Positions 1 through 64,000 of a stretch of 64,000 nucleotides of DNA are shown here, in pieces. The stretch lies in contig OZ257128.1 in assembly GCA_965278945.1 (NCBI GenBank), positions 2,386,623 through 2,450,622 on the forward strand, read 5' to 3'. The first letter of the stretch is position 1; every line of letters starts with the position of its first letter. This DNA is from Actinomycetes bacterium. Lineage in GTDB: Bacteria; Actinomycetota; Actinomycetes; S36-B12. The notes below the pieces were generated by a model, which had not been told where the DNA came from, ran no database searches, and saw nothing but the letters and a program-made list of their open reading frames with translations. The position numbers and the translations under genes were made by a program.

Positions 1-39
1 TACCCGCCACGCCGGGGCTGAGCCAAATCGCCCCGGAAA

Positions 40-108
40 CCCCGCCGACCTTGAGGTTGGCGTGGGAAATCGACCCTCAGATCCACGCCAACCTCAAGGT
101 CGGCGGGG
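40..108. repeat. Palindromic element copy 1: perfect 26-bp inverted repeat (40-65 pairs with 83-108, 17-nt loop) just 3' of the ABC-F gene. Probable terminator hairpin.
   Basis: Read directly: CCCCGCCGACCTTGAGGTTGGCGTGG / CCACGCCAACCTCAAGGTCGGCGGGG. Shares the 13-nt core CGACCTTGAGGTT with the hairpin at 57126-57182. Confidence 0.8.
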
Positions 109-131
109 GCGGACCGGGGGTGGGACCGGGG

Positions 132-1793
132 TTACCAGTCGCCGAAGACGGGCTCGGGGGCCTCGACGACGGAGCCATCGCCGCGGAACACCCAGAATCG
201 GTCGAAACCCCGGGTGAACCAGCGGTCATGGGTGACCGCGATAACGGTACCCTCGAAGGCGTTGAGCCCGTCCTCGAGGGCCTCCGCGCTGGCGATGTCC
301 AGGTTGTCCGTCGGCTCGTCGAGCAGCAGCAAGGTCGCCCCGCCCAGCTCGAGCAGCAGGATCTGGAATCGGGCCTGCTGACCGCCGGAGAGCGTGTCGA
401 AGTCCTGCTCGGAGGCCTCGGCCAGTTCGTACCGGTCCAGCAACCGGGCCGCCTGCTCGCGCGGCATGCCCGATCGCCGCTCGTCGCCGCGGTGCAAGAT
501 GTCGAGCAGCGTGCGCCCGGACAGGTCAGGACGCACATGCGTCTGCGCGAACCAGCCGGGTCGAACGCGGGCGCCAAGTCGGGCGACCCCGCGGTGCGCG
601 ACCGGCAGGATCTCCACGTCGCCCACCGGCTGGTGCTCGACATCCGGATCGGATCCGCCCAAGGCGAGCAGCCTCAACAGGTGCGACTTGCCCGAGCCGT
701 TCGCGCCCAGGATCGCGACCCGCTCGCCGAACCAGATCTCTCCGTCGAAAGGCTTCGTCAGGCCGTTCAACTCCAGCGCCTCGCACACCACCGCTCGCTT
801 GGCGGTTCGTCCTCCGGTCAGGCGCATGCGCACGGTCTGCTTGCGCGGCACCGCCATCGGAGGTCCGGCCTCCTCGAACTTGCGAAGGCGTGTCTGCGCC
901 GCCTGGTACCGCGAGGCAAGTCCGTCGTTGAACTTCGCCTTGACCCGCAAGGACAGCACGAGCGCCTTGAGCTTCGCGTGCTCCTCGTCCCAGCGGCGCC
1001 GCAGTTCCTCCAGCCGGGAGAAACGCTCGGCGCGCGCATCGTGGAACGAGGCGAACCCGCCACCGTGCAGCCAGATCGTGTTCCCGACCACACCGAGCTC
1101 GACGGACACGACGTGGCTGGCCGACTGGCTGAGCAGCTCGCGGTCATGGCTGATGAGCAGGACGGTCTTAGGCGTCTCGCGCAACTGCTGCTCGAGCCAG
1201 ACCTTGCCCGGCACGTCGAGGTAGTTGTCAGGCTCGTCGAGCAGGAGCACCTGTGCGGGTCCGCGAAGCAGCAGTTCGAGGACCAGCCTCTTTTGCTCAC
1301 CGCCGGAGAGCGTGGACACCCGCCGCCAGCGCAGCAGCTCGTATGGCTCGCCCATCGCCGCGACGGTGACCACGTCGAAGAGCACCTCGGCCTCATACCC
1401 GCCAACCTCGGCGTAGTCGGAGATCGCGTGCGCGTACTTCATCTGCGTGGCCTCGTCGTCGCTGTCCATCATGGCCAGCTCGGCGGCGTCGAGAGCGCTC
1501 GCGGCGACTCGCAAGGGCGCTGGGCTCACGCCGAGCAGGAGGTCGCGGACGGTGCCCTCCGACATCTGGCCGACGAACTGCCGCATGACGGCCAGTCCCC
1601 CGGTGCACACGATCGATCCCTCGTCGGGCTTGATGTCACCGGCCATCATCCGCAGCAGCGTCGTTTTGCCAGCACCGTTCGGGCCGACGAGCGCGGCGGT
1701 CGCCCCTTCCGGCACCCGGAAGGAGACGTCGTCAAGCAGCACGCGTCCGTCGGACAGCGAGTAGGTGACGTGCTGAACGTCGATGTGGCCCAT
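132..1793 (-). CDS. ABC-F family ATPase (tandem ABC domains, no membrane domain; EttA/ARE-type translation factor family)
   Basis: Walker [10 protein letters not shown] and GANGSGKSH, signatures LSGGEQ and LSGGQQ, Walker B LLLDEP twice. Start set at ATG 1793 (MGHIDVQHV...) because the longer ORF to 1955 would run into truA. Confidence 0.9.
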
Positions 1794-1804
1794 GAGGATC
1801 CCCG

Positions 1805-2581
1805 TCAGGTCTTGCGGAAGATTCGAGTCTGCACCTGTCGGGCACCGTAGTCGGCGGGGTCGGGATATCCGACTTCTTCCAGTACGAGCGGGAAGGCGGG
1901 CATCACGGTGACCGCCGAGTCGCGCGTGCCGGTCGCCAGCACATCCGCGGGCCACGTGATCGGCTTGCGGCCGTCGCCTACCGGGAGGAGTACTCCGACG
2001 AGCGCCCGGACCATCGAATGGCAGAAGGCATCGGCGCGGACGGTCATGACCGCGACTCCGTCTGCTCGACGTTCCCAGTGCAGTTCGCGCAGCTCGCGAA
2101 CGGTAGAGGCGAACTCGCGCTGCCGGCAGAACGGGGCAAAGTCATGCTCGCCGAGCAGAGCGTCCGCCGCCACGTTCATGCGATCCACGTCAAGGCGGCG
2201 TGTCCACGGCAGCACCAGGTGACGCTCGAGCGGACCGGGACCGACCGGGTTGTCGGTCACCCGGTAGCTGTACCTGCGCCACAGGGCCGAGAAGCGAGCG
2301 TCGAATGTCTCGTCGGTAACACTGATGCGATCGACGCGAGCGTCATCGGGCAGCGCGCGATTGAATCGCCCCAGGTCGATATCGGCCACTGACTGCGGAA
2401 CGTCGACGTGCGCAACCTGCCCGCGCGCGTGGACTCCAGCGTCCGTGCGTCCCGCACAGGTCAGTTCCAGGTCCAATCCGCACACGTAGCCCAGCACTCG
2501 CTCGAGCTCGCCCTGGACGGTGCGCAGGCCCGGCTGACGTGCCCAGCCGGCGAAGCCCCGCCCGTCGTACGAGATGTCCAA
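1805..2581 (-). CDS. truA: tRNA pseudouridine synthase A
   Basis: (RLR)[18 protein letters not shown] and [15 protein letters not shown] (catalytic Asp motif). Follows rplQ as in alpha operons. Track start is TTG 2581, with no ATG/GTG/TTG further upstream before the rplQ stop. Confidence 0.9.
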
Positions 2582-2646
2582 GCGCAGACGAAACAGCCCG
2601 CCGCCCGGAAGACCGGGGACGGGCTGACTCGTAGTTGGTGAGTCGG

Positions 2647-3255
2647 TCAGGACTCGTCCTTCTTGTCAGCGTCGTCGATGTTGTCATCGCCGTCGGTCGC
2701 CTCGTCGCCAGCCTCCGAGAGCGCCTCGGCTTCGGCGGCATCCTCGACAACCGTGTCGCTGACGACCTCATCGGTCACGGTCTCCTCGACAATGTCATCC
2801 GCGACGGTCTCGGTGGCGACAGCGGCCGGTGCGGCCGCAGCCTTCTCCTTCGCCGCACGCTTGGTGGCTCCGGTTGCCTCCGCGACGACCTGCTCGAGCA
2901 TGGGCTCGACGAGCTCGATGATCGCCATCGGAGCGTTGTCGCCCTTGCGCGGGCCGATCTTCGTGATACGGGTGTAGCCGCCCGGACGACCGGCGTACTG
3001 CGGGCCGATCTCCGTGAACAGCGTGTGGACGACCGACTTGTCGCGCACCACGGTCAGCACTCGGCGACGAGCATGCAGGTCACCGCGCTTCGCGAAGGTG
3101 ATCAGTCGCTCGGCCAACGGGCGCAGGCGCTTGGCCTTGGCCTCGGTGGTCGTGATCCGCCCGTGCTCGAACAGCGCCGTGGCCAGGTTGGCCAGCATGA
3201 GCCGCTCGTGAGCGGGACCACCGCCGAGACGGGGACCCTTTGTTGGCGTAGGCAT
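2647..3255 (-). CDS. rplQ: 50S ribosomal protein L17 with ~85-aa acidic C-terminal extension
   Basis: [46 protein letters not shown] is canonical L17. Sits directly downstream of rpoA. Confidence 0.97.
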
Positions 3256-3309
3256 TCTTACTCCTCAGTGCGTGGACCGCGAAGTGCTTCGCGGATGAAA
3301 ACTGGTGTC

Positions 3310-4326
3310 TTAGAGCTGCTCGTCCTCGGCGAAGGCGAGGTCATCGTCCTCGTCGCTGAAGTACACGGCCGCACCGGGATCGAATCCGGGCGGGCTGTCC
3401 TTGAGCGCGAGTCCGAGGCTGGCCAGCTTGACCTTGACCTCGTCGATGGACTTCGCACCGAAGTTGCGGATGTCGAGCAGGTCGGCCTCGCTGCGCGTGA
3501 TGAGTTCACCCACGGTGTGGATGCCCTCGCGCTTGAGGCAGTTGTACGACCGGACCGTCATGTCCAGCTGCTCGATCGGCGTCGACAACTGCTCGGCGAC
3601 GAAGGCGTCGGTCGGCGACGGGCCGATGTCGATGCCCTCGGCGTCGACATTGAGCTCACGGGCCAGGCCGAAGAGCTCGACGAGCGTCTTGCCTGCCGAG
3701 GCAACCGCATCGCGCGGGCGCATCGAGGTCTTGGTCTCGACATCCAGCACGAGCTTGTCGAAGTCGGTGCGCTGCTCGACTCGGGTGGCCTCGACCTTGT
3801 AGGTGACCTTCAGCACGGGGCTGTAGATGGAGTCGACCGGGATGCGACCGATCTCCTGGCCAACCTGCTTGTTGAGGACGGCCGACACATAGCCACGACC
3901 ACGCTCGACGACGAGCTCGATCTCGAGCTTGCCCTTCGCGTTGAGAGTCGCAATGTGCAGGTCGGGGTTGTGCACCTCGACGCCAGCCGGGGGCTGGATG
4001 TCGGCTGCAGTAACCGTGCCGGGTCCCTGCTTGCGCAGGTACATGACGACGGGCTCATCGTGCTCGCTGGAGATCACGAGCTGCTTGATGTTGAGGATGA
4101 GCTCGGTCACGTCCTCCTTCACGCCGGGAACGGTCGTGAACTCGTGGAGAACGCCATCAACGCGGATGCTTGTGACCGCAGCACCGGGGATGGATGACAA
4201 CAGCGTGCGGCGAAGTGAGTTGCCGAGGGTGTAGCCGAAACCTGGCTCGAGAGGCTCGAGGACGAAGCGCGAGCGGAACTCGCTGATCGGCTCCTCGGTG
4301 AGCACGGGACGCTGGCTGATAAGCAC
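3310..4326 (-). CDS. rpoA: DNA-directed RNA polymerase subunit alpha
   Basis: [51 protein letters not shown] and the C-terminal domain [19 protein letters not shown]. Confidence 0.98.
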
Positions 4327-4400
4327 TATTTACTTCCTTCCGGCGACGACCGCTATTTGACGTCGCAGTTTTGCCCAGCAGGCTGGGACGGTGGGACGAA

Positions 4401-5027
4401 CTACTTGGAGTAGAGCTCGACGATCAGCTGCTCGTTGACCTGCGTGTCGATGACCGCGCGGGCGGGGAGCGAGTGCACGAGAATGGTCATCTTCGACGGG
4501 ATGACCTCGAGCCATGCCGGAACGGTGCGCTCACCGATCTCGGCGTGGGCGACGACGAACGGCGTCATCTCACGCGATCCACCGCGGACCTCGACGATGT
4601 CGTTGGGCGACACCCGGTACGAGGGGATGTTGACCTTGTGGCCGTTGACGATGAAGTGACCGTGCGTGACCAGCTGACGAGCCATGTCGCGCGACTTGGC
4701 AAAGCCGGCGCGGAACACGACGTTGTCAAGACGGGTCTCGAGGATGCGCAGCAGGTTCTCACCAGTCTTGCCCGACTGAGTCTGGGCCTCCTGGTAGTAG
4801 TTCCTGAACTGCTTCTCCAGCACCCCGTACATCCGGGTGGCCTTCTGCTTCTCACGAAGCTGCAACAGGTACTCGCTGTCCTTCGAACGACCGCGGCCGT
4901 GCTGGCCGGGCGGGTAGGGGCGCTTCTCGAACGGGCACTTCGGCGACTCGCACTTCGCACCCTTGAGGAAGAGCTTCATCTTCTCGCGACGGCACCGCTT
5001 GCAATCAGCGTCTGTATAACGCGCCAT
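4401..5027 (-). CDS. rpsD: 30S ribosomal protein S4
   Basis: MARYTDADCKRCRREKMKLFLKGAKC...; alpha-operon position. Confidence 0.97.
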   Translation of the reverse strand: MARYTDADCKRCRREKMKLFLKGAKCESPKCPFEKRPYPPGQHGRGRSKDSEYLLQLREKQKATRMYGVLEKQFRNYYQEAQTQSGKTGENLLRILETRLDNVVFRAGFAKSRDMARQLVTHGHFIVNGHKVNIPSYRVSPNDIVEVRGGSREMTPFVVAHAEIGERTVPAWLEVIPSKMTILVHSLPARAVIDTQVNEQLIVELYSK

Positions 5028-5057
5028 GTCTGGTTATCTCCTATTCAGTGCGCGCGG

Positions 5058-5465
5058 TCAGACGCGGCGACGCTTGGACGGACGGGTTCCGTTGAAGGGC
5101 ACGGGGGTGACGTCGGAGATGGAACCGACCTCCAGCCCAGTGGCCTGCAGCGAACGGATAGCGGTCTCGCGGCCGGAGCCGGGTCCCTTGACGAACACGT
5201 CGACCTTGCGCATGCCGTGCTCCATCGCGCGCCGTGCTGCAGCCTCCGCTGCGAGCTGCGCGGCGAACGGAGTGGACTTGCGAGAGCCCTTGAAGCCGAC
5301 CTGGCCGGCGCTGGCCCAGGCGATGACGGCACCCGTGGGGTCCGTGATCGAGACGATCGTGTTGTTGAACGTGCTCTTGATGTGCGCGTGGCCGTGGGCC
5401 ACGTTCTTCTTCTCCTTGCGACGAACCTTCTTCGCCGCCGGAGCCTTGCCGGTCTTCGGTGCCAT
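5058..5465 (-). CDS. rpsK: 30S ribosomal protein S11
   Basis: [30 protein letters not shown]...[16 protein letters not shown]. Confidence 0.97.
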
Positions 5466-5494
5466 GGGTCAGTTCTCCAGAGTCTTGAGGTAGG

Positions 5495-5872
5495 TCACTT
5501 GGTTGCCTTCTTCTTGCCAGCGACGGTCTTGCGCGGGCCCTTGCGCGTACGCGCATTGGTGTGGGTGCGCTGACCGCGGACGGGAAGGCCCTTGCGGTGA
5601 CGAAGACCCTGGTAGCAACCGATCTCGACCTTGCGTCGGATATCGGCGGTGACCTCGCGGCGAAGGTCGCCTTCTACCTTGAGGTTGGTGTCGATCCAGT
5701 CGCGAAGCGCGATGACCTGGTCGTCGGTGAGGTCCTTGGACCTCAAGTCGGGGCTGATGCCGGTCGCGTCGAGGGCCTTCGCGGCCTGCGAGCGTCCGAC
5801 GCCGTAGATGTAGGTGAGTGCCACCGCCATGCGCTTGTCGCGCGGCAGGTCGACACCAACAAGTCGTGCCAT
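5495..5872 (-). CDS. rpsM: 30S ribosomal protein S13
   Basis: [26 protein letters not shown]... Confidence 0.97.
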
Positions 5873-6058
5873 AAGGCGTATCTCTCTTCTTGGTCATTCA
5901 CGAGGTGTGCGGTGCAGAACCAGTCCGGCCCGCCAAGGCCGGTCCCCGGCCTCGTGACCGGGGGTGTCGTCCCGCTGCGGCGCACGCACCGCTGCGGGGG
6001 TCGGGTTCTGCTGTTTCGGACTTCGGGTTGTCTCCCCGAAGGCCGCGTCAGGTCTGGG

Positions 6059-6172
6059 TCAGCCCTGGCGCTGCTTGTGGCGAACGTTCTCGCAGATGAC
6101 CATGACGCGGCCGTGGCGACGGATGACCTTGCACTTGTCGCAGATCTTCTTGACGCTCGGCTGGACCTTCAT
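6059..6172 (-). CDS. rpmJ: 50S ribosomal protein L36 (zinc-ribbon C+ form)
   Basis: Hand-translated, since it is too short for the ORF track: [40 protein letters not shown] at 6172, TGA at 6061-6059. Lies between infA and rpsM. Confidence 0.95.
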
Positions 6173-6225
6173 GATGACTCTTTCGTGAACGATTCGTTGG
6201 GACGGTGGTAACGGGTGCTTCTGAC

Positions 6226-6447
6226 CTACTTGTAGCGGTAGACGATCCGGCCTCGCGTGAGGTCGTAGGGCGAGAGCTCCACGACCACCCGGTCATCCGG
6301 AAGGATCCGGATGTAGTGCATCCGCATCTTGCCGCTGATGTGCGCGAGCACCTTGTGCCCGTTGTCCAGCTCCACTCGGAACATCGCGTTGGGAAGTGAC
6401 TCAGTGATCGTGCCCTCGAGCTCGATCGCGCCGTCCTTCTTACCCAT
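6226..6447 (-). CDS. infA: Translation initiation factor IF-1
   Basis: [73 protein letters not shown]. Confidence 0.98.
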
Positions 6448-6653
6448 ACCCTCAGCTTCCGTTGTGGTGCCGACTCCCTAGGGAGCCCCTGCGGGGCAAG
6501 CGACGCCCCACGAGGTCGCACCACGCTGCACGGCGAGCCGGTAGGCAGCGGACGGTGGACGAACGGGGAAGTCCCTTATCGGCCCCGCGAGTCTACGCCC
6601 CCACTAGGGGGATTGAGAAATCGGGTCCACCCTCCGACTTTCGGACGGCGAAT

Positions 6654-7721
6654 CTAGGCGAAGGCGATCGTCGCCCGCACCATCTGGTGGTCGGAGCCCT
6701 GGTAGTCCGGGTTGTGAGCCCGGCCGTTCAGGAACATCACGTGCTCGTAGGAGACCATCGTGATCCCCGGTCCGAAGCCCATGATGTAGTCGATCCGCGT
6801 CGCATAGCCCTTGGGGTTCTTCTTGTTCGGCCTGGCCATGAAGGGGGTCGCAGGGAAGCCGTTGTTCCCATTGGCCGGGTTCGAATTGATCGTCGGGTAC
6901 TGCACGTTCTTCTTCACCTTGGCATCGTGGGCATCGAGCCATCCGGTGTTGGTGAGGACCTTCTGCACGCCATTCGGCTGCCGAACGGCATAGGAGTTCA
7001 GGTCGGCCATGAGGATGGCGGGAGTGCCGTTCATCCCGCGGGTCGCATTGACCAGCGACACCCAGCCGGCCAGACCGGAACCGACGGCGATCCGCGAGGC
7101 TTCCGCAGCCCCACCCTTGTCGCTGTCGGTGTGCAAGGAGATAGCCAGGAACGGACCGGCTCCGTTGTTGCCCTTCAGGTAGGCCCACTCGACCGAGCGC
7201 CCGGCAGATCCGGCGTCGAGGCCGCCGGCGATCGACTGCAGCATCACCCGGCCCGTGCTGGAGCCCTGGGGCACCGGGAACACGGAGACGGTCGAGGTCT
7301 TGTACGCGAGCATCGCGGTCGTCTCGCACGGCGACGGTCCGGCGAGCTGACCGGCCGCATCGCGCGGGCGGCGGCACTCGTTGTCCGCATCGGCCACGCT
7401 GATCGGCACGTACCCGCTGGGGGCGATGAGCCTGGCGACGTCCTCGACCTGGGTCTTCGCGCCGGCGGCCGGGTTATTCGTCACTTCCTGGAGTCCGAGC
7501 ACGTCCGCGCCCGAGGCGGCGATCACGCGCTGCGTCTTGTCCCGGCGTGCCTCCCACGGAGCGGCACCGCTCGCGCAGGCTCCGCTGTTCGGCTTGGCGC
7601 CGCACACGTTGTAGGTCGCGAACACAAGGCTCCCGGCCGCGGACGCAGGGGCCGCCGCGACGATGGGCAGCGCGGTCGCCGCGATGCCGACGGCAGCGAC
7701 CAGGGCAAGGACCTTACGCAT
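6654..7721 (-). CDS. Secreted endonuclease/exonuclease/phosphatase (EEP) family hydrolase
   Basis: Signal peptide MRKVLALVAAVGIAATALPIVAAAPASA|AG. EEP motif series: ATYNV, LGLQEV, ISLHTDSD, MADLNSY, RIDYI, GSDHQMV. ATG 7721 is preceded by GGGGGT; the track ORF extends 11 codons further to GTG 7754. Confidence 0.8.
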   Translation of the reverse strand: MRKVLALVAAVGIAATALPIVAAAPASAAGSLVFATYNVCGAKPNSGACASGAAPWEARRDKTQRVIAASGADVLGLQEVTNNPAAGAKTQVEDVARLIAPSGYVPISVADADNECRRPRDAAGQLAGPSPCETTAMLAYKTSTVSVFPVPQGSSTGRVMLQSIAGGLDAGSAGRSVEWAYLKGNNGAGPFLAISLHTDSDKGGAAEASRIAVGSGLAGWVSLVNATRGMNGTPAILMADLNSYAVRQPNGVQKVLTNTGWLDAHDAKVKKNVQYPTINSNPANGNNGFPATPFMARPNKKNPKGYATRIDYIMGFGPGITMVSYEHVMFLNGRAHNPDYQGSDHQMVRATIAFA

Positions 7722-7796
7722 TGCTAACCCCCGTGAGTCGAATTTGGTCGTCACAGGCTAACCCACGGTTATCCCTCGAACACAACAAGCGATGGA

Positions 7797-8594
7797 TTAC
7801 AGGCGTACGTCGTCGAGCGCGGTGAGCACCCAGGGCCCATCCTCGGTGATCGCGACGGTGTGCTCCCAGTGCGATGCCCACGTTCCGTCGGCGGTCACCA
7901 CTGTCCATTCGTCGTCGAGCACACCTACCTCGGGACTGCCCAGCGTTGCCATCGGCTCGATAGCCAGCGCCATACCCGGTCGAAGCACCGGGCCAAGGCC
8001 AGGAGGGCCGTAATTGAGAATGTGCGGATCCATGTGCATTGACGAGCCGATGCCATGTCCGCCGTACTCCTCGACGATCCCGTACGGACCTGACGCGCGG
8101 ATGACGGCCTCGACCGCGTGGCCTATGTCGGACAGGTGTGCGCCCACCCGCGCTGCGCCGAGACCGGCCCACATCGACTCTCGCGTGACCCGGGAGAGTT
8201 CGGCGACCTCGGGTGCGACGTTTCCGATGAGCACGGTGACGGCCGCATCCCCGTGCCAGCCGTCGACTATGGCGCCGAAGTCGATCGAGACGATGTCACC
8301 GTCGCGCAGGACCCGGTCACCGGGGATGCCGTGGACGATCTCTTCATTCACCGAAGCGCAGATCACTGCCGGGTAACGCACCGCGCCGTGCATCTGGTAG
8401 CCAAGGAACGAGGACGTGGCACCGTTGTCGGCGAGGCAGTCGCGGGCGATCTCGTCGAGATCACGAGTGGTCGAGCCTGGAGCGGCTTCCGCTTCCATCG
8501 CCGCTAGTGCGCGCGCCACGACGAGGCCGGCGGCTCGCATGATCGCCAGCTGGTCAGGGCTCTTGATCTCGATCGAACTCTTGCGGCGGAACAT
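7797..8594 (-). CDS. map: Type I methionine aminopeptidase
   Basis: EEIVHGIPG, IVSIDFGAIVDGWHGD, GHGIGSSMH, AIEPM, WEHTV (metal-ligand contexts). Follows adk. Confidence 0.95.
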   Translation of the reverse strand: MFRRKSSIEIKSPDQLAIMRAAGLVVARALAAMEAEAAPGSTTRDLDEIARDCLADNGATSSFLGYQMHGAVRYPAVICASVNEEIVHGIPGDRVLRDGDIVSIDFGAIVDGWHGDAAVTVLIGNVAPEVAELSRVTRESMWAGLGAARVGAHLSDIGHAVEAVIRASGPYGIVEEYGGHGIGSSMHMDPHILNYGPPGLGPVLRPGMALAIEPMATLGSPEVGVLDDEWTVVTADGTWASHWEHTVAITEDGPWVLTALDDVRL

Positions 8595-8599
8595 CGTGG

Positions 8600-9169
8600 C
8601 TACTTCTCGATGCCGAGAGCGCCCACGATGCGATCGGTCACCTCGTCGATCTCTCCGAGGCCGTCGACGCGGACTAGCAGTCCTTGTGCTTCGTACGCGG
8701 CGATGAGGGGCGCCGTCTGCTCCGAGTACACCTCGAGTCGACGCCTGATGACATCCTCGGTGTCGTCACTGCGGCCCTGGTCTGCAGCCCTGCGCACGAG
8801 GCGACCAACGACCTCGTCGATGTCGACGACGAGCTCCACGACCGCATCGAGGGCTAGGTCCGATGACCGCAGCATGGAGTCGAGCTCGTCGACCTGCTCA
8901 ACCGTGCGCGGGTAACCATCGAGCAGGAACCCAGGAACGCAGTCCGCCGCGTCGAGGCGATCACGCACCATCGCGTTGGTCACTCCGTCGGGCACGTACT
9001 CCCCAGCGTCCATGTAGCGGCGAGCCTCGACGCCCAGCGGTGTTCCCTGCGAGACATTCGCGCGAAAGATGTCCCCGGTGGAGATGTGCGGCACTCCCAG
9101 GAGTGCGGCGATGAACCCGGCCTGCGTGCCCTTGCCCGCACCGGGAGGGCCCATCAACACGAGGCGCAT
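8600..9169 (-). CDS. adk: Adenylate kinase
   Basis: [21 protein letters not shown]...[10 protein letters not shown]. Confidence 0.96.
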
Positions 9170-10467
9170 CAGCGGAGGAATCCCTCGTAGTTGCGCTGCT
9201 GAAGCTGTGCCTCGATCTGCTTGACCGTGTCGAGGCCGACACCAACCAAGATCAGCAGGCTCACACCACCGAAGACGAACTGACTGGACACGCCAAGGAA
9301 GCCGAAGGCGAACACGGGCAGGACAGCGATGAGGCCCAGGTAGAGGGAACCGGGCGCCGTCAGACGGGTCAGGACGTAGTCGAGGTACTCGGCGGTCGGC
9401 CGGCCGGCCCGGATGCCCGGGACGAAGCCGCCGTACTTCTTCATGTTGTCGGCAACCTCAACGGGATTGAAGGTGATCGACACGTAGAAGTAGCAGAAGA
9501 ACACGATGAGCGTGAAGTACAGCAGTGAGTACCACGCCCCGGTGCCCGTTGCGAGATTCGTCTGCACCCAGACGGCCCATGTTGACTGGCTGCCCGTGAG
9601 CTGCACGAGCAGCGTCGGCAAGAACAGCAGCGACGACGCGAAGATGACCGGGATGACGCCGGCCATGTTGACCTTGAGCGGTATGTAGGTCGATGTGCCG
9701 CCGTACATTCGCCGCCCGACCATGCGTTTGGCGTACTGAACCGGAATTCGTCGCTGCGCCTGCTCGACGAATACGACGAAGGCGATGATCGCCACTCCGA
9801 TGAGGAGCGTGATCGCGAACGTGAACGGACCGCTGGTGCCGAGAATCGAGAGGAACTGAGCGGGGATGGTCGCGATGATCGAGGTGAAGATCAGCACGGA
9901 CATGCCGTTGCCGACGCCACGTTCGGTGATCAGCTCGCCGAACCACATGATGATCGCGGTTCCGGCGGTCATCACGATGATCATGACGAGGATGACCCAG
10001 ACCGACTGATTCGGAATGATGTTCTCGTTGCATCCGCTGAACAGCGCCCCGGGCGTTCGGGCGAGCGACAAGATCGCCGTCGACTGAAGGACCGCCAGGC
10101 CGATGGTCACGAAGCGCGTGTACTGCGTGATCTTCGCCTGTCCGGCCTGGCCGTCGGCCTTCAGCGTCTCCAGACGCGGAATCACGACGGTGAGCAGCTG
10201 CAGGATGATGCTCGCGGTGATGTACGGCATGATCCCGAGCGCGAACACCGACAGCTGCAGCAGCGCCCCGCCACTGAAGAGGTTGATCAGCGCGTAGACG
10301 GAGTTGTCCTGCACGACGTCGATACACCGCTGGATGGCGGAGTAGTCGACACCGGGCGTGGGAACAACCGACCCGAGGCGGTAGAGAGCCAAGAGACCGA
10401 GAGTGAAGAAGATCTTCTTGCGAAGATCCGGTGTACGCAGGGCAGCCCCGAACGCACTGATGTGCAC
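9169..10467 (-). CDS. secY: Preprotein translocase subunit SecY
   Basis: 10-TM protein with [30 protein letters not shown] and [25 protein letters not shown]. End of the spc operon. Confidence 0.97.
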
Positions 10468-10479
10468 TGTGCCTCCTGC

Positions 10480-10920
10480 TTAGACTTCGGTTGCGGAACC
10501 GCCTGAAGCAACGATCTTGCCACGGGCCGTCTCGGAGAATGCATTGGCACTCACCGCAACTGCGACGTTGATGTCGCCCTGGCCGAGAACCTTGACCGGC
10601 TGCCCCTTGCGCACTGCGCCCTTGGCAACGAGATCACTGATCGTGACCTCCCCGCCCTCGGGGAACAGCTTGGTGAGCATGGCGAGGTTGACGACCTGGA
10701 ACTCGACCTTCGACGGGTTCTTGAAGCCCTTGAGCTTGGGCAGGCGCATGTGCAGCGGCATCTGGCCACCCTCGAACCGGGCCGGAACCTGGTAACGAGC
10801 CTTGGTGCCCTTGGTACCGCGACCAGAGGTCTTGCCCTTGGACGCCTCGCCGCGGCCCTTGCGGGTCTTGGCGGTCTTCGCGCCCGGAGCCGGGCGCAGG
10901 TGATGGACCTTGAGTGTCAT
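10480..10920 (-). CDS. rplO: 50S ribosomal protein L15
   Basis: [38 protein letters not shown]... Confidence 0.96.
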
Positions 10921-10922
10921 GG

Positions 10923-11105
10923 TTAGTCGACCTCCTCAACAACAACCAGATGCCGCACGGTGTTCACCATGCCGCGGATTTCGGGGCGGTCTTCCTTGAC
11001 GACGGTGTCGCCGATTCGCTTGAGTCCGAGCGAGCGCAGCGTGTTCCGCTGGCCGCTCGTGCCGCCGATCTTGGACTTCTTCTGCGTGACCTTCAGACGA
11101 GCCAT
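10923..11105 (-). CDS. rpmD: 50S ribosomal protein L30
   Basis: [33 protein letters not shown]... Confidence 0.95.
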
Positions 11106-11698
11106 TACGCGCTCCTCCCCGCAGCCATAGCGCGAAGAAGTGCCGGCGGGGCAACGTCTTCAAGCGGCAGTCCGCGACGAGCAGCAACCTGCTCGGGCAT
11201 CTCGAGCATCTTCAGCGCAGCGACCGTGGCGTGCACGATGTTGATGGCGTTGTCCGAGCCCATCGACTTGCTGAGGATATCGTGGACGCCAGCGCACTCC
11301 AGCACGGCGCGAACCGGGCCACCGGCGATGACGCCGGTACCGGGAGCGGCCGGACGCAGCATGACGACTCCGGCAGCAGCCTCGCCCGTGATGGGGTGCG
11401 GGATGGTGCCCTGGATGCGCGGGACGCGGAAGAAGTGCTTCTTGGCCTCCTCGACACCCTTGGCGATTGCCGCGGGCACCTCCTTGGCCTTGCCGTATCC
11501 GACACCGACGTTGCCGTCGCCGTCGCCCACGACGACGAGGGCGGTGAAGCTGAAGCGACGACCACCCTTGACGACCTTGGCCACACGATTGATGGCGACC
11601 ACGCGCTCGATGAAGGCGGACTTCTCCTCGCGCGGAGCGCGATCCTTGCGCTCCCGGCGATCACCGCCGCCGCTTCCGCGGCGGGCTGTATCAGACAT
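11105..11698 (-). CDS. rpsE: 30S ribosomal protein S5
   Basis: [47 protein letters not shown]. Confidence 0.97.
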
Positions 11699-11746
11699 GG
11701 GTTCCTCTTCCGTTTCGGATTTCGCGTGCGTCGTTCGACGTTGCCA

Positions 11747-12130
11747 TCAGAAGGTCAGGCCGGCTTCGCGGGCGCCATCAGCGACGGCGGCCACTCGACC
11801 GTGGTAGTTGTTTCCGCCGCGGTCGAAGACGACCGTCTCGATGCCGGCCTTCTTGGCGCGCTCGGCGACGAGCTCGCCAACCTTGCGAGCCTTGGCCGTC
11901 TTGTCGACGGAGGCACCGCGAAGGTCGGCCTCCATCGTCGATGCCGACGCCAAGGTCACACCCTGGGTGTCGTCGACGACCTGAGCCAGCATGTGACGCG
12001 CGGAGCGGGTCACGACCAGACGCGGGCGCAGTGCAGTGCCCGAGACCTTCTTGCGAACGCGAAGGTGGCGACGCGCACGGCCCACGGTGGAGCGGGTGCG
12101 CGTTCCCAGCTTGGGAGCGAAGGAAGTCAT
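11747..12130 (-). CDS. rplR: 50S ribosomal protein L18
   Basis: [35 protein letters not shown]...[25 protein letters not shown]. Confidence 0.96.
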
Positions 12131-12666
12131 TACTTACCAGCCTTTCCGGCCTTGCGGCGTACGACTTCACCCTCGTAGCGCACGCCCTTGCCCTTGTACG
12201 GCTCCGGCTTGCGGATCTTGCGGATGTTGGCGGCAACCTCGCCGACCTGCTGCTTATCGATGCCCTGGACCTTGAACTTGATCGGGCTCTCCACGGCGAA
12301 CGAGATGCCCTGGGGTGCCTTGACGAGGACCGGGTGGCTGAAGCCGAGCTGGAACTCCAGGTCGGTGCCCTTCGCCGCGACGCGGTAACCCGTGCCGACG
12401 ATCTCCAGGCCCTTCTCGTAGCCGGTGGTGACTCCGATGACCATGTTGCCGACCAGGGTGCGGGTCAGGCCATGAAGAGCCCGCGAGGCGCGCTCGTCGT
12501 TGGGGCGGGTGACGACGAGGACGCCGTCCTCCTGCGCGACGACGATCGGCTCGGCGACGGTGAGGCTCAGCGTGCCCTTCGGCCCGGTGATCGTCACCTC
12601 GCTGCCGTCGATCTTGGCGGTGACTCCGGCGGGAACGGGGATCGGCTGACGTCCGATGCGTGACAT
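12130..12666 (-). CDS. rplF: 50S ribosomal protein L6
   Basis: [31 protein letters not shown]... Confidence 0.97.
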
Positions 12667-12678
12667 GTCAGGCCTCCG

Positions 12679-13077
12679 TTACCAGACGTAGGCGAGGACT
12701 TCCCCACCTACGCCCTTCTTTGCAGCCTGACGATCGGTCAGGAGTCCACCGGATGTCGACAGGATCGCGATACCGAGTCCGCCGAGTACGCGGGGCAGCG
12801 CCGTGCTCTTCGCGTAGACCCGCAGGCCCGGCTTGGAGACGCGACGAAGTCCGGCGATCGAGCGCTCGCGCGACGGTCCGTACTTGAGGTCCAGCGTCAG
12901 CGTCTTGCCGACAGTGGCGTCCTCGACGTGCCAGCTCGCGATGTAGCCCTGCGCCTGGAGGATCTCGGCGATGTTCGCCTTGATCTTCGAGTGCGGCATC
13001 GCGACGGTGTCGTGATACGCGGAGTTTGCGTTGCGCAGTCGCGCAAGCATGTCCGCGATCGGGTCAGTCATTGTCAT
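12679..13077 (-). CDS. rpsH: 30S ribosomal protein S8
   Basis: Start moved to ATG 13077: [25 protein letters not shown]... (track ORF has 11 extra N-terminal residues). Confidence 0.95.
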
Positions 13078-13147
13078 GGCCTCATCGGCCTTCCTCGCTG
13101 TGGTATCCAACCGGGCATTGTGCCCATCGGACCTGCAGCGTCGTTGT

Positions 13148-13333
13148 TTACCAGGAGCTCTTAGTCACACCAGGCAGCTCGCCCGCGTGGGCCATCTGCC
13201 GAACGCAGATCCGGCACAGGCCGAACTTGCGGTACACCGAGTGCGGACGGCCGCACTTGTTGCAGCGCGTGTAACCCCGCACCTTGAACTTCGGGGTCTT
13301 CTGCTGCTTTTGGATCAGGGCTTTCTTCGCCAT
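13148..13333 (-). CDS. rpsN: 30S ribosomal protein S14 type Z (zinc-binding)
   Basis: 61 aa, [20 protein letters not shown] (CxxC...CxxC), between rplE and rpsH. Confidence 0.96.
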
Positions 13334-13336
13334 GGC

Positions 13337-13909
13337 TCAGGCCTCCTTGAAGGGGAATCCGAGAAGGCGAAGCAAAGCGCGGCCTTCGTCATCGTTCTTG
13401 GCAGTCGTGACGATCGTGATGTCCATACCGCGGACGCGATCGATCTTGTCCTGGTCGATCTCGTGGAACATTGACTGCTCATTGAGGCCGAAGGTGTAGT
13501 TGCCGCGGCCGTCGAACTGCTTGGGCGACAGTCCGCGGAAGTCACGGATGCGCGGAAGCGCGATCGACAGCAGCCGGTCCAGGAACTCCCACATGCGATC
13601 GTTCCGCAGCGTGACGTGGGCGCCGATGGGCTGACCCTCGCGAAGCTTGAACTGGGCGATCGACTTGCGGGCCTTGGTGACCTGCGGCTTCTGACCGGTG
13701 ATGTCGGCGAGGTCGCGAATGGCGCCCTCGATCAACTTCGAGTCGCGGGCGGCGTCGCCGACTCCCATGTTGACGACGACCTTCGTGACGGTCGGCACCT
13801 GCATGACGTTGGCGAACGAGAACTCCTCGCGAAGCGCGGGAAGGATCTCCTCGCGGTAGCGCACCTTCAGGCGCGGCACCGTGGTCTCGGTGGTGGTTGC
13901 GGTAGTCAT
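13337..13909 (-). CDS. rplE: 50S ribosomal protein L5
   Basis: [42 protein letters not shown]. Confidence 0.97.
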
Positions 13910-13919
13910 CGCAGATTCC

Positions 13920-14279
13920 TTAGATGTCTTTGCCAGTGCGGCGGGAGATGCGAACGCTGCGCTGCGAGGCGTAGGTCGAGCCGTCGGTACGACGCTTCTC
14001 GACCTCTTCCTTGCGGAAGCCGATGCGCGTGGGGCGGCCGTCCTCAGGATCGATCACCATGACGTTCGAGACATGGATGGGTGCCTCGGTCGTGATGATG
14101 CCGCCGGTCTTCGCGCCGCGATTGCTCTGGCCAACCTTGGTGTGCTTCTTGATCCGGTTGACGCCCTCGACGATGACCTTCTCGGTCTCGGGGTAGACCT
14201 CGATGACCTTGCCCTTGACACCGCGGTCCTTGCCCGAGATGACCTGGACGAGGTCGCCCTTACGAATGCTCAGCGACAT
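13920..14279 (-). CDS. rplX: 50S ribosomal protein L24
   Basis: [24 protein letters not shown] (KOW motif); spc operon order. Confidence 0.96.
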
Positions 14280-14281
14280 GG

Positions 14282-14650
14282 TTACAGCACCTCCGGGGCG
14301 AGCGAGATGATCTTCATGAACTTCTTCTCGCGCAGCTCGCGACCGACCGGCCCGAAGATTCGGGTACCGCGCGGCTCGCCGTCACCCTTGAGGATGACCG
14401 CTGCGTTCTCGTCGAAGCGGATGTACGAACCATCGGGACGACGACGTTCCTTGCGGGTGCGGACGATAACGGCCTTGACGACCTCGCCCTTCTTGACGTT
14501 GCCACCCGGAATGGCGTCCTTGACCGTGGCCACGATGACATCACCGATGCCGGCGTACCGGCGACCTGAGCCGCCAAGCACGCGGATGCACAAAATCTCC
14601 TTGGCACCCGTGTTGTCGGCGACCCTAAGTCGCGACTCCTGCTGAATCAC
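14282..14650 (-). CDS. rplN: 50S ribosomal protein L14
   Basis: [37 protein letters not shown]. Confidence 0.98.
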
Positions 14651-14705
14651 TGCATTCTCCTGATCGTCTGCCGGTTCTCATGAAGAGCCTGGCGGAACTA
14701 GTGGG

Positions 14706-14990
14706 CTACTTGGCCTTCTCGAGGATCTCGACCACGCGCCAGCGCTTGGTCGCGGACGTGGGCCGGGTCTCCATGAGGAGGACGCGGTCGCCAATGCCTG
14801 CGGCGTTGGCCTCGTCATGCGCCTTCAGCTTGCTCGTCCGACGGACGACCTTGCCGTACAGCGGATGCTTGAAGCGGTCCTCGACTGCGACGACCACCGT
14901 CTTGTCCATCTTGTCGCTGACCACCAGACCCTCGCGGGTCTTGCGGTAACCGCGGTTCAACTCTGTCACGCCTGCCTCATTCGAGCTCAT
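14706..14990 (-). CDS. rpsQ: 30S ribosomal protein S17
   Basis: [39 protein letters not shown]. Confidence 0.96.
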
Positions 14991-15238
14991 GCGGCACCCT
15001 CGGTGCCGTCTGTGACAACTTCTTCATACGGGGTGATGCCGAGCTCGCGCTCGCGCAGGATCGTGTAGATCCGTGCGATGTCCTTGCGGACCGCGCGAAG
15101 GCGACCATGATTCTCGAGCTGTCCCGTCGCCCCCTGGAAGCGGAGGTTGAACAGCTCCTCCTTCGACTCACGGAGCTTCAACGCCAAGTCAGCGTCGTCG
15201 AGGTTGCGGAGTTCGCCCACCTGTGTGCCTGCGGCCAT
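14987..15238 (-). CDS. rpmC: 50S ribosomal protein L29
   Basis: [36 protein letters not shown]; 4-nt overlap with rpsQ. Confidence 0.95.
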
Positions 15239-15660
15239 CAGTTGTCACCTGCTTCGTCGCGCCGAACGATCCGGCACTTCATCGGGAGTTTGTGCATGGC
15301 GCGGGTGAGCGCCTCGTTGGCGATCTTCTCGTCCGGGTAGGACAGCTCGAACATCACGCGTCCGGGCTTGACGTTCGCAACCCACCACTCGGGCGAGCCC
15401 TTGCCCGAACCCATGCGGGTCTCGGCAGGCTTCTTGGTGAGCGGACGGTCCGGGTAGATGGTGATCCAGACCTTGCCGCCACGGCGGATGTGACGGGTGA
15501 TGGCGATACGAGCGGACTCGATCTGACGGTTGGTCACGTAGGCCGGCTCCATTGCCTGGAGTCCGTACGTGCCGAACGTCACCTCGGTGCCGCCCTTCGC
15601 CACGCCACGACGGGTGGGGTGGTGCTGCTTGCGGTGCTTGACCCTGCGGGGAATCAACAT
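15238..15660 (-). CDS. rplP: 50S ribosomal protein L16
   Basis: [27 protein letters not shown]... Confidence 0.97.
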
Positions 15661-15665
15661 GTCGG

Positions 15666-16478
15666 CTAGCCCTCCTGGCCTTCTGCTGCCACGACGGGGG
15701 CGGCTTCGACGAGGACGTCGCCAGCCGGCTCGCTGGCGCGCTCGGTGCCCTCAGACTCGGGGCGACGGGGACGGTCGGGGCGCGCGCGCGGTCCGCTGAG
15801 GCGTGCGGTGGCAGCTGCCGCCTCACGCTCTGAACGAGTCGCCAGCGCGTCGCCCTTGTAGATCCAGACCTTCACGCCGATGCGACCGAACGTGGTACGC
15901 GCCTCGTAGAAGCCGTAGTCGATGTCAGCGCGCAGCGTGTGCAGGGGAACGCGACCCTCGCGGTAGAACTCCGTGCGCGACATCTCAGCGCCACCGAGGC
16001 GGCCGGAGACCTGCACGCGGATGCCCTTGGCGCCGCTCTTCATCGTGCTCTGCATTCCCTTGCGCATGGCGCGACGGAACGAGACACGGCTCGAGAGCTG
16101 CTCGGCGATGCCCTGGGCAACGAGCTGAGCCTCGATCTCGGGGTTCTTGACCTCGAGGATGTTCAGCTGAACCTGCTTGCCCGTGAGCTTCTCGAGGTCA
16201 CCACGAATGCGGTCGGCCTCGGCGCCTCGGCGGCCGATGACGATGCCCGGACGCGCGGTGTGGATGTCGACGCGAACCCGGTCACGGGTGCGCTCGATCT
16301 CCACGCGAGCGATGCCGGCGCGCTCCATGCCCTTGGACAGCAGCTTGCGGATCTGCACGTCCTCGGACACGTAGTCGCGGTAGCGCTGGCCGACCTTGGA
16401 GCTGTCAGCGAACCAACGAGTGTTGAAGTCGGTGGTGATGCCCAGCCGGAAGCCGTGCGGATTTACTTTCTGGCCCAT
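15666..16478 (-). CDS. rpsC: 30S ribosomal protein S3 (with ~45-aa Arg/Pro/Glu-rich C-terminal tail)
   Basis: [26 protein letters not shown]... Confidence 0.97.
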
Positions 16479-16481
16479 GGG

Positions 16482-17036
16482 TCAGCCCTTCGATTCCGCG
16501 TCGTCTGCCGGAGCAGCCGCCGCCTTCTTTGCCGTTGCCTTCTTGGCAGCAGGCGCAGACTTCTCGGCTACGGGAGCCGACTTGTCAGCGGCCGCCTTCT
16601 TGGCTGCCGGAGCCTTCTTCGCCGGAGCCTCGGCCGCGGGAGCTGCCTTGGGGGCAGCCTTCGCGACGGGCTTGGCCGGCGTCTTGAGCACAGGCACGAC
16701 CGGCACACCGTCGGAGACGATCACGGTGATGTGGCTGCTGCGCTTGCGGATGCGGTAGGCGCGACCCTGGGCACGGGGACGGATCCGCTTCATCGTCGGG
16801 CCCTCGTCGACGTACGCCTCGCTGACGACCAGACCGCGCACGTCCATCGCGTGGTTGTTCGCCGCGTTGGCGATCGCGCTGTCGAGCACCTTGCCGATCG
16901 GCTCGCTAGCGGCCTGGGGCGCAAACTTGAGCACCGCCTGGGCGTCTGCCGCGTTCATGCCTCGGATGAGGTTGATAACGCGACGCGCCTTCATGGGCGT
17001 GACGCGGACGTACCGCGCCTGGGCCCTGGCTTCCAT
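16482..17036 (-). CDS. rplV: 50S ribosomal protein L22 with ~75-aa Ala/Lys/Pro-rich C-terminal tail
   Basis: Start set at ATG 17036 ([26 protein letters not shown]...). The track ORF to 17519 runs through rpsS in another frame. Confidence 0.95.
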
Positions 17037-17089
17037 GTCTATCCCCTTGCTGCTTCGGTGGCTGCTGAAAAGTGTGTGTTGACTGCCGG

Positions 17090-17371
17090 TTAGCGCTTGC
17101 GCGCCTTGCGGTCGTCCTTGACGTGCCCGCGGAATGTGCGGGTCGGGGCGAACTCGCCGAGCTTGTGCCCGACCATGTTCTCCGACACGAAGACCGGAAC
17201 GTGCTTGCGACCGTCGTGCACCGCGATCGTGTGACCCAGCATCGCCGGGATGATCATGGAGCGACGTGACCAGGTCTTGATCACGGTCTTCGTTCCCGCT
17301 TCGTTCTGAACTTCCACCTTCTTGAGCAGGTGGCCGTCGATGAAGGGGCCCTTCTTCAGGCTGCGTGGCAT
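17090..17371 (-). CDS. rpsS: 30S ribosomal protein S19
   Basis: [24 protein letters not shown]... Confidence 0.98.
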
Positions 17372-17379
17372 GTGCTTCC

Positions 17380-18216
17380 CTATCGCTTCTTGCCGGACTT
17401 GCGGCGTCGGACGATGAACTTGTCGCTGGCCTTGTTCTTCGAACGCGTGCGGCCCTCGGGCTTGCCGTTCGGGTTGACCGGGTGACGTCCGCCGGACGTC
17501 TTGCCCTCGCCACCACCATGCGGGTGATCGACCGGGTTCATGGCGACACCGCGGACGGTCGGGCGCTTGCCCTTCCAGCGCATGCGGCCGGCCTTGCCCC
17601 AGTTGATGTTCGACTGCTCGGCGTTGCCGACCTCGCCGATCGTGGCGCGCGAGCGCAGATCGACGTTGCGGATCTCACCGGAGGGCATGCGAAGCTGCGC
17701 GTAGGGGCCGTCCTTGGCCACCAACTGCACCGACGAGCCCGCCGAACGCGCGATCTTGGCGCCACCGCCTGGCTTGATCTCCACGGCGTGGATCACGGTG
17801 CCGACGGGGATGTTGCGCAGCGGAAGGCAGTTGCCCGGCTTGATGTCGGCGCTGGCGCCGGTCTCGATCGGGTCGCCCTGCTTGAGCTTGTTCGGGGCGA
17901 TGATGTAGCGCTTCTCGCCGTCCGCGTAGTGCAGCAGCGCGATGCGAGCAGTGCGGTTGGGGTCGTACTCGATGTGGGCGACGCGCGCGGGCACGCCGTC
18001 CTTGTCTGCGCGACGGAAGTCGATCACGCGGTAGGCACGCTTGTGCCCTCCACCCTGGTGGCGGGTCGTGATCTTGCCGGAGTTGTTGCGTCCGCCCTTC
18101 TTGGGCAGCGGGCGCACCAGTGACTTCTCCGGCGTCGACCGGGTGATCTCGACGAAGTCGGCCACGCTCGAGCCACGACGGCCCGGCGTTGTCGGCTTGT
18201 ACTTGCGGATTCCCAT
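17380..18216 (-). CDS. rplB: 50S ribosomal protein L2
   Basis: [21 protein letters not shown]...[21 protein letters not shown]. Confidence 0.98.
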
Positions 18217-18260
18217 AGCTGTCTTTCCGTCTCGTGAGTGCGGTTCGGTCGGCTACCCGG

Positions 18261-18560
18261 TCAGGAGACCGGGCCTCCGAAGATGTCGATGCGATCGCCT
18301 GCGGCGACCGTCACGATGGCGCGCTTGGTCGACGCACGCTTGCCGAAGCCGGTTCGCGTGCGCAGGCGCTTGCCCTCGCGGTTGAGCGTGTTGACCGAGG
18401 TCACCTTGACCCCGAACACCTGCTCGACCGCGATCTTGATCTGCGTCTTGTTCGCATCCGGCGACACGACGAACGTGTACTTGTTCTCGTCGAGGAGCGC
18501 GTAGCTCTTCTCGGAGATCACCGGGGAGATCAGGACATCGCGGGGGTCGGCGATTCTCAC
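18261..18560 (-). CDS. rplW: 50S ribosomal protein L23
   Basis: [41 protein letters not shown]. Confidence 0.96.
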
Positions 18561-19231
18561 TCCGCCACCTCACTCTCGGTTGCAACGGCCTTGACGGAGC
18601 GTCCCTTGACGGGACCGGCAAGGAAGACCTCGAGCGCGGCAGAGGTGAACAGCACGTGATCGCTGACGAGGACGTCGTAGGTGTTGATCTGGTCGACGTA
18701 GATGAGGTGCACGTCGGGCACGTTGCGCAGGCTCAGGGCCGACACGTCATCGTCGCGATCGATGTTGATCAGCACCTTGCCCTCGAGCCCCAGCGCGGAG
18801 AGCGCGGCGATCGCGGACTTCGTCGACGGAGTCTCACCCTCGACGAGAGCAGTGACGACGTGGATCCGTCCCTCGCTCGCGCGGTCCGAGAGTGCACCGC
18901 GAAGAGCGCCGGCGATCATCTTCTTGGGAGTGCGCTGCGAGTAGTCACGCGTGCTCGGGCCGTGAACAACGCCACCGCCGACGAACTGCGGCGCGCGGAT
19001 CGAGCCCTGACGGGCGCGGCCTGTGCCCTTCTGCTTCCAGGGCTTGCGGCCACCGCCGCTGACCTCGGCGCGGGTCTTGGTGTTCGCCGTGCCCTGGCGT
19101 GCGGCGGCGAGCTGGGCCACGACGACCTGGTGGATCAACGGAACGTTGACCTGCACTTCGAAGATCTCGGCCGGCAGCTCGACGCTGCCGGAAGTCGCCC
19201 CTGCGGGCGTGCGGACGTCTACCGCGGTCAT
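18557..19231 (-). CDS. rplD: 50S ribosomal protein L4
   Basis: [34 protein letters not shown]. Confidence 0.97.
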
Positions 19232-19878
19232 GCCTGCTCCTCCTTGACTGCCGTGCGGACGAACACGAGTCCGCCCTTGGGGCCGGGGATGGCGCCCTTG
19301 ATCAGCAGCAGGCCGCGCTCGGCGTCAATGCCCTGAACTACGAGGTTCTGCGTGGTCTGGCGAACGCCACCCATGCGGCCGGCCATCTTCATGCCCTTGA
19401 ACACGCGGCCGGGAGTCGCGCAGCCGCCGATCGAACCGGGTGAGCGGTGCTTGCGCTGCACGCCGTGCGAGGCGGACAGGCCGTGGAACTTGTGGCGCTT
19501 CATGACACCGGCGAAGCCCTTGCCCTTGGTGGTGCCAACGACGTCGACCATCTGCCCGGACACGAAGGTGTCGGTGCCGATCTCCTGGCCCAGCGTGTAC
19601 TCGGTTGCGTCATCGGTGCGGATCTCGACCAGGTGGCGGCGAGGTGTGACGCCCGCCTTCGCGAAGTGACCGGTGTCCGGCTTGTTCACCTTGCGGGGGT
19701 CGATCGCGCCGAAGGCGATCTGGACGGCCGAGTAGCCATCAATCTCGGGGGAACGGACCTGGGTGACGACGCACGGCCCAGCCTTGACCACGGTCACGGG
19801 GACAACCTTGTTGTTGTCGTCCCAGACCTGGGTCATGCCGAGCTTCTCGCCCAGAACGCCCTTCACGTTGGTGCCCAT
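19228..19878 (-). CDS. rplC: 50S ribosomal protein L3
   Basis: [25 protein letters not shown]...[13 protein letters not shown]. Confidence 0.97.
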
Positions 19879-19925
19879 TCGTTTCAGTCCTTGCCTAGTC
19901 GTATGTCGCTGCGTGTTCGGGAGAG

Positions 19926-20234
19926 CTAGAGCTTGATCTCGATGTCGACGCCGGCGGGCAGGTCGAGGCGCATCAGCGAGTCGACTGTCTTCGGCGTGGG
20001 ATCGAGAATGTCGATGAGGCGCTTGTGGGTGCGCATCTCGAAGTGCTCGCGACTGTCCTTGTACTTGTGCGGCGAGCGAATGACGCAGTAGATGTTCTTC
20101 TCCGTCGGCAGCGGCACCGGTCCGGCAACCTTCGCGCCGGTACGGGTCACCGTCTCGACGATCTTGCGCGCCGAAGAGTCGATGACCTCGTGGTCGTAGG
20201 CCTTGAGCCGGATGCGGATCTTCTGTCCCGCCAT
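19926..20234 (-). CDS. rpsJ: 30S ribosomal protein S10
   Basis: [29 protein letters not shown]... Confidence 0.98.
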
Positions 20235-20309
20235 GGTGGCTGGTGTCCTTACTCGTGTAGTGCCGCTAGTGGAGTGCTGTGCCGTTCAGGTGCTGCTGTG
20301 CTGTCGGAT

Positions 20310-20346
20310 TTCGTGGGGGACAGCGGGTCGCGCCGCCCCCCACGAA
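20310..20346 (-). terminator. GC-rich hairpin between tuf and rpsJ (10-bp stem TTCGTGGGGG/CCCCCACGAA, 17-nt loop). Possible tuf terminator or attenuator.
   Basis: Stem read from sequence; no U-tract follows on the minus strand, so function is uncertain. Confidence 0.3.
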
Positions 20347-20365
20347 GTTCCGGGAAGACCCTGAA

Positions 20366-21562
<1,197 letters not shown>

Positions 21563-21649
21563 TTGAGTTCTCCCTTGTCCTCTTGCCGTCCGGCGTTGTC
21601 GCGGATCGGAGTACTGATCTTTTGGTTATTGGTGTTATGTGATCCGCGA

Positions 21650-23752
<2,103 letters not shown>

Positions 23753-23806
23753 TTTCGGTTCTCCTTGTTACGAGGTGCTGCGGATGTGGATGAGGGGAAG
23801 GACTGG

Positions 23807-24277
23807 TTACCAGCGGTAGTGCGCGAAGGCCTTGTTGGACTCGGCCATCTTGTGCGTGTCCTCGCGCTTCTTCACAGCGGCGCCAAGGCCGTTGGACGCG
23901 TCGAGGATCTCGTTCATGAGGCGCTCGGTCATGGTCTTCTCGCGACGGCTCTTGGAGTAGCCGATCAGCCAGCGCAGCGCGAGGGTCGTGGCGCGATTGG
24001 CCTTGACCTCGACGGGGACCTGGTAGGTCGCGCCACCGACGCGGCGGGACTTGACCTCGAGGGTGGGCTTGATGTTGTCCAGCGCGCGCTTGAGCGTCTG
24101 GACGGGATCGGTGCCACTCTTCTCGCGGCAGCCCTCGAGGGCGCCGTAGACGATGCGCTCAGCGGTGGAGCGCTTGCCGTCCAGGAGCACCTTGTTGATG
24201 AGCTGGGTGACGACCGGCGATGCGTAGACCGGGTCGATGACGATTGGCCGCTTGGGTGCGGGTCCCTTGCGAGGCAT
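23807..24277 (-). CDS. rpsG: 30S ribosomal protein S7
   Basis: [37 protein letters not shown]; TAATG 1-nt overlap with rpsL. Confidence 0.98.
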
Positions 24278-24651
24278 TAGGACTTCTCCTTCTTCGCGCC
24301 GTAGCGCGACCGAGCCTGCTTGCGGTTCTTGACGCCCTGCGTGTCGAGGGCACCGCGGATGACCTTGTAGCGCACGCCGGGCAGGTCGCGGACGCGGCCA
24401 CCGCGGACGAGCACGATCGAGTGCTCCTGCAGGTTGTGACCCACGCCCGGGATGTAGGCGGTGATCTCGATGCCAGAGGTCAGGCGGACGCGGGCCACCT
24501 TGCGAAGCGCGGAGTTCGGCTTCTTGGGGGTGGTGGTGTAAACGCGCGTGCAGACGCCTCGGCGCTGCGGGCTGCCCTTGAGCGCCGGCGCCTTGGTCTT
24601 GGAGACCTTGTCCTGCCGGCCCTTGCGGACCAGCTGCTGGATGGTTGGCAC
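24277..24651 (-). CDS. rpsL: 30S ribosomal protein S12
   Basis: GTG start at 24651 gives (M)[50 protein letters not shown]. The 32 extra residues in the track ORF are not S12-like. Confidence 0.96.
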
Positions 24652-24913
24652 TGTTGCCTTCCTACCTTCTCGTCGAGATTCACTATTCAGGTGGTGCTTC
24701 GGGTGGTGCTCCGACCCACGCGGTCGGGTGTGTCGCGTCATTTTCATGGCGCAACGGTGGCAAATCGTTGAGTAGCCCCAGCAGCGTGAGCCGCGAGAGT
24801 GCGGGTTTCAGGGGAAGCCGCGCACGGTGGGGTGTGCCTGAGGGGTCAGGCACAAGGAGAAAGGCTACCTTCTGCCCCGCGGATGAGTCAAAACGGGTCG
24901 GTCAGCAGGGCCT

Positions 24914-25372
24914 TCAGTTGTTGTTGACGTTGTCCATTCCCCCGGCAATTGCCAGCAGAACGAGCACGAAGGCGCCCACGACGATGAGCGCGACGTAGAA
25001 GCCGATGTTGATCCAGGACACGATCTTGGAGGCCGTGACCATGCCGCGGCCTTGGATCTGGTCCCCTGAGGCGTCGATCTCCTTGCTGGCCATGCTGGCG
25101 AACACGAGAGCGACGATGGCGGGCACGATCGGGCAGACGACCCACGCGGCGATCGACAGCACCAGGGAGATGATCGCGTTGCTCGAGGTCTTGGGCGCGG
25201 GTGGGTAGGCCGGCGGATAGGCATAGACCGGCGCTCCGGCAGCCGGGTAACCAGGCGGGGGCGGGGCGGCGGGCCACTGCGCGGGTGCTTGCGGGGCCTC
25301 GGCGAGCGGCTCGGGAGCGGGCACCGGGGCCTGCTCGATGGGCTCTTGGCCTGCCTGATTCTCGTCGGTCAT
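24914..25372 (-). CDS. DUF4190-like small membrane protein (Pro-rich N-terminus, 2-3 TM segments)
   Basis: MTDENQAGQEPIEQAPVPAPEP...PPPPGYPAAGAPVYAYPPAYPP, then AIISLVLSIAAWVVCPIVPAIVALVFASMASKEI...RGRGMVTASKIVSWINIGF. ATG 25372 overlaps the upstream stop (ATGA). Only the last 152 codons of track ORF 24914-26434 are used. Confidence 0.75.
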   Translation of the reverse strand: MTDENQAGQEPIEQAPVPAPEPLAEAPQAPAQWPAAPPPPGYPAAGAPVYAYPPAYPPAPKTSSNAIISLVLSIAAWVVCPIVPAIVALVFASMASKEIDASGDQIQGRGMVTASKIVSWINIGFYVALIVVGAFVLVLLAIAGGMDNVNNN

Positions 25373-26202
25373 GGCGCAACTGTACCTTCCGGCGTCTCCC
25401 GACGATCCGCCGATTGCGAGGCGAGCGCGGCGCGGATGGTCGCAAGCTCCTCGCGGATCTGCGCCAGCTGCGCACCGACCTCGTCCTGCCCTGTCTCCTT
25501 GGCCCGGTCCGCGCGCGAGCCGATCACCCAGCTGACCATCTGCGCGGTGAACAAGCTGGCGCCGAGGACCGCACAGATGGCGACGATCGCCGCGAGGACC
25601 TTCCCGTCGTGGGTCTGCGGTATGTAGGTCTCGCCGTAGTTGATGCGAAGGAGGCTGCCGAAAGCCCAGTAGATGGCGTCCTTGGGTGACTTCAAGGTTG
25701 TGTCCGCCGACTGCTCGCTCTCGATCTCGACCATGCTCAGCGCGGCGAACACCCCGACGAACAGCACCAGCCCGAAGGAGAACAAGAACCCGTCCCCGGA
25801 CGAGTGGTAGCGCAGCTCGAGGATGTACGCGACGACAACCAGTCCGAAGGACATCGCCGGCCACCAGGAGATCCACAAGAACGCCGGGGCGATAAGGAGT
25901 ATCGGCAGGGACAGGTGCCGAGCGAGGTAATGCAGGCGATGGTCGTGGATGACCAGACCGCGCACGAAGACGAAGGCGATGACCAGCCACAGGACTGCCG
26001 CGCCGAACCACAAGATTGCGACGGTCGAGCCGTTCCAGTCGAAGAAGCCGCCCCACATGAACAAGATCGAGTACGCGGCAATCACGGACAGTCGCAGCGT
26101 CGACCGGAAGCCACGGGTGCTCATGAGGTCGAGTTCGCGGATGTGGCGGGCGCGCCTGCGGACCGCACGCGTGTGCTCCCGGCGCTCGGTCACGCCGGTC
26201 AC
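25369..26202 (-). CDS. Ion-channel family protein (K+-channel-like pore domain with degenerate filter RINYGE, C-terminal coiled-coil-like tail)
   Basis: 5-6 predicted TM helices. Pore helix plus filter DAIYWAFGSLLRINYGETYIPQT, then inner helix GKVLAAIVAICAVLGASLF. GTG start 26202; alternative ATG 26124. Confidence 0.7.
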   Translation of the reverse strand: MTGVTERREHTRAVRRRARHIRELDLMSTRGFRSTLRLSVIAAYSILFMWGGFFDWNGSTVAILWFGAAVLWLVIAFVFVRGLVIHDHRLHYLARHLSLPILLIAPAFLWISWWPAMSFGLVVVAYILELRYHSSGDGFLFSFGLVLFVGVFAALSMVEIESEQSADTTLKSPKDAIYWAFGSLLRINYGETYIPQTHDGKVLAAIVAICAVLGASLFTAQMVSWVIGSRADRAKETGQDEVGAQLAQIREELATIRAALASQSADRRETPEGTVAP

Positions 26203-26234
26203 TGTACTGACGGATGCGCCTCCACTGCCTCAAA

Positions 26235-26268
26235 ACAAGGAGGGGAGCCTCGCGGCTCCCCTCCTTGT
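26235..26268 (-). terminator. Intrinsic terminator after rpoC (15-bp stem ACAAGGAGGGGAGCC/GGCTCCCCTCCTTGT, 4-nt loop, TTTTG on the minus strand)
   Basis: Perfect stem read from sequence, 18 nt downstream of the rpoC stop, followed by a U-tract. Confidence 0.8.
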
Positions 26269-26285
26269 TGTCGTTGCTGTAGTCG

Positions 26286-30164
<3,879 letters not shown>

Positions 30165-30226
30165 GTGTGGTGTCCTTCGTTCGGTGTAGCTGTGGTTTCA
30201 GAGCGTGCTGGTGGAGCTGTGGCCGA

Positions 30227-33691
<3,465 letters not shown>

Positions 33692-33842
33692 GAGGTGTTC
33701 CTTCCACAGTGCGGCGGGACATCTGCTCTGCCGACCGGGACCGCTCACGCTTAGGAACCCTGAAGTTGTCAAGCCTGCGCCGAGTGGGCGCCGGATCAGG
33801 ACCGGTCAGGTTAGCGAGGGTAGGAGGGCAGCGCAAAGAAGC

Positions 33843-33872
33843 AGCATACCCGATGGGCACACCGCTGTCTAA
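33843..33872 (-). promoter_or_regulatory. Candidate sigma-A-type promoter for rpoBC (-35 TTAGAC, 18-nt spacer, -10 TATGCT on the minus strand)
   Basis: Hexamers read from sequence ~150 nt upstream of the proposed rpoB start. Motif match only. Confidence 0.25.
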
Positions 33873-34091
33873 CCGGGTGTCGGGCTTCGCTCGTCATCGA
33901 CCCGGTCCCGTGGCCTCGGCTGCGACAGCGGTACTGCGCCGGGCCGTACGGGTGGGTCCTCGTCGAGCGGGCCGGAGCCCCGGGACCAGCCGCGCGATTC
34001 GCATCGCACGCATGACGATGGTGACGGGGAAAGCCGGAAACGTCAAGCACCGACTGGGTTTTCCACCCCGGTGTGACCATCTCGTGACCGG

Positions 34092-34607
34092 GTGTACGAT
34101 ACATGCATGGTGCAAGCAAATACGACCTCCCCGGCCGGCTACTTCGCTGATGTCGCGCGTACCCGCGCCCTGTTCACCGACGCGGCCGAGAGCTCGGCGA
34201 TCGCCTCGGTTCTCGGCGCCCTGATCGACTTCATGTCGACGATGCGCCAGCGCCAGGCCGCCACGACCGGCACGGCGATGGCCCTCACCCGGCTGGCGGC
34301 GCACGGACCGATGCGCTCGGCGGATCTCGCCACCAGCTTGCTTCTTGACCAGTCCACGGTCAGCCGTCACGTGGCGCACCTGGAATCAGAAGGACTGGTC
34401 GAGCGGGTTCCCGTCGACGGTGATCGCCGAGCCCACTTGGTCCAACTCACTCCGGCCGGCGAGATCGCCGCCCACGACCACATCACGCAGAAAGTCGCCT
34501 CACTTGAAGGGGTTCTCAAATCCTGGTCTCGAGATGACCTCCAGACCTTCGCTCAGCTCCTGGACCGCTTCGCGCAAGGGCTAGTCAATGAAAGGCAAGA
34601 CGCATGA
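34092..34607 (+). CDS. MarR family transcriptional regulator
   Basis: Winged-HTH MRSADLATSLLLDQSTVSRHVAHLESEGLVERVPVDGDRRAHLVQLTPAG. Start is ambiguous (GTG 34092, ATG 34107). ATGA overlap with the downstream MFS gene. Confidence 0.88.
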   Translation: MYDTCMVQANTTSPAGYFADVARTRALFTDAAESSAIASVLGALIDFMSTMRQRQAATTGTAMALTRLAAHGPMRSADLATSLLLDQSTVSRHVAHLESEGLVERVPVDGDRRAHLVQLTPAGEIAAHDHITQKVASLEGVLKSWSRDDLQTFAQLLDRFAQGLVNERQDA

Positions 34608-36196
34608 GTCTGGACCCCGATCCCAGTACCACTGACAATCCCGAGGCGACGCTCATCGCCGAAGGAGCACCCGACCATGAGCTCATCCACGGCGGCCGCC
34701 TTGGCCTGACGATGTTCGCCCTCATGCTGACGATGTTCCTGGCGGCCCTCGACCAGACGATCGTCTCCACCGCACTCCCACGCATCACGAGTGACCTCAA
34801 CGGGCTGGGCCAGCTGTCCTGGGTCGTCACGGCCTATCTGCTGGCATCCACGGCCTCGACCCCGATCTGGGGCAAGATCTCCGACCTCTACGGACGCAAG
34901 ATCATGCTTCAGGCGGCGATCATCATCTTCCTGGTCGGCTCGCTGCTGGCCGGGGCATCCACGTCCATGGGCATGCTGATCGTCACGCGGGGTATCCAGG
35001 GACTCGGCGGCGGCGGACTGATCGTCCTCGTGATGGCCGTCATCGCCGACGTCATCCCGCCACGCGACCGCGGCAAGTACACCGGACTGTTCGGTGCGGT
35101 ATTCGCGGTGGCCAGCATTGCCGGTCCACTGCTCGGCGGCTTCTTCGTCGACAGCCTGACCTGGCGCTGGATCTTCTACATCAACATCCCGGTCGGCATC
35201 GCTGCCTTCCTCGTCATCACGACAGTTCTCCAGGTGCCCAAGCACAAGGTCCAGCACGTGATCGACTACCTCGGCGCGGCCCTGCTCGTCATCGGGGTTT
35301 GCTGCCTGCTGCTGATCTTCGAATGGGGCGGAGCTCGCTACTCGTGGACCTCCCCGCAGATCATCGGCATGACCCTCCTGACGGTCGCGCTGCTGCTGGC
35401 CTTCGTCCTGCGCCAGCTGCGCGTGTCCGAGCCGATCGTGCCGATGGCCCTGTTCCGCAACGGCGTGTTCCGCACGACCAGCGTCATCGGCTTCATCGTC
35501 GGACTGGCGATGTTCGGCGCGATCGTCTTCATGCCGCTGTTCTTGCAGGTGGTCCAGGGGGCGACTCCAACCGAGGCCGGACTCGAACTGCTGCCGATGA
35601 TGGCTGGCCTGCTCGTCGCCTCGATCGTGTCTGGTCGCCTGATCTCACGACTGGGTCGCTACAAGATCTTCCCCGTGATCGGTACGGCCCTGGCCGCGAT
35701 CGGCATGTTCATGCTGTCCACGACCAAGGTCGACACGCCCTACTGGCAGATCGCGCTGGCGCTGCTCGTCCTGGGCCTGGGTATCGGCAACGTGATGCAG
35801 GTGCTCATCATCGCCGTGCAGAACTCGGTCAACCCCAAGGACGTCGGCGTCGCGACGAGCGGCTCGACCTTCTTCCGCTCGGTGGGCGGGACGATCGGCA
35901 CGGCGCTGTTCGGTGCCGTGATGACCGCGCGGCTGGCGTCCGAGCTGTCGAGCAACCTGCCTGCAGGGTCCGGGAGCGAAGCGCAGATCTCGGGCATCAC
36001 GAGCGCGATGTCCAACATCGCCGCCCTGCCGGACACGATCAGGCCGATCGTGCTGGAGTCGTTCACGTCCTCGCTCAGCACGGTGTTCCTGGCCGCGGTG
36101 CCTATCCTCATCGTCGCCTTCGTGTTCTCGCTGTTCCTCAAGGACGTGAGGCTGCGCGGCGCGAACTCCGACCATCCGGCCGTGATGGGCGAGTAG
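34604..36196 (+). CDS. MFS transporter, DHA2 (EmrB/QacA-like, 14-TMS) drug:H+ antiporter family
   Basis: 530 aa. LAALDQTIVSTALPRITSDLNG, WGKISDLYGRKIM, GIQGLGGGGL motifs typical of DHA2. Confidence 0.88.
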   Translation: MSLDPDPSTTDNPEATLIAEGAPDHELIHGGRLGLTMFALMLTMFLAALDQTIVSTALPRITSDLNGLGQLSWVVTAYLLASTASTPIWGKISDLYGRKIMLQAAIIIFLVGSLLAGASTSMGMLIVTRGIQGLGGGGLIVLVMAVIADVIPPRDRGKYTGLFGAVFAVASIAGPLLGGFFVDSLTWRWIFYINIPVGIAAFLVITTVLQVPKHKVQHVIDYLGAALLVIGVCCLLLIFEWGGARYSWTSPQIIGMTLLTVALLLAFVLRQLRVSEPIVPMALFRNGVFRTTSVIGFIVGLAMFGAIVFMPLFLQVVQGATPTEAGLELLPMMAGLLVASIVSGRLISRLGRYKIFPVIGTALAAIGMFMLSTTKVDTPYWQIALALLVLGLGIGNVMQVLIIAVQNSVNPKDVGVATSGSTFFRSVGGTIGTALFGAVMTARLASELSSNLPAGSGSEAQISGITSAMSNIAALPDTIRPIVLESFTSSLSTVFLAAVPILIVAFVFSLFLKDVRLRGANSDHPAVMGE

Positions 36197-36215
36197 CACC
36201 GGCCAGAAAACAAGA

Positions 36216-36248
36216 AAGAAGGGCGGCCCCAGTGGGGCCGCCCTTCTT
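36216..36248. terminator. Bidirectional terminator between the convergent MFS gene and rplL (15-bp perfect stem AAGAAGGGCGGCCCC/GGGGCCGCCCTTCTT, 3-nt loop)
   Basis: Read from sequence; U-tract (CTTGTTTTC) follows on the minus strand. Confidence 0.85.
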
Positions 36249-36262
36249 CGTGTCGTGCGTGC

Positions 36263-36649
36263 TTACTTGACGGTGACCTTGGCGCCGGCGCCCTCGAGGG
36301 TCTCCTTGGCCTTCTCTGCGGCCTCCTTGGTGACCTTCTCCAGAACGGCCTTCGGTGCTGCCTCGACCAGGTCCTTGGCCTCCTTGAGACCGAGGTTGGT
36401 GAGTGCGCGCACCTCCTTGATCACGGGGATCTTGTTCTCGCCAGCAGCCTCGAGGATGACGTCGAACTCATCCTGCTCGGCCTCGGCCTCGCCACCGCCA
36501 GCGGCGGGGCCAGCTGCTGCAGCCACGGCGACCGGGGCTGCTGCGGTGACGTCGAACGTCTCCTCGAACTGCTTCACGAACTCGGAGAGCTCAAGCAGCG
36601 TCATTTCCTTGAACGCGTCGAGAAGCTCATCGGTGCTCAACTTCGCCAT
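36263..36649 (-). CDS. rplL: 50S ribosomal protein L7/L12
   Basis: [34 protein letters not shown]...[19 protein letters not shown]. Confidence 0.98.
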
Positions 36650-36697
36650 GGTGGCGTCCTTTCGGGTAAATCCGGCCGAGGGCCGGGTGGGTGGGCC

Positions 36698-37366
36698 TCA
36701 GCCCTCGGTGGTGGTGTCCTCGACGGCAGGCGTCTCGGTCTGTGATGCGGTCTCGGCGGGTGCCTCGACTGCGGTCTCCTCGGCGACAGGCGCCTCGGGT
36801 GCTTCTGATGCCGGGGATGCCTCGGCCGGAGCCGCGGCAGCCTGGGCGGGATCAGCTTCGAGCTTGACCTGCAGCGCGCCGAGGGCGCGAGCGGTCTTGG
36901 CCAGCGGGGCGGCGAACAGCGCGGCAGCCTGAGACTGCTTTGCCGTCATTGCGCCTGCGAGCTTGGACAGGAGAACCTCGCGCGACTCGAGGTCGGCGAT
37001 CTTGTTGATGTCTGCTGCGCTGAGCGCCGCACCATCCATGTAGCCGCCCTTGATGACCAGGGCGGGGTTCTCCTTGGAGAAGTTGCGGATCGCCTTCGCC
37101 GCGTCGACCGCGTCGCCACGAACGAACGCGATAGCGCTCGGTCCGGCCAGGAGGTCGTCGACGCCGGAGACGCCGGCTTCCTTTGCTGCGATCTTCGTCA
37201 AGGTGTTCTTGACGACCGCGTATGTGACGGTGGATCCGAGCGTACGACGCAGCGTCTTGAGCTGCGCGACGGTCAGGCCGCGGTACTCGGTGAGCACTGC
37301 CGCATTGGAATTGCGGAAGTGCTCGGTGAGCTCGGCGACGGAACTCGCCTTGTCCGGCCGTGCCAT
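36698..37366 (-). CDS. rplJ: 50S ribosomal protein L10 with ~55-aa acidic Ala/Pro/Glu/Thr-rich C-terminal tail
   Basis: Start ATG 37366: [41 protein letters not shown]... Confidence 0.95.
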
Positions 37367-37578
37367 GGGGCTCCCTTCGTTTCGCCCCACGAATGCAGAA
37401 CGCCCCGGCGCAGGCGCACGGGGCGGGTCTGGTGGCGCAGAGCGCCACCGACTGTCTCGGTCACCTACGCGGGTCGTCCGCTTTCGCGGAACCTTCAGCC
37501 AGCGGCAGTTGCCTGTCGCCGGCGACCAGCGGTCTTCGGTGAGAACAGGTTACGGGCCTGCCCGTCCCCGGGCAAATC
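37367..37578 (-). promoter_or_regulatory. rplJ 5' leader/promoter region, truncated on its upstream side by the IS30 element
   Basis: 212-nt GC-rich untranslated region with hairpins, e.g. GGTGGCGC-TCT-GCGCCACC and CCGCGAAAGCGG. Hexamers TTGCCC-17 nt-TAACCT (37575-37547, minus strand) abut the IS end. Leader function is inferred from L10 autoregulation in other bacteria. Confidence 0.35.
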
Positions 37579-38788
37579 CCCTCCCGATTTGAACCGCCTT
37601 CCGGGTCAAATCGGTGTTCTGGGGGCTGATCGGGGCGCGAAAGCCGGCGGTCTCAACTGGTTGTTGCACCGGGATGGTGCGATAGCTGGCTGGGAGGTTG
37701 TCATGGCGGGTGCACGGCTGAGTGAGCATGACCGGGGTGTGATCGAGCGGGGCCTGCGCCAGGGTCTGAGTGTTCCGCAGATCGCGGCGGTGATCGGGCG
37801 GCATCGCACGACGGTCACGCGGGAGATCAATCGCGGTGCTGGTGGGCGGTCGTGGCGTGTCCCGCAGCGCAAGGCGGTCGGCGAGGTTCGCCCGGGCCGG
37901 CGGCCGCGGTATCGGGCGGCGGTGGCTCATCGGCGGGCGACCGTGCGTGCCCGGCGCCCCAAGCCGTTCACGCTGACCGGTCCGCTGGCGTTGGTGGTGT
38001 CCGGGCTGCTGGGCGCGAACTGGTCACCGCAGCAGGTGGCGGCGTTGTTGCCAGCGCTGTTCCCGCGCGACAAGGCTATGCGGGTGAGCCACGAGACGAT
38101 CTACCGTTCGCTGTTCGTGCAGACCCGAGGCGAGCTGCGCCGCGAGCTGACCGCTCACCTGCGCACGGGCCGCACCACGCGCAAGCCCCACGGCGGCAAG
38201 CAGTATCGAGGCAAGCTGACCGGGATGATCCCGATCAGCGCCCGGCCCGCCGAGGTCACCGACCGCGCGGTTCCCGGCCACTGGGAAGGAGACCTGCTCC
38301 TGGGCGGTGTCGGCAAGGGCGCGGTGATCACCCTGGTCGAGCGGACCACCCGGTTCGTGCTCCTGGCCCCGCTGCCGGACACCCACAAGGCCATCGACCT
38401 GCGCGAGGTCCTGACCCCCATCATCGCCTCGCTGCCCGACCAGATCCGCAGGACACTGACCTGGGACCAGGGCAAGGAGATGGCCGAGCACGCCGGCATC
38501 GCGATCGACGCCGACATCGACATCTACTTCGCCGACCCCCACTCACCGTGGCAGCGCGGATCCAATGAGAACACCAACGGACTGCTACGCCAGTACTGGC
38601 CCAAGGGAGCCGACCTGCGCCACCTGACCCAGGCCGACTGCGACACCGTGGCCCTCAGCTTGAACACCCGCCCCCGCCAAACCCTCGGATGGCAGACTCC
38701 CCAACAGGCCCTCCACCGGGCCCTCGGTGCAACAGCCGCTTGAAACCGCCGCCAGATTTGACCCGGGAGGCGGTTCAAATCCGGGGGG
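37579..38788 (+). mobile_element. IS30-family insertion sequence (~1.2 kb) with imperfect terminal inverted repeats
   Basis: IRL core 37586-37612 is GATTTGAACCGCCTTCCGGGTCAAATC. IRR core 38755-38781 has reverse complement GATTTGAACCGCCTCCCGGGTCAAATC (26/27 match). Weaker C-rich extension out to 37579 and 38788. Encloses a single IS30 transposase gene. No target duplication recognised. Confidence 0.85.
37703..38743 (+). CDS. IS30 family transposase
   Basis: N-terminal HTH LSVPQIAAVIGRHRTTVTREINRG. DDE-region hallmarks GHWEGDLL, TLTWDQGKEM, HSPWQRGSNENTNGLLRQYWPKG. ATG 37703 with GGGAGG 6 nt upstream. Confidence 0.92.
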   Translation: MAGARLSEHDRGVIERGLRQGLSVPQIAAVIGRHRTTVTREINRGAGGRSWRVPQRKAVGEVRPGRRPRYRAAVAHRRATVRARRPKPFTLTGPLALVVSGLLGANWSPQQVAALLPALFPRDKAMRVSHETIYRSLFVQTRGELRRELTAHLRTGRTTRKPHGGKQYRGKLTGMIPISARPAEVTDRAVPGHWEGDLLLGGVGKGAVITLVERTTRFVLLAPLPDTHKAIDLREVLTPIIASLPDQIRRTLTWDQGKEMAEHAGIAIDADIDIYFADPHSPWQRGSNENTNGLLRQYWPKGADLRHLTQADCDTVALSLNTRPRQTLGWQTPQQALHRALGATAA

Positions 38789-38818
38789 CGGGACACAGCG
38801 AGACGCGGCGGGACAAAG

Positions 38819-38852
38819 GAAGGGGGCGGGTGATTTCTCACCCGCCCCCTTC
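38819..38852. terminator. Hairpin terminator 3' of the hydrolase gene (15-bp stem GAAGGGGGCGGGTGA/TCACCCGCCCCCTTC, 4-nt loop)
   Basis: Perfect stem read from sequence, 17 nt beyond the minus-strand stop at 38869. Lies between the IS end and the hydrolase gene. Confidence 0.7.
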
Positions 38853-38868
38853 ACCGACTATCGCTCGA

Positions 38869-40635
38869 CTAGCGAGCCAGGGCCGGGTGCTGCAGCGGCT
38901 CGGGCTCGAAGAAGCCGTCACCGTTCACACCAGGCGTGAGCCACATGGTGTGGTTGATCTTCTTGATATCGCCCGCGGTCTTGGCGTTGCTCATCGAGTT
39001 GAGCGCGGCAACCGCGTTGATCCACTGGACCTGGCTGTCCATCGAGAAGACGCAGTGTCCAACGCCGCTGCCATTGAGCTTGGCCACGGACAATGCCGTG
39101 TCAGGCGCCTTGGCTCCGGGCAGGAATGACGTCCAGCCATCCTCAGGAGGCGAGGTGTAGAACTGCGAGGACCGCAGCAGCACACCCTGCTTCTTCGCAC
39201 TCGCCGCAAGCAGCTTGTGGAACTCAAAGGAGTTGCCCGCCGGCACGATGGAGTCGTACGTGGTCGACAAGAACACTGTTGGCACCGAGTACTTGCCGGT
39301 CGGGGCCGGAAGGGACTTGACGGCCGAGACCGCTGCGGGGTTGGCCGGGAAGCGAACCGTCGCGTTGCCCTTCGATGCGTCGAGCGTTCCCAGCATGACC
39401 TTGAGCACGCCGCCGGCGATTGCCGTCGATGCGTTCAGGGTGTCGCCGAACTCGCCGGACTGCTCGGGAGTGAGCAGGTTGGTGTACGAGACCTCAACGT
39501 TGTCGTTGAAGTTCGCCGACTCCGTCGCCGGGATCGAGGCGATCGCACGTGCGCGCTGCTCGAGCTCGTAACGGCCGAGGATGCCCAGAGCAGCGGCCCC
39601 TCCGACGTTCTGCAGCATTGCCACGGTCGAGCTAGCACCGGCGGTAACCGGCGAGTAGCCCTGAGCCGACGCCGCGCTCGGTGCCGCTGCCGGGCCAATG
39701 GCCGGGTTGGCAGCGAGAGTCGCGATGATCGGGTTGACGGTGATGCCGTCGTAGACCGCCGACTTGGTCGGCAGTCCGCCCAGGAGGCCGGCCAGCAGGT
39801 TGGCCTGCGCGGTCGGGAACTTGGCGGCCGAGATCGGGTTGGTCGCGACCGAGTTCAACGTTCCCAGGACCGTCGCCAGATCGCTCAGTGCCTGCGGGTA
39901 GCTCTGGTAGTTAGCCACTCGCAGCGTGGGAGCAATCAGGGTCTTCCAGGTGAACATCACGGACATCGCCGTGTTGAACGCCTGCTCCGGGCCCATGAGG
40001 ACACCGCAGGCCGGCAGCGAGCCGGCGATCTTCGACGGGTTGCGCTCGGCGATCGTCTGGCTGATGAGTCCGCCAAGAGACGAACCCCAGACCAGGACCT
40101 TCTTCACGCCCGGGATGGCGCCAGCCTCGATGTGCGCCAGCATGGTCTCCCCTGCTTGCACACCCTCGGCCGTTGCCCAGCCCTGCTTCGCGTAACCGGT
40201 TCCGGCGAGGGCGTAGCCCTGCGCGAGAAGGTTGGTTGCGACGGTCGTATTCGGGGCAACGTCGGCGCTGTTGCCGCCCATGAAGGCGACATCGGAGCCA
40301 AAGGCGGCCGCGAATGACGGGACCGACAGCCTGACGGCGGTCGGATCCGTCGTCAGGCCCAGCGGGGCCGCGAGGGCTGCCGGGACGGGGGTACCGATCC
40401 GGTAGCCATGCGAGTACAGGAGCACGGTGCCGTTGAAGTTCGCGGGCATCATGATCTTGCCGGGGCTCACACCGAGCGACCCGTTCAGGGACACGTCACA
40501 CGTGGCTCCCGCTGCACACGCATCGACCGCGCTTGCCGACGTTGCGGTCATCGGCAGGGCGACGACCACGAGGCCAGCGGTAGCTACTGCCGCGACGAGG
40601 CGACGGTTGACAGACATTCTCATATTCGTCCTCAT
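38869..40635 (-). CDS. Secreted alpha/beta-hydrolase-fold protein (~588 aa) of unknown specificity
   Basis: Signal peptide MRTNMRMSVNRRLVAAVATAGLVVVALPMTATSASA|VD. Oxyanion-like LLYSHGY. Nucleophile elbow VWGSSLGGL (GxSxG, 40072-40086). C-terminal GSGVGHCVF (candidate His). ATG 40635 overlaps the upstream stop (ATGA); alternative ATGs at 40623 and 40617. Confidence 0.7.
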   Translation of the reverse strand: MRTNMRMSVNRRLVAAVATAGLVVVALPMTATSASAVDACAAGATCDVSLNGSLGVSPGKIMMPANFNGTVLLYSHGYRIGTPVPAALAAPLGLTTDPTAVRLSVPSFAAAFGSDVAFMGGNSADVAPNTTVATNLLAQGYALAGTGYAKQGWATAEGVQAGETMLAHIEAGAIPGVKKVLVWGSSLGGLISQTIAERNPSKIAGSLPACGVLMGPEQAFNTAMSVMFTWKTLIAPTLRVANYQSYPQALSDLATVLGTLNSVATNPISAAKFPTAQANLLAGLLGGLPTKSAVYDGITVNPIIATLAANPAIGPAAAPSAASAQGYSPVTAGASSTVAMLQNVGGAAALGILGRYELEQRARAIASIPATESANFNDNVEVSYTNLLTPEQSGEFGDTLNASTAIAGGVLKVMLGTLDASKGNATVRFPANPAAVSAVKSLPAPTGKYSVPTVFLSTTYDSIVPAGNSFEFHKLLAASAKKQGVLLRSSQFYTSPPEDGWTSFLPGAKAPDTALSVAKLNGSGVGHCVFSMDSQVQWINAVAALNSMSNAKTAGDIKKINHTMWLTPGVNGDGFFEPEPLQHPALAR

Positions 40636-41924
40636 GGCAGGAGCTTGCGGGTGGGAGCGCCGGGCTTGAACGTCGTCTGCTTCGCTGCACCGGACGAGGA
40701 GCTCGTCGCGGTCATGATGTAGCTGGTCAGACGCTGCAGGTTGCCCGAGCCGTCGTACTGGCCCATGTAGAAACCGGTGAGGCCCTGATGCGTGCCCTTG
40801 CCGATCACCATCGGAACCGCTGCCGCGGAGCGGAACGTGGCGGCCTTGGTCTGCAGGGCGTTCACGAGTCCGGTACGGGTCAGGTTGGTGCCGGCCGCCT
40901 TGAGTGCCTGGGACAGGACGTAGGCGGTGTTGATGCCGTAGTAGGTGTAGAAGTTCCACGGCAGGCCGTTACGGTCCGCGATGACCTTCATCTGCGACAC
41001 GAACGCGTTGCCCGTGTCCTGGATCGGCACGAGGAAGCTCGGTGCGTAGATGCCCTTCATCAGGGTGCTAGCAGCCGCGCCCAGCGATGCGCCGAGGATG
41101 GACGGGTCCGAGCCAACCGAGGTGACCATCCACGTCGGAGCGAACGCGCTACGGGCGGCCGTGCCGAGCAGCTGTGCGGTCGCGGACGTGACACCGAAGA
41201 ACACCACGAGCTCGCAACCGGCAGCCTTGAGCTTCGTCACCTGAGCGGTGAACGGAGCGGCCTGCTGGCCGGAGAAGTACGAGGTGGTCTCGGCGAAGTT
41301 CATGCCCGCGGCCTTGAAGCCGGTCTCGGCGTTCTCGCCGAACTCGCCGTCCTGGTAGAACAGGCAGGCCTTCTTCGAGTTCAGTGCCGGCGTGTTCTTG
41401 ATGTAGTACGCCATGACCTTGGCTTCGACCGTGTACGACGGGAAGTACGGGAAGGTCATCGGGAACTTGGAGGGGTTGTCGAAGGACGTGCCGCCCGTGT
41501 TGACGAAGACGTCAGGGATGCCGCGACGGTTGAGGTCGGCAACGACAGCAGAGTGAGTCGGCGTGCCGAGCGCTCCGAACATCGCGAAGATCTTGTCGCG
41601 AAGGATGAGCTGGCTCGTGCACTTGCGCGTCTCGGCGGGGTTGTACTTGTCGTCGCAGACCACGTACTTGATCTTGCGGCCGTTGATTCCGCCGTTGGCG
41701 TTCACGTAGTTGAAGTACGCCAGGGAAGCGGGCGCAATGTCCTTGTATCCGGGCGACGCGGGACCGGTCAGCGGAACGGTCGTTCCGATCACGATCTGCG
41801 AACTACTGACTCCGGGATCGGCGGCTGGCGCCGACGCTCCGGCTGGTGCGGCGATGGCTAGGCCGACGGCCGCCACCACCCCAAGTGCGACCACGCGGGT
41901 CGCAATAACTCTGCTCACGGACAT
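40632..41924 (-). CDS. ABC transporter substrate-binding protein, branched-chain amino acid (LivJ/K-like, Peripla_BP_6) family
   Basis: Signal peptide, then IVIGTTVPLTGPASPGYKDIAPASLAYFNYVNANGGINGRKIKYVVCDDKYNP. Start is ATG 41924 or GTG 41918 (GGAGGA upstream). Confidence 0.85.
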   Translation of the reverse strand: MSVSRVIATRVVALGVVAAVGLAIAAPAGASAPAADPGVSSSQIVIGTTVPLTGPASPGYKDIAPASLAYFNYVNANGGINGRKIKYVVCDDKYNPAETRKCTSQLILRDKIFAMFGALGTPTHSAVVADLNRRGIPDVFVNTGGTSFDNPSKFPMTFPYFPSYTVEAKVMAYYIKNTPALNSKKACLFYQDGEFGENAETGFKAAGMNFAETTSYFSGQQAAPFTAQVTKLKAAGCELVVFFGVTSATAQLLGTAARSAFAPTWMVTSVGSDPSILGASLGAAASTLMKGIYAPSFLVPIQDTGNAFVSQMKVIADRNGLPWNFYTYYGINTAYVLSQALKAAGTNLTRTGLVNALQTKAATFRSAAAVPMVIGKGTHQGLTGFYMGQYDGSGNLQRLTSYIMTATSSSSGAAKQTTFKPGAPTRKLLP

Positions 41925-42060
41925 TCCTCCCCAAGAAGGGCGCACGGACGACGCCTTAGTGACTGTTTATTGCGTGCTGGTGAATCTTTGATTGCCATCC
42001 GTTAACGCAATGTGTTTTGGAGAGTACCTACCAGCCGGTAACCCCGCAACAACTTTGCAG

Positions 42061-43485
42061 TTAGCGGTTCGGACGTACCCGTTTCGTTACCTTTGCAAGA
42101 AGGTCTTGCACGGATCCGACAATTCCGCCCGGAGCCACGAGCACGACCAGGACGACCAGCAGTCCGTAGATCAGGTTGGGGGCGTTGTTGGTGACCTGCT
42201 CCTCCCAGCCACGATCACCCGCCGCGCTGTGAATGAACTCCGGCAGCCAGACGAGAAGGACCGCGCCGATCACCGCTCCCAGCAGGGCCGAGCGACCGCC
42301 GAGGACCACGCCGACCAGCAGCGACAAGGACAGGCCAAGGGCGAAGGCTCCGGGTCCGACATAAGACAGGATCTGGGCGAACACTCCTCCGGCCAGGGCC
42401 GCGAAGAAGCTGCTGATGGCGAACGCGCTGATCTTCGACCAGGCCGGCGACATGCCGGAGACGGCCGCCGCGACCGGATCGTCGCGGACCGCACGCCAGA
42501 CGTTGCCCTGGCGGCCACGCACGAGGTTCAAGGCCATGAACAGCACGATGCACGCAACGAGGATCGACAGGCCCGCCTGCCAGTGCTCGATCACGAAGCC
42601 GCCGTCGACGCCGAGGTCTCCTCCGCTATCGGTCCCCGATACATCGGTTCCCGAGGTGTCGACCGGCCCCGCAGACGCACCATCGGAGGGGAAGTTCTCG
42701 TCCGTGAGCAGGTCGCCGGGGTCGGTCGAGGCGCCGTCCGAGGGGAAGTTCTCATCGGTCAGGAGGTCCCCCGGCGCAACCGAGGCGTCCGCCGAGGGGA
42801 AGTTCTCGTCCGTCAGGAGGTCCCCCGGCGCAACCGAGCCCCCGTCTGACGGGAAGTTCTCATCCGTCAGCAGGTCGCCGGCGCCCGCGGAGCCGACGTC
42901 TGAGGGAAGCTCCTCCTGCGAGGTCGGAAGCTCGGAGGTGAACTGGTCTTCCTCGGCCCCGGTATCGACGGGGGCGTAGCCGCCTTCGGGGAACGGCACG
43001 GTGAGCATCAGGCCGTTCTCGCCGCCGAGCAGGTCGGGGAACCGGTTCGCGATCGCAGGAACGCCAACGGCAATGCCCAGGGTCAGGCCCGCGAGGTACG
43101 GGCCCTTGAGCCGGGCACCCAGGCCGCCGATGATCAGGCCGAAGACGATTCCGCCGATGCCGGCGAAGACCATCGCCCACCAGCCGTTCATCGGCACGCC
43201 GATGATCGGCACCGTCTGCCAGTTCAAAGAGACCAGGGCGAACGAGTACGCACCGATCGCCATCAAGGCGCCATTGCCCAGCGACACCTGTCCGGACAGT
43301 CCGACGAGGATGACCATGCCGAACATCGCCGCCGCGTACATGCCGGCGAGCGCGATGTAGTAGTTCGTCAGCGGGTCGACGCGATCTGTGACCGCGCTGA
43401 GCACCAGGAAGATCACGACGACGAACAGCAGGTGCGTGACCAGTCGTGCTCCGGGCAGGCGAAGGGCGCTTCGTAGCTTCTCCAT
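42061..43485 (-). CDS. livM: Branched-chain amino acid ABC transporter permease (LivM-like) with ~130-aa acidic repeat-containing insert
   Basis: LivM-type TM core (GQVSLGNGALMAIGAY..., ...SYVGPGAFALGLSLSLLVGVVLGG), interrupted at residues ~165-295 by a low-complexity loop. Confidence 0.85.
   Translation of the reverse strand: MEKLRSALRLPGARLVTHLLFVVVIFLVLSAVTDRVDPLTNYYIALAGMYAAAMFGMVILVGLSGQVSLGNGALMAIGAYSFALVSLNWQTVPIIGVPMNGWWAMVFAGIGGIVFGLIIGGLGARLKGPYLAGLTLGIAVGVPAIANRFPDLLGGENGLMLTVPFPEGGYAPVDTGAEEDQFTSELPTSQEELPSDVGSAGAGDLLTDENFPSDGGSVAPGDLLTDENFPSADASVAPGDLLTDENFPSDGASTDPGDLLTDENFPSDGASAGPVDTSGTDVSGTDSGGDLGVDGGFVIEHWQAGLSILVACIVLFMALNLVRGRQGNVWRAVRDDPVAAAVSGMSPAWSKISAFAISSFFAALAGGVFAQILSYVGPGAFALGLSLSLLVGVVLGGRSALLGAVIGAVLLVWLPEFIHSAAGDRGWEEQVTNNAPNLIYGLLVVLVVLVAPGGIVGSVQDLLAKVTKRVRPNR
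42664..42879 (-). repeat. In-frame tandem repeat, 4 x 54 bp, encoding GDLLTDENFPS(D/A)(G/D)(G/A)S(V/T/A)(A/D/G)P inside livM
   Basis: Four consecutive 18-aa units at LivM residues 203-274. DNA units are recognisable by the recurring GGGGAAGTTCTC(G/A)TC(C/G)GT(C/G)AG(G/C)AGGTC on the plus strand. Confidence 0.9.
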
Positions 43486-44364
43486 CTAGACCGCCCTCGA
43501 GTTTCCGTGCCCGAATATGCCGTCAGGTTTCAACAGCAAGTTGAGCGCGAGGAGCACGAGTGCCACGACGGGAGCGTTGCTGGAATCGCTGTAGCCGGAA
43601 ACCAGGGACAAGATCAGCCCCGTGAAGATACCCATCGACACGGCACCGACCAGGCTGTCCAGGCCGCCGATGACGGCCGCGGTGAAGGCGAAGACGAGCA
43701 GGATGTCGAAGCTGTTCGGCGACAAGGTCGCGGTCGGCGCGACGAGAACGCCGGCCACCGCACCCACGACTCCGGCGATCGCCCAGCCCACCGTGAGCGT
43801 CTGGTTCACGCGCACGCCCGACAGCCGCGCCACCTCGGGATTGAAGGCCGTCGCGCGCATCGACAGTCCCAGATTGGTCTTGGTGAACAGCAGCGTGAGG
43901 CCCACGACCATCAGCGCGGTGATCCCGATGACGACGAGGTCGTAGACCGACAGCGGCCATTCGCGCCCGAACGCCGTGATTCCCGAGTTGTCGAAGGGCT
44001 GTGAGTACGCCTGCTGGTCACCGCCCCAGATCATCCCGGCGGCGGCCTGCAGCGCGATGAGCACCCCGAAGGTGGCGATGATCGCGCCCGAGGTGTCCGC
44101 CCGCTTCACCGGTCGCAGGACGAGGTACTGGACGATCACGCCGAGCACGGCGCCCGCGACCAGGGCGCCCGCCAGCGCGATGAACCAGTTGCCGGTGGAA
44201 TTCTGGATCGAGAATCCGATGAAGGTCGTGAACATCGCCTGGCCGACCTGGGCGAAGTTGACCACCCGGGTGGCGCGCCACGTCAGGACCAGGGCGAGCG
44301 CGAGCAGGCCGATGATGGCGCCTGAACCGAGCCCCCCGAGCAGGTAGTCGATGAAGTTCGTCAT
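43486..44364 (-). CDS. livH: Branched-chain amino acid ABC transporter permease (LivH-like)
   Basis: 292 aa, 8-TM; LLGGLGSGAIIGLLALALVLTWRATRVVNFAQG-type N-terminus. Confidence 0.88.
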   Translation of the reverse strand: MTNFIDYLLGGLGSGAIIGLLALALVLTWRATRVVNFAQVGQAMFTTFIGFSIQNSTGNWFIALAGALVAGAVLGVIVQYLVLRPVKRADTSGAIIATFGVLIALQAAAGMIWGGDQQAYSQPFDNSGITAFGREWPLSVYDLVVIGITALMVVGLTLLFTKTNLGLSMRATAFNPEVARLSGVRVNQTLTVGWAIAGVVGAVAGVLVAPTATLSPNSFDILLVFAFTAAVIGGLDSLVGAVSMGIFTGLILSLVSGYSDSSNAPVVALVLLALNLLLKPDGIFGHGNSRAV

Positions 44365-44391
44365 GTCGTCGTCTTCCCGGTCATCTCAGGC

Positions 44392-45096
44392 CTAGTAGCC
44401 GAGGTAGGCATGTCGGAGTTCGTCATGCGAGGCGATGTCCGAGGACGAGCCCGACATCACGACCTGGCCCAGGTTGAAGACCACGCCCTGGCTCGCCACC
44501 CGAAGCGCGGTGACCGCGTTCTGCTCGACGAGGAGTACCGCGAGGTTCGCCTCGGTGGCCAGTCGCTTCACCAGTTCGAGGATCTGGGTGACGATCAGGG
44601 GCGCAAGGCCAAGTGAGGGCTCGTCGAGGAGCAGGCACTGCGGCTCGCACATCAGAGCTCGACCGATGGCCAGCTGCTGGCGCTCGCCGCCGCTGAGGGT
44701 GTCGGCCCGCATCTTCTGGCGCTCGCCCAGGACGGGGAACAGGTCGAAGACCTCGGCCTGGCTGCTGGCGCGCGCTGCGCGCGAGCGCCACATGCCGCCA
44801 AGCCGCAGGTTCTCGTCGACGGTGAGCTCGGGGACGGTGGACCTGCCCTCGGGCACGAGTGCGACACCCATGCGGACGATGTCCTCTGCCCGGTGTCCGG
44901 TGATGGTGTTGCCATCCAAGGTCGCCGATCCGGTCGCCGGCTTCACCAGTCCGGCGAGAGTGCGCATGAGCGTCGACTTGCCCGCTCCGTTGGCTCCGAT
45001 GACGGCGGTGACCTCTCCCCTGGGCACCTCGATGGACACGTGCGACAGAGCGTGGACAGGTCCGTAGTTGACGCTGAGGTCGGTGATCGTGAGCAT
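44392..45096 (-). CDS. livF: Branched-chain amino acid ABC transporter ATP-binding protein (LivF-like)
   Basis: Start ATG 45096 (MLTITDLSVNYGPVHAL...); GANGAGKST, LSGGERQQ, LLLDEPS. TGATG overlap with livG. The track ORF extends spuriously to 45504. Confidence 0.9.
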   Translation of the reverse strand: MLTITDLSVNYGPVHALSHVSIEVPRGEVTAVIGANGAGKSTLMRTLAGLVKPATGSATLDGNTITGHRAEDIVRMGVALVPEGRSTVPELTVDENLRLGGMWRSRAARASSQAEVFDLFPVLGERQKMRADTLSGGERQQLAIGRALMCEPQCLLLDEPSLGLAPLIVTQILELVKRLATEANLAVLLVEQNAVTALRVASQGVVFNLGQVVMSGSSSDIASHDELRHAYLGY

Positions 45097-45878
45097 CAGG
45101 CCGCCCCCTCCTGGCCGAGGTAGGCCTCCAGCACGGCCGGGTCGTTGCGGACCTGCTCGGGAGTACCCGAGGCGATGACCTTGCCGGCATCGAGTACCCA
45201 GATGAGATCGCAGACGGACATGACCAGCTCCATGTGATGCTCGACGAGCAGCACGGTGCGCTCGGGAACCCAGCTTCTGATCAGTCGCTCGAGCTCGGTC
45301 ATGTCGGCCGCGCCGATCCCGCCCGCCGGCTCGTCGAGCAGCAGGATCTTCGGGTCGGAGACGAGGGCGCGGGCCATCGCCACCTTCTTCTGAACGGGGT
45401 ACGGCATCTCGCCCGGCAGCCGGCCGGCCTCGTTCGCCACGCCCAGTTCCTCGAGCGCCTCCAGGGAGCGGATCCGCAGGCGCTCGGTCTCGATATCCGT
45501 CCACGGCATGGCGAGGGTCTGGGAGATGATCCCGCTGCGAACCCGAGATGAGCCGCCGAGCATGACGTTCTCCAGCGCGGTCAGGCTGCCGAACAGCCCG
45601 ACGCCCTGAAGGGTCCGCGAGATGCCCTTCTTCGTCAGGTGGTGCGCCTTGATGTGCTTGAGGCGATGACCTTCGTAGATGACATCACCGGAGTCGGCCT
45701 TCACGAAGCCGCTGATGACGTTGAACACCGTCGTCTTGCCGGCGCCGTTGGGTCCGATGAGCCCGGTGACCTTGCCGCGCGGAACCTCGATGCTCACTCC
45801 GTCGAGGATCTGCAATCCACTCAACCGGACCTTGATGTCCGAGAGTTGAAGCAACGTTTCGGCGTCAGGGGCCGCCAC
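45096..45878 (-). CDS. livG: Branched-chain amino acid ABC transporter ATP-binding protein (LivG-like)
   Basis: [27 protein letters not shown]-terminal NDPAVLEAYLG typical of LivG. GTG start. Confidence 0.9.
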   Translation of the reverse strand: MAAPDAETLLQLSDIKVRLSGLQILDGVSIEVPRGKVTGLIGPNGAGKTTVFNVISGFVKADSGDVIYEGHRLKHIKAHHLTKKGISRTLQGVGLFGSLTALENVMLGGSSRVRSGIISQTLAMPWTDIETERLRIRSLEALEELGVANEAGRLPGEMPYPVQKKVAMARALVSDPKILLLDEPAGGIGAADMTELERLIRSWVPERTVLLVEHHMELVMSVCDLIWVLDAGKVIASGTPEQVRNDPAVLEAYLGQEGAA

Positions 45879-45975
45879 GGATCACACTCCTCATAAGTCT
45901 CGTGCGCAGCACGCGCCTCATTGCGCGGTGGCTCAGTCTGTACTCGGCAGTAACCGTGGTCAACAGGATTCGTCA

Positions 45976-45998
45976 GATTGGGACAACTGATTGGGACA
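45976..45998. promoter_or_regulatory. Direct repeat GATTGGGACA-ACT-GATTGGGACA ~100 bp upstream of livG. Candidate operator.
   Basis: Two perfect 10-mers with 13-bp periodicity in a relatively AT-rich promoter region. Function not established. Confidence 0.3.
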
Positions 45999-46000
45999 GC

Positions 46001-46037
46001 AGTAGAGGTGGCCCGGAAAAATCCGGACCACCTCTAC
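46001..46037 (-). terminator. Hairpin 3' of rplA (AGTAGAGGTGG.CCGG / CCGG.CCACCTCTACT, one mismatch)
   Basis: 16-bp stem with one mismatch, starting 18 nt after the rplA stop. No clear U-tract. Confidence 0.55.
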
Positions 46038-46054
46038 TCACGTGCTCGGACGGG

Positions 46055-46768
46055 CTAGACCTCGTCCTCGGCAAGCAGGTTCTTGACCCGGTTCGGGTCC
46101 ACCGGGACGCCTGGGCCCATGCTCGACGACATTGTCGCCTTGCGGACGTAGCGACCCTTGGCTGCCGACGGCTTCAGCCGCAGGACCTCGTCCAGGGCGG
46201 CCGCATAGTTCTCGACCAGCGCCTGCTCGGAGAAGGATGCCTTGCCGATCGGGAACGCGAGGTTGGAGTGCTTGTCGACGCGGAACTCGATCTTTCCGCC
46301 CTTGATCTCCGTGACCGCCTTGGCGACGTCGACGGTGACCGTGCCGGTCTTCGGGTTCGGCATGAGTCCGCGAGGTCCGAGGACCTTGCCGAGCGTGCCG
46401 ACCTTGCCCATGAGATCGGGGGTGGCGACGGCGGCGTCGAAGTCGGTCCAGCCTGCGCGGACCTTCTCGATCATGTCGTCGGAACCGACGAAGTCGGCGC
46501 CTGCTGCGCGGGCCTCATCGGCCTTGTCGCCATTGGCGAACACGAGGACACGAGCGGTCTTGCCCGTGCCGTGCGGGAGGTTCACGGTGCCGCGAACCAT
46601 CTGGTCGGCCTTGCGGGGGTCGACGCCCAGCCGCATGGACACCTCGACCGTGGGGTCGAACTTGGTTGCGGTGCTGCCCTTGACGAGGCGGACGGCCGCG
46701 AGCGGCGCGTACAGCGCGTCTGCGTCGATCTTCTCTGCTGCGGCCCGGTAGGCCTTGCTGCGCTTCAT
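46055..46768 (-). CDS. rplA: 50S ribosomal protein L1
   Basis: [70 protein letters not shown]. Confidence 0.98.
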
Positions 46769-46847
46769 GTGCTTTCTGCTCCTTCGCAGTTAGTGGTGTG
46801 CGAGCCGCGCGCGACTCTCCCACTGGTGGTTGTCAGTCGTCGGCAGA

Positions 46848-47282
46848 TCAGCCGGCGACAGAGATGCCCATCTGGCGTGCGGTGCCCTCGATGATCTTCA
46901 TCGCGGCGTCGACGTCATTGGCATTGAGGTCGGGCATCTTGGTCTCGGCGATCTCGCGAACCTGGGCGCGCGTGATGGAACCGGCCTTGACCTTGGGCGC
47001 ATTGCCCGAGCCCTTGTCGAGCCCGGCAGCCTTGAGGATGAGCCTCGAGGCGGGCGGGGTCTTCAGAGTGAAGTCGAACGAGCGGTCTTCGTAGACCGTG
47101 ATCTCGACCGGAATCACGTTGCCGCGCTGGCTTTCCGTGGCGGCGTTGTATGCCTTGCAGAACTCCATGATGTTGACGCCGTGCTGGCCCAGTGCGGGAC
47201 CAACCGGCGGCGCCGGGTTGGCTGCCCCAGCCTGGATCTGCAACTTGATCAGGCCGGCAACCTTCTTCTTCTTCGGTGCCAT
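46848..47282 (-). CDS. rplK: 50S ribosomal protein L11
   Basis: [46 protein letters not shown]. Confidence 0.98.
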
Positions 47283-47338
47283 GGTGTGTCGGGTCCTTCG
47301 TTGTCGTTACCCCGCAGACGGCGTCCGCGGGGGTCTTC

Positions 47339-48178
47339 CTAGTTCTTGTTGATCTGGCTGAAGGCCAGCTCAACAGGAGTCTCGCGTCCGAAGATCTCGA
47401 CCAGGCCGGTGACCTTCTGGGCCTCGATGTTGATCTCGGAGATCGTGGCGTGCAGCGTCGCGAACGGACCGTCGACAACGGTGACGGAGTCACCGACGCC
47501 GAAGTCGATCTCGATCGCAGGTGCGGACGAGCCGCCTCCGCTCGAAGCGGGAGCACCGGGGACGCCGGCCTTCTTCTCCGGAGTCGGGGCGAGGATCGAG
47601 ACGACCTCGTCGAGGGTCAGCGGGGCCGGCTGGTGGCCGTGGCCCACGAAGCCCGTGACGCCGGGCGTGTGCCGAATGGCGCCCCACGACTCGTCGGTGA
47701 GCTCCATGCGCACGAGGACATAACCGGGGAACTTGTTCCGGCGGACGAGCTTGCGCACGCCGCTCTTGATCTCGGTGACCTCTTCCATCGGCACCTCGAC
47801 CTGGAAGATGTAGTCCTCCATGTTCATGCTGTTGATGCGGGTCTCGATATTGCCCTTGACCTTGTTCTCGTAGCCGGCGTACGAGTGGATGACGTACCAG
47901 TCGCCGGCGGAGATGCGCATCTGCTCGCGGAAGGCGATGACCGGATCTTCTTCTTCCTCGACGATCTCCTCGGCCTCCTCGAGAACCTCGTCGATCGCCT
48001 CCTCAATGACCAGTTCCTCGACAACGGCCTCCTCGACCGCATCGAGGATCGCCTCGTCGACGACCGCCTCGTCCGCGATCACGTCGTCCACGATCGCCTC
48101 ATCGACGGGCGCCGACGGCTGAGCCGTCGCGAATGGGTCGATCGAGGGGGTATAGCCCTGGTCGGACACGGTGGTCAT
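47339..48178 (-). CDS. nusG: Transcription termination/antitermination factor NusG (with ~85-aa acidic N-terminal extension)
   Basis: [22 protein letters not shown]..., KOW region [21 protein letters not shown]. Follows secE. Confidence 0.96.
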
Positions 48179-48223
48179 TCTCCTTGCGTTTGTGGTCGTG
48201 CTGGGATCGGGGAAGTTGAGGGG

Positions 48224-48481
48224 CTAGCCGAAGACGAACAGCACTCCCTTGGCGAACACGTAGTCAAGCCCCGCGATGATGGCGGCCATGATCAGGACGA
48301 AGATCACCACGACGGTCGTGTAGGCGATCAGCTCCTTGCGCGTGGGCCAGATGACCTTGCGCAGTTCTGCTACGACCTGCCGGATGAACAGGGCAAGCCG
48401 AGAGAACACATTGCCCTGAGCGCGGTCCTTACGACCGCGGCCGTCCGACCCGCGGTCGGGCAGGGCGTCAGTGTCCGTCAT
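48224..48481 (-). CDS. secE: Preprotein translocase subunit SecE
   Basis: FIRQVVAELRKVIWPTRKELIAYTTVVVIFVLIMAAIIAGLD. Confidence 0.93.
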   Translation of the reverse strand: MTDTDALPDRGSDGRGRKDRAQGNVFSRLALFIRQVVAELRKVIWPTRKELIAYTTVVVIFVLIMAAIIAGLDYVFAKGVLFVFG

Positions 48482-48547
48482 GCCTTCCTACCTTCATCTC
48501 GTCCTTGCAAGCTCCCACGGCGAGCGTGGGAGCCATCGATCGACTCG

Positions 48548-48620
48548 CAGGGCCGGAGGGACTTGAACCCCCAACCGCCGGTTTTGGAGACCGGTGCTCT
48601 ACCAATTGAGCTACGACCCT
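48548..48620 (-). tRNA. tRNA-Trp (anticodon CCA)
   Basis: Hand-folded cloverleaf: acceptor AGGGTCG/CGGCCCT, D-arm GCTC-AATTGGTA-GAGC, anticodon arm CCGGT-CTCCAAA-ACCGG, T-arm GGGGG-TTCAAGT-CCCTC. 73 nt, CCA not encoded. Confidence 0.93.
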
Positions 48621-48752
48621 TCAGCCCGGTGATTGAGCCTGCCCGAGGGCAGGCTGCCGCCGACCTATTTCGCTACGGGAGTCTACGGTCCGCCCGTGAG
48701 CCGGGTCCAATCCGGTCCCCGGCGCCCGGGGCGCGGCTGCAAGGATGGAGCC

Positions 48753-49955
48753 ATGAGTTCACGCATCTCCCGCCGAATCGCCGCCATCACCGAATCCGCC
48801 ACGTTGGCCGTCGACGCCAAGGCCAAGGCCCTCAAGGCAGCCGGGCGCCCGGTCATCGGATTCGGTGCCGGGGAGCCGGATTTCCCGACCCCGAGGTACA
48901 TCGTCGACGCGGCGATCGCCGCCAGCGCCAAGCAGGAGTGGCATCGCTACACCCCTGCCGGTGGCCTGCCCGCCCTCAAGGAGGCGGTCGCGGTCAAGAC
49001 CCTCCGCGATTCGGGGTTCCAGGTGGCCGCGAGCCAGGTGCTCATCACCAATGGCGGAAAGCAGGCCCTCTACAACGCCTTCGCGACCCTGCTGGATCCC
49101 GGTGACGAGGTGCTGCTTCCGGCCCCGTACTGGACGACCTACCCCGAGTCCATCCGGCTGGCCGGCGGGGTTCCCGTCGAGATCATCACCGACGAGACCT
49201 CCGGCTACCGCGCGACGATCGCGCAGCTCGAGGCCGCGCGGACCGAGCGCACCAAGCTCCTCGTCTTCGTGTCCCCGTCCAACCCGACGGGGGCGGTCTA
49301 CTCCCCCGCTGAGGTCAAGGCGATCGGCGAGTGGGCGGACTCGCACGGGCTGTGGGTCGTCACCGACGAGATCTACGAGCACCTGGTCTACGGCGATGCC
49401 GAGTTCGCGTCGATGCCGGTGCTCGTCCCGTCGCTCGCGGACCGCTGCGTTGTCGTGAACGGCGTCGCGAAGACGTACGCCATGACCGGCTGGCGGGTCG
49501 GCTGGATGATCGGTCCCGACGATGTCGTCAAGGCCGCCACGAACCTGCAGTCGCACTCGACGTCCAACGTCGCCAACGTCTCGCAGATCGCTGCACTTGC
49601 GGCGGTGAGCGGTGACCTGTCCGCGGTTGCCGAGATGAAGGCGGCCTTCGACAGGCGGCGCGTCCTGATCACCGGAATGCTCGACGCGATTCCCGGTGTC
49701 GCGTGCCCGTTGCCCGAGGGCGCGTTCTATGTCTACCCGTCGGTGAAGGAACTCGTGGGCAAGTCGCTGCGCGGGGTCACCATCGAGTCGTCGTCGCATC
49801 TGTCCGCGCTGATCCTCGACGAGGCCGAGGTTGCCGTCGTGCCCGGCGAGGCCTTCGGCACCCCCGGCTACGTGCGGATGTCCTACGCGACGTCCGACGC
49901 CGACATCGTCGAGGGCGTATCGCGGATGGCGGCCCTGCTGGCGGAGGCCAACTAG
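48753..49955 (+). CDS. aspC: Pyridoxal-phosphate-dependent aminotransferase (aspartate aminotransferase class I)
   Basis: ATG 48753 with AAGGATGGAG upstream. [38 protein letters not shown] (PLP-lysine context). Confidence 0.88.
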
Positions 49956-50977
49956 CCCGGATTGCCAACCAGGGTCGGCTCGATCGCGAGGTCGATGCCG
50001 AATGCGTCGTGCACGCGGTGCTGTACGAGTCGCGCCAGCGCCATGATGTCCGCCGCAGAAGCGCCGCCGCGGTTCGTCAGCGCGAGCGTGTGCTTCGTCG
50101 AGATGGCAGCGTTCGGTGCCGCGTCGAGCGCGAAGCCGCCCGCGAGCCCCGAGTTCTCGATGAGCCAGGCCGCGCTCAGCTTGACGCCTGCTGCTGACGG
50201 ATAGCGCGGACATCCCTCAGGCGCGAGCGCGACATCGTCGACGACGGGGTTGGTGAAGAAGGAGCCTGCGCTCCACGTGTCGTGATCCGCGTCGTCGAGA
50301 ACCATGCCCTTCGTCGCTCGCAACTCGAGGACGGCCGAGCGAATGTCGCTGATATCGGCGTGCCCGCCTGTTTCAACGCCGAGCGATCGGGCGAGGTCGC
50401 CGTACGCGACGGCACCGGTCGAGGATGCGTGCAGCCGCAGCGTCACGGCCAGGACGACCCAGCGATCGGGGTCCTTCTTGAACGAGCTGCTGCGATAGCC
50501 GAATCCGCAGTCTTCGGCCCGGAGCCGGCCGAGCTCGCCGGATGCGCGGTCGAGAACATCGACCGCGGCAACGACGTGCGCGATCTCTTGTCCGTAAGCG
50601 CCGACATTCTGGATAGGCGTCGCCCCACAGCGACCAGGAATCCCCGACAGCGCCTCAATGCCGGCCCATCCCTCGCGCACGCTCATCTCCACGACGGCGT
50701 CCCACGGTTCTCCCGCCGCCACGGTGATGTCGACTACTTCGTCCGATGTCTCAACGACGACACCGCGATTGGCTACGTCAATGACCGCCCCGGCGAAGCC
50801 CGCGTCCGCGACGACCAGGTTGCTGCCGCCGCCGAGCAGGAGGACCGGTGTCGAGGAGTCGTCGCACTCGCGAACCGCCTCGACGATCTCCGCGACCGAC
50901 GACGCAGCAAGCCAGGCATCAGCCGGCCCGCCGACCCGAAGCGTCGTGCGCTCGGCGAGGTTCGCGGGTGAGGCCAC
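49952..50977 (-). CDS. murB: UDP-N-acetylenolpyruvoylglucosamine reductase
   Basis: [52 protein letters not shown]. Confidence 0.9.
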
Positions 50978-50986
50978 GACGCAACC

Positions 50987-51943
50987 CTAGGGGCCGGGGG
51001 TTCGCGGGCTGAGGATCTCCGGCCGCGACCGGAAGCGATGCAGGAGCCGGTCGTATGTGCGCCTGGACTCGCGGTCGCGCAACTCCGGGTCGCTGTCGTG
51101 ATAGCTGTGATGGCGCTCCTGATGCACCGGCAACTGCCCGGGCGGAACGACGAGCCGACCACCCTCGGCTCGCAGCGCAAGGGACCACTCGATGTCGGCG
51201 TTGCGGTAGAACCGCGCCTTCGGGTGAGCCGGAGCCGCGAGCGCGGCATCTCGCCGAACGACCAACAAGTAGCCAAGGATCGCATCGACCTCGCCCGACG
51301 GCGCGTCGTCGAATGACCGCCACTCGTTCGCGAGGTTCGCGTTCACCCCGCGCCAACCGGACGCCACCACCGACTGATCATCGAACTGGGCGAGGATTGG
51401 TGTGATCGCATCACCGTCGAGCACCGTCGACATGTCCAGCACCGCGACGACATCCGAGCGACTCACGGCGACTAGCGCGTTGACTGCAGTGGACCAGCCG
51501 ACCTTGGCCAGGTCACCGGCCACGTGCAGGTCGATCACGCGATCGGGATTCTGGGCGGACAGTTCGTGGAGCGCCAGCCCCGCTCCGTCGACGTCTCCGC
51601 AATCAAGGCCGACGATCACGATATCCCCGGGTGCGTACGCGAGCAGCGCTTGGATGCACGCGACAACGTCGTCGGGCCAGCCATCCACGATGAGTGAGAC
51701 AGTGCACCGGGCCGAAGGCAGGACGAGTTCGGCCGCCACAAGGTCGGCTGTCGTGGCGAACACGTCGAACGGGGGGCGGGCGCTCAGTTGGTAGCCACCC
51801 GGGGCGTCGGTCACGACGAACCCCAGTGCGCTGATCCGATCGCGCAGGCGGTCGGCCTCGGTGAAGTCCCGGACGGCCCGCGCTGCAGTGCGCTCGTCAG
51901 CGAGCTCCACCACTTCAGCGGGGACGTTCGCGCCGTCGCTCAT
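50987..51943 (-). CDS. Glycosyltransferase-family-2-like protein with an N-terminal module resembling the C-terminal helical domain of cysteinyl-tRNA synthetase
   Basis: N-terminus ERTAARAVRDFTEADRLRDRISALGFVVTDAPGGYQL. Then a Rossmann-like CTVSLIVDGWPDDVVACIQALL... and acidic VAVLDMSTVLDGD. The family call is tentative. Confidence 0.55.
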   Translation of the reverse strand: MSDGANVPAEVVELADERTAARAVRDFTEADRLRDRISALGFVVTDAPGGYQLSARPPFDVFATTADLVAAELVLPSARCTVSLIVDGWPDDVVACIQALLAYAPGDIVIVGLDCGDVDGAGLALHELSAQNPDRVIDLHVAGDLAKVGWSTAVNALVAVSRSDVVAVLDMSTVLDGDAITPILAQFDDQSVVASGWRGVNANLANEWRSFDDAPSGEVDAILGYLLVVRRDAALAAPAHPKARFYRNADIEWSLALRAEGGRLVVPPGQLPVHQERHHSYHDSDPELRDRESRRTYDRLLHRFRSRPEILSPRTPGP

Positions 51944-52365
51944 GCGGGCAGGCGGACGACTGCCTGTGCCTTGCCGAGGACCGTTGCGCCCTCACTGGTC
52001 GCCGTGAGAGTCACGAGCACGGTGCCGTCGTCATTCTTCGCGGTGACCTTGCCGCTCACCTCGAGAGTGGCGCCGACCTCGTCGTCGGGAACCACCACGG
52101 GGCGGGTGAACCGGACGCCGTACTGCACGACCGAGCCGGGGTCTTTGGTCCAGTCTGTAACGACGCGAACAGCGGTTGCCATCGTCAGCATGCCGTGAGC
52201 AATCACGTCGGGGAGGCCGACCGACGTTGCCACGCGCTGGTTCCAGTGGATGGGATTGAAGTCCAGGGACGCCCCTGCGTAGCGCACGAGGTCCGCACGC
52301 TGGATGGGGAATGTCTGGCTAGGCAACTCCGCGCCGACCTCGATGTCGTTCCAGCTGATGCTCAT
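51940..52365 (-). CDS. hadB: MaoC-like (R)-specific hydratase/dehydratase, HadB-like subunit
   Basis: RYAGASLDFNPIHWNQRVATSVGLPDVIAHGMLTMA (hotdog hydratase motif). ATGA overlaps on both sides. Mycobacterium-like rpmG-hadA-hadB synteny. Confidence 0.8.
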   Translation of the reverse strand: MSISWNDIEVGAELPSQTFPIQRADLVRYAGASLDFNPIHWNQRVATSVGLPDVIAHGMLTMATAVRVVTDWTKDPGSVVQYGVRFTRPVVVPDDEVGATLEVSGKVTAKNDDGTVLVTLTATSEGATVLGKAQAVVRLPA

Positions 52366-52820
52366 TCGGCGCCCGCTTCGGGCCCGCGCGAGACGATGAG
52401 CGAGTGCGTTGTCGCGACGTGCTCGCCGTCGATCGTCGCGATGTCGCCGCGCGTGGTGATCATGTCGTTGCCCGCGGCGAAGCGGATCGACTCGATCGTG
52501 GTCGTGACGTTCAGTTCGTCGCCAGCAACGATCGGCCGGGCGTAAGAAAAGCGCTGCTCACCGTGCACGACACGTGAGTAGTCGAGCCCCAGTTCGGGGT
52601 CGTGAATGACTGCCGAACTGGCGCGCATCGACAAGATGATCGCGAACGTCGGCGGGACGACCAGATCGGAATAGCCGAGCGCACGCGCCGACTTGACGTC
52701 GTGATAGGCAGGATTGAGGTCACCGATTGCGGTCGCGAACTCCCGGACCTTCTCGCGCCCCACGACGTAAGGAGCGCTAGGCGGATAGACCCGACCAACG
52801 AAGTCCGGGTTGAGGGCCAT
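52362..52820 (-). CDS. hadA: MaoC-like dehydratase N-terminal-type subunit, HadA-like
   Basis: MALNPDFVGRVYPPSAPYVVGREKVREFATAIGDLNPAYHD...PPTFA; directly downstream of rpmG. Confidence 0.78.
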   Translation of the reverse strand: MALNPDFVGRVYPPSAPYVVGREKVREFATAIGDLNPAYHDVKSARALGYSDLVVPPTFAIILSMRASSAVIHDPELGLDYSRVVHGEQRFSYARPIVAGDELNVTTTIESIRFAAGNDMITTRGDIATIDGEHVATTHSLIVSRGPEAGAE

Positions 52821-52846
52821 GCGGTCAGTCTGCCGTACCCGAGCGA

Positions 52847-53014
52847 CTAGCGGGTTTCCTTGTGGTTCGTGTGCTTGTTGCAGTTCGGGCAGAACTTCTT
52901 GGCCTCAAGGCGATCAGGATCGTTGCGGCGGTTCTTCTTGGTGATGTAGTTGCGGTGCTTGCAGTCCTCGCATGCCATCGTGATCTTCGGGCGAACGTCG
53001 GTAGCCTTACCCAC
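52847..53014 (-). CDS. rpmG: 50S ribosomal protein L33 (zinc-binding C+ form)
   Basis: GTG 53014 with AGAGGAAG upstream: (M)[54 protein letters not shown]. Confidence 0.93.
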
Positions 53015-53088
53015 TGGTCTTCCTCTTTCTGATGATCTCGACAAGCGCTTGCCGAGCGTGTTGGTGATGCTGGTCGAACCGGCCTAAG

Positions 53089-53161
53089 TAGCGGAGGCCG
53101 GACTTGAACCGGCGACACAGCGATTATGAGCCGCTTGCTCTACCAACTGAGCTACCCCGCC
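53089..53161 (-). tRNA. tRNA-Met, elongator type (anticodon CAT)
   Basis: Hand-folded: GGCGGGG-TA-GCTC-AGTTGGTA-GAGC-A-AGCGG-CTCATAA-TCGCT-GTGTC-GCCGG-TTCAAGT-CCGGC-CTCCGCT-A. The anticodon stem lacks the three G:C pairs of initiator tRNA. Confidence 0.88.
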
Positions 53162-53187
53162 GCAATGAGGCGAACTGCACCTCATCG

Positions 53188-53260
53188 AGCCCCTTTACGG
53201 AATCGAACCGTAGACCTTCTCCTTACCATGGAGACGCTCTGCCGTCTGAGCTAAAGGGGC
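53188..53260 (-). tRNA. tRNA-Thr (anticodon GGT)
   Basis: Hand-folded: GCCCCTT-TA-GCTC-AGACGGCA-GAGC-G-TCTCC-ATGGTAA-GGAGA-AGGTC-TACGG-TTCGATT-CCGTA-AAGGGGC-T. Confidence 0.92.
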
Positions 53261-53353
53261 CTAAAGCCCCGTAAGCGTACACAAGCGCCCCGAGCGACGG
53301 GAAATCGAGTCCCGCCGCTCGGCGGGAGCGGCAAATAGCGGTTGACTGGCCTC

Positions 53354-54292
53354 ATGACCGACAAATGGACGGCGCGGGATATGCCCGACCTCACCGGTCG
53401 GTGCGCCGTCGTCACCGGTGCCAACTCCGGAATCGGGCTGCAGGCGGCAAGGCAGCTCGCCGGTCACGGGGCGGACGTGACGCTCGCCGTGCGCGACGAG
53501 GCTCGCGGTGCGGCGGCCGCGGCGCAGATCCAAGCCTGGGAACCCGGCGCCCGGGTCCTGGTCGCGCGGCTGGACCTAGCCGAGCTTGCCTCGGTGCGCG
53601 CGTTCGCCGACGCATGGTCGAGCTCTCATCCTGAGGGCCTCGACCTCCTGATCAATAACGCCGGGATCATGGCGACGCCATTTCGGACCACTCCGGACGG
53701 CTTCGAGGCGCAACTGGCCACGAACCACCTTGGCCACTTCGCGCTCACCGCGCTGCTGCTTCCCGCGCTGGTCGCTCGTCCCCGCTCTCGCGTCGTGACG
53801 ATCTCTTCGCAGGCGCACCGGATGGGCCGGATTCACTTCGACGACCTCATGTCGACACGGCGCTACTCCGCATGGGGTGCGTATGCGCAGAGCAAGCTGG
53901 CCAACCTGCTGTTCACCCGGGAACTCCAGCGACGTCTCGACCTCACCGGAATCGCGACCCTCGCGGCGGCAGCCCACCCCGGCTACGCCGCGACCAACCT
54001 GCAATCGGGCGGGCCACGCATGCGGAACCGCGGCTGGATGGAACGGGTCACCAGCCTCGGCAACCGGGTACTCGCTCAGTCCGCGGAGATGGGCGCGCTG
54101 CCCTCCTTGTTCGCCGCGACGTTTCCCGAACTGCCGGGAGGCGCATACGTGGGGCCGAGCGGACCCTTCGAGCAGCACGGGTATCCCGTCCTCGTCGGAC
54201 GATCCAAGGCTGCGTTGAACGATGCCGATGCACGCCGACTGTGGACGGTCAGCGAGAACCTGACCGGGGTGCGCTTCCCGCTCGACGCCTAG
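53354..54292 (+). CDS. Short-chain dehydrogenase/reductase (SDR) family oxidoreductase
   Basis: VVTGANSGIGLQAARQL (TGxxxGxG), NNAG, YAQSKLAN (YxxxK). ATG 53354; the track starts at TTG 53342. Confidence 0.88.
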   Translation: MTDKWTARDMPDLTGRCAVVTGANSGIGLQAARQLAGHGADVTLAVRDEARGAAAAAQIQAWEPGARVLVARLDLAELASVRAFADAWSSSHPEGLDLLINNAGIMATPFRTTPDGFEAQLATNHLGHFALTALLLPALVARPRSRVVTISSQAHRMGRIHFDDLMSTRRYSAWGAYAQSKLANLLFTRELQRRLDLTGIATLAAAAHPGYAATNLQSGGPRMRNRGWMERVTSLGNRVLAQSAEMGALPSLFAATFPELPGGAYVGPSGPFEQHGYPVLVGRSKAALNDADARRLWTVSENLTGVRFPLDA

Positions 54293-54332
54293 CCAAGCAG
54301 CGACTCGGCTCGGGCCGGGCCGAAAATGCGTG

Positions 54333-54362
54333 GTGGGGCCGTCCCGTCGGGAGCGGCCCCAC
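54333..54362. terminator. GC-rich hairpin (GTGGGGCCG...CGGCCCCAC with an inner stem) between the SDR gene and tRNA-Tyr
   Basis: 9-bp outer stem plus inner TCCC/GGGA pairing. On the minus strand it follows tRNA-Tyr and is followed by CATTTTCGG. Confidence 0.6.
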
Positions 54363-54370
54363 GCCACGCG

Positions 54371-54452
54371 TGGCGGGTGAAGGATTCGAACCTTCGAAGG
54401 CTAAGCCGGCGGATTTACAGTCCGCTCCCATTGGCCACTCGGGCAACCCGCC
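54371..54452 (-). tRNA. tRNA-Tyr (anticodon GTA), long variable arm
   Basis: Hand-folded: acceptor GGCGGGT/ACCCGCC, anticodon loop CTGTAAA, T-arm GAAGG-TTCGAAT-CCTTC. 82 nt. Confidence 0.9.
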
Positions 54453-54521
54453 ATGGTGCATCGAGAAGGATACACACGACGATTCGACCGACAGAATGGC
54501 GTCGTGACGCACGACTCGAGA

Positions 54522-56567
54522 ATGGATCCACGGCACGCGATCCTCTTCGAACCAGTGCCCATCGGTCCGAAGGTCCTGCCCAACCGGTTCTACCAGGTCC
54601 CGCACGCGTCAGGGTTCGGCTCGCGGCGACCGCAAGCCCAGGCAGCGTTCCGCGCGATCAAGGCTGAAGGCGGCTGGGGAGGCGTCTGCGTCGAGTACTC
54701 CCCCGTGTCGGCCGACACCGAGGAAGCTCCCTATATCGCTGCCGACCTTCGCGACCTCCGCGATGCACAGGCCCTGCGAGCGACCGTTGACGCCGTCCAT
54801 GGGCATGGTGCATTGGCGGGCGTCGAGTTGTTCCACGGCGGCGCGACCAGCAACAACGTCCTCGCCCGAATGCCCCGGATCGCGCCGAGTCAGTCGGGCT
54901 CGTCCGCGAAGTGGGGCTCGGTCCCCCGCTCGATGACGCTCGACGACATCGAGCGGGTTCAGCAGGACTTCGTCACTGCGGCACGCCATGCGCGCGATGT
55001 CGGATTCGACATCGTCTACGTCTACGGCGCTCATGGCTACCTGCTCACCCAGTTCCTGTCGACTGCCATGAACCAGCGAACCGATGCGTACGGGGGGACG
55101 CTCGGCAACCGTGCACGCTTTCACCTCGAGACTCTCGACCGCGTCCGTGCGGCGATCGGGGAAGACTGCGCGATCGCCACCCGAATCTGCATTGACGGCC
55201 GTGACGGTGTTCCCGGCATCCACCTGGACGACATGCTCGAGTTCGTCGCCATGGCCGATCCGCTCGTCGACCTGTTCGACGTCATCGTCGGATCGTGGCC
55301 GGAGGACTCGGGAACCTCGCGCTACTACGCCGAGGGTCACCAGCTGCCGTGGTCCAGCAGAGTGCGCGAGGCCACGATGAAGCCCATCGTCGGTGTCGGC
55401 CGTTACACGAATCCCGACCAGATGGCCCAGGTCATCCGCTCCGGAGCGTTCGACCTCATCGGTGCCGCGCGGCCGGCAATCGCCGACCCGTTCATCCCGC
55501 AGAAGATCGCGACCGGACGGCTGTCCGACATCAGGGAGTGCACCGGCGCGAACGTATGCATCCTGCGCGAGGAGGGCTTCGGCCAGATCGGCTGCATCCA
55601 GAACGCCACGGCTGGCGAGGAGTTCAGGCGCGGCTGGCATCCCGAGCAGTTCCCGCCCGCGATCGACCCGGACCGCGCCGTGCTCGTCGTGGGTGCCGGT
55701 CCCGCGGGCATGGAGTGCGCACTCGTTCTTGGCCGGCGCGGCTTCGAGGCCGTTCACCTGGTCGAGTCCGGCACCGAGATCGGCGGCCGGCTCACGTGGA
55801 CTCGGCGACTGCCGACGCTAGGAGAGTGGGGCCGCGTAACCGACTGGCGCGCAACACAGCTGGCCGCACTGCCCAATGTCGAGCTGATCACCGGACGCCG
55901 GCTGACGACCGACGACGTCCTGGACTACGGGGCGGCGATCGTGGTCATCGCGACCGGCAGCCACTGGTCTGGCGACGGAACCCAGCCCGGACGGACCGAG
56001 CCCCTGTCCGCGGCGCGGACCTTCCTCACGCCCGAATCGATCATGGCGGGCTCGCGGCCGACGGGGCGTTCGGTCGTCGTCTACGACTGCGACGGCTACT
56101 ACGTCGCGCCGGGCATCAGCGAACTGCTCGCGGACGAGGGGTTCGGTGTGCACCTCATTACCCCGCACCAGGTCGTGTCGCCAATGTCTGACGGGACCCT
56201 CGAAGGAAAGATGCTGCGCCAGCACCTGCACGACCGCGGGATCGCGATGACCACTGCCGTGACGTTGCACGAGTGGAGCAGCGGACGCGTGAGCGGCGTC
56301 GACCAGTTCGGCGACGCGTACGAGACGGAGTGCGACGACGTGGTCCTGGTCACGCATCAGGTCGTTGATGACGACCTGTATCAGGGGCTCACCGCCGACC
56401 CGGCGGCGCTCGCGGCAGCCGGAATCGACGCGGTCCACCTGATCGGGGATGCGTCATCGCCTCGGTGGATCTCCGAGGCGGTGTTCGACGGCCATCGCCT
56501 CGCCCGCGAGATCGACTCGCCACACCCGTCCATTCCGCTGGCCGTCCGGCGCGAGCCACCAACGTGA
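54522..56567 (+). CDS. Trimethylamine-dehydrogenase-family flavoprotein (OYE-like FMN domain plus NAD(P)/FAD-type domains)
   Basis: MDPRHAILFEPVPIGPKVLPNRFYQVPHASGFG...KAEGGWGGV closely parallels the TMADH/DMADH/histamine dehydrogenase N-terminus. IRECTGANVCILREEGFGQIGCIQNAT lies at the Fe-S site. VLVVGAGPAGMECA dinucleotide fold. ATG 54522. Confidence 0.8.
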   Translation: MDPRHAILFEPVPIGPKVLPNRFYQVPHASGFGSRRPQAQAAFRAIKAEGGWGGVCVEYSPVSADTEEAPYIAADLRDLRDAQALRATVDAVHGHGALAGVELFHGGATSNNVLARMPRIAPSQSGSSAKWGSVPRSMTLDDIERVQQDFVTAARHARDVGFDIVYVYGAHGYLLTQFLSTAMNQRTDAYGGTLGNRARFHLETLDRVRAAIGEDCAIATRICIDGRDGVPGIHLDDMLEFVAMADPLVDLFDVIVGSWPEDSGTSRYYAEGHQLPWSSRVREATMKPIVGVGRYTNPDQMAQVIRSGAFDLIGAARPAIADPFIPQKIATGRLSDIRECTGANVCILREEGFGQIGCIQNATAGEEFRRGWHPEQFPPAIDPDRAVLVVGAGPAGMECALVLGRRGFEAVHLVESGTEIGGRLTWTRRLPTLGEWGRVTDWRATQLAALPNVELITGRRLTTDDVLDYGAAIVVIATGSHWSGDGTQPGRTEPLSAARTFLTPESIMAGSRPTGRSVVVYDCDGYYVAPGISELLADEGFGVHLITPHQVVSPMSDGTLEGKMLRQHLHDRGIAMTTAVTLHEWSSGRVSGVDQFGDAYETECDDVVLVTHQVVDDDLYQGLTADPAALAAAGIDAVHLIGDASSPRWISEAVFDGHRLAREIDSPHPSIPLAVRREPPT

Positions 56568-56622
56568 ACGGTGCCTGACAGAATGTGCGCACGCATGAAT
56601 GCATCGCTCGCGAGGAGGACAC

Positions 56623-57114
56623 ATGGCTGACAGCAGTTTCGACATCGTCTCCAAGGTTGACCGGCAGGAGGCAGACAACGCGCTGAACCAGGCAGCCAAG
56701 GAGCTCGCGCAGCGCTTCGACTTCAAGAACACCGGCACGACGATCGAGTGGAAGGGCGAGCTCGGGGTCGAGATCACCTCGGGCACCGAGGAGCGCGCGA
56801 AGGCCGCGCTCGACGTGTTCCAGGAGAAGATCATCAAGCGCGGCCTGAGCCTGAAGTCGTTCGAGGCCGAGGATCCCCGCTCGTCGGGCAAGGAATACAA
56901 GATCACCGGCACGTTCAAGGCCGGTATCAGCCAGGAGCAGGCGAAGAAGATCGGCAAGCTCATCCGCGACGAGGGCCCCAAGACCGTCAAGACTCAGGTG
57001 ATGGGCGAGGAGCTCCGCGTCACGAGCAAGAGCCGCGACGACCTTCAGGCAGTGCAGGCGCTCGTGAAGGGCGCCGACCTCGACTTCGCGGTGCAGTTCG
57101 ACAACTACCGCTAA
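56623..57114 (+). CDS. yajQ: YajQ family (UPF0234) nucleotide/cyclic-di-GMP-binding protein
   Basis: [37 protein letters not shown]...VQFDNYR; ATG 56623 with GAGGAGGA upstream. Confidence 0.9.
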
Positions 57115-57125
57115 CTGTCGTCCGT

Positions 57126-57182
57126 CGACCTTGAGGTTCCGCCCACATTTCGGTCCCCGAAATGGGCGGAACCTCAAGGTCG
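57126..57182. repeat. Palindromic element copy 2 / bidirectional terminator between convergent yajQ and the nuoI-like gene (20-bp perfect stem, 2-nt bulge, 6 more bp, 3-nt loop)
   Basis: CGACCTTGAGGTTCCGCCCA(CA)TTTCGG-TCC-CCGAAATGGGCGGAACCTCAAGGTCG. Shares the core CGACCTTGAGGTT with 40-108. Confidence 0.8.
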
Positions 57183-57192
57183 CGGGACTGGG

Positions 57193-57528
57193 TTACGGGA
57201 GCCACTGCTCCAGACGGCTCATCGACTGGACCAGCTCGGCTCGCTGGACCGCGCTGTAGTCGAACTGCGGACTCCAGGCAAGGGCGTCGAACGGGCACAC
57301 GTCGACGCAGATCCCGCAATACATGCACAGGCCGTAGTCGATGGAGAACTCATCGAGAACGTTGACGGTGCGCGGCCGGCGAGCGCCCTCTTCGGTGACC
57401 TCCACCGTGTGGCTGTCGAGGGTTATGCACCAGGTGGGACATTCGCGCACGCAGAGCATGCACGACGTGCACGCGGACGCGATGAGCCCGATCACACCTC
57501 GCACCGGCGGGCTCGATTCCTCGCTCAT
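57193..57528 (-). CDS. NuoI-like 2x[4Fe-4S] ferredoxin-type protein
   Basis: CTSCMLCVRECP and CMYCGICVDVCP. Start is either ATG 57528 (ATGA overlap with the upstream stop) or ATG 57540. Confidence 0.8.
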   Translation of the reverse strand: MSEESSPPVRGVIGLIASACTSCMLCVRECPTWCITLDSHTVEVTEEGARRPRTVNVLDEFSIDYGLCMYCGICVDVCPFDALAWSPQFDYSAVQRAELVQSMSRLEQWLP

Positions 57529-57977
57529 GAGTCCAGCCATTCGTCAGGCACCCCGGCGGGACGTTGCCTGCGGCGCGCCGGGCTGCCCCCGGGTTCCGCC
57601 GTTCCAGGCCAGTCGACTGCGACGCGGGCGGCGAGCACGGCATCGTGGCGTAACGGCGGCCTGCCGAGAGTCGTGCGCAGGAGCAAGGGCCGGTCATCGC
57701 GAAGACCGACAAAGGTCAGGCCGAACATCTCGGACGTCTCGCGCTCGTGCCAGGAGGCACCTATATATAGCGTGCTGAGACTGTCGATCAGCGGATCGTC
57801 GGACGGGACGACGGCCCGGGCCAGGACCCGCTCCCCGGAGTCGGGGTTGAGCACGTGGGCGACGACCTCGGTGCTCGTCACGCGGTCGACTCCGGTGAGG
57901 AAGTCGAGATAAACAAAGCCCGTCGCGTGGCGCGTCGTCCACTCTGCGAGCCAGTCGCCCCTGTCGATGTCGATCAC
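57525..57977 (-). CDS. NuoC-like (complex I 30-kDa subunit family) protein
   Basis: FVYLDFLTGVD...SLSTLYIGASWHERETSEMFGLTFVG; ATGA overlap with the upstream gene. Confidence 0.8.
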   Translation of the reverse strand: MIDIDRGDWLAEWTTRHATGFVYLDFLTGVDRVTSTEVVAHVLNPDSGERVLARAVVPSDDPLIDSLSTLYIGASWHERETSEMFGLTFVGLRDDRPLLLRTTLGRPPLRHDAVLAARVAVDWPGTAEPGGSPARRRQRPAGVPDEWLDS

Positions 57978-58417
57978 GCCCTGTCCTCCCGCGTCATCGC
58001 CGACAGAGCAGCGACGAGGGCGTCCGGACGCGGGGGGCAGCCCGGGACGTACGTCGAGACGTCAAGCAACTGGTCGATCCCCTTGGTGACCGTGGGTGCA
58101 TCCCAGTACGGGCCGCCGGTGCTCGCGCAGGCGCCGAACGCGACGATGCGGGCCGAGGAGCCCAGGTCCTCGTGGATGCGGACCACGGCCGGGGCGAGCG
58201 CGTCGGTCACAGTCCCGGAGACCAGGAGGATCGTCGACGACGCAGCATCGTTGCTGGCGCCCTCCGCCACGAGCAGCCCTGTCCGGATTGCGGCCTCGAC
58301 CTCCATCGAGCAGCACGCCAGTCCGACGTTCGCCAGCACTACCCGGACCTCCGGGTCGCCCGCGAGGCGAAACGCCTGGACGGTCGCTGGGCGTGCCGCT
58401 GGGCTGACCGGGAGCAT
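57974..58417 (-). CDS. NuoB-like (complex I 20-kDa / hydrogenase small-subunit family) Fe-S protein
   Basis: GLACCSMEVEAA, VAFGACASTGGPYWD, YVPGCPPRPDAL (four Cys of an N2-type cluster site). ATG 58417 chosen; the open frame continues to TTG 58489. Confidence 0.78.
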   Translation of the reverse strand: MLPVSPAARPATVQAFRLAGDPEVRVVLANVGLACCSMEVEAAIRTGLLVAEGASNDAASSTILLVSGTVTDALAPAVVRIHEDLGSSARIVAFGACASTGGPYWDAPTVTKGIDQLLDVSTYVPGCPPRPDALVAALSAMTREDRA

Positions 58418-58597
58418 GCGGCCGAGCCTACGCGCCGTATCTGTAACCGGATCGTGACCAAAGTTACTTAGGACACACTGCACCCTCAACGCGGCGGAAC
58501 CGCCAAATCAGGAGCACAATGGTGCGGGCCGCATATAGCGGTTCGCGGCGCGGGAGCGCCGACCAGACTCCGAGACATCCCGGACCAAGGGGAGACC

Positions 58598-60460
58598 GTG
58601 CCCAAGCAGCTCGTCCAACTGAATAGGGTCGTCATTCGCTTCGCCGGGGACTCTGGCGATGGCATGCAGTTGACCGGCGACCGGTTCACCTCCGAGACCG
58701 CGGGACTGGGCAACGACCTGGTGACCCTGCCCGACTTCCCCGCCGAGATCCGCGCACCAGCGGGCACCGTGAACGGCGTATCGGGCTACCAACTGGCGTT
58801 TGCCGATCACGAGATCACCACTCCGGGCGATGCCCCCAACGTGCTGGTCGCGATGAACCCCGCCGCGCTGAAGGCGAACATCAAGGACCTGCCTCGCGGC
58901 GCGGACCTGATCGTCAATACCGACGAGTTCACCAAGCGCGCCTGGGAGAAGGTCGGCTTCGCGGTCAACCCGCTCGAGGACGGCTCCCTTGACGCCTACA
59001 ACGTGCATGCGATCGCCCTCACCTCGCAGACCGTCGAGGCACTGAAGGGCTTCGAGCTGAGCAAGAAGGACGCAGAGCGCTCGAAGAACATGTACGCGCT
59101 GGGTCTGCTGTCGTGGCTGTACTCACGCGGCGCCGAGGGCACCCGTGCGTTCCTGGAGAAGAAGTTCGGGTCCAAGCCCGCGATTCTGGCCGCCAACCTG
59201 GCCGCGTTCGAGGCGGGTTGGTCGTTCGGTGAGACCACGGAGTCGTTCTCGGTGCAGTACGAGGTCGCGCCGGCGAAAATGGCCGCGGGCACGTACCGGA
59301 ACATCTCCGGCAACCCTGCGCTCGCGTACGGATTGGTCGCGGCTGGCGAGTTGTCCGGCATGCCGTTGTTCTTGGGCAGCTACCCGATCACTCCCGCTTC
59401 CGACATCCTCCACGAGCTCAGCAAGCAGAAGAAGTTCGGCGTCGTGACCTTCCAGGCCGAGGACGAGATTGCCGGCATCGCTGCGGCAGTCGGCGCTTCC
59501 TACGGCGGTGCGCTCGGCCTGACGACGACATCGGGTCCCGGCGTTGCCCTCAAGTCCGAGGCCATCGGCCTGGCGGTCTCGCTGGAACTGCCGCTCCTGA
59601 TCGTCGACGTGCAGCGAGGCGGACCGTCGACCGGACTGCCGACGAAGACCGAGCAGTCGGACCTGCTGCAGGCGATGTTCGGTCGTAACGGCGAGTCACC
59701 CGTGCCGATCATCGCTCCGCAGTCGCCGTCGGACTGCTTCTGGGCGGCCATCGAGGCGGCGCGGATCGCGATCGAGTACCGCACGCCGGTCTTCATCCTC
59801 TCCGACGGCTACATCGCCAACGGGTCCGAGCCCTGGCTCGTGCCCGACGCGTCGGCGCTGCCGAGTATCAACCCGAACTTCGCCACCGCCCCCAACCACA
59901 CGGCGGCCGACGGAACCGAGGAGTTCTGGCCCTATCTTCGCGATCCGGAGACTCTCGCGCGTGCGTGGGCAGTGCCGGGAACGGCCGGGCTCGAGCACCG
60001 CATCGGCGGCCTGGAGAAGTCCGACGGGCCAGGTGCCATCTCCTACGACCCGGAGAACCACGACCGCATGGTGCGACTGCGCCAGGCGAAGATCGACGGC
60101 ATCGCCGACTCGCTCCCGCTGATGGAGGTCGACGACCCCGACGGTGACGCTCGTGTTCTCGTGCTCGGGTGGGGTTCCACCTACGGTCCGATCGGCGCCG
60201 CATGCGAGATCACCCGGCGCACCGGCGCCAAGGTGGCCCAGGCACATCTGCGCCACCTCAACCCCTTCCCGAGGAACCTCGGCGAGGTGCTGCACTCCTA
60301 CGACAAGGTGATCGTCCCGGAGATGAACCTCGGCCAGCTCACGATGCTGCTGCGCGCGAAATACCTCGTGGACATCGAAGGAATCAATCAAGTACGGGGC
60401 ATGCCATTCAAGTCCACCGAACTGGTGGCCGCCATCTCCACTGCACTCGAAAGCCTGTGA
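58598..60460 (+). CDS. korA: 2-oxoglutarate/2-oxoacid:ferredoxin oxidoreductase subunit alpha
   Basis: GTG 58598 with AAGGGGAG upstream; VVIRFAGDSGDGMQLTGDRFT, GSYPITPASDILHEL. Confidence 0.92.
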   Translation: MPKQLVQLNRVVIRFAGDSGDGMQLTGDRFTSETAGLGNDLVTLPDFPAEIRAPAGTVNGVSGYQLAFADHEITTPGDAPNVLVAMNPAALKANIKDLPRGADLIVNTDEFTKRAWEKVGFAVNPLEDGSLDAYNVHAIALTSQTVEALKGFELSKKDAERSKNMYALGLLSWLYSRGAEGTRAFLEKKFGSKPAILAANLAAFEAGWSFGETTESFSVQYEVAPAKMAAGTYRNISGNPALAYGLVAAGELSGMPLFLGSYPITPASDILHELSKQKKFGVVTFQAEDEIAGIAAAVGASYGGALGLTTTSGPGVALKSEAIGLAVSLELPLLIVDVQRGGPSTGLPTKTEQSDLLQAMFGRNGESPVPIIAPQSPSDCFWAAIEAARIAIEYRTPVFILSDGYIANGSEPWLVPDASALPSINPNFATAPNHTAADGTEEFWPYLRDPETLARAWAVPGTAGLEHRIGGLEKSDGPGAISYDPENHDRMVRLRQAKIDGIADSLPLMEVDDPDGDARVLVLGWGSTYGPIGAACEITRRTGAKVAQAHLRHLNPFPRNLGEVLHSYDKVIVPEMNLGQLTMLLRAKYLVDIEGINQVRGMPFKSTELVAAISTALESL

Positions 60461-60467
60461 GGCTGAC

Positions 60468-61529
60468 ATGACCGATCTGCTTACGTCCCTGCCGTCTTTG
60501 ACCCTGGTCCCCAAGGCCGACGGTCCGCAGAGCGCCAAGGACTTCAAGTCCGACCAGGAGGTCCGCTGGTGCCCCGGGTGCGGTGACTACGCGATCCTCT
60601 CCGCCGTACAGAGCTTCCTTCCCGAGCTCGGACTGAAGCGCGAGAACATCGTGTTCGTCTCCGGCATCGGCTGCTCGTCACGCTTCCCGTACTACATGAA
60701 CACGTACGGCATGCACTCGATCCACGGTCGCGCGCCGGCCATCGCCACCGGCCTCGCCGTCACTCGCCCTGACCTGTCGGTGTGGGTCATCACCGGAGAC
60801 GGCGACTCGCTGTCTATCGGCGGCAACCACCTCATTCATGCGCTGCGCCGCAACGTCAACCTCAAGATCCTGATGTTCAACAACCGGATCTACGGCCTGA
60901 CCAAGGGCCAGTACTCCCCCACCTCCGAGCAGGGCAAGATCACGAAGTCGACCCCGCAGGGATCACTGGACTACTCGTTCAATCCGGTGTCCCTCGCGCT
61001 GGGCGCCGAGGCGACATTCGTCGCCCGCACCATCGACTCGGACCGCAAGCACTTGACCGAGGTCCTGCGCCAGGCCGCCTCGCATGAGGGCACCGCGCTC
61101 ATCGAGATCTACCAGAACTGCAACATCTTCAATGACGGCGCCTTCGAGCCGCTGAAGGACAGCGACACCCGCGACGACGTCATGATCCGGCTGCAGCACG
61201 GGGAGCCGATCCGCTTCGGTCGCGACAACGAGAAGGGCGTCATACGCAGGCCAGACGGCCACATCACCGTTGCCGAGGTTGCCGAGGTCGGCGAGGACGC
61301 GATCATTCGACACGACGCACACGCCAAGGATCCGGGCCTGGCCTTCGCGCTGTCGCGCCTGGCGAACCCACGCACCCTGATGAACACCCCGATCGGCGTG
61401 TTCCGAGACATCGAGCGTCCGTCCTACGACCGACTCGTCCGCGAGCAGGTCGCCGAGGTCTCCGCGCGCGAGGGTGCTGGAGATCTGCAGTCGCTGCTCA
61501 CGGGCAGCGACACCTGGAACGTGTCCTGA
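60468..61529 (+). CDS. korB: 2-oxoglutarate/2-oxoacid:ferredoxin oxidoreductase subunit beta (TPP-binding)
   Basis: WCPGCGDYAIL, GIGCSSRFPYY, GDGDSLSIGGNHLIHALRRN (TPP motif). Confidence 0.92.
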   Translation: MTDLLTSLPSLTLVPKADGPQSAKDFKSDQEVRWCPGCGDYAILSAVQSFLPELGLKRENIVFVSGIGCSSRFPYYMNTYGMHSIHGRAPAIATGLAVTRPDLSVWVITGDGDSLSIGGNHLIHALRRNVNLKILMFNNRIYGLTKGQYSPTSEQGKITKSTPQGSLDYSFNPVSLALGAEATFVARTIDSDRKHLTEVLRQAASHEGTALIEIYQNCNIFNDGAFEPLKDSDTRDDVMIRLQHGEPIRFGRDNEKGVIRRPDGHITVAEVAEVGEDAIIRHDAHAKDPGLAFALSRLANPRTLMNTPIGVFRDIERPSYDRLVREQVAEVSAREGAGDLQSLLTGSDTWNVS

Positions 61530-61606
61530 CGCTTCGCATCCGCCTGCCGCAGTCCCAGGCCGGGATTGGTGCGGCGCTCGGCCTGTTCGCGTACGGCTTC
61601 TGGGGA

Positions 61607-62470
61607 TTGCTGCCGCTCTACTACCACCTGTTCAACGACGACGTCTCTGCGCTCGACCTCGTCGCGAATCGGATCATCTGGGCGACGGGCTTTCTCCTCC
61701 TGCTGACCACGGTCACCCGCACCTGGAAGCGCACCATCAGTACAGCGCGTTCAGCCCGGAACCTGGCGATGCTGTCCGTCGCGGCAGTTCTCCTGGGGGT
61801 GAACTGGAGCGTCTACATGTACGCGATCGAGAGCAACCAGCTCGTCGAAGCCTCGCTCGGGTACTTCATCAATCCGCTGTTCTCCGTCGCCCTCGGCGTC
61901 GTGGTCCTTCGAGAGCGACTGCGCATCGGGCAGTGGGTCGCAGTCGGTGTGGCCGCGCTTGCGGTGCTCGTCCTGACGGTGAGCTACGGCCGGCCGCCGT
62001 GGATCAGCCTGCTGCTCGCCGGCACATTCGCGGTGTACGGGCTGGTGAAGAAGCAACTGGGTGTCGGCGCGGTCCAGTCGCTGACCATCGAGACGGCGAT
62101 CCTCGCGCCAGCAGCAGTGTTGGCTCTCGTCGGGGTATCGGTCGCGACGACGTCGTCGGTGATCGACCACTCCCCGCTGACACTGATCCTCTTGATCGGC
62201 CTGGGACCGGTCACTGCGCTGCCGTTGCTGGCCTTCACCGGGGCCGCAACGCGGATTCCGCTGTCGACGCTCGGCCTCATGCAGTACCTGTGCCCGGTGA
62301 TGCTCTTCCTGCTCGGGGTCTTCGTCTTCGGCGAGCAGATGTCCACGAGCAGGTGGATCGGATTCCTGCTGGTGTGGATCTCCCTGTCGATCATGACGGT
62401 CGACGGCCTGCGCAACGCGCGCACAAATCGCAATGCTGCAGACGACCTCGAGCTCAGCGAGCCTGCGTAG
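61607..62470 (+). CDS. rarD: EamA/RarD family transporter (N-terminus probably begins upstream of the first canonical start)
   Basis: LLPLYYHLF..., YMYAIESNQLVEASLGYFINPLFSV, QYLCPVMLFLLGVFVFGE. The in-frame upstream sequence GIGAALGLFAYGFWG continues TM1 but contains no ATG/GTG/TTG. Confidence 0.8.
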   Translation: MLPLYYHLFNDDVSALDLVANRIIWATGFLLLLTTVTRTWKRTISTARSARNLAMLSVAAVLLGVNWSVYMYAIESNQLVEASLGYFINPLFSVALGVVVLRERLRIGQWVAVGVAALAVLVLTVSYGRPPWISLLLAGTFAVYGLVKKQLGVGAVQSLTIETAILAPAAVLALVGVSVATTSSVIDHSPLTLILLIGLGPVTALPLLAFTGAATRIPLSTLGLMQYLCPVMLFLLGVFVFGEQMSTSRWIGFLLVWISLSIMTVDGLRNARTNRNAADDLELSEPA

Positions 62471-63659
62471 CCTCGACGGCCACGGCGTCCTCTGGAACCG
62501 GCCGCAGGACGACAAGAAGCAGCGAAACCCCGATCAGCGCGGGAACCAGAAGGAACGCCTGATGCACGGGCATGGACTCGGCGAGTCCTCCGAGGACGAA
62601 TGGCGCAATCCCAATGGCGGCGGTAGTGAACGCGAGTGCCAGACTCGAGGCGCGGTCGGGTCGGCCGCCCGCAGCCCTGATGATCCGCGACATGCTCAGC
62701 GGCCAACTGAGCGACAGAGCGATGCCGGTCGCGAAGAAGGCGACGAGGATCATCCAAGTTTCAGTCGACAGCCACATCGCGAAGAAGACGAGCAGGCCGG
62801 CCATCAACGACGTCCGAAGTAGTCGCTCCGACGAGATTCGTCGCGCAAGGCTTGACCCGAATGCGCGTCCGACGAAGACTCCACCCAGGAATGCCCCGAG
62901 GCCTGCGGCTGAGGCCGCATCGCTCATCCCGGTGCGTTCTTGAATGAGGGTTGCGCCCCACAACGAGATCGAGAACTCGGCGCCTATGTACGCCGTACCT
63001 GCGAGAAGCGCCCAATAGGTAAGCGGTGGCAACGGGCCCGAGGCATGTCGCGACGGAACCTGGCCTGCCTCTCCGTAGACAGCCAGGCGCCTGCCACGAG
63101 CCACCTCGATCAAGACGAATGCGACGACCCCGATCACCATGCCGGCCCGCCAGCCGAGGACGGTCGACGCCGCTAGGCCGATCGCGAGTGGCGCGAGCAG
63201 TCCCATGAGCGCGGCCAAACCAGTGCTCTCCGTGAACGCGGCGGGGGCGGCCGGCCCCTGGTGGGTGGCGAGGAACGCATTGACGCACACGACGATGAGG
63301 TTCCCGAACAAGGTCGCGAAGAAGACGGCGGTCAGCGTCCACACCGGGACAGGGACCGGGGCGAGAAAGAGGAGGATGCACAACGCCGCGCCGAGCACCC
63401 CGGCTCGCATGACATGACCGCGACCGAATCGCTGAACCAGCGTCGGAGCGAGCAACGCCCCTACGACTCCGCCGGCCGCCAGGGTCGTCCCGTGGAACCC
63501 CTGGACCCAGGCCGGGCTGTCCTGCTCATCGCGCAGGAACACCAGGACGGCCCCGAGCCCGTAGACGAACCACGACCAGGCGGCCATGGATGAGTAGCTG
63601 ACCAAGGTGGGCCGGTCACGCACCACCGTGACTGGGGCGTGTACGGCTGGGCTCACCAC
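62454..63659 (-). CDS. MFS transporter (12-TMS type)
   Basis: 401 aa, hydrophobic throughout, ~12 predicted TM segments. GTG start. 17-nt convergent overlap with rarD. Confidence 0.75.
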   Translation of the reverse strand: MVSPAVHAPVTVVRDRPTLVSYSSMAAWSWFVYGLGAVLVFLRDEQDSPAWVQGFHGTTLAAGGVVGALLAPTLVQRFGRGHVMRAGVLGAALCILLFLAPVPVPVWTLTAVFFATLFGNLIVVCVNAFLATHQGPAAPAAFTESTGLAALMGLLAPLAIGLAASTVLGWRAGMVIGVVAFVLIEVARGRRLAVYGEAGQVPSRHASGPLPPLTYWALLAGTAYIGAEFSISLWGATLIQERTGMSDAASAAGLGAFLGGVFVGRAFGSSLARRISSERLLRTSLMAGLLVFFAMWLSTETWMILVAFFATGIALSLSWPLSMSRIIRAAGGRPDRASSLALAFTTAAIGIAPFVLGGLAESMPVHQAFLLVPALIGVSLLLVVLRPVPEDAVAVEATQAR

Positions 63660-63725
63660 CCGACCCTAGCCGGGTATGCGGTGGCAATTCTCGATTTGTG
63701 TAGATGACTCGCGGATTGGGTCGGG

Positions 63726-64000
63726 TCAGGTGTGCGAGGCGACCGTGGAGACAAGGAAGTCACGGACCTGCGCGGTGGTCGCCGTGCCATCAAGATCCCC
63801 CGTGCGCGTTGCCGGATCGGCCAAGGACTCCGCCACCGCTCGCATGACCAGGTCGGCCGCATCGGAATGCCCGAGGTGCTCGAGCATCAGGGCACCGGAC
63901 CAGACCGCAGCTATCGGGTTGGCGATGCCCTGGCCCGCGATGAGCGGCGCCGAACCGTGAACGGGCTCGAACATTGACGGATGCAGTCGCTCGGGGTTCA
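63726..64000 (-). CDS. leuB: 3-isopropylmalate dehydrogenase family protein, C-terminal part only (gene continues beyond the window)
   Basis: [34 protein letters not shown] is the conserved motif of beta-decarboxylating dehydrogenases (LeuB/tartrate dehydrogenase). Truncated by the window edge. Confidence 0.7.

Follow-up and report, generated by a model that had tools for sequence, protein, structure and literature searches.

We analyzed a stretch of 64,000 nucleotides from an Actinomycetes bacterium (contig OZ257128.1); this whole stretch is hereafter called the window. Three small genes on its minus strand lie between the korAB genes and yajQ (Table 1). Because their products resemble the NuoB, NuoC and NuoI subunits of complex I, we named them NuoB', NuoC' and NuoI' and refer to the three genes together as the trio.

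Table 1 Features of the trio locus. Positions are those of the window.
Feature	Position	Strand	Description
yajQ	56599..57114	+	DUF520, cyclic-di-GMP-binding family; convergent neighbour
Inverted repeat	57126..57182		Long and almost perfect; between the convergent NuoI' and yajQ
NuoI'	57193..57528	-	NuoI-like; most likely 111 aa; ATG start
NuoC'	57525..57977	-	NuoC-like; 150 aa; GTG start
NuoB'	57974..58417	-	NuoB-like; almost certainly 147 aa, from ATG 58417
Intergenic region	58418..58597		Divergent; common to NuoB' and korA
korA	58598..60460	+	Alpha subunit of a two-subunit 2-oxoacid:acceptor oxidoreductase; POR, POR_N and PFOR_II domains
korB	60468..61529	+	Beta (TPP-binding) subunit

All motifs quoted for the trio in a preliminary description of this locus were found in the translations: GLACCSMEV, AFGACASTGGPYW and VPGCPPRP in NuoB', ASWHERETSEMFGL in NuoC', and CTSCMLCVRECP and CMYCGICVDVCP in NuoI'. 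The codon-position GC of the three genes is coding-like, with GC3 values of 0.81-0.84. ATGA overlaps had been described at both gene junctions. The NuoI' ATG indeed overlaps the NuoC' stop codon in this way (57525-57528). In contrast, the NuoB'/NuoC' junction (57974-57977) reads GTGA, and the GTG start of NuoC' overlaps the TGA stop of NuoB'. An alternative NuoI' start at ATG 57540 would give a protein of 115 aa; the start at 57528 is the most likely one. A NuoB-like reading frame of 171 aa from TTG 58489 had also been proposed. Because the relatives have 126-149 aa and the NuoB' starts of two related loci (L003 and L086) align with ATG 58417 of the window, this frame is almost certainly too long and we adopted the shorter protein. 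The operon is compact, as had been noted, and contains no genes for NuoD or membrane subunits: the interval from korA to yajQ in the window is free of NuoD, NuoH and antiporter-like genes. Moreover, relaxed tblastn searches detected no remnants of membrane genes in the trio-only loci, including the window.

The NuoB, NuoC and NuoI assignments of the preliminary description are borne out by Pfam scores well above the gathering scores, by sequence matches in the PDB and by AF2 models together with Foldseek searches. NuoB' scored 65 bits against PF01058 (Oxidored_q6; gathering score 27). However, it was below the cut-offs of curated NuoB families (TIGR01957, 86.2 vs 142.7; PRK06411, 88.2 vs 116), and these matches begin at model position 21 or 38. 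The phmmer matches in the PDB were NdhK, Nqo6 and NuoB (E 3.5e-20). The AF2 model of NuoB' (pTM 0.81) has the flavodoxin-like NuoB fold, and Foldseek aligned it with PSST/NuoB/NdhK chains (probability 1.00, TMq ~0.6). The N2-type Cys ligands C35, C36, C97 and C127, which include the tandem CC, are invariant in alignments of 10 and of 66 sequences.

NuoC' scored 75.1 bits against PF00329 (gathering score 22.5) and 55.8 against TIGR01961 (NuoC_fam; cut-off 122.45), the latter match being confined to residues 17-112. The protein consists of the folded core of the 30-kDa subunit (residues 1 to ~105) and a C-terminal tail: pLDDT values of the AF2 model are >90 for residues 1-105 and ~50-59 for residues 110-150. 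In Foldseek, NuoC' aligned with Nqo5/NdhJ (TMq ~0.68, rmsd ~2 Å). The tail, WPG..EPG..RRRxRPxGVPxxW, is conserved in three alignments. A Rosetta-stone search found no fusion proteins among 342 NuoC' relatives.

NuoI' scored 47.5 bits against the Pfam Fer4 families (gathering score 21.1). Against TIGR01971 it scored 67.8 (cut-off 113.05), and the match begins at model position 42. The motifs CTSCMLCVRECP and CMYCGICVDVCP are two CxxCxxCxxxCP motifs; therefore, NuoI' is expected to carry two [4Fe-4S] clusters. All eight Cys residues are invariant in the alignment. Taken together with the ligands in NuoB', all 12 Fe-S Cys ligands of the trio are present and invariant.

The inverted repeat between NuoI' and yajQ, which had been described as a hairpin, is a real one: its folding energy is -57.9 kcal/mol (z -8.2), and none of 200 shuffled sequences folded equally well. 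Because the hairpin has no T-run, it was missed by the consensus terminator scan, which depends on such runs. It is a candidate bidirectional terminator of the type without a T-tract. The consensus promoter and terminator scan gave no match, and the region between korA and NuoB' contains no match to the sigma-70 consensus. This region presumably holds the promoters of both genes. Its sequence conservation does not extend beyond the closest relatives (the window, L003 and L086), and no shared operator was evident in the alignment.

KorA scored 655 bits against TIGR03710 (cut-off 482.75). KorB scored 111 bits against PF02775, 254.4 against TIGR02177 (cut-off 261.9) and 256.8 against PRK11866. 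YajQ scored 190 bits against PF04461 and 191.6 against NF003819 (cut-off 146). In the Pfam search, neither KorA nor KorB has a Fer4 domain, and KorA has no ferredoxin (delta) domain. Among 80 species-representative loci, the divergent linkage to korAB noted previously is conserved in 68; in each of the remaining 12, less than 5.1 kb of upstream sequence is available. The adjacency spans Streptomyces, Streptosporangiales, Mycobacteriales-type MAGs and the clade of the window, through three architectures and many rearrangements.

The trio had been described as an orphan. This view could not be maintained: most relatives embed the same three genes in a 10-gene operon, nuoA-B-C-H-I-J-K-L-M-N, which has no genes for NuoD, NuoE, NuoF or NuoG and is found in Streptomyces, Actinomadura and many MAGs. 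According to tblastn maps of the 80 loci and Pfam searches, the full operon occupies the same korBA…htpX/yajQ frame as the trio. In Streptomyces it has been annotated as 'nuo2' in genome and transcriptome papers (PMC3765725, PMC8388888). Because most relatives have the full operon, the form in the window is a reduction of a membrane complex. The locus is a deletion derivative of nuo2, in which only the genes for B, C and I remain after loss of nuoA, nuoH and nuoJ-N; in other words, the trio operon is a membrane-less form of the known but uncharacterised nuo2. In full-operon loci, yajQ lies ~7 kb downstream, past nuoN and htpX. Its position next to NuoI' in the window arose through deletion of nuoJ-N (and htpX) and reflects no functional link.

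The trio proteins are orthologous to those of Streptomyces nuo2 (nuoA2, B2, H2-N2; SCO4599-SCO4608), with amino-acid identities of 40-45% for NuoB', 45-47% for NuoC' and 53-57% for NuoI'. The two loci share the frame beside korAB, the absence of NuoD/E/F/G from the operon, the NuoC tail motif and the Cys ligands. In contrast, the window has lost nuoA, nuoH and nuoJ-N as well as the segments at the N-termini of NuoB and NuoI that serve in docking, and only the Streptomyces locus has an AbrC-type two-kinase system between korA and nuoA2 and a NuoC2 of 444 aa. The segment ..LNWGRxxSLWxFxFGLACC of full-operon NuoB2 is absent from the window protein and from all trio-only NuoB'. Similarly, LNWGRRYSLWVFNF of NuoB and GLAKGLAVTLRTM..QYPDV of NuoI are found in full-operon proteins and missing from trio-only proteins. 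Relative to canonical NuoI, the aligned part of NuoI' starts no earlier than canonical residue 56, as opposed to residue 9 for full-operon NuoI2, and the canonical N-terminus is absent from NuoI'. Judging from these alignments, each reduction removed the canonical N-termini by which NuoB and NuoI dock to the membrane and left the cluster ligands in place.

In the KorA+KorB tree, the trio locus L042 was paired with the full-operon locus L036 in 200/200 bootstraps, and the trio locus L024 was paired with Actinomadura, which has the full operon, in 199/200. Monophyly of the trio-only loci was obtained in 0/200 bootstraps. This phylogeny indicates that reduction to the trio occurred at least three times independently. 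In a neighbour-joining tree of B+C+I, the trio-only lineages form long branches at the base, apart from their KorAB sisters. We read this placement as rate acceleration, since L042 is closest to L036 by pairwise identity (NuoB 69%, NuoC 66% and NuoI 73%, with 89% for KorAB).

The trio genes are intact: the reading frames are uninterrupted in every lineage and are under purifying selection. Between the window and L003, dN/dS is 0.157 for NuoB', 0.158 for NuoC' and 0.110 for NuoI', and that of MurB is 0.167. In a second lineage (L088 vs L091), the trio values are 0.08 or less and the dN of NuoI' equals that of canonical NuoI. However, the trio evolves several-fold faster than KorAB: its amino-acid identity to L003 is 73-86%, whereas that of KorA, KorB, EamA and YajQ is 97-100%. 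The dN of NuoB' to L071 is 0.29 for L042 (trio) versus 0.19 for L036 (full operon), and 0.275 for L024 (trio) versus 0.127 for L010 (full operon). The pairs L042/L036 and L024/L010 were used for relative rates only, because dS is compressed at their very high GC3 and dN/dS is unreliable; for L042/L036, B and C give apparent dN/dS values of 0.7-0.8, and the KorA baseline is itself 0.24. The preliminary description had considered that the trio would be a decayed remnant if relatives always carried it next to nuoD- or nuoH-like genes or with frameshifts. Relatives with nuoH-like neighbours do exist; however, this is not always the case, and the intact reading frames do not show decay.

We compared the trio with known systems. 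Its folds and cluster ligands match those of the Q-module or 'connecting fragment' (NuoB, NuoC, NuoD and NuoI) known from respiratory complex I and from the NDH-1 of cyanobacteria and chloroplasts. Among PDB sequences, NuoB' and NuoC' are matched best by NdhK and NdhJ, respectively, of ferredoxin-dependent NDH-1, and the Foldseek TM values are ~0.6-0.7. In contrast to the Q-module, the trio operon has no NuoD and no membrane arm, and the proteins are shortened and score below the curated NuoB, NuoC and NuoI cut-offs. Relative to respiratory complex I/NDH-1, the locus lacks NuoD/49-kDa as well as NuoA, H, J, K, L, M and N, and in none of the related loci does a NuoD gene lie between korA and yajQ. 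NuoI' is like the delta subunit PorD/KorD in that it is small, has two [4Fe-4S] motifs and lies beside a KorAB without a delta domain. However, it is below the delta cut-offs (TIGR02179, 38.8 vs 60.05; OGOR_delta, NF042987, 30.9 vs 125) and scores higher on NuoI models, and NuoB' and NuoC' have no counterpart in that oxidoreductase family. Group 4 [NiFe] hydrogenase modules (Mbh, Hyc/FHL and Mbs; MbhJ/K/N and HycG) contain homologous small-subunit and ferredoxin-like families with similarly small subunits. An affiliation with them was rejected because of the much weaker scores (NuoB' against PDB sequences: MbhJ 52 bits, HycG-type 44 bits, NdhK 76) and the absence of a large subunit; membrane subunits are absent as well.

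Because the membrane genes were lost and the trio was kept under selection, the trio probably forms a soluble electron-transfer unit. We propose that it is the retained electron-transfer core (NuoB2-NuoC2-NuoI2) of a korAB-tied nuo2, now working as a soluble Fe-S relay with KorAB as the likeliest donor; we give this reading a probability of about one half. NuoB', NuoC' and NuoI' would form a soluble or peripheral complex; N6a and N6b on NuoI' and N2 on NuoB' would make up its three [4Fe-4S] clusters, and NuoC' would serve as the scaffold. The order N6a-N6b-N2 is presumed from established knowledge of complex I. Such a complex may act as an electron wire, most likely fed by the adjacent two-subunit KorAB. 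Other 2-oxoacid:ferredoxin oxidoreductases possess a two-cluster delta subunit. NuoI' may take over this delta/ferredoxin role, and electrons would pass onward through NuoB' to some acceptor. The conserved, intrinsically disordered tail of NuoC' is a candidate docking peptide.

KorAB is most plausibly the partner of the trio. The argument comes from synteny and is weakened by an abundant Nanopelagicales lineage (L088/L089 and L091/L092), found apart from the 80 loci, in which the trio has no adjacent korAB. In these genomes EamA lies immediately upstream, and the trio is intact and strongly constrained. Thus, KorAB is not an obligatory neighbour.

The independent losses of the membrane arm, with B, C and I intact under selection, point to a self-sufficient Fe-S unit. 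In the strongest form of this reading, which we regard as tentative and rather doubtful, the trio would be an autonomous soluble three-cluster carrier that docks on the delta-less KorAB via the NuoC' tail, and the ancestral Nuo2 would have been a NuoD-less pump driven by 2-oxoglutarate oxidation. In complex I structures, NuoC binds and clamps NuoD, and N2 lies at the NuoB-NuoD interface. For these reasons a stable B-C-I complex without NuoD is, to our knowledge, without precedent. In agreement with the preliminary description, we found a stand-alone B+C+I module described nowhere in the literature searched. Functional work on nuo2, on a module of only B, C and I, or on KOR in Nanopelagicales was not found there either.

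The same contacts of NuoD with NuoC and with N2 suggest another explanation, namely that a NuoD-type large subunit from another locus (canonical NuoD or 'nuoD2') joins the trio. The resulting unit would be Q-module-like, either soluble or serving as an alternative electron-input front end on the canonical complex I membrane arm. Streptomyces nuo2 has been described with nuoD2 at a separate locus (PMC8388888, PMC3765725); a trans-encoded large subunit is therefore conceivable. Moreover, canonical nuoH and L-M-N lie 1-6 kb away in many trio-only genomes. We nevertheless consider this explanation unlikely. In the window and L003, the syntenic position does not hold the canonical nuo genes, and no adjacent NuoD-like gene was found in any of ~90 loci examined. 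The previous statement that no NuoD can belong to the operon holds within that scope, from korA to yajQ. Furthermore, the N-terminal segments common to canonical and full-operon proteins are absent from trio-only NuoB' and NuoI', and in the clade of the window other sequences stand in place of the NuoB loop ..DFIRLGVIPFAPxPRQAD and of the NuoC motif PDGFEGHPLRKDF.

It is less likely still that the trio acts as a soluble multi-cluster ferredoxin for general use or has a partner other than KorAB, the korAB adjacency being inherited from the ancestral nuo2 locus. The constrained Nanopelagicales trio without korAB at its locus fits this explanation, as does the lack of conservation of the korA-NuoB' intergenic sequence past close relatives. 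Neighbours at this locus can be historical accidents, as is demonstrated by yajQ, which came to lie there through deletion. Against this explanation, korAB has stayed beside nuo2 across the broad range of actinobacterial groups named above. Finally, the view that the trio is a decay product of the operon, without function and still unpurged, would fit the divergence of the trio from L003, the acceleration of NuoB' once the membrane arm is lost and the scores of all three proteins below NCBIfam family cut-offs, but it is very improbable given the intact reading frames and 12 invariant ligands, the low dN/dS (0.11-0.16, and at most 0.08 in the second lineage), the retention of the same three genes in at least three independent reductions and the persistence of the trio in a more streamlined Nanopelagicales genome of 53% GC.

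Baughn et al. (2009) did not identify the physiological electron acceptor of actinobacterial KOR (PMC2773412). Higher levels of both KorA and Nuo2 subunits have been reported for S. coelicolor than for S. lividans. The near-universal korAB adjacency makes the trio a testable candidate acceptor for actinobacterial 2-oxoglutarate:ferredoxin oxidoreductase. Complex I is described as modular, and its NuoB/NuoD pair is treated as inseparable. If the trio is an autonomous carrier that docks on KorAB, the long-missing physiological acceptor of actinobacterial KOR would be identified, and the Q-module of complex I would be able to work without its large subunit. The link to korAB also suggests a function for Streptomyces nuo2, for which S. 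coelicolor (SCO4594-4608) is a tractable host.

The window is a ribosomal-protein/rpoBC region of an actinobacterium (GC content, 65.8%). By Pfam search, the products of the NuoB-, NuoC- and NuoI-like genes (the trio; NuoB′, NuoC′ and NuoI′) matched Oxidored_q6 (65 bits; cut-off, 27), Complex1_30kDa (75.1 bits; cut-off, 22.5) and 4Fe-4S dicluster families, respectively. The top-ranked NCBIfam models were NuoB, NuoC and NuoI, with scores far under the curated cut-offs (86 versus 142.7, 56 versus 122 and 68 versus 113). Thus, profile searches bear out the assignments made in the preliminary description, and every motif that it quoted was found in the translations of the three ORFs. The best PDB sequence matches were NdhK/Nqo6/NuoB for NuoB′ (E = 3.5e-20), NdhJ/NuoC for NuoC′, and polyferredoxin FwdF chains and then NuoI/TYKY for NuoI′. 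AF2 models of NuoB′ (pTM 0.81) and NuoC′ (pTM 0.74) superposed on complex I and NDH-1 subunits with TM values of ~0.6-0.7. The overlap of the B and C genes, described as ATGA, reads GTGA. Furthermore, NuoB′ is most likely 147 aa long from ATG 58417, not 171 aa, because its relatives range from 126 to 149 aa, with start codons at the aligned position. For NuoI′, a length of 111 aa is the most likely. The hairpin proposed beside the trio is real by folding (delta-G, -57.9 kcal/mol; z, -8.2).

Features of the window and of related loci (L numbers)
Feature	Location	Strand	Remarks
Trio ORFs	window 57193-58489	minus	GC3 0.81-0.84; coding-like codon-position GC
Hairpin	window 57126-57182
704-aa flavoenzyme gene	window 54453-56567	plus	Oxidored_FMN (OYE-like) + Pyr_redox_2; 2,4-dienoyl-CoA reductase / NADH-oxidase type
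tRNA genes Trp-CCA, Met-CAT, Thr-GGT, Tyr-GTA	window 48547-48620, 53088-53260, 54370-54452	minus	interspersed with rpmG, hadA/hadB-like dehydratase genes, murB, secE, nusG; typical actinobacterial synteny
444-aa NuoC gene, Streptomyces	L025:9923-11257		between nuoB2 and nuoH2; PF00329 108 bits, then ~290 aa low-complexity
Response regulator + two tandem 'Sensor'+HisKA_3 histidine kinases, Streptomyces sp. cg35	L025:5171-8791		between korA and nuoA2
PAS-GGDEF or MASE3-PAS-GGDEF-EAL genes	L011:11296-12942; L087:11875-13483; L004:3296-5794; L005:2166-4196		adjoin the locus
Fourth small ORF	L004:11233-11709; L087:11325-11801; L090:10799-11287		158-162 aa; overlaps NuoI′ end as if translationally coupled; TPR matches faint or none
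korA in two or three pieces	L004:7885-9803; L005:7949-9826		long-read MAG contigs
NuoI′, Nanopelagicales	L088:10495-10812; L091:10495-10809		3′ end overlaps convergent yajQ 3′ end by ~15 nt

When the NuoC′ alignment was searched against one genome per GTDB species, at least 585 relatives were obtained, all of them actinobacterial. We mapped the window proteins onto the best 80 of these loci, with Pfam on representative ORFs, and found one conserved frame in three architectures. In Streptomyces, Actinomadura and related genera, korB-korA is followed by a response regulator, two sensor kinases, nuoA-B-C-H-I-J-K-L-M-N and mscL. In several MAGs (L071, L064, L036 and others), korBA is directly divergent from the same ten genes, which are followed by htpX and yajQ. 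In the third, trio-only form, korBA is divergent from B-C-I, and htpX and/or yajQ follow; its members are the window, L003-L007, L011, L024, L042, L086, L087, L090 and GCA_041443025.1. A sub-clade (L004, L087 and L090) carries a fourth ORF, which is not present in the window. The split korA genes, like the split EamA and OYE-like genes of L005 and L087, are most likely the result of assembly indels and not pseudogenes.

The 10-gene arrangement corresponds to the "nuo2" operon of Streptomyces. Transcriptome papers describe nuo2 as an extra N-module-less complex I copy "with the exception of nuoD2", which is sited elsewhere (PMC3765725, PMC8388888), and its subunits have been seen by proteomics (PMC9739823); no functional study of nuo2 was found in the literature searched. 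Because relatives carry B, C and I inside the 10-gene operon in the same frame, the window trio is a deletion derivative of nuo2 and not, as had been described, an orphan. In the korA-yajQ interval, relaxed tblastn detected no remnants of nuoA, nuoH, nuoK or nuoM, and the adjacency of yajQ is a by-product of nuoJ-N loss. The Streptomyces/Actinomadura-type NuoC (444 aa) consists of the 30-kDa domain and a low-complexity tail and lacks a NuoD domain. Published nuo2 gene lists (A2, B2, D2, H2-N2) contain no 'C2'; therefore, the NuoC2 subunit seems to be unrecognised. The kinases and regulator of L025 match AbrC1/C2/C3 (SCO4598-4596), an atypical two-component system placed by the literature divergent from SCO4599-4608, suggesting that AbrC may control nuo2.

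Reduction occurred repeatedly. In a tree of adjacent KorA and KorB (917 columns, 200 bootstraps), trio-only L042 grouped with full-operon L036 (200/200; KorAB 89% identical), trio-only L024 grouped with full-operon Actinomadura (199/200), and the window clade formed a separate group (200/200); no bootstrap (0/200) recovered the trio-only loci together as monophyletic. The B, C and I proteins of L042 are also closest to those of L036 (69%, 66% and 73%). Therefore, exactly B, C and I were retained at least three times, each time via separate deletions of A, H and J-N. In the B+C+I tree, trio-only lineages lie on long basal branches, and relative rates show that NuoB′ especially evolves faster after membrane-gene loss.

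The trio is not decaying. Every copy examined was intact, and dN/dS (Nei-Gojobori) between the window and L003 (85% nucleotide identity) was 0.157 for B′, 0.158 for C′ and 0.110 for I′, comparable with those of the MurB (0.167), MFS (0.130) and HadA-like (0.106) genes; KorA, KorB and YajQ lie below these values (0.01-0.02). Between the Nanopelagicales loci L088 and L091 (52-53% GC), where synonymous sites are saturated, none of the three genes exceeded a dN/dS of 0.08, and NuoI′ dN (0.064) equalled that of canonical NuoI (0.062). What looked like a gene loss in L091 was a gene-calling error: for both L091 and L092, the caller overlooked NuoI′ and predicted a spurious 103-aa ORF in its place.

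Four Cys in NuoB and eight in NuoI are invariant in the alignments. Two segments are missing from trio-only proteins: 'LNWGRRYSLWVFNF' in NuoB and 'GLAKGLAVTLRTM..QYPDV' in NuoI. The latter is common to full-operon NuoI2 and canonical NuoI; full-operon NuoI2 aligns to canonical NuoI from residue 9 and window NuoI′ only from residue 56. In complex I structures, the N-termini that are missing here are part of the contact surface towards NuoH/NuoA and the membrane, and their loss fits detachment from a membrane arm. The NuoC tail 'WPG..EPG..RRRxRPPGVPxxW', which the NuoC family model does not cover, is conserved in all lineages and predicted to be disordered (AF2 pLDDT ~50-59).

As had been proposed, the operon is without NuoD: no NuoD-like gene was found near the trio or nuo2 in the ~90 loci examined. 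The main rival reading is that a NuoD-type large subunit is supplied in trans. Canonical complex I genes are close to the trio in many trio-only relatives; in the window and L003, an MFS gene and an isocitrate/isopropylmalate-dehydrogenase-like gene are found at the syntenic position instead.

On the yajQ side, the flavoenzyme gene lies immediately upstream of yajQ in the same direction. The pair is also present in L004, L005, L011, L086 and L090 and is missing from L003. The flavoenzyme could be a redox neighbour of the trio, or its position may reflect synteny alone. The repeated GGDEF-type genes lie beside yajQ, whose family is named cyclic-di-GMP-binding by NCBIfam; this locus may be a c-di-GMP signalling neighbourhood.

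The suggested linkage to korAB is conserved: korA is upstream of NuoB′ in 68 of the best 80 loci; in the remaining 12, the upstream sequence is shorter than 5.1 kb. This link is not obligatory, because in L088/L089 and L091/L092 the trio directly follows EamA, with korAB absent from the locus; there, canonical nuoH-N and a polyprenyl synthase gene lie a short distance upstream. Pfam detected no ferredoxin-type domain in KorA or KorB. Therefore, the enzyme has no two-cluster delta subunit and must pass its electrons to an external acceptor, which Baughn et al. failed to identify in mycobacteria (PMC2773412). Our analysis supports KorAB as the probable electron donor to NuoI′. Thus, of the original interpretation, the orphan status falls, and what stands is a real and selected Fe-S module, membrane-less and NuoD-less in cis, which is linked to korAB and may act as the redox partner of KorAB.
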